This document shows positions 1 to 39,122 of a DNA stretch of 39,122 nt, in pieces. Below the pieces are notes generated by a model. That model was not told where the DNA came from. It worked only from the letters and a program-made list of their open reading frames with translations, and searched no databases. The stretch's first letter is position 1; each line of letters begins with the position of its first letter. A program made the translations under genes and the position numbers. Where the stretch lies: IMG/VR virus record IMGVR_UViG_3300025600_000035, positions 1 to 39,122 of that record. One strand, 5' to 3'. The DNA comes from a virus. Taxonomy: Duplodnaviria; Caudoviricetes.

Positions 1-17
1 ACTAACGACAGCGAACG
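1..17. repeat. Terminal direct overlap (copy 1), circular assembly junction
   Basis: ACTAACGACAGCGAACG at 1-17 is identical to 39106-39122; gene order continues across the junction. Confidence 0.9.
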
Positions 18-44
18 GACGAAGGAGGAAGTGACAATAATTCT

Positions 45-806
45 ATGGTAGAACGAGACTTTAAAGGTGTTTGGATACCTAAAGAAATATGGTGCAACGA
101 AAAAATGTCACTACAGGAAAAAGTATTCTTTATTGAAATTGACAGCCTAGATAATGAAGAAGGTTGCTTTGCTGGTAATGATCATTTTGCAAAATTCTTC
201 TTTCTATCAAAGAAAAGAGTATCAGTAATAATCAATGAACTTGTTAAAAAAGGATACCTGACAAGTGAGATTATTTACAAAGGAAAAGAGATAGATAAAA
301 GGATATTGAGGGTATCCCCGAAAGCAAGGATACCCCACCAACAAAGCAAGGATACCCCTACCCCCGTAAACGAGGAAGATAGTAATACAGTATCTATTAA
401 TAATACATCTAATATATATACAGCACTTTTTGAAAAATTCTTTTCTCTATATCCCGAAGGTGGACAAACATTAAAACCGCAAACATTTAAAAACTTTCAA
501 GCATTGATTAAAAAAAAGGTTAATCCTGAAGATTTAATGCAAGCTGCTAGAAATTACGCTACTGATTGTATAGTTTCTGAAACGGTGGAGCCTTACTTTA
601 AAAAGAGTAGCAATTTTGTTGGCAGGGAAGCTACATATCTTAATTATACTGATAGGGAATGGATTCCAGTAATTCCAAAACAACAAGCTAAACGAGAAAA
701 AACCATTGCCGAAAAGGCAAAGGAGTTGGCAGAAGATTATGCAATTCGCCACGGCATCACGACTAATAGCCCTAACCAAGGGTATATATCCCTCATCAAA
801 GGCTAA
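45..806 (+). CDS. Phage replication initiator / replisome organizer (N-terminal winged HTH, lambda O-like)
   Basis: N-terminus RDFKGVWIPKEIW...GCFAGNDHFAKFF..SKKRVSVII is typical of phage initiators; GGAGG RBS; internal iterons; followed by a loader-like gene. Confidence 0.8.
   Translation: MVERDFKGVWIPKEIWCNEKMSLQEKVFFIEIDSLDNEEGCFAGNDHFAKFFFLSKKRVSVIINELVKKGYLTSEIIYKGKEIDKRILRVSPKARIPHQQSKDTPTPVNEEDSNTVSINNTSNIYTALFEKFFSLYPEGGQTLKPQTFKNFQALIKKKVNPEDLMQAARNYATDCIVSETVEPYFKKSSNFVGREATYLNYTDREWIPVIPKQQAKREKTIAEKAKELAEDYAIRHGITTNSPNQGYISLIKG
310..420 (+). repeat. Putative lytic origin inside the initiator gene (iterons plus AT-rich tract)
   Basis: AAAGCAAGGATACCCC at 321-336 and 343-358 (22-bp period), inverted GGGTATCC at 310-317, then AT-rich 381-420. 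Confidence 0.7.
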
Positions 807-1323
807 CGAGAAAGATACACTTGATATATGGATGGGATTATTCGGCAGGAAAGACGATGGACTGATGGAAACGGCATTAAGGCTATGTTGGACTACCTGC
901 CAATTCTTCCCTACTCCTGCCGATATAACCACAGCAATTAAAGAATTACAGTTTGACGAGAGTACGAAACCTAGTTTACAGATTGCACATGATCGCAAAT
1001 GGGACGAGCCGATGGCATTTAAAGCCTTTGAGTTAGTTGGTCGCCAAAAGGATTGCAAGAAATACCTAGACAATGTTGACGTTACCGAACTAGCCGAGTA
1101 TGCCAGGTCAATCTTCCCGGAGATAACCGACGAATTAGTATTAAAGAATTACCCGGAGTTGTCAAGCGGTCAACAGAGTTTGCATACTTGCCTGGCGTGT
1201 ACGGTGGACAAGTCCCGATGTATAACGCAGGGTTACCGAATAAAACACGTACTGCGCCCCGATGGGTATGTCAGCAATAATATGTCGAGGTGTCAAAAGA
1301 ACATGGAGCAGGTGAAACGATGA
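739..1323 (+). CDS. Replicative helicase loader/inhibitor (SPP1 G39P-like) with C-terminal Cys-containing domain
   Basis: LDIWMGLF...ALRLCWTTCQFFPTPADI motif; directly after the initiator; start re-called to ATG 739 (track start 706). Confidence 0.6.
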   Translation: MQFATASRLIALTKGIYPSSKANEKDTLDIWMGLFGRKDDGLMETALRLCWTTCQFFPTPADITTAIKELQFDESTKPSLQIAHDRKWDEPMAFKAFELVGRQKDCKKYLDNVDVTELAEYARSIFPEITDELVLKNYPELSSGQQSLHTCLACTVDKSRCITQGYRIKHVLRPDGYVSNNMSRCQKNMEQVKR

Positions 1324-1487
1324 AAGGTAACTTTGTACCGACTAAAGATGATATATTCCGGCGAGAATGCCATCGTAACGGCGATATTGACCGAGTAGCT
1401 GCGGAAAAGTGCTTCATTAGTAAAGAGAGTTTTTGCGATTGGAGAAACAGGCGTGGGTTAAAGCCTAACGGATTAAGGAGGGGTTAA
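1320..1487 (+). CDS. Small HTH-like protein
   Basis: D..AAEKC.....F.DWRNRRGLKPN; ATGA overlap with upstream gene; similar to domains in 1755 and 34723 ORFs. Confidence 0.6.
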   Translation: MKGNFVPTKDDIFRRECHRNGDIDRVAAEKCFISKESFCDWRNRRGLKPNGLRRG

Positions 1488-1488
1488 C

Positions 1489-1632
1489 GTGATAAGAGGT
1501 ATATTTTTACTAATATCAATAATTTGGTGCATAGTGACTGTGTTTTTCCTTTCTTACCAATCTGACTGGGCGTTGGCTATTATGCTAATAACAAACGGTG
1601 TATGTATTGGCGTTATGGCAACGTATAAATAA
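1489..1632 (+). CDS. Small two-TM membrane protein (47 aa, not in track)
   Basis: AAGGAGG RBS, GTG start, hydrophobic translation VIRGIFLLISIIWCIVTVFFLS... Confidence 0.55.
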   Translation: MIRGIFLLISIIWCIVTVFFLSYQSDWALAIMLITNGVCIGVMATYK

Positions 1633-1754
1633 ATAGGAGGGTATAAATTGGAAACATTTTTAACATGTATCTTTTGGTTAGCCGTGGTTATTAGCGCAGG
1701 AGTGCTGACGGGCGTTGCTCTCGCGGCGAATACGTATAAACGGAGGGGAAATCG

Positions 1755-2510
1755 GTGAAAAAACCACGATGGACGGACGCGGAGAAAAATGCAGTAACGA
1801 AAATGTACAAAGAAGGTGTTAGCCGGAGCGAGATTGCCGAAATAACGGGCAGGACGTATAGGTCAATTAACAGTTTTATATTTTACACCGCGGAGTCGTC
1901 ACAACGGTACATAATAGATGCTAGGGCGGCAACTAGGAAGAAAAACGCTGAAATTAAACTACTAAAAACGCAAGCCGCTGACGAGAAATACAAACTTAAA
2001 GAGACAGCGCGACAGGCTAAAATTACAGAGCGCGAAAAACGTCTACAAAGTGAAAATGAATTCAGACAAAAAATGATTGCTGAGCGTGATTACAAAGAAG
2101 AGCGGCGCCAAAAGTGTTATGACGACGGACTAACCGACAAACAAGGCGCTGAAAAATGCGGGGAACATTACGCGACATATCGTGCATGGAGAATCGCACG
2201 GGGGCTAGAAGTGATTTACGAAAAGGAAATGCTAGGAGACGATAAGCCGCCGGAAGGGACACGCAGGGTATTTTGCGAAGCCGACATGGTGCATTATCAC
2301 CGCAATATAAACAAGGTCACGCCGCACAACTTCCCCGCAGAGTGTAAAATTATCGCGTGTGCGAGCAGGCCGACGACGGAGATTGTGACGGACTTGTCAA
2401 ACCGTTTCGCGGCTAGAAAGGCAGCGGTAGATGCGGAGCGCAGCAAATATACCAAGCGCGAACTTAACAACCTTAGTTATATTAACATGCGGGCAGGTCA
2501 AGCGTGGTAG
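1755..2510 (+). CDS. Multi-HTH putative DNA-binding protein
   Basis: N-terminal WTDAEK..KMYKEGVSRSEIAEITGRT HTH; second HTH-like segment GLTDKQGAEKCG...WRIARGL. Confidence 0.6.
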   Translation: MKKPRWTDAEKNAVTKMYKEGVSRSEIAEITGRTYRSINSFIFYTAESSQRYIIDARAATRKKNAEIKLLKTQAADEKYKLKETARQAKITEREKRLQSENEFRQKMIAERDYKEERRQKCYDDGLTDKQGAEKCGEHYATYRAWRIARGLEVIYEKEMLGDDKPPEGTRRVFCEADMVHYHRNINKVTPHNFPAECKIIACASRPTTEIVTDLSNRFAARKAAVDAERSKYTKRELNNLSYINMRAGQAW

Positions 2511-2651
2511 AGTGCTGTGGGACATGCCGGAGACTACAACGAGATACGGCGTATTGCTCAATAATGATGCAGAGGATATATAACCTGCTAGGCGTTCCGG
2601 TGTGCAACGGTGGGTACGTGAGAAAAAGAAAGAAAGGGTGGAAATAATAAT

Positions 2652-3065
2652 ATGTGTGATATGAAAAGGTTAATTAAATTGTGCGGGTATGATACGCGAT
2701 TGCTTGGAGCTCTACAGGAGTTACAACAATTCAGAGAGTCGGAGCTTTCCCCGGCGATAAAGTATATCAATAACACAGAGGGACAGCAACTTGCCAAAGT
2801 ACGTAGTGAGTTGAAAGAAATAGAAGATGCAATATCCAATATCAATAATCCGCACATATGGAGTAACGACGAGAAAGATTTAGACCACGCAGCAGAGGAA
2901 ATGGTTGATACCCAAACGGCAATTGAAACACTAGCCGTAATAATGGGTATCAGCAAAGAGCGGATGATTAAGGCAAGAATGGCGGTGAAGAAAAGAAATT
3001 GGGATAGGCATTATCTGACCGCGCCAAAAATGGAGCATGATCCTTTTAAAGGTACACAGTTTTAA
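2652..3065 (+). CDS. MazG-like nucleotide pyrophosphohydrolase domain protein
   Basis: QLAKVRSELKEIEDAI...AAEEMVDTQTAIETL acidic helical pattern. Confidence 0.5.
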   Translation: MCDMKRLIKLCGYDTRLLGALQELQQFRESELSPAIKYINNTEGQQLAKVRSELKEIEDAISNINNPHIWSNDEKDLDHAAEEMVDTQTAIETLAVIMGISKERMIKARMAVKKRNWDRHYLTAPKMEHDPFKGTQF

Positions 3066-3364
3066 GTTAAGAATTATATAAACTACGGGCAGAACTACGT
3101 TATTTGGAAATAGTTTATATTACGTAGTAGCTAGTTTAGATTGTGAGTGCGTAGTAATCCCGTGGTGAGCTTTTCGCGGAAGATTAGTGTAAACGTAAGG
3201 GTATAAGTGAAGGAAGGTGCTAACGTGCTAATAGACAGCAATGAGGTAATGAAAAAGATATTGAAGATAGAAAGTATATACGGGCCACAAAATTACCTGG
3301 CGTTAATAAAAGATATTATTAAATCGGTAGTAAAAGAAGCAAAAGAAAAGGAAGGTAAAAAATT

Positions 3365-3766
3365 ATGAACTCAATTACCATATCAGGCAAAGCATGGGAG
3401 CCAGAATGTAAATATCTACCTAGCGGCGTGTGTATTACGGAAATATCGGTCAGTGTGTATGACGGGAAAGACAAAGAAGGAAAAGCGAAGTATTTCAGCG
3501 TGAAGTGTAAAATGTTTAAAGAATTAGCTGAAAACGTCGCGAACCAAATTGTGAAAGGTGAAAACGTGGTTGTGTCCGGCAGAATGTCAGAGGACAAGTG
3601 GGAGAAAGACGGGGTTAAACATTACAAGACGGTATTGATTGTAGACACGATAGCGAAAGAGATAAGCAGGTTCGGACAACCAACGACGACAACTAACGGA
3701 CAACCTGCCAGTAATGACGTTAATTCATTCGGAACTGATGTAAATGACGAGGAAATTCCTTTCTAG
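3365..3766 (+). CDS. ssb: Single-stranded DNA-binding protein
   Basis: OB-fold pattern MNSITISG...KGENVVVSGR and acidic tail DEEIPF. Confidence 0.95.
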   Translation: MNSITISGKAWEPECKYLPSGVCITEISVSVYDGKDKEGKAKYFSVKCKMFKELAENVANQIVKGENVVVSGRMSEDKWEKDGVKHYKTVLIVDTIAKEISRFGQPTTTTNGQPASNDVNSFGTDVNDEEIPF

Positions 3767-3788
3767 AATAAAAATAGGAGGTAATGAC

Positions 3789-3932
3789 ATGCAATATGAG
3801 TTAACCGCCGACGATGTTAGAAGCCTAAAAAGTTTAGTGTATGAACGGGCTTTATGCCAACAGGAAAGCAAGCGGGGTAAATGGAACAAACTCGCGTTGA
3901 AGTTATGTAAGACGGAATTGGTGAAGAAATGA
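3789..3932 (+). CDS. Hypothetical protein
   Basis: AGGAGG RBS before ATG 3789; ATGA overlap with rusA. Confidence 0.55.
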   Translation: MQYELTADDVRSLKSLVYERALCQQESKRGKWNKLALKLCKTELVKK

Positions 3933-4291
3933 AGCTGACGTTATACGGTAAGCCAATTACGAAGAAGAATAGCATGAGGATTATATCCTGCGGGGGCAGG
4001 CCTAGACTGATACAGTCAAAAGCATACGTGGAGTATGAAACGGATTGCCTACGACAGATTGCCAACAGGCAGGAGCCGTTAACGGGGAAAACACACGTAA
4101 ACTGTCAATATTGGTTAAAGGATAGGAGGATTCCCGACTTGCTGAATCTTTTACAAGCAACGGCGGATATTTTAGAAAAAGCTGGGATAATCGATAACGA
4201 CAAGAATATTAGGAGTTTTGACGGCAGCAGGATAGCGGGGGTAGACCGAGATAGGCCGAGGGTTGAAATTAATATAGAGGTGGTAGCGTAA
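3929..4291 (+). CDS. rusA: RusA-family Holliday junction resolvase
   Basis: GKPITKKN...RIPDLLNLLQATADIL..AGIIDNDK...PRVEI. Confidence 0.85.
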   Translation: MKLTLYGKPITKKNSMRIISCGGRPRLIQSKAYVEYETDCLRQIANRQEPLTGKTHVNCQYWLKDRRIPDLLNLLQATADILEKAGIIDNDKNIRSFDGSRIAGVDRDRPRVEINIEVVA

Positions 4292-4740
4292 TGGAAGTGG
4301 AGATTATAAAAGGAAATGACGACGTAAAAACCGGAGAATATTATTATGTTGTGGATCAAGATTCGCGGCATTATCGACTAGAGTTAAAAGACGGGTATTA
4401 TTGCCACGTGTTAAAAGAAAATGTAAAAGTAGTAGGAAGTATTGAGGGTATGGCGGCTAAGCTTGTAGGAAAATACGAGAACGTAGGCAGGGCGTTAGGG
4501 GAAATGACGGACGAGAAACAACAAGCCTACGGTGATGCTATAACAGCCGTTGAACAGATGATGAAGGTATTATATCCAAACGGCGTAAAGATTGACCAGT
4601 ACCGCGATATGTTACTAATGGTGAGGATTATGGATAAGCAATGCAGGATAGCTAAGGGTGACAAAACGGCATTCGGTGAAAATCCCTTTAAAGATATTGC
4701 GGGGTACGGACTGTTAGGGGTTGGACATGATGCTATATAA
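4291..4740 (+). CDS. Hypothetical phage protein (C-terminal DIAGYGLLG motif)
   Basis: K...YGD...DK..RI...E.PFKDIAGYGLL motif recurrent in phage helical proteins; coupled to rusA. Confidence 0.55.
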   Translation: MEVEIIKGNDDVKTGEYYYVVDQDSRHYRLELKDGYYCHVLKENVKVVGSIEGMAAKLVGKYENVGRALGEMTDEKQQAYGDAITAVEQMMKVLYPNGVKIDQYRDMLLMVRIMDKQCRIAKGDKTAFGENPFKDIAGYGLLGVGHDAI

Positions 4741-4921
4741 AGCCGACGAGACAGGTAGCGGTAAAACATTAATCATAGGTAAAATGGCGCTGCCGCAAAT
4801 ATACGCCGATTATCACAAAGTGAAAGCTGAACGAGATAGGTATTATGCCGTCGTGAAATACTTCCAACAAGAGGGAAACCCTGTAGAACAACAGATCGTG
4901 AAGAACTTAATGACGTATTAG
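4721..4921 (+). CDS. Hypothetical protein
   Basis: ORF track; overlaps upstream stop; exact start uncertain. Confidence 0.5.
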   Translation: MDMMLYKADETGSGKTLIIGKMALPQIYADYHKVKAERDRYYAVVKYFQQEGNPVEQQIVKNLMTY

Positions 4922-5057
4922 GGGAGGGGAACGACATGATTCAAGTATCGTTTCACAAGGCCCGTAAATGGACTATGAAGCGGTTTAAAGTGAGATGCAC
5001 AGTTTACTACCTCGACGGGTATGTTTCAATCTTGATGAGTAAATAAGGGGGCACAAT

Positions 5058-5471
5058 ATGGGATTAAAACGCGGCATTAGGCTTTACATTGAATCTGAAT
5101 TACGGGATTATAGTTCAACAAGAAAAGAATGGGAATCGTTGCAGGACGAAATTATATATTCCAGCGGTGTTGGTGATGATTCTGGTATTCGCGGGACCGA
5201 TGTGGGCGCCCCGACTGAACGTAAAGCCTTGAAGCTAATTACAAATAGGAGATTATCGCAGCTAGAGAGGACTATAAAAAGTTTTGAGCGTGTACTTACT
5301 AATTTGCAGGAAGATAAATTTAAACTTGTTATACTAAAATATTGGACAGTTAAGCAAACGTTGACGGATGAAGGGATGGCTCAAAGTTTATGCTGTAGCT
5401 TAACAACGTTTTATCGGTGGAAAGATTCAATATTATTATCATTGGCTAAAGAAATGGGATTAGTAGACTAA
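5058..5471 (+). CDS. RinA/ArpU-family late transcription activator
   Basis: YIESELRDY...PTERKAL...LVILKYW...TFYRWKDSILLSLAKEMGL; last early gene before the packaging module. Confidence 0.85.
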   Translation: MGLKRGIRLYIESELRDYSSTRKEWESLQDEIIYSSGVGDDSGIRGTDVGAPTERKALKLITNRRLSQLERTIKSFERVLTNLQEDKFKLVILKYWTVKQTLTDEGMAQSLCCSLTTFYRWKDSILLSLAKEMGLVD

Positions 5472-5525
5472 ATAATGGTAGAATGTCGGGAGTTTCGGCA
5501 GGGGTTGACATGATAAAATAGTATT
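5472..5525 (+). promoter_or_regulatory. Late promoter (activator-dependent, extended -10)
   Basis: TG-a-TAAAAT at 5511-5519 immediately after the RinA-like gene, no canonical -35 at 17 bp. Confidence 0.6.
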
Positions 5526-5529
5526 AGTG

Positions 5530-5870
5530 AAAAGTAAGTTAATATTTTAATCGGATAATCATTTACTTGACACAAGCCGCCGCGAGCAGACGTGAGAGTA
5601 TACCAACATGAGGTATAACGCCCGGCGGATCCCTTCGGGAATTTAAAGACGGTCGGAGATCGTTGCGATAACGGTAACGATTTTAATATAGCGAGTGAGC
5701 AGACTTACTTGCATGGGTAGGGATTACATAGATAAAGGTGATGTAGTCGAATATGTAGCGTGGGCAGGGGGCTAACATATTAAAATTAAACTCATACAAC
5801 AGGCAATCAACACCTACTGCACTAGCTTGCGGTAGTTCATGGTTGGTTACTTGTTTTATGGGTTTTATTT
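5530..5870 (+). ncRNA. Structured late-operon leader (candidate ncRNA)
   Basis: No ORF; consecutive stems such as CCGCCG/CGGCGG (5577-5628), ATCGTTGCG/CGGTAACGAT, GCGAGTGAG/CTTACTTGC, GATTACAT/ATGTAGTC, AATATGT/ACATATT and a long irregular hairpin at ~5787-5865. Confidence 0.5.
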
Positions 5871-5885
5871 ATACGAGGTGATAGA

Positions 5886-6164
5886 TTGCAAAAGATAGAT
5901 AAGATACGACTAAAGGGCAAGGCGTTAGCTAAACTTAACGAACTAATCTACGAACGCGATAACAGGCATTGCGTAATTTGCGAAACATACGTAGCTGACG
6001 GGGTAAAGTTCCACCACGTAATTTTAAAATCACACGGCGGGCAGGACGTAAAAGAAAACGGCGTGATACTTTGCCTAAATTGTCATAACGAAGTGCATTG
6101 CGGGAGTGAAACGCAGGATTACAGGGAACGGTGCGAGGAATATTTGAGGGGGATTTACGGATGA
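5886..6164 (+). CDS. HNH endonuclease (packaging-module type)
   Basis: RDNRHCVIC...HHVILKSHGG....N.VILCLNCHNEVH. Confidence 0.9.
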   Translation: MQKIDKIRLKGKALAKLNELIYERDNRHCVICETYVADGVKFHHVILKSHGGQDVKENGVILCLNCHNEVHCGSETQDYRERCEEYLRGIYG

Positions 6165-6337
6165 GGATAAAACGTCTTAGAAATTTACTTAAAGCGTCTT
6201 TTCTATGCAGTTATAAATGGTTAAAGGTTGGCGATGGCCATTTACTTGGTAAGAATAACCGTGACGATATGATAAGTGTTTATAATGGTGACGGAATTAA
6301 AAGATGGTTTGAAAGCGAATACGTTGATTATGAATGA
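6161..6337 (+). CDS. Hypothetical protein
   Basis: GAGGGG RBS and ATGA overlap with HNH stop. Confidence 0.5.
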   Translation: MRIKRLRNLLKASFLCSYKWLKVGDGHLLGKNNRDDMISVYNGDGIKRWFESEYVDYE

Positions 6338-6704
6338 GTTAATACCCAAAAACCTCGAACCGTCGCAACTATATAAACTTGGCACGGACTTAGCCAACGA
6401 GGTTGCAACGCTAGGTAAGACGGTGGCAGGGTACGAGGTAGAGGTAACGAGTAAGAGTAAGACGTACAAGTTAGAACTCGCCAAGGCAAAGATACTTAAC
6501 ATGGATAAGAAATATACAGCTACAATAATAAATGCGCTTGCAGAGGTATCTACGGAGGTTGTAACGGCAGGGAACTATCTGATGCAGGCTGAAGCTAATC
6601 TGCTGATAGGTAAGGCCGAGTTAGAGGGACGGGATAAGCAATTGATGATGGTGAAGAAGATAATGGACTTGAAGGTGCAGGAATTGCGGACATTCCGCGG
6701 TTAA
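6330..6704 (+). CDS. Hypothetical coiled-coil protein
   Basis: Helical composition; start re-called to ATG 6330. Confidence 0.6.
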   Translation: MNELIPKNLEPSQLYKLGTDLANEVATLGKTVAGYEVEVTSKSKTYKLELAKAKILNMDKKYTATIINALAEVSTEVVTAGNYLMQAEANLLIGKAELEGRDKQLMMVKKIMDLKVQELRTFRG

Positions 6705-7067
6705 CAAGATTGGTATATCCTTGCGATAACGGCAGGAGAGGGAAAAGATGTGTTGAGTAGGTGGGGACTTGGCACGAAAGTGTAAATAATATAGGGTAGT
6801 GAATAGTATTAGACAACCTATAAAGGGGTGACGAATGGACGTTACTATTATAATTATGAACCCCGGTAACTTCATGGTGGGAATTAGTTTTACACCACAT
6901 GAACAATTAGAAATATTCTTAGGGCTATTCGTAATTAGCATTACATTCTAAAGTAGGCGATAACATGATTGAGGTTATAAAAGAGATTGTGGTTATTATT
7001 TCGGTTATTGGTTTGTTTTCACTGATAATTTACGGAATATATAAAAAGGGAACTAGGGGGTGAGATA

Positions 7068-7502
7068 ATGGCTGTCGGGCTAACAGATAAGCAAAAGAAA
7101 TTCGTCGAAGAATATTTAATAGATTTAAATGCTTCGGCAGCTGCAAAGCGGGCAGGGTACTCTGGAAGCAATCATGATAAAATTGGTTCTCAATTGCTAG
7201 GTAAAACTAGGATTAGGGAAGCAATCAGTGAAGCTAGGGCCGAACAATCAACTAGGACTAAAATAACGGCAGACTACGTGTTATCTAGGTTGCAAGAGGT
7301 CGCAGAACGTTGTATGCAAGCGGAAGCAGTAACGGACAGAGAAGGTAAAGAAACAGGCGAATATAGATTTGATTCGGGTGGCGCTAATAAGTCACTTGAA
7401 CTACTAGGCAAACATCTTAAATTATTTACTGATAAGGTGGAAGCAACAGGAGCAAACGGAGATTCATTAGTTATTAAGGTTAGATTGGTTGATGATGATT
7501 AA
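7068..7502 (+). CDS. terS: Terminase small subunit
   Basis: LTDKQKKFVEEYLIDLNASAAAKRAGYS...LELLGKHLKLFTDKVE. Confidence 0.95.
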   Translation: MAVGLTDKQKKFVEEYLIDLNASAAAKRAGYSGSNHDKIGSQLLGKTRIREAISEARAEQSTRTKITADYVLSRLQEVAERCMQAEAVTDREGKETGEYRFDSGGANKSLELLGKHLKLFTDKVEATGANGDSLVIKVRLVDDD

Positions 7503-8809
7503 TGAACATAGAGTTTCAACTTAGTAAAAAGCTATTCAATCCTATATACTTACCGTTATTAACAGACGAAACATACTTACAAATATTATTCGGCGGATCT
7601 TCGTCTGGCAAGTCTAAGTTCCTAGCGCAACGGTGTATTAAGGATATACTAGACGGTGGGCATAATTACTTAGTCTCTCGTAACGTACAAGTAACATTAA
7701 AAAAGTCCGTATTCAATGAGATATGCAAGGTTATTGCCGAATGGAAAGCATCAAAACTGTTTTCTATTAATAAGACAGATTTAATTATCACCTGTACTAA
7801 CGGCTATCAAATTATGTTTGTTGGACTTGACGATACTGAAAAAATAAAATCCATTACACCTGCAAAGGGAGTAATTACTGATATATGGGTAGAAGAAGCT
7901 ACAGAGTGCGAATATAACGCCGTAAAACAGCTTAGAAAGCGTTTACGTGGATTGTCGAAGGTAAAGAAACGCATCATATTATCATTCAATCCTATTCTTA
8001 AAACTCACTGGATTTATACTGAATACTTCGGCAACTGGATTGATGGTGAACAAGAGTATCGCGAAGATAGAATGGTAATATTAAAAACTACCTATAAAGA
8101 TAATGTATTTTTAACGATAGACGATATAAAGGAACTAGAGGAAGAAACAGATGTATATTGGTACGAAGTATACACGCTAGGTAATTGGGGTGTACTTGGT
8201 GGTGTTATCTTTAAAAATTGGGTAAGCCGAGACTTAACAGCCGAGCGCAAAGCATTTGCAACGTTTAACAATGGCCTTGATTTTGGATTCGCTAGTGATC
8301 CTGCTGCAATGGCTAGATTACACTATGACCGCAAGCGCAGCCGTTTATACATATTAGATGAACTATACGAACGAGGATTAACAAATGATGATCTAGCCAA
8401 GGAGTTAAAACCTATCATTGGCCGTGAGCCAGTACGATGTGATTCGGCCGAGCCTAAAAGCATCATGGAACTAGCGCAAAGAGGTATTACAACGGTCGAA
8501 GCGATCAAGGGTAAGGATAGTGTCAACTTTGGTATTCAGTGGCTACAACAGCAAGAAATCATTATTGATATACGCTGTCAAAATGCTAAGAATGAATTTA
8601 GTAGCTATAAGTGGATGGAGAATAAGCAAGGAGATCAATTACCAAAACCTGTTGACCGTAACAATCATTTAATAGATGCGATTCGCTATGCTATGGAGAT
8701 TGAGATGAATTACTGGTTAGAAGCGAAGAAGGAAAAAGACAAGCCGAAAGATTACGGCGGTTACGACCGAGCGATTGAGCAGGATAACGGATCTTGGATG
8801 GCAGGATAA
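7502..8809 (+). CDS. terL: Terminase large subunit (PBSX/SPP1-like, probably headful packaging)
   Basis: Walker A GGSSSGKS, Walker B IWVEEATE, SFNP, nuclease GLDFGF..DP, DSAEP, NHLIDAIRYA. Confidence 0.97.
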   Translation: MNIEFQLSKKLFNPIYLPLLTDETYLQILFGGSSSGKSKFLAQRCIKDILDGGHNYLVSRNVQVTLKKSVFNEICKVIAEWKASKLFSINKTDLIITCTNGYQIMFVGLDDTEKIKSITPAKGVITDIWVEEATECEYNAVKQLRKRLRGLSKVKKRIILSFNPILKTHWIYTEYFGNWIDGEQEYREDRMVILKTTYKDNVFLTIDDIKELEEETDVYWYEVYTLGNWGVLGGVIFKNWVSRDLTAERKAFATFNNGLDFGFASDPAAMARLHYDRKRSRLYILDELYERGLTNDDLAKELKPIIGREPVRCDSAEPKSIMELAQRGITTVEAIKGKDSVNFGIQWLQQQEIIIDIRCQNAKNEFSSYKWMENKQGDQLPKPVDRNNHLIDAIRYAMEIEMNYWLEAKKEKDKPKDYGGYDRAIEQDNGSWMAG

Positions 8810-8873
8810 CGATTCTGGATAATGATAAGTTTCCATTATCGCTAGTTAGAAATAGATTAAAGGAGAGTGTATT

Positions 8874-9122
8874 ATGGAAGAAAAATTAACAGTTAAGATG
8901 ATAAAAGAAGCTAAAGAAAAGGCGAAAGCAACGATACGACCATATAGCGAGATTGAATACAATGGATCATTAATAATAACTGAAGCTGAGGATTTTGTTG
9001 GAGGAACAAGAGTGGTGGTCGCTAAGAATGGATTACATTGTTGTTCTTACTATTCTACAAACAGCAAAGACGTTGAAGGGATGATTAACCAAGCAAAGGA
9101 GTACATTGATGATTCCGTATAA
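8874..9122 (+). CDS. Hypothetical protein inserted between terL and portal
   Basis: AAGGAG RBS, ORF track. Confidence 0.6.
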   Translation: MEEKLTVKMIKEAKEKAKATIRPYSEIEYNGSLIITEAEDFVGGTRVVVAKNGLHCCSYYSTNSKDVEGMINQAKEYIDDSV

Positions 9123-9303
9123 CTCCCCCCACGTGTCCGACAAAGCTCTACGAGACTTCGCAGGTCGCGTGTTACGCAGTAGCAAGTCCGAACTAAGCCC
9201 AGGCACGACAGACCTAGAGATACAATACTTTGTTAGTCAACTACCGTCTGATAAACTAACGCAGATTTACGGAATGTTCTTCAATACAGGGATGGTACAA
9301 TAA
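9106..9303 (+). CDS. Hypothetical protein
   Basis: AAGGAG RBS, ORF track. Confidence 0.55.
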   Translation: MMIPYNSPHVSDKALRDFAGRVLRSSKSELSPGTTDLEIQYFVSQLPSDKLTQIYGMFFNTGMVQ

Positions 9304-9474
9304 ATGGAGATATACGGAGTGTGGTGTAATCCTTCATCATTTAGAGAAGAAGCACGATATGTAAGATATTTCATTACACAGGAAAACGCTGAATTGTATG
9401 CAGATATTGCGAATGAAGATGATGGTTATTGCGATTATATTTATTCAGTAGGGATTGTAAAAGTTGACGACTAA
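9304..9474 (+). CDS. Small acidic hypothetical protein (56 aa, not in track)
   Basis: MEIYGVWCNPSSFREE...GIVKVDD fills the gap up to the portal RBS. Confidence 0.5.
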   Translation: MEIYGVWCNPSSFREEARYVRYFITQENAELYADIANEDDGYCDYIYSVGIVKVDD

Positions 9475-9486
9475 GGAGGTGAACTA

Positions 9487-11496
9487 ATGGAAGATGATGC
9501 AATCAAAGACCAACCGACGGAGATTGGAAAGGTAACAAAAGCCCGGGCTAACGTTAAGCTGTCATTAGAAGCGAGTATAGATTGGCGTAAGGAAGCGAAA
9601 GAGGATTACCGCTTCGTACAGGGCAAGCAATGGGACGATAAGGACGTGCAGAGCCTTGAAGCACAGAAGCGTCCTGCTATTACTATTAATCGTTGTAGAC
9701 CGCTAATCAATCAAGTATCAGGCTACTTCGGGCAGAATATGACCGAACCTAACTACCTGCCGCGGGCGAACGGCGACGACGAAGTATGCAATATAGCTAA
9801 AGGTGTTAACAAATACGTCTACGATAAATGTATGTTTAGCCGACACAAGAAGAAGGTAGGCCGTGATAGGCTCATATGTGGCAAAGGTTACTATTGGGTA
9901 TTCTATGACTTTGATTACGAAATAATGAACGGCATGATTAAGATGGAGAGACGTTCTCCGTTTGAAATGTTTGTCGATCCCGAAGGTGTGCAAGAGGATT
10001 TGTCAGACGCTGAATATTGTGGCTCATTCTCGTGGGAATCTCCCGACGAATTAGAACAAGTATACGAAGAGCACGCCGACGAGATTAAGCTACTGGTGCA
10101 TAAACTAGATTCATCCGAGATTGAAACGGTCAACAATGAGCCAATGTGGTATAGCAAGCAACTTAAAAAGGTTCGTGTCGTGCAATACTGGTACAAAGAA
10201 CGGTCATACCGCAACGTGTATCAGATTGAAGGCCAAGTCGATATGATGGACGAAACCGACGACATGAAAGCAATGGTTCGCATGAAGATACCAGGCATTA
10301 AAAAGCATCGTATTCCCGAATGTAAGATTAAGTATTTAACATTCTGTGATGATGTGCTGCTAGAAGCAAATGATTCACCATACAAGCATAAACGCTTTCC
10401 ACTAGTCCCCGAATATTGCTACTACACGGGAGAGAAGGACGAGAACGATAGTAGCCTTGAACCAGCCGGACTTATACGAGATATTAAACCAGTACAACGA
10501 GAGTTAAATAAACATCGCAGCCAACGTATGCACATCGTTAATACGCAAGCCAACGGTATGTGGGTATCTAAAGGCGTAACAACTCCTGAATTTGACACTA
10601 AGTTAAAACAATATGGAACTACGCCAGGTGTTCATCTTAATATGCCGGCAGGGATGGAAAGTTTAGAACGTATTTCCCCCGATGGTATTTCCGCTTCTAA
10701 CGTGGAAATGGAAAGAGTGTCAGGCGAAGACTTTTATACTATATCGGGCATTAACCCCGAAACGATGGGCAATGCTGATTCTCCCGGGCAAATGTCCGGA
10801 GTAGCAATTGACCGTAGACAAAAGGCTTCATTTACGCAGGTATCAGATATAGCCGACGAAGCGAACTATTCTGAACGATTGATACAGGATTTGTTGTGGG
10901 GAGATAAAGGCAGGCCTGGATTAATCCCGCAATATTTCACCGAGGAAATGGTAATGCGTATTGTTGGCGACGATGGAGAACAAAAGTTTATTCAACTGGC
11001 CAACGGACAACAACAAGCGAGGAATGAACAGGATCAGCTTGATACAATGGGTCAACCGCAGGTAGACGAGCAAGGGCAGACGATTAAGAAGGTATTATAC
11101 GATCTGTCGAAGTTTGAATTTGATATTGTTGTCGTGCCAATGTTAAACACTCCAACGTTAATGGCTGCTAACTTAGAACAACTTATAGCGGCTAAACAAG
11201 CAGGTATTAATGTTCCCGACGAAATGATATTAGAGAATATTCCTGTAGGAAACAAGCAGAAAATGATTAAGAAGATGCAAGAACAAGCGCAGGGCGCAAG
11301 CAAGATTGAGCCGCCTAGCGTTAACATGTCCGTACCGTTCAAAGATTTGCCCATCGAGGGACAGATCGCGGCAATGGCGGCTATTGGCGTACAGGTTACG
11401 GCAGAGAGTTTGATACAACAACAAATGTTAAAGAATCCACCAAAGCAAGTAACACAACCAAATAACCAACCACAACAACAACCTAGACAATATTGA
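9487..11496 (+). CDS. Portal protein, P22-like
   Basis: EDYRF..G.QW...RPAITIN, SPYKH.RFP.VP, GLIRDIK..QRELNK, SGVAI..RQ; position after terL. Confidence 0.92.
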   Translation: MEDDAIKDQPTEIGKVTKARANVKLSLEASIDWRKEAKEDYRFVQGKQWDDKDVQSLEAQKRPAITINRCRPLINQVSGYFGQNMTEPNYLPRANGDDEVCNIAKGVNKYVYDKCMFSRHKKKVGRDRLICGKGYYWVFYDFDYEIMNGMIKMERRSPFEMFVDPEGVQEDLSDAEYCGSFSWESPDELEQVYEEHADEIKLLVHKLDSSEIETVNNEPMWYSKQLKKVRVVQYWYKERSYRNVYQIEGQVDMMDETDDMKAMVRMKIPGIKKHRIPECKIKYLTFCDDVLLEANDSPYKHKRFPLVPEYCYYTGEKDENDSSLEPAGLIRDIKPVQRELNKHRSQRMHIVNTQANGMWVSKGVTTPEFDTKLKQYGTTPGVHLNMPAGMESLERISPDGISASNVEMERVSGEDFYTISGINPETMGNADSPGQMSGVAIDRRQKASFTQVSDIADEANYSERLIQDLLWGDKGRPGLIPQYFTEEMVMRIVGDDGEQKFIQLANGQQQARNEQDQLDTMGQPQVDEQGQTIKKVLYDLSKFEFDIVVVPMLNTPTLMAANLEQLIAAKQAGINVPDEMILENIPVGNKQKMIKKMQEQAQGASKIEPPSVNMSVPFKDLPIEGQIAAMAAIGVQVTAESLIQQQMLKNPPKQVTQPNNQPQQQPRQY

Positions 11497-11587
11497 TAGG
11501 AGTGTGGTCACTATGCGTAAGCGTAGTCAATGAGCATCTAGCGATAGATGTATTTTTTATGCCTATTATTAATGGAGGGAAATAAAA

Positions 11588-11758
11588 ATGAGCTTACAGT
11601 CAAGTGCTAATTCGTGGGATAGAGTGTTTAATTATGTATCAAAACTACCCGAATTTAAAGAGATTGAAAATGAATGCCTAGCTGATAATTGTCAATCTTG
11701 CCCTAGTATGGTAATAGTATTTATAAAAAAATTATTAGAAAACCAAGAGAGAGATTAA
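11588..11758 (+). CDS. Small hypothetical protein (56 aa, not in track)
   Basis: GGAGG RBS; MSLQSSANSWDRVF...ENQERD. Confidence 0.5.
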   Translation: MSLQSSANSWDRVFNYVSKLPEFKEIENECLADNCQSCPSMVIVFIKKLLENQERD

Positions 11759-11761
11759 TAC

Positions 11762-11823
11762 CATCGTCAGTAAAGACGTTAAAATCAACGGATAGTATAC
11801 ATCGTCTCAAAAGGACGTTAAAA
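11762..11823 (+). promoter_or_regulatory. Tandem CGTC-n-GACGTTAAAA hairpins upstream of the scaffold gene
   Basis: CATCGTCAGTAAAGACGTTAAAA (11762-11784) and CATCGTCTCAAAAGGACGTTAAAA (11800-11823), the second abutting the RBS. Confidence 0.55.
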
Positions 11824-11834
11824 GGAGATATATT

Positions 11835-12797
11835 ATGGCTGATGAAAATACCCCCGTCGAGATAGAAATATCGACGTTAAGCGAACACTTTACCCCCGAG
11901 GAATTGCAGGAGGTTACTAAAGCTGAACCTGTAATTGAGCCAGTCGTAGAGCCTGTTATCGAACCTATTAAACCAACCGATCCAGTCGCAGAGCCAGCCG
12001 GTGAGGATATACCCGTAGTCGATGACGTTACAATCGAACCTCATTCTGATAATCTCAAAGCGGCATTGAAAGAGGAACGAGACAAGCGCAAAGTATTAGC
12101 GGCTGAACTTGCAGCACTACGAGCGCAACCACCGACAACAACGAACCAACCAACGCCACAAACCGTTCAACAACAGCAACAATCGCAGCAAATTGATATC
12201 AAGGAACAGATTAATCAATACGCCGAGAGAGTCGTAAAGGAACGGCTAGGCATTGAAGGAGATCCACGAGATTTAAGGTACGTTGATCCCGACAAGTACG
12301 ACGACTATATGAACGAAAAGACAATGGTACGTATTGAGGAATCAAACAAATACAATAGCGGTCAAGCGGTAAGACAAGAGAATGTTAACTTTGTCAACGA
12401 ACTACAGACAGCCCCCGACTTCGCAACTTTGTATCAATTCGCATTAGCCGAACTTGACGAATTGCCGGGTAAGAAGTCCCGTTCCGTCGGTAATGCGTTC
12501 CAACGGATAGACCAAGGCGTAGGAACAAAGGAAGATATTGCCGAGGTTAGAACGTTTACGACTGAATGCCGAGCGAAAATGAGTGGAGTAACGCCACAAT
12601 CCAACGTAACTCCCGTAATAGCCCCTACAACGTCACCACTTGACAAAGCAAACGGATTGCCTAGGGCAACGGGATTAAGTGGCTCTAAAACGTCTGCAAT
12701 GAGTTGGTCGCAAGTGGAAGATTTGATCAAGCAAGGAAAGGTTGACCAAATACCTAAAGAAATGATTTCACAAATAGATAAAAGACTATTGGAATAA
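11835..12797 (+). CDS. Capsid scaffolding protein
   Basis: Acidic/Pro-rich N-terminus (EPVI repeats), coiled coil ALKEERDKRK, between portal and capsid. Confidence 0.8.
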   Translation: MADENTPVEIEISTLSEHFTPEELQEVTKAEPVIEPVVEPVIEPIKPTDPVAEPAGEDIPVVDDVTIEPHSDNLKAALKEERDKRKVLAAELAALRAQPPTTTNQPTPQTVQQQQQSQQIDIKEQINQYAERVVKERLGIEGDPRDLRYVDPDKYDDYMNEKTMVRIEESNKYNSGQAVRQENVNFVNELQTAPDFATLYQFALAELDELPGKKSRSVGNAFQRIDQGVGTKEDIAEVRTFTTECRAKMSGVTPQSNVTPVIAPTTSPLDKANGLPRATGLSGSKTSAMSWSQVEDLIKQGKVDQIPKEMISQIDKRLLE

Positions 12798-12814
12798 AAA
12801 GGAGTGTTATATAA

Positions 12815-13792
12815 ATGAATACTATTAATGTTGCATTAATACCCGAACTATGGGTAGCTAAAGTACAAAAAGAAGGTAAGACAGCTAGTTGGTTTAATAA
12901 ATTATCGGCCACGGACGGCAGCCGCCCAGTACACACTAACTCCGAACTTGTCGGTAAGAAAGGTTTAAAGGTAACGTTTGGCCTTGCTATGGAATTGACA
13001 GGGGTAGGGGTTACTGGAAATACTACTTTGCTTGGCAGTGAAGATGCCTTAGTTGTCGAAGATTTTTCCGTAACGATTGACCAAGTAAGACAGGCCGTGT
13101 CATCTACCGAATGGGACACTAGGAAACCCGCTTACGAGCAATGGCCTTTGATTAAAGACGCTCTTGTTACGTGGTTTGCTAATTGGCAGGATAAAACCTT
13201 AGTTGCGAAACTTACCGCAAACCCTACAGGGAATTCAACTACTGGCGAATGGTTATCTGCCGCCGGTGCAGGAACAGAGGTCGCTATTGTAGCAGGTGAT
13301 AAATTAACCTGTGCTCTTATCAGCAAAACTAAACGGCGTGGAGAAAACCATACTCCTGTTGTTCAACAGTTTAAAGTCGAAGGCAATGACGATATGTATG
13401 CAATGCTTATTTCCATTAATGCTGGTCGCGACCTTCGCCTTGATCCTGTATGGATTGCAGCACAACAGAGTGCTGGGGTTAGAGATCAGATGAAGAATCC
13501 TATCTTCTCTGGCGCAATGGGAATTTGGGACGGTGTTGCAATCTATACTTGGAAACGTATTTCTGTTACCGCTACAGGCGCGGCAGGTGCTTTAGTTGCT
13601 CATAACTTGTTACTTGGTAAACAGGCGGCTTGTTATGCAATCGGGCGCAATATGTGGCCTATCAAACAGTTAACAGATTATGATAATGTGATTGGCCAAG
13701 GTATAGCCTTTCACGGCGCAATAGAGAAGACTATATATGATTCCAAAGATTACGGCGTGATTCAATTATTAACATCTAGTGCACTAGACTAG
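12815..13792 (+). CDS. Major capsid protein (N4-gp56/P22-coat-like)
   Basis: 325 aa; GVTGNTTLLGSE..L....F.VTIDQVRQAV, NPIFSGA.G.WDGV, LLGKQA, DYGVI; terminator follows. Confidence 0.9.
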   Translation: MNTINVALIPELWVAKVQKEGKTASWFNKLSATDGSRPVHTNSELVGKKGLKVTFGLAMELTGVGVTGNTTLLGSEDALVVEDFSVTIDQVRQAVSSTEWDTRKPAYEQWPLIKDALVTWFANWQDKTLVAKLTANPTGNSTTGEWLSAAGAGTEVAIVAGDKLTCALISKTKRRGENHTPVVQQFKVEGNDDMYAMLISINAGRDLRLDPVWIAAQQSAGVRDQMKNPIFSGAMGIWDGVAIYTWKRISVTATGAAGALVAHNLLLGKQAACYAIGRNMWPIKQLTDYDNVIGQGIAFHGAIEKTIYDSKDYGVIQLLTSSALD

Positions 13793-13799
13793 GATTATT

Positions 13800-13827
13800 G
13801 GGGGCTTAACGGCTCCCTTTTTTATTT
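13800..13827 (+). terminator. Intrinsic terminator after capsid gene
   Basis: GGGGGC-ttaacg-GCTCCC followed by a T run. Confidence 0.75.
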
Positions 13828-13851
13828 ATGTCTTTGTAAAGGCGGTGAATT

Positions 13852-14460
13852 ATGACCATTATTAACGAATTATTATTAAGTATGAAGTACGAACTACAAG
13901 ATATAAACGGCGATGTGTATAGCCCCTACGTCATCATGGATCAATACAACAAGGGTAACAAAATCTTACGTAATACAATACTTAACCATCTACCGATGCA
14001 ACTAGCCGAGGAAACGACAGGTTCCGTCCTTGCTAATGAAGCTATCACGATGACGAAAAAGCCGATCAAGTTTATCGACGTTCGTATTAACAAACGAATG
14101 ATATACAAGATTGCTAAAAGTGACATATGGGACACGACAACAACAGGCGAACCAAACTCTTATTATTTACTAGGAACAAGCACCGTCAAACTATATCCAA
14201 TTCCTGACAAAGAATATCCGTACGAGATTACGTTCATTCCCGAGAGCGTGAATATGGAAGATACGGGCGACAGCGGGTATCAGACCGACGTTGAGCAATT
14301 ACTCATCAAGTACGTTGTGGCTATGTTAACGGGTAAAGGTTTTGACCTTGTCGGTGAATACAATTCCACTGTTGGCAAGTTGCTAAGCGGGATTGAGACG
14401 GGAACGACGGTTGTAGATGGGTATGGTTCATATTGTGACGGTGGGAGGGATTACAGGTAA
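13852..14460 (+). CDS. Head-tail adaptor protein
   Basis: TTGEPNSYY....VKLYPIPD motif typical of podovirus adaptors; synteny. Confidence 0.7.
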   Translation: MTIINELLLSMKYELQDINGDVYSPYVIMDQYNKGNKILRNTILNHLPMQLAEETTGSVLANEAITMTKKPIKFIDVRINKRMIYKIAKSDIWDTTTTGEPNSYYLLGTSTVKLYPIPDKEYPYEITFIPESVNMEDTGDSGYQTDVEQLLIKYVVAMLTGKGFDLVGEYNSTVGKLLSGIETGTTVVDGYGSYCDGGRDYR

Positions 14461-14939
14461 TGCTTATAAGCGATATTATCAACCTGGCCGCCAAAAGAAT
14501 GGATTTAGACGTGGACGATTACGACACGCAAGTAATGATACTCCATATCAACTCGGGTATCGCACGAATCAACAACGGATTTATCAAGGTCTCTGATGCC
14601 GAGTGCGTAAAACAAGTTGTAATTACGACTGACATTGCAAGACCAGCAGACTACTTTGGGCAGATACCACAAAAGGCCGCTTACCCCGTCGTAGTGAGTG
14701 CAACGACAATATCACGGGCAGTAGGTGCACCACCTAGCGTGCTATTTAAATATTCGACGTTCAAGTTGGCGTTAACTACGGTAGCCGACACAATCCCGTT
14801 ACCTGCTTATTGCATCGGCGAGTTAGTGGATTACGTATGTATTCACCTACAGAATGACATTGAAGCGAACGTTACGCAGGACGTGGGACTTTCTACGTCT
14901 GACGAAGCTTTATTATTTGCGGCGAAAGGTGGGGTGTAA
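14460..14939 (+). CDS. Second adaptor-like virion protein
   Basis: N-terminus resembles adaptor pattern (ISDIIN.A...D........I.HINSG); translational coupling. Confidence 0.55.
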   Translation: MLISDIINLAAKRMDLDVDDYDTQVMILHINSGIARINNGFIKVSDAECVKQVVITTDIARPADYFGQIPQKAAYPVVVSATTISRAVGAPPSVLFKYSTFKLALTTVADTIPLPAYCIGELVDYVCIHLQNDIEANVTQDVGLSTSDEALLFAAKGGV

Positions 14940-16385
14940 ATGCCAGTACAGGCAACGAAACACCCTTCACAGTTTACTATCGGTCTAGGCAATATCATGG
15001 GTGGCCTTTGTTTAATAGCTAACCCCGAAGCAATCCCTGACGGATTTGTCGCGCAAATGGACAATTGGGAATACGGAACGTTATTAAACCAACCACAGGT
15101 ATGCCCAGGAGTGGCAACTCAATACGACTTAGGTAGTGACGTTGATACATTGTTTTACGATGCAGTACACGACGTATGGCATTGCTCGTCAGGAACAAAC
15201 GAATATCAAGTACCTAGTGACTTTACTACCCATTCATTGATGGGATCACTAACAGGAACGTATACGCCTATTTATGCACTCTATGATGATGTTGTTTTGC
15301 TGGCTAGTGGTGGGCAAATACAGAAAATATCTAGCGGTACAACGTTAGAAACCGTTCCTTCTTCTCCCATGTCTCACTGGGTAGCACATAACAACGGACG
15401 AGTGGAAGCGTTCAATATCTTGTCTGACGTTAAGAATTATTCAGCTATTGGAGATTACAACGGATGGACGAACGATCCTGCCGTTGTTTCAAGTTCTCAA
15501 TTCGTGGACGTTGGATATAAAGACTTTTCGCAGATTGCTTGCACGATTAAACTTGCTACGGATTCCATCGTGATTAAAACTTCCGGCGTGGCATACCGAG
15601 TATTGAACGAAAACGACTTTGCTAATATTTCCGTGGTTCCGGCTGCACAAAAGAGCGGATCGTTTAATCAATATTCGGGACTCTCGTTAGCGAATAAGGC
15701 TTATTATATCGGTCCGGAGGGCTTCAACTCATTCAGCACCGTTACGGATTACGGCGGGGTAAAGGTGGACGATCCTTCGCCTGGCTCAAATATCAACGGC
15801 TGGTATGTGCAAAACGTAGATAGTGGCTCTAAGATATGGCACGTTCCGTCGAGAAAACAGGTGTGGGCTAAGACTTCCAACATGAACGAGGTTCTTATCT
15901 ATCACTACGGGATTAATGCATGGAGCAAGCGGCAATTCAAGTATCCCGTGCACGACGTAGTTTGCAAGGGTATGGACATTTATATTGCCTACGGTACGAA
16001 GATAGGCAAGTTAGACGACAAGATTTCTACGGACGACGGGTTTAACTACACGGCGATTATCGCAAGCAAACGATACCTGCCGAAATATAAAAAATTCCTA
16101 ATGAAATATCTATGGCTGATTACTTACAATTTTATAGAAGGAAACTATATTTTAGAAGTTGGCGGTAAAATATTGCCCGTCTTGTTTAGTTCTACTGCCG
16201 ATATAGCAAATATTGATTACGATATAGCAGATACGGATTCTGATCCTGTTAATCAATCTAACTACACACCAACAAGAAAACGAATGAGAAAGCGAGCAAC
16301 AGCGGTGCAGATGGTTTTAACTGTTCAATCAGGGCGATTGGCAATAAGAGATATGGGTATTGATTTAGTGCAGATCGGAAGATAA
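14940..16385 (+). CDS. Tail nozzle / DNA stabilisation protein (P22 gp10-like)
   Basis: 481 aa beta-rich, GGL.L...PEAIPD...QMDN start; position before the tailspike. Confidence 0.7.
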   Translation: MPVQATKHPSQFTIGLGNIMGGLCLIANPEAIPDGFVAQMDNWEYGTLLNQPQVCPGVATQYDLGSDVDTLFYDAVHDVWHCSSGTNEYQVPSDFTTHSLMGSLTGTYTPIYALYDDVVLLASGGQIQKISSGTTLETVPSSPMSHWVAHNNGRVEAFNILSDVKNYSAIGDYNGWTNDPAVVSSSQFVDVGYKDFSQIACTIKLATDSIVIKTSGVAYRVLNENDFANISVVPAAQKSGSFNQYSGLSLANKAYYIGPEGFNSFSTVTDYGGVKVDDPSPGSNINGWYVQNVDSGSKIWHVPSRKQVWAKTSNMNEVLIYHYGINAWSKRQFKYPVHDVVCKGMDIYIAYGTKIGKLDDKISTDDGFNYTAIIASKRYLPKYKKFLMKYLWLITYNFIEGNYILEVGGKILPVLFSSTADIANIDYDIADTDSDPVNQSNYTPTRKRMRKRATAVQMVLTVQSGRLAIRDMGIDLVQIGR

Positions 16386-16398
16386 CGGAGGTGGAGAA

Positions 16399-18210
16399 AT
16401 GAGCTTATACCAAGAATTCCCTAATACGTTCAGCCCAACGCAAGAAACACAAGAAGTATTAAAAAATCACGATAATGAGTTTAAGAAAGTATATGTTGAT
16501 GTAAACAATATAATGAGCGGTACGGGTCATGCTCATACGGGGAGCGGGAGCGACGGTAGTAAGATAAGTTATGCTGATTTGGAAAATAAACCAACGATTC
16601 CAACGGCTTTAACAATGGTCAACGTTCCTGCTGGCGATATTTCTGCGGTGACTGTGCAAGATGCAATTAACGAACTGAACAACAAAAAAGCTACAACGAT
16701 AAATTTAAACAATGGACTTTCTACTAAAGTAAACCAATCATCTTTAGATAATACTAACATTAGCGTTCTCGCCAATACTAACGCTCTGATAAATAAAGCT
16801 AGTATCTCATATGTTGATACTAAAATTGGGTCAGTTGTCGGTGGTACTCCTAAAGGGGTATATGCAACGCTGGCATTATTGCAATCCGCATATCCATCGG
16901 GGACAACAGGGACATATATAGTATCAGCAGATGGGAAATGGTATTATTGGGGTGGATCTTGGATCGCAGGAGGGGTATACCAAAGCACAGGAATAGCGGA
17001 TAACTCTATTGCACCAATAAAGCTTAATTTTATACCTGTTGCGGGTGATGTTAGTAAAAACTTATTTAATAAAGCAACTATAACGGGTGGAAGGTATGTT
17101 GATTCTAGCGGTAATCATCCATATGTTGGCGGGTGGGATTATAGTGACTTTATCCCCACAGCACCTAATACCGTTTATGCTATTTTAACAACAGGGGATT
17201 ATAGACCGTTGTGCTTTTTTGATGCTAATCATAATCCGGCAGGAGGTCTTGATTACCCTGGGCATACGGTTACAACTCCGTCAAATGGATATTACATACA
17301 GTTAAGTATGCAGGATGCTGATATTAACGGTCTTATGTTTTATCAATATAATGGAACAGAATTAATATATGAAAAATACGGTGCCACTTATATAAGTAAA
17401 ACAAGTATTGCAAACCGAAACTTGATAGCGTATAAAAATATTATCATCGTTGCAAAAAGTGGGGGAGATTATACCTCAATTAGCTACGCGGTATACGCGG
17501 AGAGTGGCAATATACCACTAACTATTATTTTATGCCCTGGAGTTTATTATGAAAATATAAATATTATAGATAAATCGGTATCTATAATCGGTGTCAACAA
17601 AAATACGTGCATTATTAGGGATGATAGTGGTAACTACAATACACCGCCTTTGGCTCTAAATGGTGGTTGTTATATAGCAAACGTAAGCATAATCTCTACA
17701 CATAATAATGCTACAGTTGCGCAGGTTGGCTATGCTGTGCATTGTGATTATGCAGGAGCAGGGATAATAGAATTTAATAATTGTATTTTAAGTTCTGCCC
17801 AAGCTGCAGCGATTGGAATTGGGCTACATCAAGATCAAACAGTTATACTAAGCAATTGCGAATTGATTAAAAACGATGCTGATATGCCTTATCCTAATGG
17901 TGCGTTATATTGTCATAACCAACAATGGGATGGAGCAACTAACCAGCATCTAATAGTTAAAAACTGTAGTATAAAAACCGATACAGGAGCTGCTGTGGTA
18001 ATTGAAGATGCCAACCATAGAGCGGGTGGTGCAGGTGGTGACGCAAGAGACACTACAGTTGCTTTTTACAATACCATTGCATATTCAAAAACACTAGGGA
18101 AAATAGGAATTGTCACTGGCGATTCTCCATTAGCAGAGGGTTGCTTAAGCGGTTATATAAAATTAACCGATGATAGTTTCGGCAATAACGTTGCAGAATT
18201 AAACGTATGA
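16399..18210 (+). CDS. Tailspike / receptor-binding protein with C-terminal pectin-lyase-like beta-helix
   Basis: N-terminal GHAHTGSGSDG, GTPKGVYATL..L...YP.G module, VAKSGGDYTSI...I.L.PGVYYENI beta-helix entry, Asn/Cys ladder. Confidence 0.8.
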   Translation: MSLYQEFPNTFSPTQETQEVLKNHDNEFKKVYVDVNNIMSGTGHAHTGSGSDGSKISYADLENKPTIPTALTMVNVPAGDISAVTVQDAINELNNKKATTINLNNGLSTKVNQSSLDNTNISVLANTNALINKASISYVDTKIGSVVGGTPKGVYATLALLQSAYPSGTTGTYIVSADGKWYYWGGSWIAGGVYQSTGIADNSIAPIKLNFIPVAGDVSKNLFNKATITGGRYVDSSGNHPYVGGWDYSDFIPTAPNTVYAILTTGDYRPLCFFDANHNPAGGLDYPGHTVTTPSNGYYIQLSMQDADINGLMFYQYNGTELIYEKYGATYISKTSIANRNLIAYKNIIIVAKSGGDYTSISYAVYAESGNIPLTIILCPGVYYENINIIDKSVSIIGVNKNTCIIRDDSGNYNTPPLALNGGCYIANVSIISTHNNATVAQVGYAVHCDYAGAGIIEFNNCILSSAQAAAIGIGLHQDQTVILSNCELIKNDADMPYPNGALYCHNQQWDGATNQHLIVKNCSIKTDTGAAVVIEDANHRAGGAGGDARDTTVAFYNTIAYSKTLGKIGIVTGDSPLAEGCLSGYIKLTDDSFGNNVAELNV

Positions 18211-18241
18211 ACCTGTCAACGACGATAAACGAGGTGACGAA

Positions 18242-18586
18242 ATGAAGATCGACGAATGGATCAAATACCACGACGAAAAAGCGAATAAACGTTGTAATAT
18301 TCCGATTGGATTAGATAGGGTACACCCTAATTGCCCCCCCGGTCAAGAAATAATTACAGATTCCACAAATGGAGCCGTTCAATATTTTATTGACGGTTCT
18401 TTTATTTATATAACAGGTATTGTCGGCAACGTACAGCATTGGAACGAGGTTATTAACGAGATAGCCAAGGCTAGTAAATGTACTCACCTTATAGGCTATA
18501 CGTGCGCTACAAGGCCAAAAGCGGTAGCAAGATTAACAGGATTCAAGATAACGAGAACATGGACTGAAATGATAAGGGAGGTATGA
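18242..18586 (+). CDS. Hypothetical protein at the position of P22 gp14-like (acetyltransferase-like) factor
   Basis: Synteny before ejection proteins; A.ARLTGFK motif. Confidence 0.5.
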   Translation: MKIDEWIKYHDEKANKRCNIPIGLDRVHPNCPPGQEIITDSTNGAVQYFIDGSFIYITGIVGNVQHWNEVINEIAKASKCTHLIGYTCATRPKAVARLTGFKITRTWTEMIREV

Positions 18587-18589
18587 AAT

Positions 18590-19300
18590 ATGTGTTTTGG
18601 TGGAGGAACAACGAATACAACGACGAACGCATATAGGCCATTAACCGCCGCAGAAACGAGTATGCAGAACGACAGCGCAGCATACGCCAAGTCGATCCAA
18701 CCAACGGCGACGAACATGGTCAACCAAGCAACGACAGGGCTTAATAACGCTGCAACGTTCAACCCGAACTATACAGGCCTATACAACGACCAAGCCCAGG
18801 CAACGGCACAGAACGGAGCTAGGGCAACGGATATATCCAACGGCTTACTACCACAGGCATATCAAGATAATCGCAATGCACAGGCCAAGACGTACGCCAC
18901 AAGTGCAATGGGTGGCTTATTAAGCGATATGAATAATCGTGGTGTTATCAATAGTTCGGTAACGAATAGTGGCTTGAATAATATCAATACAACGATGGCT
19001 AACGCTTTCCAAAATTCATATAGTAACGACTTAAATCAAGCATCGAATCTCAACAACACGAATCAAAACTTCGCAAACATGCCAATCACGCAAGCCAACC
19101 AGGCGCAGCAAGCTTCGTATCAAACCCCGCTTCAACTCTACGGGGCAGCTACGGGGCAGATGCAGCCAACGTCGCAGATATGGACGAGTGCACAGGCGGC
19201 GAACGCGAACCCAATATCAAGTACGCAAACGCAGAGCGGGGGCGGTGGATTGTTTAGCGGATTATTGAACGGTGTGGCTTCGTATTACGGGGCTAAGTAA
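18590..19300 (+). CDS. Internal virion / ejection protein 1
   Basis: MCFGGGTT start, Gln/Asn/Ala-rich, C-terminal GGGLFSGLL. Confidence 0.7.
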   Translation: MCFGGGTTNTTTNAYRPLTAAETSMQNDSAAYAKSIQPTATNMVNQATTGLNNAATFNPNYTGLYNDQAQATAQNGARATDISNGLLPQAYQDNRNAQAKTYATSAMGGLLSDMNNRGVINSSVTNSGLNNINTTMANAFQNSYSNDLNQASNLNNTNQNFANMPITQANQAQQASYQTPLQLYGAATGQMQPTSQIWTSAQAANANPISSTQTQSGGGGLFSGLLNGVASYYGAK

Positions 19301-19313
19301 TGGAGGTAAGTAT

Positions 19314-20609
19314 ATGAGATATATGCAACAGCAACCTAACCCATACGATAGCTTGTTTTCTGCAATTGGTAGCGTGTTAGGGCAAGGCCAACGCGCCAAG
19401 CAAGATGCTAAAGATACCGCCGGAATAGTAAGCGCAATGCAACCATACGAAACAAATACTATGAATAACCAATTCCAATATTTAACGCCGCAAAATAATA
19501 TGGGTGAACAAAAGATTGCACAGGGATTGTTACCGACGGGCTTTAATCAGTCCGTCCCTACTTCCGATATGGTAGGTCAAGGATTACTAAGTGGACAACA
19601 ACACCCGACGACAACTAACGGACAACAGCAATTCTTTCCTATGCAACAAGATCAAACACAAGCTAATCCTAATCAAGTGATGGGTAAATATTCCCCCGTC
19701 AATAATCCCGCCGCGGTATCAAGCGCCCCACTAGATTGGGCAGGAACGAAGAAAGACATACAAAAACAAGGCTATCAACGATTGACGGAACTAGCCAAAA
19801 CAATGTCGCCTGATGCGTTTAGGGCTATGCTCCCCGATGCTAGAAAGTATATTGATAGTCATATTGCTGACACAAAGATAGATTTCGACAAGAACGTTGA
19901 AACTAAAGCGTGGACATCGTTCGATTCTGCGCCCGATTATAAAACTAAGATGATGACGGGAATCAAGGCAGGTCTTAATCCTCAACTATTAAAAATGGCA
20001 CTTGATACAGGCATTGAGATTAAAACGCAGGACGTTGGAGATAAGTTTATATCGTACGGAGTTGACACCCATAACAATAGGTTAGTTGATTTGAAAACGG
20101 GCGAACAACTAGATCCTGCAATCTTTACGAAGGGTATTAGTGCTGTTGACCAAATGAGAAATGATACCACTATGAGAGGGCAGAATATAACCGCCGCTAA
20201 TTCCGCCGCAACGTTAGCCGCTAGGCAAAACGGAACATATGGAGGTAGAGGTAGAGGTGGTCTTACCACTACGCAGCAAATGGCAGCTGATAACAAGCTG
20301 ATTAACGCCAAGGCTATAATGAACGCGTATAGCGATAGTGGCAAACCGTATGTTAATAATATGGGTGAAAATTCTTTTAAACCTTATAGTGCTGCTGAAC
20401 AAATTAAATTTAATCAAGCGGCAGATTATATTAAAGCGAACGATATGGGAGGCAGTCAAGACGTAGAACCCCAACAACAACAAGAACAATCTAATCCCGA
20501 TGGCGCGGCGTGGTATTCACAAAAGTATGATGAATTAGTTGCTAGTGGTATGGATGCCGATAAAGCAACGGGGTATATGCAGTACCTAATACAACAGAAC
20601 GGAGGTTAA
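19314..20609 (+). CDS. Internal virion / ejection protein 2
   Basis: GGAGG RBS before ATG 19314; Gln-rich; DTTMRGQNIT motif. Confidence 0.65.
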   Translation: MRYMQQQPNPYDSLFSAIGSVLGQGQRAKQDAKDTAGIVSAMQPYETNTMNNQFQYLTPQNNMGEQKIAQGLLPTGFNQSVPTSDMVGQGLLSGQQHPTTTNGQQQFFPMQQDQTQANPNQVMGKYSPVNNPAAVSSAPLDWAGTKKDIQKQGYQRLTELAKTMSPDAFRAMLPDARKYIDSHIADTKIDFDKNVETKAWTSFDSAPDYKTKMMTGIKAGLNPQLLKMALDTGIEIKTQDVGDKFISYGVDTHNNRLVDLKTGEQLDPAIFTKGISAVDQMRNDTTMRGQNITAANSAATLAARQNGTYGGRGRGGLTTTQQMAADNKLINAKAIMNAYSDSGKPYVNNMGENSFKPYSAAEQIKFNQAADYIKANDMGGSQDVEPQQQQEQSNPDGAAWYSQKYDELVASGMDADKATGYMQYLIQQNGG

Positions 20610-20612
20610 AGT

Positions 20613-23582
20613 ATGGGATGGCTTGATTGGATGGACAAACTTGATCCTATGCAACTTTCTGCAGATCAAGTCTTACCAACAGAACCGATGTTGCCACAGC
20701 AGGAGAAACAAATACTATCTCCTGCTGATTGGATGGCGCAACAAAACAACCAACAATACGAGCAGAATCAACAGCAACAAGTGAGAGATCAAATGCCTGT
20801 TGAGCAGCAAATTGAACAGATATACACGCCAGAACAAGCACAACAACAGAATCGTATACTATCCCCTAGCGAATGGATGGCGACACAACCAAAAAAACCG
20901 TCCGAAAGCGACTTTAAACTTGAAGATACGACGAATTTATTGTACAAGGCGGGGCAGGCCTTATATCAACCTGCCGCCACAGCTCTTGAAGCAATTAGTT
21001 ATCTTGATAAGCCGAGGGGCGCACTAGCTGGCGGTACTGTAGCATTGCAAAATAATACTCCTTTGTGGGAAGGAATAAAGAAAGGCGCAGACGAAAACAC
21101 CAGTTGGAAGGAAACGTTTAACCAAGATTGGGTGAAAGATAACCCAAAGAAAGCGGCGGTTGCTGGGCTTGCTACAGATATATTCGCTGATCCTATGTGG
21201 CTTGCTACTCCTGCCAAAGCAATGGGTTTATTAGCTAAAGGTAGCAAAGCCATAGGTGTAACAGACAAGTATATTAATCCTGCCGTTAAAGCTATAAGCG
21301 AGACAGAAACAGGCAAGAAAGCCATAGCATTGGGTGAGGACGTTGTAGGAAAGAATCGCATAGCAGAGGTACAGTTCGACTTCAATGCCGCTAGAGCGAA
21401 GGATCAAGTCGAGGCCCAAGATTACGTTGACTTGGCAAAAGGGCTGAAGAAAGACTTCCCCAGTGAAGCTGATAAGGCAACGGACTATATACAAGCAAGT
21501 CCCAGAGGTGCAAGTTCAGTAATTGATACTAACACCATTGTAAAAGCCTTAGATGATGGCACATTATTAAACAAAGTACAAGCCGGAGGAATACCAAAGC
21601 AACACGCCTTTGAAGCACTACGTAACGCCAACAAAGAAATACCTGACTACCTACTACAGGACACGCAACGGCTAGCCAAAGAAGCGAAACAGGCTATTCC
21701 CGACACTGTTTATCGTGACCAAATACTTGGAACAATCCCGAACGTAGGCGCACGAAAGGCAATTCAATATCTAGGTGATAAATTCGCTACTTTAAATAAG
21801 CAATACGGAGATAAATTAGTTAATACTGGCCGACTATCTACCGAACAAAATGTCAGATTTATGGACGGTGAACATTTACGCCGTTCACTTGGCAAGTGGG
21901 AGAATCCGGAAAAATTCTTAAAAGACTTAAAAAGCGCAGGTAAGCAGGACGAATGGGAAAAGGCTTTTCTTGATTATCAAGGGAATAAAGCCCCAGGCGC
22001 ACAAGGTTATGGCGCGGCGCACAAAGTAGATACAAAAGACTTTATAGGTAGACAAAATTTATCCGATGAAACGCTTAAAAAGTTGGGACTTGTTACCGAT
22101 CCTGAATATCGAATAATGGACACGATTAACCGAGGGAGCAAAACCCTTCGCGAAGATGAATTTCTTACTAAAGTTGATACAATGTGGGGTAAAACGGACA
22201 AAGAAGCCGCTAAATTGTCGTTTGACCTACCAGACCGTAGAAAATACGTTAAAATTCCAGATACGGCAGGTTATGGCGCATTAGCAGGCAGGTATGTTCC
22301 TAAAGATATTGGGGATCAAGTTCTAAAAACGACAGGAACAGCACCCGACAATATCAATAAGACATGGCAAAAGATGGTTAGTTGGTGGAAAGTGGAGAAA
22401 CTTGCCAATCCTGCTTCAACTATGAGAAATTTTTATAGCGGAATCCCGATGGCGAACGTAAACGGGGCCATACCGTTTCAATCTTTACCTAAATATGTCG
22501 CAAAGGTAACAGGCGCGTATGCTACCGGTGGAAAGAATCACCCACTAATGAGACAAATTAGAGAATCCGGCATACTTGACAATGGTTGGAATAGGCAGGA
22601 AATGTCTAGCATTATTGGTGAGAATCCCAAAGGAATAGCGAAGTGGGCTGACAAAGGAATGGAAGCGTTCGGCGCGCCGGATAAGTTCTGGAAAGCGGTT
22701 GTATATGCTTATCATATAGATAACGGGAAAACATCAAGAGAAGCCGCTAAGATAGCGAATAAAGCACTGCTTGATTATTCAGCTGCCCCCGATTGGGTAA
22801 ACACGCTAAGCAAAAGTGGTGCAGTACCATTCATTAAATTCCCTTTGATGGCAGGGGAACAAACGGCTAAAGCATTATATAGCAAACCCGCACAGGTCAC
22901 GAAGTACACAAAGGCGCAGAACCAAGTCAATAGCGACGATAGAAACGCTATCATGCCGGACTACATGAAATCAAAAACGTTATTGCCGCTATGGAATAGT
23001 ACAAGAACGGTCAACGGTAAACCTCAAAAGGTGCAAAATAACCTTGACCTGTCCTATATTCTCCCGTTTGCGAGTGATGTTAAAATGGGCAATCCAGTTA
23101 CCGATGCTTTACAACTTATGGCAACGGGCCGCAACGGTCTAAATATGGAAGTCATTAACGACAACATGACACCGAAGGATAAAGTAAAAGCCTATGCTAA
23201 ATATGCGTTTAATTCTTTCGGTCCGTCTATACCCCTTCCAGGCAACTACGCAGGGGATAAACTAGAGAACGGATGGAAAGGCAATACTGATAGCAAAGGT
23301 CGCCAATTTGACTTAACGAGCGCGGCATCACAGGTGTTTCTGGGCGCAAAAAATGTACCTATTAATATTGAGGAAATAGCAACTCAAAAGGTCAAAAGTA
23401 TCGAATATGACATGAGAGACACTAAAGGGTTAATGAAGAAAGCGGAAACGAATAAAAACTTAACCGATAAGCAAAAAGAGGAACAAAAAAAGGATTACCA
23501 AAAGCAGTATGACGAATTAGGAAGGAAACTAATGGAAACTAAAGCCGCGTTTAAGAGGGAAAAACAAAGAGGATCGCAATGA
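20613..23582 (+). CDS. Large internal virion / ejection protein 3
   Basis: 989 aa, helical; ANKALLDYS...VPFIKFP pattern typical of large polyvalent/ejection proteins; N-terminal repeat ILSPADWMAQ/ILSPSEWMAT. Confidence 0.7.
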   Translation: MGWLDWMDKLDPMQLSADQVLPTEPMLPQQEKQILSPADWMAQQNNQQYEQNQQQQVRDQMPVEQQIEQIYTPEQAQQQNRILSPSEWMATQPKKPSESDFKLEDTTNLLYKAGQALYQPAATALEAISYLDKPRGALAGGTVALQNNTPLWEGIKKGADENTSWKETFNQDWVKDNPKKAAVAGLATDIFADPMWLATPAKAMGLLAKGSKAIGVTDKYINPAVKAISETETGKKAIALGEDVVGKNRIAEVQFDFNAARAKDQVEAQDYVDLAKGLKKDFPSEADKATDYIQASPRGASSVIDTNTIVKALDDGTLLNKVQAGGIPKQHAFEALRNANKEIPDYLLQDTQRLAKEAKQAIPDTVYRDQILGTIPNVGARKAIQYLGDKFATLNKQYGDKLVNTGRLSTEQNVRFMDGEHLRRSLGKWENPEKFLKDLKSAGKQDEWEKAFLDYQGNKAPGAQGYGAAHKVDTKDFIGRQNLSDETLKKLGLVTDPEYRIMDTINRGSKTLREDEFLTKVDTMWGKTDKEAAKLSFDLPDRRKYVKIPDTAGYGALAGRYVPKDIGDQVLKTTGTAPDNINKTWQKMVSWWKVEKLANPASTMRNFYSGIPMANVNGAIPFQSLPKYVAKVTGAYATGGKNHPLMRQIRESGILDNGWNRQEMSSIIGENPKGIAKWADKGMEAFGAPDKFWKAVVYAYHIDNGKTSREAAKIANKALLDYSAAPDWVNTLSKSGAVPFIKFPLMAGEQTAKALYSKPAQVTKYTKAQNQVNSDDRNAIMPDYMKSKTLLPLWNSTRTVNGKPQKVQNNLDLSYILPFASDVKMGNPVTDALQLMATGRNGLNMEVINDNMTPKDKVKAYAKYAFNSFGPSIPLPGNYAGDKLENGWKGNTDSKGRQFDLTSAASQVFLGAKNVPINIEEIATQKVKSIEYDMRDTKGLMKKAETNKNLTDKQKEEQKKDYQKQYDELGRKLMETKAAFKREKQRGSQ

Positions 23583-23585
23583 TCC

Positions 23586-23798
23586 TCAATCGTTTCTTAC
23601 TATGAAATATATGAACGGTATAAAAGTTAATGCCGACATTGCTACAGTGATAATATCGAATCCAAAGTATTGTGTAACATAGTATGGATAGGACGTTGTT
23701 TCATAGATAAAGAACGGAACACCTAGTAAAACCATCATAAAACACCACTTAATAACTCTAGCGGTTGAATCAGTGTGAATACTCATATTTATCACCAC
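23586..23798 (-). CDS. Small membrane protein, antisense to the late operon (possible superinfection-exclusion moron)
   Basis: Two hydrophobic segments; AGGTGGTG RBS-like site (start possibly 23789); own extended -10 TG-G-TATAAT on the minus strand at 23820-23828. Confidence 0.6.
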   Translation of the reverse strand: MVINMSIHTDSTARVIKWCFMMVLLGVPFFIYETTSYPYYVTQYFGFDIITVAMSALTFIPFIYFIVRND

Positions 23799-23845
23799 CT
23801 AAAATAATTATTTGCAAACATTATACCACATGCTACAATAAAAAC

Positions 23846-23958
23846 ACTAGGCTAGAGTAGAGTAATTACCTACTTGAAAAGTCGGTCCGGTGGCCTGCCT
23901 AGTAACTTAACCGGATAATATACACCGGAGGGAGTGATCTCATTGAGATCTTTTTTTT
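23846..23958 (+). ncRNA. Promoter-to-terminator structured RNA with potential pseudoknot
   Basis: Promoter TTGCAA(23812)-16-TG.TACAAT(23834); closing stem ACTAGGC/GCCTAGT; loop TCCGGTG complementary to CACCGGA (23923); terminator GATCTC/GAGATC plus T8. Confidence 0.55.
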
Positions 23959-24198
23959 ATGCCCAATGATAATGTGATAAACGCCCTAAATAAGATAGTC
24001 GACGTAGCAGAACATATCAGCACCATTAACAAACGACTATTTATCCTCTTAGCAATAACAATTATTTCTTTCAACATTACTTTTATTGCAGTAAGTTTTT
24101 TTTATTTCTGCAATGAAAATTCAGTCCCTACAATAACGCAGAGTCAATCGGATAACGTCAGCAGCAATGCAAATATAAAAACAGGAGGTAAAAACTAA
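23959..24198 (+). CDS. Single-TM membrane protein at the head of the lysis cassette
   Basis: TM LFILLAITIISFNITFIAVSFFYF; no clear RBS at this ATG. Confidence 0.55.
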   Translation: MPNDNVINALNKIVDVAEHISTINKRLFILLAITIISFNITFIAVSFFYFCNENSVPTITQSQSDNVSSNANIKTGGKN

Positions 24199-24257
24199 TG
24201 GCACCTAAATCACCAAAGGCCCCTAAATCACCAAAAGAACCAAAGGGAGGTAAATAG
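24198..24257 (+). CDS. 19-aa (x-Pro-Lys)5 micropeptide MAPKSPKAPKSPKEPKGGK
   Basis: AGGAGGT RBS 8 nt upstream, TAATG coupling; not in track. Confidence 0.55.
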   Translation: MAPKSPKAPKSPKEPKGGK

Positions 24258-24258
24258 T

Positions 24259-24546
24259 ATGGCTGTTTGCGAATTACATGATGGAATGGTCGAGAGAATA
24301 CAACGGTGTGAAGCTGATATAAAACTCTTGCAAAACCAAGACAATGATATTAATGTACGTCAGGCAAGAATGGAGACAAAGCTAGACTATATCACAAAAG
24401 AGGTACAGGCATTGATTATTCGGATCGACATAATAATTGCACAACCGGGGAAACGATGGGAAAACGTTATTACTATTCTCGTTACGTCGGGAATTGTTGG
24501 TCTAATTACGTTCTTCTTCTCTAGGGGTGGTCAAATTGTGGGGTAA
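24259..24546 (+). CDS. XhlA-like lysis accessory protein / holin-like
   Basis: N-terminal coiled coil, PGKRWE, C-terminal TM. Confidence 0.7.
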   Translation: MAVCELHDGMVERIQRCEADIKLLQNQDNDINVRQARMETKLDYITKEVQALIIRIDIIIAQPGKRWENVITILVTSGIVGLITFFFSRGGQIVG

Positions 24547-24550
24547 GATA

Positions 24551-24775
24551 ATGAAAGACTTAGCTTCTACCCTCTATGATGATTTTGAGTATAAATATAT
24601 GAGTTTACCCCGGGTATGGTGTGCCATCTCGGGGCTTTGTATTGTCGTAGCATGGATAGCTGAACAATTCTACGGGCTAAAATTTTCCGCGTGGACGCAG
24701 CTTGTAGCGTGGGGTTCTGCGTGTCTTGCGGCTTATACAGTAAAGAAATATGTTGAGAAGGAGAAACAGGTATGA
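24551..24775 (+). CDS. Holin (2 TM, charged C-terminus)
   Basis: SLPRVWCAISGLCIVVAW...AYTVKKYVEK; directly before the amidase; start uncertain (24527 or 24551). Confidence 0.65.
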   Translation: MKDLASTLYDDFEYKYMSLPRVWCAISGLCIVVAWIAEQFYGLKFSAWTQLVAWGSACLAAYTVKKYVEKEKQV

Positions 24776-25290
24776 AAATTTCCGTCAGCGCAGGACATTA
24801 CCCAGGGGAAGATAGCGGTGCAGTAGGTCAAACAGGCTTACAAGAAGCCGAAGTAAATAAAAATATTGCACTCTCTGTAGTTAATATACTCAAAAGCGTG
24901 GGATATAATGCTTTATTTATTCAACGCAATGAACTTTTCGATATTGTTCAAACATCTAATGATTTTGGAGCCGATTTATTTATCTCCATCCATTGCAATG
25001 CCGCTGAAAATCGAGAAGCCAGAGGTACAGAAACGTTCTACGGCTCAACTCCACAACTAGCCCAATGTATTCAAACACAGATCATTGACAACCTAATGAC
25101 CGTCGACAGGGGAATTAAAGATGGCGCAGGACTTTACGTTATCCGTAATACCAATGCACCTGCCGTACTGGCCGAGTGTGAGTTTATTTCTAATAGTGAG
25201 GGCGAATCTATGCTTGCTAGTGTTGAAGGGCAGGAAGGGCTATCTAAGGCTATTGCACGAGGAATAACTGACTATGTGGCGACGTTATGA
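24772..25290 (+). CDS. Endolysin, N-acetylmuramoyl-L-alanine amidase (Amidase_3), catalytic domain only
   Basis: SAGH...DSGA....E, FISIHCNA, GTET, PAVLAECEFISN. Confidence 0.95.
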   Translation: MKISVSAGHYPGEDSGAVGQTGLQEAEVNKNIALSVVNILKSVGYNALFIQRNELFDIVQTSNDFGADLFISIHCNAAENREARGTETFYGSTPQLAQCIQTQIIDNLMTVDRGIKDGAGLYVIRNTNAPAVLAECEFISNSEGESMLASVEGQEGLSKAIARGITDYVATL

Positions 25291-25832
25291 CAGAGCAGGA
25301 AATACTAGACACAATTAATTCTAAACTAGCCCAACCAACAGGTTACACATTCAAAACAGTCCTTATTGCCTGTATAGTCGCTTTCCTAGTCGGTGCAATC
25401 ATTGGCTCATATATCACTAAATCATTCTTCCCTAATATGAGTATGCCGATTGTGGTCACGAAGGAAATATTAAGTGACCCAATTAAACTTACTCAAATCA
25501 TTAAAGAACCCTACGCAGTAACCACGGAGATTATTAGAGAAATTAGTACGACAAAACCCTCTGCAAACGCCATAGATGACGCTGACAAGACTTTAGTCGT
25601 ACCACCTACACAAACTACCACGGACGTGAAAGGAAACCCCGTAAACGTCACCGAGCAGTATAATATAGTGTTAGATAGAAAGAAGGAATTAGGAATCTTC
25701 ACTACTACCGAAAGTGCGGGGCTAATGGCCGGTTACGCACCGAATAAAAATACTATGTACCACGTATATGTTGGCAAGAAGTTTAATAGTAGTGGTACTG
25801 ATGTTGGTGGTGGCGTATCCGTTAGATTTTAA
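25287..25832 (+). CDS. Putative spanin-like protein (N-terminal TM, C-terminal beta strands ending in Phe)
   Basis: Follows the endolysin; TM VLIACIVAFLVGAIIGSYI; ends GGGVSVRF. Confidence 0.55.
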   Translation: MTEQEILDTINSKLAQPTGYTFKTVLIACIVAFLVGAIIGSYITKSFFPNMSMPIVVTKEILSDPIKLTQIIKEPYAVTTEIIREISTTKPSANAIDDADKTLVVPPTQTTTDVKGNPVNVTEQYNIVLDRKKELGIFTTTESAGLMAGYAPNKNTMYHVYVGKKFNSSGTDVGGGVSVRF

Positions 25833-25838
25833 TGTTTT

Positions 25839-25875
25839 GACCGTCTATTAATATTAGGCGGTCTTTTTTTGTTTG
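25839..25875 (+). terminator. Intrinsic terminator ending the lysis operon
   Basis: GACCGTCTA-loop-TAGGCGGTC plus T7. Confidence 0.85.
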
Positions 25876-25904
25876 TTGACATATACAGTATAATGATGTA
25901 TAAT
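25876..25904 (+). promoter_or_regulatory. Consensus sigmaA promoter with inverted operator
   Basis: TTGACA-17-TATAAT; TATACA...TGTATA inverted repeat overlapping it. Confidence 0.85.
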
Positions 25905-25923
25905 TATATAAAGAGGTGATAAA

Positions 25924-26097
25924 GTGATACGTAAACAGGTCTACATAGACAACGAGCAAGATAAGCAAATAAAAGAAGTTGCAAATATATTAGGAGTTGC
26001 AGAAGCAGAGGTGATTAGAAGGTCAATAACTATGTATATGAATAATGCTTATCGTGACCATTTTTCAATGAAAACTACTTTAATAAAGGAGATATAA
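25924..26097 (+). CDS. CopG-like RHH repressor (57 aa, not in track)
   Basis: GAGGTG RBS, GTG; MIRKQVYIDNEQDKQIKEVANILGVAEAEVIRRSI. Confidence 0.8.
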   Translation: MIRKQVYIDNEQDKQIKEVANILGVAEAEVIRRSITMYMNNAYRDHFSMKTTLIKEI

Positions 26098-26101
26098 TAA
26101 A

Positions 26102-26812
26102 TTGGTTAAAGAAGATTTAACTGGCAGAAAGTTTAATCTGTTAACTGTTGTTAGTCATTATCAAGCACAAACAAAACGTAGCACATGGAAATGTATTTGT
26201 GATTGCGGTAACGATGTAAACGTTTCTGCAACCCATCTTAAATCGGATCATACTAAATCGTGCGGATGTTTAAAAATAGAATCACAAAAATACGGTAGCA
26301 TAACACACAAACTTAGCAAAACAGCAATACATAGAGCGTGGCAAGGGATGATTCAAAGATGTACAAATAAAAAATTAGATCAATACATAAACTACGGTGC
26401 TAGAGGAATAACGTTTTGCGATAGATGGAAAAACTTTTTATATTTTGTCGAAGATATGGTAAATAGACCAGAGGGAACTAGTCTTGATCGTATTGATAAT
26501 AATGGCAGCTATTGTAAGGAGAATTGTAAGTGGTCTACACCGAAAGAACAAGCTAATAATAGAAGAACAAGTCGCATGATTAAATATAACGGCAAAGAAC
26601 AAACATTAATGCAATGGTCTAAAGAGCTTAATATAAACTACGGCACATTAAACAGTAGAATAAATAGATATCATTGGAGCACAGAAAAAGCCTTGTCTCA
26701 AAGTATAAGAAGTCCTGCCGCTACCATTAGTTATGCCCCCAATAAAAACATGGCGGTCAATGTAATATATGGCGGTGATATTAAAGGAGCAGGTATCGCA
26801 ATTCGGTTTTAG
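26102..26812 (+). CDS. Free-standing HNH homing endonuclease-like protein with a fused foreign C-terminal tail
   Basis: DLTGRKF..LTV..WKCICDCG..KSCGC, NYGARGI..CDRW, SLDRIDNNG.Y.KENCKWST.KEQANN. Confidence 0.88.
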   Translation: MVKEDLTGRKFNLLTVVSHYQAQTKRSTWKCICDCGNDVNVSATHLKSDHTKSCGCLKIESQKYGSITHKLSKTAIHRAWQGMIQRCTNKKLDQYINYGARGITFCDRWKNFLYFVEDMVNRPEGTSLDRIDNNGSYCKENCKWSTPKEQANNRRTSRMIKYNGKEQTLMQWSKELNINYGTLNSRINRYHWSTEKALSQSIRSPAATISYAPNKNMAVNVIYGGDIKGAGIAIRF

Positions 26813-26847
26813 ACCTATTTCGTGAGGTTACGAAAATGGTATGACTG

Positions 26848-26876
26848 TTGACAAATAAAGGTTATTATGAGATAAT
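26848..26876 (+). promoter_or_regulatory. sigmaA promoter of ncRNA cassette 1
   Basis: TTGACA-17-GATAAT with extended TG. Confidence 0.75.
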
Positions 26877-26885
26877 CAATCATAC

Positions 26886-27057
26886 AATAGTTGTGGCGGA
26901 ATAAGTAGACGCTAAATTGCTTTTAATTGCGGTTGCAAACGTAGTTAATGTAAGTCTAATCTAGACTGTAGCTCAGTTGGTAGAGCGGGGTGCAAAACAC
27001 CTACGTCGGAGGTTCGATTCCTCTCAGTTATGGTAGGTGAAAATCCTATCCGCTATT
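26886..27057 (+). ncRNA. tRNA-like shell RNA enclosing a hairpin and a nested tRNA-like element
   Basis: AATAG(T)/(G)CTATT closing stem; D-arm-like TGGCGGAATAAGTAGACGC; T-arm-like GTAGG-TGAAAAT-CCTAT. Confidence 0.6.
26962..27031 (+). tRNA. Degenerate tRNA-like element (pseudo-tRNA, no assignable anticodon)
   Basis: TAGCTCAGTTGGTAGAGC D-arm and GGAGGTTCGATTCCTCT T-arm are canonical; anticodon arm GGGTG-CAAAA-CACCT has a 5-nt loop; acceptor only 5 bp; no CCA. Confidence 0.65.
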
Positions 27058-27147
27058 AGTACAATTACATTAGGTTAAGCGTTTGTAGTACGCTTCAAAG
27101 TAGGTACTGGCTCCGTTAATCGGGGCGACCTGCAACTATTAGAAAAT

Positions 27148-27185
27148 ACCGTCCTTCTCGTAATGAGTTGGGCGGCTTTTTTCTG
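27148..27185 (+). terminator. Terminator of ncRNA cassette 1
   Basis: CCGTCC..CTC-gtaat-GAG..GGGCGG followed by a T run. Confidence 0.7.
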
Positions 27186-27198
27186 TTTATAATCGTTA

Positions 27199-27227
27199 TT
27201 GACAAATAATACCTATCGTTATATAAT
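27199..27227 (+). promoter_or_regulatory. Consensus sigmaA promoter of ncRNA cassette 2
   Basis: TTGACA-17-TATAAT. Confidence 0.85.
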
Positions 27228-27231
27228 TAAG

Positions 27232-27410
27232 CTACAGTTAAGGGAGGATTGCGCACAGGTTCACGTGGATTGACACACACCTGCTTTGCCTTGACACCTA
27301 GCTAGCGGGGGACGGTCTAGCACTGATTGTAGTAGGTGAAAGCGTACCTATCAACGGTACGTGACTACACATAAAAATCCACTCGTCGTAATGATGGGTG
27401 GATTTTTTAT
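27232..27410 (+). ncRNA. Stand-alone structured sRNA (~175 nt) with terminator
   Basis: CTACAGTTA/TGATTGTAG, CAGGT/ACCTG, GCTAG/CTAGC and CGTACC/GGTACG stems; terminator AAAAATCCACTCGTC/GATGGGTGGATTTTT; no ORF. Confidence 0.6.
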
Positions 27411-27543
27411 TTGCCTATTAATAATTATCTCAATATATTTTGATTAATCGGTATATTTTATGCCGTTATTAAAACCAACTTATAACTATACTTCTATATA
27501 TTAGTAAATCTAATAAGTAAACAGGTATAATTTACGAAAGCAT

Positions 27544-27572
27544 TTGCTAATCGAACAAATGTATGGTAAAAT
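27544..27572 (+). promoter_or_regulatory. Promoter of the long non-coding transcript
   Basis: TTGCTA-17-TAAAAT with extended TG; spacer contains an imperfect LexA-box-like CGAACAAATGTATG. Confidence 0.6.
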
Positions 27573-27581
27573 ATTTTCAAT

Positions 27582-27698
27582 AAGAAACAAAAAATCCCCA
27601 CAAGCATTACGCTTACAGGGATTCATTGCGAATTACCCACTGTTGAAAGCAGTTTGTAATTCTTCCTACTGAATGTCTTCACCAGTCAGCAAGAATCT
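27582..27698 (-). ncRNA. Countertranscribed antisense RNA (~110 nt, three hairpins)
   Basis: Minus-strand promoter TTGCGT(27734-27729)-18-TG.TACAAT(27710-27705); stems CTGA/TCAG, GAATTAC..ACTG/CAGT..GTAATTC, and AATCCC/GGGATT ending in a minus-strand U tract. Confidence 0.65.
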
Positions 27699-27771
27699 GA
27701 TTTGATTGTATCATATTATGATATAATTACGCAAGGTTTTTTCACAGGAAAATTTTGGGAAGAAATTTAGT

Positions 27772-27802
27772 AGGACATAGCATAACGCTAGTGTCCTTTT
27801 TT
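27772..27802 (+). terminator. Conditional terminator (attenuator)
   Basis: AGGACA-TAGC-ataac-GCTA-g-TGTCCT-TTTTT; its 5' arm can instead pair with 27664-27674. Confidence 0.7.
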
Positions 27803-28250
27803 ATATGGGCAATAGTGTCGGATCGACGGTAACACAACGTCAAGGCTTCCGAATACAGCCGTAAATAATGAACCCTGCGTTAGCAAGTAGGACAAACTGA
27901 TACCTGCCAAGAGGGGTATTCTTTTCTTTGAGGAGAGAGCAACTACTGCGGTAGATAAGTACGCTAAGTACGCCACAAACAGTTAAAATGTTCTGTAGCA
28001 TCCATGTGGGATTGTTTGTGTTTCAACATAGGTTTAATCACCTTTTGTCATGGCAGAAAAGAATTGGGCAATTGATTAGTTTTAATCAATGGATACCTAT
28101 GTCTGAAAAGACGTGACGACATACATAGTGCCAGAGGGCGTGGTGATGGCTATACTGTGTTAAAACTACAGATACTACTATATGATACCAAGTCATACTG
28201 TTGTATGTCATACTTGCCTGCTTCCCTACCGGGATAAAGGCAAGTTATAC
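27803..28250 (+). ncRNA. Large multi-domain structured RNA downstream of the attenuator (candidate replication primer / plasmid origin)
   Basis: No + strand ORF of 60 aa or more; nested long-range stems 27974-27984/28010-28020, 28021-28033/28095-28108, 28118-28129/28197-28209, 28212-28219/28238-28245. Confidence 0.55.
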
Positions 28251-28357
28251 AAACTTAGAAAACACAGCCTCCTGTTGTAATTTAAAACATAGAACGTGTC
28301 AAGGTTAAACTTGTTATTGTTAGCATATACAAGTTGTTGAGTAAATATACTAAAATA

Positions 28358-28418
28358 AAGTGTCGGACAGATATTGCATAATCTCTAATACATGATATAA
28401 TATAAGTGTCAGACAGAT
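28358..28418 (+). promoter_or_regulatory. Promoter bracketed by 15-bp direct-repeat operators
   Basis: AAGTGTCGGACAGAT (28358-28372) and AAGTGTCAGACAGAT (28404-28418) flank TTGCAT-16-TG.TATAAT. Confidence 0.7.
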
Positions 28419-28434
28419 TCAAGGAGGTGCAATA

Positions 28435-29616
28435 TTGAACATAGGTATAATAGATGCTGATTTAATTGACAAAGGGACTAATTTCCCTAATCTTGCATTA
28501 ATGAAAATATCATCCTATCATAAAAGCATAGGCGATACGGTAGAATTGTTGCTTGATTACACAAACCTCTTATTTGATAAAATATATCTAGCAAAAGTAT
28601 TTGACTTTACAAAAATACCTATCAACTTAGACGACTACCCGCATATTGAATACAACGGTACAGGGTTCTTTTATGACAAAGCCCCCAACTTGCCCGATCA
28701 CATCGAACATTGTATGCCTGACTACAAACTATACTCAATAGACGACGAACACTACAAATACTATTCAATCGGGTATACAACACGCGGTTGTTTTCGTAAA
28801 TGTTCATTCTGTGTTAATAAAAAATATGATAAATCCGAAGTGCATAGTCCTATTAATGAATTTTTAGATAAAAATAGAAAGTATATATGTTGCCTAGATG
28901 ATAATGTTTTAGCTTGCCAGTATTGGTGTAAAATCATTACCGAATTAATAGAAACAAATAAACCGTTTCAATTTAAGCAAGGTATAGATATTAAATTAAT
29001 TACAAAAGAGAAAGCACAACTATTGGCGAGTGCAAAATACAAAGGTGATTATATATTTGCGTTTGACCACGTAGAAGATTGTTTGCTGATTGATAAAAAA
29101 CTTGGCATTTGGCGTGATAATTGTAAAAAAAGCACTAAATTATATGTACTATGTGCATTTGATTCACAAGATGCAAAAGACGTTGAAGGAGTTTTCAAGA
29201 GGATTAAAATACTGTTTAAAAACAAGTGCTTACCGTACATTATGAGGTATAAAGATTATGACGGTTCACCAATGCGAGGAATGTATATAACACTAGCGAG
29301 ATGGTGCAATCAGCCTACATTTGTAAGGAAAATGACATTCAGAGAATTTTGTATAAAAGATAACCAATCGGCTTATAGGTATATGACCGAATTTGAAACA
29401 AATTACCCGTCAATAGCAAAAGAATATTTTGATGTGAGGTATTCAGACAGGTTCAAGCCAAAAGTAATTAAAGCTAAATATAAAATAGAAACCACAAAAA
29501 TATCATGCAGAGTTGAAACTGATAAATTAAACAGGTTAAAAACAGAATACGGGAATTTGACTAATACTGAATTGATTGATAGATTAATTAATGAAAAACT
29601 GTCAGAAACTATATAA
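28435..29616 (+). CDS. Radical SAM protein with C-terminal RHH-like extension
   Basis: TRGCFRKCSFC (CxxxCxxC), FPNLALMKISSYHK, LDDN, F.QG.D; tail TKISCRVETDKLNRLK...NTELIDRLINEKL. Confidence 0.85.
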   Translation: MNIGIIDADLIDKGTNFPNLALMKISSYHKSIGDTVELLLDYTNLLFDKIYLAKVFDFTKIPINLDDYPHIEYNGTGFFYDKAPNLPDHIEHCMPDYKLYSIDDEHYKYYSIGYTTRGCFRKCSFCVNKKYDKSEVHSPINEFLDKNRKYICCLDDNVLACQYWCKIITELIETNKPFQFKQGIDIKLITKEKAQLLASAKYKGDYIFAFDHVEDCLLIDKKLGIWRDNCKKSTKLYVLCAFDSQDAKDVEGVFKRIKILFKNKCLPYIMRYKDYDGSPMRGMYITLARWCNQPTFVRKMTFREFCIKDNQSAYRYMTEFETNYPSIAKEYFDVRYSDRFKPKVIKAKYKIETTKISCRVETDKLNRLKTEYGNLTNTELIDRLINEKLSETI

Positions 29617-29632
29617 AAGGAGAGCATCACCG

Positions 29633-29773
29633 ATGAAAAAAGCAACGTGTGATTTATGCGACCATAACCCAGCCACGACAGCTATTGAAAACAAACACAA
29701 CGGTAAGAAACTGAAAGTTTGTAAGGCTTGTGCTGACTACGTATTGAAAGGAAGGTGTGTAAATGATGATTGA
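29633..29773 (+). CDS. Small zinc-finger protein
   Basis: CDLC...VCKAC; AAGGAG RBS before ATG 29633. Confidence 0.6.
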   Translation: MKKATCDLCDHNPATTAIENKHNGKKLKVCKACADYVLKGRCVNDD

Positions 29774-29925
29774 TGAAAGAACGAAAATTAGAGCGATCCT
29801 CGATGAAGTTATACTGATAATGAAAGAAAACGAAACAAATGTTGAAGATACAAAGAAAGCAATAGCAATATTGGCAGGGATAATTAGAAAGTTAGTTTAA
29901 TCTAAATTGAAGGATGATGTAAATA

Positions 29926-30093
29926 ATGATTGACCATCTTAACCGCATATTCCGAAACCGTCCCGTCGTTTGCCGCGCTTGCAATGCTCATTTTACGGAG
30001 AGCGAGTTAAAAGAACTTCACGACGGTACGGGTGAAGCTATTGTATGCCCGGCGTGCGGGAGCGTGAATTTGGATTATATTGGTGGAAAATAA
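29926..30093 (+). CDS. Small zinc-ribbon protein (55 aa, not in track)
   Basis: VCRAC...CPACGS; AAGGATG RBS. Confidence 0.6.
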   Translation: MIDHLNRIFRNRPVVCRACNAHFTESELKELHDGTGEAIVCPACGSVNLDYIGGK

Positions 30094-30127
30094 CTTTAAG
30101 GGAGTTTAAATTACACTTCTTTTTACC

Positions 30128-30156
30128 TTGACTGTAGTGCTTTTGTAGGTTATAAT
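30128..30156 (+). promoter_or_regulatory. sigmaA promoter
   Basis: TTGACT-17-TATAAT after a terminator-like hairpin. Confidence 0.75.
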
Positions 30157-30175
30157 ATTATTAAGAGGTGAATAT

Positions 30176-30316
30176 ATGAACGTATTTAAGCAAATTAGAA
30201 TTAGTCAAGAACTGCTAGACAGAGCAAAGGTTACTGCAATAAGTTTAGGATTGTCAGTAAGCGGATTTATACGACAGGCGATAATTGAAAAAATAAAAAG
30301 GAGTGATAAAGAATGA
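30176..30316 (+). CDS. RHH DNA-binding protein (46 aa, not in track)
   Basis: MNVFKQIRISQELLDRAKVTAISLGLSVSGFIRQAIIEKI; GAGGTG RBS. Confidence 0.8.
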   Translation: MNVFKQIRISQELLDRAKVTAISLGLSVSGFIRQAIIEKIKRSDKE

Positions 30317-30498
30317 TAAACGAACTAAATAAAGTTATAGGTATAGTTCATAACGACCTAAAAGAAAACAAAAACTTCGGAAGTCTGTTCCAGTTTTGGG
30401 TATCACAACTAACTAGCGAAATTGAGCAACGGACGAATTTGACCGAGAAAGAAAGCCACGACCTAGCTATAAATTGTGTTAAAAGAATTCACCAATAA
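30313..30498 (+). CDS. Hypothetical protein
   Basis: AGGAG RBS, ATGA coupling. Confidence 0.6.
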   Translation: MINELNKVIGIVHNDLKENKNFGSLFQFWVSQLTSEIEQRTNLTEKESHDLAINCVKRIHQ

Positions 30499-30544
30499 CC
30501 CTAGCCCCCGTAGGCCCACGATATGACGAAGAAGGAGGTAACGA

Positions 30545-30817
30545 ATGTACTATGAATTTGCCAAGCAAGACAATGAAACATATCAACGACATATGAAAGA
30601 GTTTGACGACAGACGAAAATTGAAGCAGGATGAAGAAAAAGAAATAACCAAGCAATATTTTGAATTGCGAGAAGTGGCCATAAATAAAGGGTATCGAATC
30701 GAAGGGGCTTGCTTGTATAAGAACCATGAAACATTTAAAATACCAGGGTTAAACGAGCGAACAATACCGACGACGAAAGAACGACTACAATACTTAATAG
30801 ATGAGGTGTACAAATGA
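30545..30817 (+). CDS. Hypothetical protein
   Basis: AAGGAGGT RBS. Confidence 0.65.
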   Translation: MYYEFAKQDNETYQRHMKEFDDRRKLKQDEEKEITKQYFELREVAINKGYRIEGACLYKNHETFKIPGLNERTIPTTKERLQYLIDEVYK

Positions 30818-31121
30818 ACGAATACGATCAACGATTGCTAGATACTGCTCATGCTGAAAATAGGCAATTGTTAGAAAAATTACTAAGAGCGCAAAAAAGG
30901 ATTAAAAAACTTTTAGCTGAGATAAATAAAAACTGGACAGGGGGGAAATAGATAATGAACTGGTTTGTCAAATATAAAATGCGTTGCAGGTCACAATGGG
31001 TGGATTATGATATAACGTGTGGCGCGGTTCTGTCAGACAAGGACAAACATAAAAGAAACGTCGCTGTAAGATTTTGTCGGCTATATAAAATATAAGTAGT
31101 TAGATGAAAGGGGTAGTTGAA

Positions 31122-31346
31122 ATGAGCGTATTTCCCGAAGCAAGAGAATTAAATGATTTTGAAATTTGTATGCAAGGGGAAATAGACTATTTAAAATCCA
31201 TGTTAAAAGGGTCGAAGAATATGCACAGTTGTACTCTAGCCTGCCTTAACGGGGTGCTAGAGCAACTTAACGAGGGAACGGATAGAAACGTATTGATTGA
31301 GTTTATTAAAACGTTCTTGCGGGATAGCAAGCAGGAAGGGAGGTAA
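31122..31346 (+). CDS. Hypothetical protein
   Basis: AAAGGGG RBS before ATG 31122. Confidence 0.55.
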   Translation: MSVFPEARELNDFEICMQGEIDYLKSMLKGSKNMHSCTLACLNGVLEQLNEGTDRNVLIEFIKTFLRDSKQEGR

Positions 31347-31351
31347 CGAAC

Positions 31352-31603
31352 GTGAACGAGATGCATTGCGAATATCACCCATGGGTTACGGAACATTCAC
31401 CTTGCTCATTGTGCCAAGAAGAATTAGAGAAAAGAAACTATCAATCTGATAAACTAAGAACGTTAGAGAGTGAACTACAATCCCTGCGGGAGAACCTAAA
31501 GACGATTGAATGGTCTAGTGTTAGTGGATATGATATTTGTCCTGTATGTGATGGAGATAGAAAACATAATGAAGATTGCTGGTTAGGTAAAGCTGTTAAA
31601 TAA
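31352..31603 (+). CDS. Hypothetical Cys/His-rich protein
   Basis: GGAGGT RBS; CPVC....H..DCWL motif. Confidence 0.6.
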   Translation: MNEMHCEYHPWVTEHSPCSLCQEELEKRNYQSDKLRTLESELQSLRENLKTIEWSSVSGYDICPVCDGDRKHNEDCWLGKAVK

Positions 31604-31612
31604 CCACCGTCG

Positions 31613-31646
31613 AAGCTTACGTTGATATGTAGGCTTTATTTTTTTT
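31613..31646 (+). terminator. Terminator before parA
   Basis: AAGCTTAC/GTAGGCTT plus a T run. Confidence 0.65.
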
Positions 31647-31684
31647 GCCCAGGCAGGAACTATTTTAATATTGTTGAATATACA

Positions 31685-31717
31685 TGATATTAATAACAAT
31701 ACTAATATTAATATTAA
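31685..31717. repeat. parS-like hexamer array 1 (parA promoter/RBS region)
   Basis: TGATAT TAATAA CAATAC TAATAT TAATAT. Confidence 0.55.
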
Positions 31718-31729
31718 GGAGTGAAACCA

Positions 31730-32491
31730 ATGATCATAACGGTTGCCACGCAAAAAGGCGGTTGCGCTAAAACTACTACGGCGGGAATGATCTGCCACAT
31801 ATTAAGCAAAAAATACAAAGTATTAGCTATTGATTTAGACAGTCAGGGATCGTTAACAGACTTAATGACAGGGAGGGATATTTACGATTTCATGGGGGTG
31901 ACGGTGTTTGAAGCGATTAAAAACCAATCCCCGACAGGCTGCATACATAAGGTGTCAAAGTTTATTGATATTATGACCGCTGACGATCACCTGGCGTTAT
32001 TACCCCGATGGTTATATGGAGATTACAAAGGTAATAAATCATTAGCCCTAGCGAACGTTATTAACCAAGTAAAAGATAATTACGATTATATTATTATTGA
32101 CACACCCCCGGCACTTGGAGATCACACAATAAACGCCATATCTGTCAGTAATGCAGTATTAATAATGTTCGGCGTGGGTCGGCAGTCTTATTTGGCTATT
32201 GATAGATTTTTAGAAACTGTTGGACATTGCAAAAAATTAGTAAATCCTAAAATTGAAGTATTGGGAATACTTACAACCATGCTAGAGCCTCGCAGGAGCG
32301 ACCACAGAGCTTTATTAGAAATGGCGAGGGAAACATATGGAGATTTAGTTTTCAAGTCTACAATTGAACGCAGGGCATCGACAGGACGTATTGACATGAC
32401 GGGCTTTAATAAGAATAGTGAACTATCTTCAGCAACGTCCCAATATAAGATATTTGTAAGGGAGATGTTGGAGCGTGGCAATAGACTTTAA
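31730..32491 (+). CDS. parA: ParA/Soj-family partition ATPase (type Ib, no N-terminal HTH)
   Basis: Deviant Walker A QKGGCAKTT, IDLDSQGS, YDYIIIDTPP; start re-called to ATG 31730 from RBS spacing. Confidence 0.93.
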   Translation: MIITVATQKGGCAKTTTAGMICHILSKKYKVLAIDLDSQGSLTDLMTGRDIYDFMGVTVFEAIKNQSPTGCIHKVSKFIDIMTADDHLALLPRWLYGDYKGNKSLALANVINQVKDNYDYIIIDTPPALGDHTINAISVSNAVLIMFGVGRQSYLAIDRFLETVGHCKKLVNPKIEVLGILTTMLEPRRSDHRALLEMARETYGDLVFKSTIERRASTGRIDMTGFNKNSELSSATSQYKIFVREMLERGNRL

Positions 32492-32744
32492 AGCACGAAT
32501 GAAAAGGCCGGTGCAATTAGATATAATTGATCCTGTTATTAATATTAATACTAATGTTAATATTAATACTAATATTATGCAACAACCCCCTAAATATACT
32601 GAAGTTCATAAGGCAACAATGGTTTATATAGAGAATGAATTGTCGAGCGAGTTAGATGTGATCTGCAAGGGCAAAAAGGGGATGAAAAGCAAGATTGTTA
32701 ATGAAGCGTTGAATGATTTTTTTAAGAAAGTCAATAAAAGATAA
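32475..32744 (+). CDS. Centromere-binding protein (ParG/omega-like C-terminal RHH)
   Basis: Overlaps parA; flexible N-terminus; KATMVYIENELSSELD...KSKIVNEALNDFF. Confidence 0.8.
   Translation: MAIDFKARMKRPVQLDIIDPVININTNVNINTNIMQQPPKYTEVHKATMVYIENELSSELDVICKGKKGMKSKIVNEALNDFFKKVNKR
32534..32575. repeat. parS-like hexamer array 2 inside the centromere-binding gene
   Basis: TGTTAT TAATAT TAATAC TAATGT TAATAT TAATAC TAATAT. Confidence 0.6.
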
Positions 32745-32748
32745 TATA

Positions 32749-32780
32749 AAAACAGGCCGCCGTATTGGTAGCCTGTTTTT
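32749..32780. terminator. Bidirectional terminator
   Basis: AAAACAGGC-CGCC-gtatt-GGTA-GCCTGTTTTT between convergent genes. Confidence 0.8.
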
Positions 32781-32784
32781 ATAT

Positions 32785-32979
32785 CTATTTATACGGGTTA
32801 TTTCCCTTGCCGTAGTTATAATTGTTATCCTGCCGCTGATCCGGACTAGACCGATGATGACCCTCTACATACGTACCGTCGCTCTTCTGGTACCCATTCA
32901 CCCACACGTCGGATGCAAATACGGCACTAACAGACATTAGCATGAGCATTAATACAATTAAGCTGACTAGTTTCTTCAT
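32785..32979 (-). CDS. Small secreted protein (signal peptide plus VNGY.K.DGTYV.GH.RS motif)
   Basis: MKKLVSLIVLMLMLMSVSAVFA signal; GGAGTGG RBS. Confidence 0.75.
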   Translation of the reverse strand: MKKLVSLIVLMLMLMSVSAVFASDVWVNGYQKSDGTYVEGHHRSSPDQRQDNNYNYGKGNNPYK

Positions 32980-33234
32980 AATAACCACTCCTTTTTTATC
33001 TTATATTCAATCACTATATCACAATTTTTGTTTATTAAAAGGATTATTTTGTCAAATAGGAGAAAAGTCTTAGGATTATTGTCTAAATTTTAAAAAAACT
33101 TAAACACAAGAAGGAATATTCTTACATAAAGAGAATTGCTTTATTGATGATAGGTTGCGAAAATTGGGGGGTTAAGTTGTTTTATTATGGTTCTTACCAT
33201 TGTTCTAAAATAATAAAAAGGATGATGATAACAA

Positions 33235-33405
33235 ATGCAAGGTAGTGTTGTGGCAAAAAAAAAGATCAATATCGAAATGTTTAAAAACACGCCTAAATTG
33301 GTCTTCTTGATGGAAACGATATATAAATATGAAATTGACATTAATAAACTTAATGAAGAACAACAGAATGAAATTATTGCCTGCTTATTTATCGCCAGTA
33401 GATAA
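33235..33405 (+). CDS. Small hypothetical protein convergent with the repressor (56 aa, not in track)
   Basis: AAGGATG RBS; MQGSVVAKKKINIEMFK...IASR; 3' end overlaps the repressor 3' end. Confidence 0.45.
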   Translation: MQGSVVAKKKINIEMFKNTPKLVFLMETIYKYEIDINKLNEEQQNEIIACLFIASR

Positions 33406-33648
33406 TTGATCTATTATAACCTGCCTGTCTTTTTGGGACAGGCTTTTTAATTTAATTAATTCAGAGTCGTTGAGAAAATCAACGGCTTTTTTGTCGTCGC
33501 AATTCTTTTCAAAAAATTCTCTCAATATAACCGTTACCATGCTACTTAAAGAACGATCTTCTTTTAAGGCCATTTCCTCCAATGTATTTTTTATATCTCC
33601 TGGGATTCTTACAGTTAAAGATGGTTTTTGTGACGGCATTGCAATCAT
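33385..33648 (-). CDS. Mnt/Arc-like RHH repressor (candidate immunity repressor)
   Basis: KPSLTVRIPGDIKNTLEEMALKEDRSLSSMVTVILREFF plus C-terminal extension. Confidence 0.8.
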   Translation of the reverse strand: MIAMPSQKPSLTVRIPGDIKNTLEEMALKEDRSLSSMVTVILREFFEKNCDDKKAVDFLNDSELIKLKSLSQKDRQVIIDQLSTGDK

Positions 33649-33678
33649 GCTCCTTACGTGCGTTTTATTTATGTATTT

Positions 33679-33803
33679 ATTGTATCACAGTGCTTGCAAA
33701 TAATAAAGGGACTAAAGTCCTATAAATATAGGTCTAAAATATCTATTTATTTACATATTTTACAAAATTTATACTTGTATTTGCACGCACTTGCGGTTAT
33801 ACT
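33679..33803. promoter_or_regulatory. Divergent promoters with symmetric operators
   Basis: Rightward TTGTAT(33775)-17-TATACT; leftward TTTATT-17-TG.TACAAT; AGTGCTTGCAAATA (33689-33702) and TATTTGCACGCACT (33778-33791) are inverted copies with 1 mismatch. Confidence 0.75.
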
Positions 33804-33851
33804 ATAAATATACCAAGTGCAAACGAACACAAATGAAAGGGAGGTGTGAAT

Positions 33852-33995
33852 ATGACTAAACCATCGTTGACTATCAGAACAGATATTAAATTACGCGAAA
33901 TTATAGAGGTTTATGCAAACGAAAGAGGGATTAGCATTTCGGCGGCAGTGAACATTGCTTTGTTTGATAAATTTAAGAAAATAAAGGAAGTGTAA
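33852..33995 (+). CDS. Arc/Cro-analogue RHH protein (47 aa, not in track)
   Basis: GGAGGTG RBS; MTKPSLTIRTDIKLREIIEVYANERGISISAAVNIALFD. Confidence 0.8.
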   Translation: MTKPSLTIRTDIKLREIIEVYANERGISISAAVNIALFDKFKKIKEV

Positions 33996-33997
33996 AA

Positions 33998-34726
33998 ATG
34001 TCTGAATTAACAATCGTAAAAGATGGACAGGCAGTAACGACTAGCCGACAAGTAGCTGAGAGTTTCGGAAAGTTACATAAAGATGTATTGGTAAGTATTA
34101 GAAGTATTATCGACTCAGCGGGAAATTCCGCTCAGTGGTTATTTGAATCAACCTACAAAGATTCCACGGGAAGAACATTACCCGAATACGTAATGAACCG
34201 TGACGGCTTTACTCTCCTAGCAATGGGCTTTACTGGCTCTGATGCAATGCAATGGAAGATTAAATACATACAAGCGTTCAACGACATGGAAAAACAACTT
34301 CATAATAAACAACTATCTAAACTTGAAATACTCGAACTGGCCATTGCGTCTGAAAAGAAAGTTATTGAACTTCAAGCGGTGATTACGGAACAAAAACCAA
34401 AAATAGTCTTTGCTGAATCGGTAGAGTGCAGTAAAACATCAATCCTGATTAAAGGACTGTCGGTGATACTTAGCCAGAACGGCATCGACATTGGCCAGAA
34501 CAGACTGTTTACCTATCTAAGAGACGAAGGGTATTTATGCAAGCAACAAGGTAGGAATTACAACAAGCCTACTCAACGGTCAATGGAGCTTAAAATAATG
34601 CAAGAGAAAACGACAACGATAAATAAGCCTGACAGAGAGCCTATTATCACTAATACGCCGCTTGTCACCGGAAAGGGAATATTGTACTTTGTTAATAAGT
34701 TTTTGAACAGTCAGGCGGTGAGTTGA
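33998..34726 (+). CDS. Rha-family regulator fused to a KilA-C/ANT antirepressor domain
   Basis: TTSRQVAESFGK.HKDVL, MNRDGFTLLAMGFTG..A..WK.KYI.AFN; KPKIVFA, IGQNRLF, PTQRSME, VTGKG..YFVNKFL. Confidence 0.92.
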   Translation: MSELTIVKDGQAVTTSRQVAESFGKLHKDVLVSIRSIIDSAGNSAQWLFESTYKDSTGRTLPEYVMNRDGFTLLAMGFTGSDAMQWKIKYIQAFNDMEKQLHNKQLSKLEILELAIASEKKVIELQAVITEQKPKIVFAESVECSKTSILIKGLSVILSQNGIDIGQNRLFTYLRDEGYLCKQQGRNYNKPTQRSMELKIMQEKTTTINKPDREPIITNTPLVTGKGILYFVNKFLNSQAVS

Positions 34727-34947
34727 TGGCTTACTTAACGCATGAAGAAAATGAAAGGCGTTTTAGGTATCACAGAGAAGGAAGAATAGACGTTGAAATT
34801 GCTAGTTTGTGCGGTGTTACAACATCCGCGATACAAGAGTGGAGAATAAATAGAAGTTTGAAAGCTAATAAGAAGAAGTCACATTCCAAAAGAATTTATG
34901 CAAATGATTTTAACCGAGAGATTGTAGATAGATTTTATGAAACATAA
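34726..34947 (+). CDS. Small HTH protein
   Basis: DVEIASLCGVTTSAIQEWRINRSLKAN. Confidence 0.65.
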   Translation: MAYLTHEENERRFRYHREGRIDVEIASLCGVTTSAIQEWRINRSLKANKKKSHSKRIYANDFNREIVDRFYET

Positions 34948-35181
34948 AGAGGTGAGCAAATGAACGACTTATCACCAGCAAAAGGGCTAGTCAACGGCCT
35001 AGCCCTAGCGACGGGCTGATAGCGTACGCAATATACCGGGGAATGTGAGGGGGTGACGTAATGAAGCTACACCGTAAACCGCCGCAAACTACAGCAGACT
35101 ATCTGCAAAGCCTGGCCGCCGGAATGGCTTTTATATTCCTGCTAATATGTTTCGCGTAAATAAAAATAGGAGTTGTAAAAA

Positions 35182-35562
35182 ATGGAGTTGTTTAGATTTA
35201 GATTTAACATTGGTGATGTAGTTTATTACGTTTTTAATGAACTTCACTCAACATATAAGCCGTGTGAAACTTGTAGCGGTAAAAGAAAAATAACTATAAA
35301 TAACGAGGAATTTAATTGCCCGAAATGTAGAGGCGAAGGAAGAGTTTACGACACGCATAAAAGATTTTATTTTATTAAAAAACTAACTATTGGTAACCAA
35401 CGAGTAAGCATAACAAAAAGAAAAATTGATGAAGAATATATGTGTTGTGAGAGTGGAGTGGGTACTGGAACAATATATTCCGTTGACAACTTATTTAATA
35501 GTGATGATGAAGCTAAAACTTATAAAAAACAACAAGAAGATATTAACGAGGACATAAAATAA
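35182..35562 (+). CDS. DnaJ-type zinc-finger protein
   Basis: CETCSGK...CPKCRGEG; KFNIGD-like N-terminus. Confidence 0.65.
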   Translation: MELFRFRFNIGDVVYYVFNELHSTYKPCETCSGKRKITINNEEFNCPKCRGEGRVYDTHKRFYFIKKLTIGNQRVSITKRKIDEEYMCCESGVGTGTIYSVDNLFNSDDEAKTYKKQQEDINEDIK

Positions 35563-35606
35563 AAAGCCCCGACATCGTAAGTGCCGGAGCCGAAAGGAAA
35601 ATAGTA

Positions 35607-35825
35607 ATGACTAACTATAACATTGATTTCGACGAATTTCAAGCCCGTCATAACGAGAATTTCCAACCACGACGGAGATCAAGCGTAACGGCGATACAAA
35701 CTTTAACCTTTTGCCCCGAATGTAATAAGCGGATCACTACTGGCGACGAACTGTATATCTGCGAGTTAGAAGTTTTTTGTTCGGAAGAATGCGGAATAAA
35801 ATTTGAGACGGAGAGTGAAGCGTAA
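35607..35825 (+). CDS. Small zinc-finger protein
   Basis: CPEC...FCSEEC. Confidence 0.6.
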   Translation: MTNYNIDFDEFQARHNENFQPRRRSSVTAIQTLTFCPECNKRITTGDELYICELEVFCSEECGIKFETESEA

Positions 35826-36004
35826 TGGCAAATCTTAATAAAATTTCAACTTTGGATTTAATCGACGAGTTAATAGGTCGGAACAACGTGGAGTATGTCG
35901 TGAATGAGAGCAGCTGCCGGGATTGGAATATTATGGTGGAGAACGGCAAATGGACTAAGGGAACGGGACAAGTAACGATCCTCGCAATTCGGGAAGTGTG
36001 TTGA
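35825..36004 (+). CDS. Small hypothetical protein (not in track)
   Basis: GGAG RBS, TAATG coupling; MANLNKISTLDLIDELIGR... Confidence 0.5.
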   Translation: MANLNKISTLDLIDELIGRNNVEYVVNESSCRDWNIMVENGKWTKGTGQVTILAIREVC

Positions 36005-36005
36005 T

Positions 36006-36503
36006 ATGGCTAAATTATACGAACTTGCCGACGAATACCGCTTATTATCTGAACAACTAGAAGGGATGGAACCACAGACAATTCTTGACACACTAGAAGG
36101 TAGCGCAGAGCTAATTAGCATTGAAACAAAAACTACAGGGATTATCCAGATGGTGAAAAATTGGCAAGCGGAAATTCCAGGATATGAAGCGGAGATTAAA
36201 AGACTTACGGAACACAAAAAAGCCATTGAGAACCGTGTCGATTCTCTTAAAACGTACTTGAAACAGTGTCTGGAGCTTGCAGGGCTAGAAAAAATCAAGG
36301 TTGGGGTGCATTCTGCAAGAATACAAAATAATAGCCGTGGTGCTGTCATTGTGGACGATGCAAAGGCAGTGGCAGCAAAATATATGGATATAATTCCCGA
36401 GCATACGGAAGTAAATACAGAGCGACTACTAATAGACTTAAAAGCTAAAATTGCAGTAACAGGAGCCAGGTATCAAGTCGGAACTCATGTGAGGATAAGC
36501 TAA
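36006..36503 (+). CDS. Siphovirus Gp157-family protein
   Basis: MAKLYEL..EY, DTLE, EIKRL..KK..EN....LK.YL; upstream of the recombinase. Confidence 0.85.
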   Translation: MAKLYELADEYRLLSEQLEGMEPQTILDTLEGSAELISIETKTTGIIQMVKNWQAEIPGYEAEIKRLTEHKKAIENRVDSLKTYLKQCLELAGLEKIKVGVHSARIQNNSRGAVIVDDAKAVAAKYMDIIPEHTEVNTERLLIDLKAKIAVTGARYQVGTHVRIS

Positions 36504-36657
36504 TGAAATTAGATAAATTCATTACGAAGGTACACGCAAGAATGAGATACAGAATGTGGAGTAACGGAAATTATACCACTCCAAGGCAACACAACAGCAG
36601 AAATATTCAAATAGCTAATGCATTAGCACAATTATTATGTGGAAGGAGAAATTCTTA

Positions 36658-37389
36658 ATGAAAAACATTGCATTAAAAATGGTAAAGGTAATGCAAAAAT
36701 GCGCTTACGTTCAGAAAAAAGGCGAAAACAACTTTCAACATTATAAATATGCTTCAGCAGCCAACGTGTTAGAAAAGGTCAATGACTCCCTGGCCGAAAA
36801 CAACATAGCAAGTTTCGTAACGTCTAAGCTAGTGGAGTTTAAAGACGTAGTGACGAACGCAGGGAAAACCGAGCATTTAGCAACAGTCGAAGTAACAATA
36901 TTGCTTGTTGATGCCGACAGCGGGGAATCAATGGCTATTACTGGTTTGGGTAGTGGCCAAGACAATGGAGATAAGGGCGTGATGAAAGCGCAGACAGCGG
37001 CTATCAAATATGCTTATATGCTTTCTCTAAATATCTCTACGGGCGACGACCCCGAAGCAGACACAGGAGTTGACGAACGAAACAACGATTCTAAACCTGC
37101 AAAAACGCCAATGCATACAAACACACAGCCTACCACAACAAAACCCGTCACAACGCAAGCTACGAAGCCTAGCAGCGCACCTGCTAAAATATCCGACAGC
37201 CAAATAAAATCCCTTAACGCCAAGATTGAAAAAGAGGGACTTACCCCGGACGATGTTAAGGATTTGCTCGAATGGAAATTCGCCGTATTGGATATTAGAG
37301 ATTTGGCGATACCCGAATTTGCCTACTGCATGAACTCTTTACCAAAAGCATGGAGTGACTTCGTAGAAAGTCAAAGTTTACCAGCGTAA
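36658..37389 (+). CDS. erf: ERF-family single-strand annealing protein
   Basis: K.GEN.FQ.YKY, G.G.D.GDK...KAQT.A.KY......I.TGDDPE; AAGGAG RBS before ATG 36658. Confidence 0.85.
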   Translation: MKNIALKMVKVMQKCAYVQKKGENNFQHYKYASAANVLEKVNDSLAENNIASFVTSKLVEFKDVVTNAGKTEHLATVEVTILLVDADSGESMAITGLGSGQDNGDKGVMKAQTAAIKYAYMLSLNISTGDDPEADTGVDERNNDSKPAKTPMHTNTQPTTTKPVTTQATKPSSAPAKISDSQIKSLNAKIEKEGLTPDDVKDLLEWKFAVLDIRDLAIPEFAYCMNSLPKAWSDFVESQSLPA

Positions 37390-37401
37390 AGGAGATAAAC
37401 A

Positions 37402-37584
37402 ATGATACTTTGTAAAAATGAAAAATGTAAAAGTTATAAATATTGTGGATTTGCAGGGTGGCAATGTACACAAGAACACATAGGCATTGACAGTAATGGT
37501 AAATGCTTAACTTATGTAAAAGATACAACGGACAACATCAAACGAGTAAGAGATGGAAAATATAAAAATAAAGAGGTGCGTTAA
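37402..37584 (+). CDS. Small Cys-rich protein
   Basis: C...C....C.....C....I...G.C; AAGGAG RBS. Confidence 0.6.
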   Translation: MILCKNEKCKSYKYCGFAGWQCTQEHIGIDSNGKCLTYVKDTTDNIKRVRDGKYKNKEVR

Positions 37585-37861
37585 TATTAAATGGCAAGTA
37601 AACCAAACAAGCGACGGGTATAACAGGACTGATGCTCCGGCATTAGCGGAGTTTGACGATTACGAAGAAGCAGTGAAGTTTTTGTACACGGGAAACGAAC
37701 ACAACAAAAAGAAACTGGCTATTGACAGCGTAGAGTCGTAACCACACGGGGCAAACAACTTGCCCCTCCTATTTTCACCGTTTTTATTTAAAAAACTACG
37801 TGGATCCCCATTCTAAGTATACCCAATACATAGCGGAATATACCAAAAGGAGAAAATAAAT

Positions 37862-38467
37862 ATGAAAATCTTAGTAGCCTGTGAAGAAAGCGGCACTCTG
37901 ACCGCAGAGTTTATTAAACTTGGTCACGATGCCTGGAGTTGTGACGTTCTACCAACAAGTGGCGAATATCCGAACAGGCATCTACAACAAGACGTAACGG
38001 AGCTATTAAATCAAGATTGGGACATAATTATCGCGTTCCCGCCGTGTACACACTTGGCAGTATCGGGCGCCAAACACTTCGCAAAGAAACGTGCCGACGG
38101 GCGGCAGCAACAGGGTATAGACTTCTTTATGATGTTTGCAAATTGTAAATGTCCGAAGGTGGCCATCGAGAACCCCGTGGGAATTATGAGCAGTGTGTGG
38201 AGAAAGCCGGATCAGATAATTCAACCCTACGAACATGGGGATCCATACACTAAAAAGACGTGCTTGTGGCTAAAGGGGTTGCCGCTACTAGTGCCGACAA
38301 ACATTGTCCGCAAAGGCGAATTTTTAACAACTCCGAGCGGTAAGAAACTTCCAACATGGTATAGCAAATCATCAATAATCGGGCAAGGAAACAGGCAGGT
38401 TATGAGGTCCAAGACGTTCCAGGGAATCGGACAAGCTATGGCAGAACAATTTGGAGGTACAGCATGA
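37862..38467 (+). CDS. DNA cytosine methyltransferase-like protein (short phage type)
   Basis: ILVACEESG SAM-binding-like start, FPPCT catalytic motif, AIENP, K.TCLW. Confidence 0.8.
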   Translation: MKILVACEESGTLTAEFIKLGHDAWSCDVLPTSGEYPNRHLQQDVTELLNQDWDIIIAFPPCTHLAVSGAKHFAKKRADGRQQQGIDFFMMFANCKCPKVAIENPVGIMSSVWRKPDQIIQPYEHGDPYTKKTCLWLKGLPLLVPTNIVRKGEFLTTPSGKKLPTWYSKSSIIGQGNRQVMRSKTFQGIGQAMAEQFGGTA

Positions 38468-38624
38468 ATGAGAAATATAACTACAGAGCAACGCAAAAAC
38501 CTTTACATTATGATTTACGTATACTTGACGAGCAAAAGGAAATAGTTGACCATGAGCAGGTCGTGGAGACGTTTATTCTAGCGGTGATATTCCTGGCGGT
38601 CGTGTGGTTCGTGCCTGGTGAATT

Positions 38625-39104
38625 ATGAGATCACTATGGACGGACGAAGAAAAACAACATCTGCAAACCAACTACGCGACGGTGGATATTGACACGCTAA
38701 TCCAAACTCTAAACAAGTCACGTGGATCAATACTTACGATGGCGAGTAGACAGGGAATTAGACAAAGACCAACCAAAATATATTGGTCAGAATACGAACT
38801 GAAATTTATGGCCGACAATTACCGAAAACTACCAGTTACCGAAATAGCGAAAACTTTAAACCGTTCCGAGAGTGGGATATGGAAGAAATACGAAAAGATG
38901 GGGCTGCGGGTTGTAAATAGAAAAGAGGGCGTATATGCAGTAGGTAAGCCGTACCGAGCCTGCCTAACGCCGGAGCAATCCGATAGGATGGCGGACTTCC
39001 TGCGGATGATGTCAGACTTCAAGCTTACGGCGGATCGCGTGGATAAGCCTGCGAGGATTAACTTGACGGAGCTGAAAACGTGCTTCGGGGGACTCGCGGG
39101 GTAG
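38625..39104 (+). CDS. Tandem HTH/Myb-like repeat DNA-binding protein
   Basis: Two repeats WTDEEK..L..NY...L..LN.S / WSEYE..FM..NY...EIAK.LNRS. Confidence 0.7.
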   Translation: MRSLWTDEEKQHLQTNYATVDIDTLIQTLNKSRGSILTMASRQGIRQRPTKIYWSEYELKFMADNYRKLPVTEIAKTLNRSESGIWKKYEKMGLRVVNRKEGVYAVGKPYRACLTPEQSDRMADFLRMMSDFKLTADRVDKPARINLTELKTCFGGLAG

Positions 39105-39105
39105 G

Positions 39106-39122
39106 ACTAACGACAGCGAACG
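39106..39122. repeat. Terminal direct overlap (copy 2)
   Basis: Identical to 1-17. Confidence 0.9.

Follow-up and report, generated by a model that had tools for sequence, protein, structure and literature searches.

The window, a stretch of 39,122 nt, is a whole phage record (CheckV 100%) whose first 17 bases recur as its last 17. The phage occurs in peat metagenomes, and other contigs matching the window were identical or near-identical fragments, nothing more divergent. Among its gene products are ParA (31721-32491) with an Arc-like partner, a lytic-type initiator (45-806), a portal like that of P22, a capsid and the proteins of a lysis cassette. Capsid relatives at ~53% identity fall in clusters that include members named Dialister and Veillonella, which makes a Negativicute the probable host. 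No plasmid Rep family or integrase was found among the 63 window ORFs scanned, and six-frame searches detected neither a tyrosine integrase in the window and two phages with homologous elements, L123 and L186 (0/3), nor a serine resolvase domain in these three phages and a capsid relative, G004 (0/4). The first-pass annotation had described a prophage with ParA but no integrase or plasmid Rep; the searches agree, although the lytic initiator and its rare neighbour (706-1323) are present, the latter together with the element in all three carriers.

The element and its possible partners comprise the following features.

27544-27572 (+): predicted sense promoter, TTGCTA-17-TAAAAT with an extended -10 (TG); 9/12 in the promoter scan, equivalent sites in L123 and L186
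27579-27802 (+): leader, the predicted attenuated transcript of ~225 nt, from folds; 71% identical to L123 over 243 columns
27585-27698 (-): predicted antisense RNA of ~114 nt with three hairpins, from its fold; the last hairpin (27624-27592) is its own terminator, found by the scan
27630-27662 (+): target hairpin, from the structures of all three leaders, with two compensatory pair changes relative to L123
27664-27674 (+): anti-terminator 5' arm within the antisense target, from the fold; core invariant in 3/3 leaders
27705-27734 (-): predicted antisense promoter, TTGCGT-18-TG-TACAAT, extended -10, read in the sequence at 8/12; same position in both homologues
27765-27775 (+): anti-terminator 3' arm overlapping the terminator 5' arm, from the fold
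27772-27802 (+): conditional intrinsic terminator with U tract, from the fold; present in both homologues
27803-28250 (+): ORF-free folded read-through region (the tail), a candidate initiator RNA, from its fold; no SD-led ORF, no Rfam match
28268-28302 (+): 36-nt 3' motif common to the window and L186
28374-28401 (+): separate promoter of the downstream gene, with a 15-nt direct repeat on each side (28358-28372, 28404-28418); equivalent promoters in both homologues
31685-31717 (no strand): AT-rich 6-bp periodic repeat before parA, recurring at 32534-32578; candidate parS
31721-32491 (+): partition ATPase ParA, whose clade occurs on Bacillota plasmids, from family and plasmid matches
32475-32744 (+): small Arc/RHH-like partner of ParA (phrog_582, E 6e-4), with homologues beside parA in the two homologue genomes (G001, G002) and in G004
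45-1323 (+): lytic-type initiator (45-806) and neighbour (706-1323), possible trans-acting partners, from family search and co-occurrence

Two small RNA units lie before the sense promoter. One (26848-27185, +) runs from promoter to terminator and contains a tRNA-like gene (26965-27028; 35.9 bits, the only Rfam hit) that has a shortened anticodon loop, was missed by ARAGORN and is apparently nested between tRNA-like 5' (~26890-26913) and 3' (~27032-27055) segments. The other (27199-27410, +) has a perfect 12/12 promoter and a terminator, no Rfam match, and a body that folds no better than shuffles (z -0.11). Terminator hairpins at ~27160 (+), 27388 (+) and 27605 (-) have the same 7-nt loop-region sequence, which suggests duplication or a common ligand. 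Cumulative GC skew has no inflection at the element.

Predicted antisense RNA and leader switch

Promoter-like sites are not above chance by number alone in this region (13 against 9.9 +/- 2.8 in shuffles), and the promoter calls therefore rest on conservation. The sense promoter proposed in the first-pass annotation is listed by the scan and is found in all three leader carriers. The opposing promoter proposed at 27734-27705 can be read in the sequence, under the scan threshold (the scan gave 27745-27718 instead), and is conserved: an extended -10 antisense promoter stands at the corresponding offset in each homologue, scoring 10/12 and 8/12, and in 3/3 phages it lies 39-42 nt past the start of the anti-terminator arm.

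An antisense RNA convergent with the leader is predicted in each of the three phages, with three, three and two hairpins. For the window, the three-hairpin RNA of ~110 nt that had been proposed is recovered with a fold z-score of -6.39 (0/200 shuffles as stable), and the antisense RNAs of the homologues reach -6.50 and -6.49. Evaluated together, the three antisense RNAs span z -6.5 to -6.8. In the antisense consensus of the window and L123, 19 of 29 pairs are unchanged, 4 have changes on one side, 6 on both sides and 0 are broken; the consensus energy is -25.0 on the antisense strand versus -9.75 on the sense strand. Coming from two sequences only, the pair changes and the strand bias are no more than suggestive in favouring an antisense RNA structure.

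The target hairpin presents a 7-nt loop (27643-27649), and both homologues have a 7-nt target loop with a start of the same type, which we take to be a YUNR-type motif in the three leaders. The terminator that had been placed at 27772-27802 was missed by the scan, its stem being interrupted, but it forms with a probability of 0.999 once the anti-terminator arm is masked. Folded to the U tract, the window leader reaches -66.2 kcal/mol with the terminator and -65.9 kcal/mol with the anti-terminator, and the two states lie 0.3, 0.7 and 0.9 kcal/mol apart across the three leaders (window first, here and below). The computed terminator probability is 0.30, 0.17 and 0.35 in the free leaders and 0.999, 0.999 and 0.96 when the antisense target is forced to be unpaired; values as low as those of the free leaders occur in 1, 4 and 6 of 150 shuffled leaders. 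The proposed 11-bp alternative helix (27664-27674 with 27765-27775) is present in the fold of the full transcript, is matched by 2/150 shuffled window leaders, and destabilises the terminator to an extent reached by 1/150. The length of the anti-terminator in L123 is unremarkable by itself (18/150 shuffles match), and the anti-terminator core is invariant across the three leaders and so offers no covariation. In these fold computations, masking of the antisense target flips the leader to the terminator, and the two mutually exclusive computed folds are conserved in three phages.

Putative read-through tail and flanking genes

Beyond the terminator, the region 27810-28260 folds better than chance (z -3.95; -3.04 for the opposite strand). 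Folding is uneven: the tile 27851-28050 has a z-score of -0.4 and the tile 28001-28200 one of -4.0, against -0.9 for its opposite strand. The four nested stems drawn in the first-pass annotation (27974/28020, 28021/28108, 28118/28209 and 28212/28245) all exist as complementarities of 8-11 bp, but only 28212/28245 is part of the minimum-energy fold, which favours a long arm at ~28003-28183. The 3' hairpin 28212-28245 has no U tract, and the tail is without a terminator of its own.

The claim that no rep ORF follows the attenuator held: no ORF with a Shine-Dalgarno match was found on either strand of the window tail, none of the three tails has an SD-led ORF, and the next gene, which has a promoter of its own, encodes a radical SAM protein. 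A hidden small ORF or type I toxin in the tail was considered and ruled out, there being no SD-led small ORF. Rfam gave no match in the tail at the gathering score or at E up to 5 (weaker sub-threshold matches were taken as chance), nor any match of the element as a whole to a family, including the models of Inc18/pT181 and ColE1 RNAs, ROOL, GOLLD and ARRPOF.

The tails of L123 and L186 are 400-430 nt long and ORF-free (400-500 nt after each terminator across the three phages); the tail fold is at z -4.70 in L123 and is weak in L186 (z -2.20, 3/100 shuffles). The three tails do not align (window/L123 score 24 versus 25 in shuffles; L123/L186 24.5 versus 24.9), so a covariation test of the tail is not possible. 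The 3' motif at 28268-28302 has a local alignment score of 45 between the window and L186 versus 24.7 +/- 3.2 in shuffles (0/200), is not significant in L123, and is a candidate origin or loading site. In L123 the promoter lies between two perfect DnaA boxes; the window has one relaxed-consensus box (27738) and L186 has none.

The next gene downstream has its own promoter in 3/3 phages. In the window the radical SAM protein (28435-29616, +; phrog_9298 over residues 1-310) carries an additional C-terminal tail, RHH-like on visual inspection, and small RHH-like genes stand at its place in the homologues. Further on, the best plasmid matches of the window ParA are from Paenibacillus, Brevibacillus and Alicyclobacillus plasmids (48-53%), and its closest relatives, on Logan/ENA contigs, are 69-75% identical. 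At the other end of the window, the ORF 706-1323 occurs in 3/3 element carriers and in 0/16 other records, which means that the system may need a phage protein; in all three carriers it lies directly behind the lytic initiator, far from the element. Eight homologues of it were found, and a protein atlas gave no fold lead. Its position is consistent with a helicase loader of a lytic module shared via a common host; alternatively, it may be a needed partner of the element.

Element carriers and the slot before parA

Scanning viral contigs with a ParA profile yielded 47 loci, one of which, L123, carries a leader at 71% identity, and a pattern built from the window and L123 gave 26 viral loci with two homologues, L186 being new. 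The leader lies 1.75 kb upstream of parA in L123, a 57-kb phage, and 0.9 kb upstream of a ParA 30% identical to that of the window in L186, a 36-kb record; in the window, parA is 3.4 kb past the tail. All three share the leader, both promoters, the switch and an ORF-free tail upstream of parA. In L123, the gene directly upstream of the switch (5559-7886) encodes a phrog_5156 protein of 775 aa that contains a P-loop-like motif; a pilin-like gene precedes it. The homologue genomes are 93% and 86% complete and have no terminal repeat, and the sequence still missing could encode a Rep or an integrase.

These three were the only members found. A scan of viral contigs with the first pattern (118 loci) and a pattern scan of GTDB (41 loci) gave no homologue; a pattern for the 3' motif gave 6 loci, with the L186 record as the sole homologue; two further pattern scans (2 and 11 loci) each gave the same two homologues; and a metagenome scan (96 loci) gave one copy of the window and one of L123. 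Searches with the leader model were empty for 59 loci (parA, capsid and plasmid), for 5 genomes and, as a profile search, for four Selenomonas plasmids. At the DNA level, 301 genomes from a single phylum produced chance-level matches of 21-42 nt only, and viral contigs scanned with one ParA protein yielded nothing. With blastn, the element had no match in a phage collection and one chance-level 42-nt match among plasmids (PLSDB), where the homologues and the leader had none.

The position of the element is the same in 3/3 phages, between the lysis genes and parA. From 80 capsid loci 21 were chosen, reduced to 18 and then to 14 that are at least 90% complete. Among these 14 capsid relatives, 12 have a tyrosine integrase, one (G004) has ParA and one has neither. 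In one relative (G006) the integrase comes after the lysis cassette, and in G004, whose capsid is 71% identical, a 308-aa initiator-like gene occupies the slot directly before parA, besides a lytic initiator and a helicase-like gene elsewhere in that genome. An initiator-like gene also precedes parA in a Paenibacillus phage-plasmid and a Brevibacillus plasmid with ParA of the same clade. The leader was found in 0/16 other records searched. As judged from gene content and order, an integrase, an initiator with ParA, and the RNA switch with ParA are alternatives at one position. It is mainly because of this exchange that we read the element as a plasmid replicon; the attenuator logic and replicon role proposed in the first-pass annotation thus gain comparative support, which is partial, from the slot and from three phages sharing the switch near parA.

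A candidate RNA-based replicon

We consider it about 65% likely that 27544-28302 is an RNA-based, Rep-less replicon serving the plasmid state of a temperate phage-plasmid, in which an antisense-gated, non-coding initiator transcript would stay with the DNA template close to the 3' motif. In the default state, 27664-27674 of the nascent leader would be paired with 27765-27775, and the polymerase would pass the terminator into the folded tail. At higher copy number, binding of the 114-nt antisense RNA to the leader loops would mask the 5' arm, allowing the terminator to form and stopping production of tail RNA. The tail RNA would most likely be kept on the template near 28268-28302 as an R-loop, which would open or prime the origin for host replication proteins, and ParA with its RHH partner would then segregate the plasmid copies. 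The transcript might also be extended as a Pol I- and RNase H-dependent primer of the ColE1 RNA II kind, as the first-pass annotation proposed, but the tails cannot be aligned, and oripLS20, the nearest Bacillota precedent, is reported to replicate without Pol I (PMC9743546).

The element could also be a plasmid origin in which read-through only activates a DNA origin needing a protein in trans (the 45-806 initiator, the ORF 706-1323 product or host DnaA), with the tail hairpins possibly acting as single-stranded DNA signals. The conservation of a short 3' motif in an otherwise unconserved tail fits such an origin, as do the restriction of ORF 706-1323, with its few homologues, to element carriers and the perfect DnaA boxes of L123; in Inc18 plasmids, transcription through the origin is described as acting together with a Rep protein (PMC4981023, in the text available). 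We nevertheless think it unlikely, given that G004 needs a dedicated slot initiator although a lytic one is present, that ORF 706-1323 is distant from the element and may co-occur with it through a host gene pool that the carriers share, and that the tile 28001-28200 folds on the sense strand only.

Initiation would play no part if the switch governed read-through into the genes from the RHH/radical SAM position to parA, or if it were an RNA immunity device of the type of P4 CI. The downstream genes are all co-oriented with the terminator-less tail, and an RHH-type gene or parA comes next in the homologues; yet every downstream gene is served by a strong promoter of its own in 3/3 phages, the ORF-free spacer of 400-600 nt would be left unexplained, and the phage would have no identified route to plasmid replication or integration, all of which makes this account improbable. 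Least probable of all, in our judgement, is a tail that is a large phage ncRNA of unrelated function, such as a ROOL/GOLLD-like scaffold, a defence RNA or an antisense-controlled RNA toxin. The element does come after a tRNA-like gene and another small RNA unit in the window, and ROOL and GOLLD are reported from prophage tRNA arrays (PMC12990946, in the text available), but the absence of Rfam matches and SD-led small ORFs in the tail speaks against it; moreover, parA is the neighbour common to all three elements, adjacent small-RNA units occur only in the window, and the poor conservation of the tail is unlike that of ornate ncRNAs.

The pT181 plasmids are controlled by antisense-driven attenuation of the same layout as in Inc18, and ColE1 RNA I alters the folding of the primer and does not cause termination. 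Rfam models and PLSDB gave no ColE1 RNA I/RNA II match. As far as the available text of PMC4981023 goes, the candidate replicon resembles pIP501/Inc18 in its convergent promoters, a leader-complementary antisense RNA of 80-120 nt, exclusive terminator and anti-terminator folds and a U-turn-type target loop; in Inc18 and pT181, however, the read-through product is rep mRNA, whereas no ORF follows the attenuator here. With ColE1 and the MRB marine plasmids it shares an origin without a Rep gene and a small antisense RNA over the 5' end of a 450-700 nt transcript, and the mechanism of MRB RNA II is stated to be uncharacterised (PMC3035462, text available in part). The ARRPOF RNA of the Fusobacterium plasmid pKH9 is likewise a structured RNA in a gene-free kilobase, which is sufficient for rep-less replication of pKH9; it differs in being shorter and sequence-conserved, and the element has no Rfam match to it (PMC5737381, from partial text).

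In mycobacteriophages, replication of the prophage as a plasmid depends on a non-coding RNA next to parABS (PMC7157519, from the accessible text), and the publication of such origins makes an RNA-based, Rep-less prophage origin less unprecedented. Like the non-RepA cluster A mycobacteriophages RedRock, Alma and LadyBird described there, the window phage is an integrase-less temperate phage with a partition cassette and an adjacent non-coding region (transcribed in theirs), and sister phages carry a Rep gene or integrase instead. Those origins belong to another phylum and have no described antisense attenuator, the word 'terminator' occurring 0 times in the accessible text of that paper. A search of titles and abstract starts in the open-licence literature found no published attenuator with a non-coding replication output, nor any literature on pHT1030 or Selenomonas replicon RNAs.

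The class E theta origin oripLS20 of Bacillus subtilis pLS20 is also ~1 kb long, without a rep gene and near a partition module (PMC8557374, PMC9743546), and is reported to be Pol I-independent (PMC9743546; both sources in part). Using coordinates from the available text of PMC8557374, we examined it as 34500-35750 of locus L430, with family members L443-L446. Our computations predict a conserved antisense promoter, an antisense RNA with a terminator, a strong sense terminator, and a folded 460-nt tail (z -6.12) with 27 compensatory pairs among 213 in 5 family members, which suggests that this long-unexplained replicon is under RNA control. Unlike the window, oripLS20 has a terminator probability of about 1.0 masked or unmasked, so no equivalent switch is computed, and it has DnaA boxes where the window has a single relaxed one. 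Homology between the two was rejected, with no sequence similarity in either direction; a short likeness of the oripLS20 3' end to the 28268-28302 motif was noted post hoc and is not counted as evidence. More tentatively, at somewhat less than even odds, we suggest a protein-free origin: attenuation of the pT181/Inc18 style would ration a folded RNA, and this RNA would by itself open the DNA and load the host replisome. Such an origin would form the Negativicutes branch of a widespread class of RNA-initiated Bacillota replicons, divergent in sequence, to which oripLS20 would also belong.

ColE1, MRB plasmids and some mycobacteriophage prophages are established cases of RNA-initiated replication, and attenuation control is established only with rep mRNA as its product; a non-coding initiator output would join both principles. 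The element is directly testable because it is under 1 kb and has clear predicted mutations. It suggests a concrete RNA model for oripLS20, whose initiation is described as little known, would account for the escape of Rep-less phage-plasmids from replicon typing, and could yield a compact vector origin for Negativicutes.
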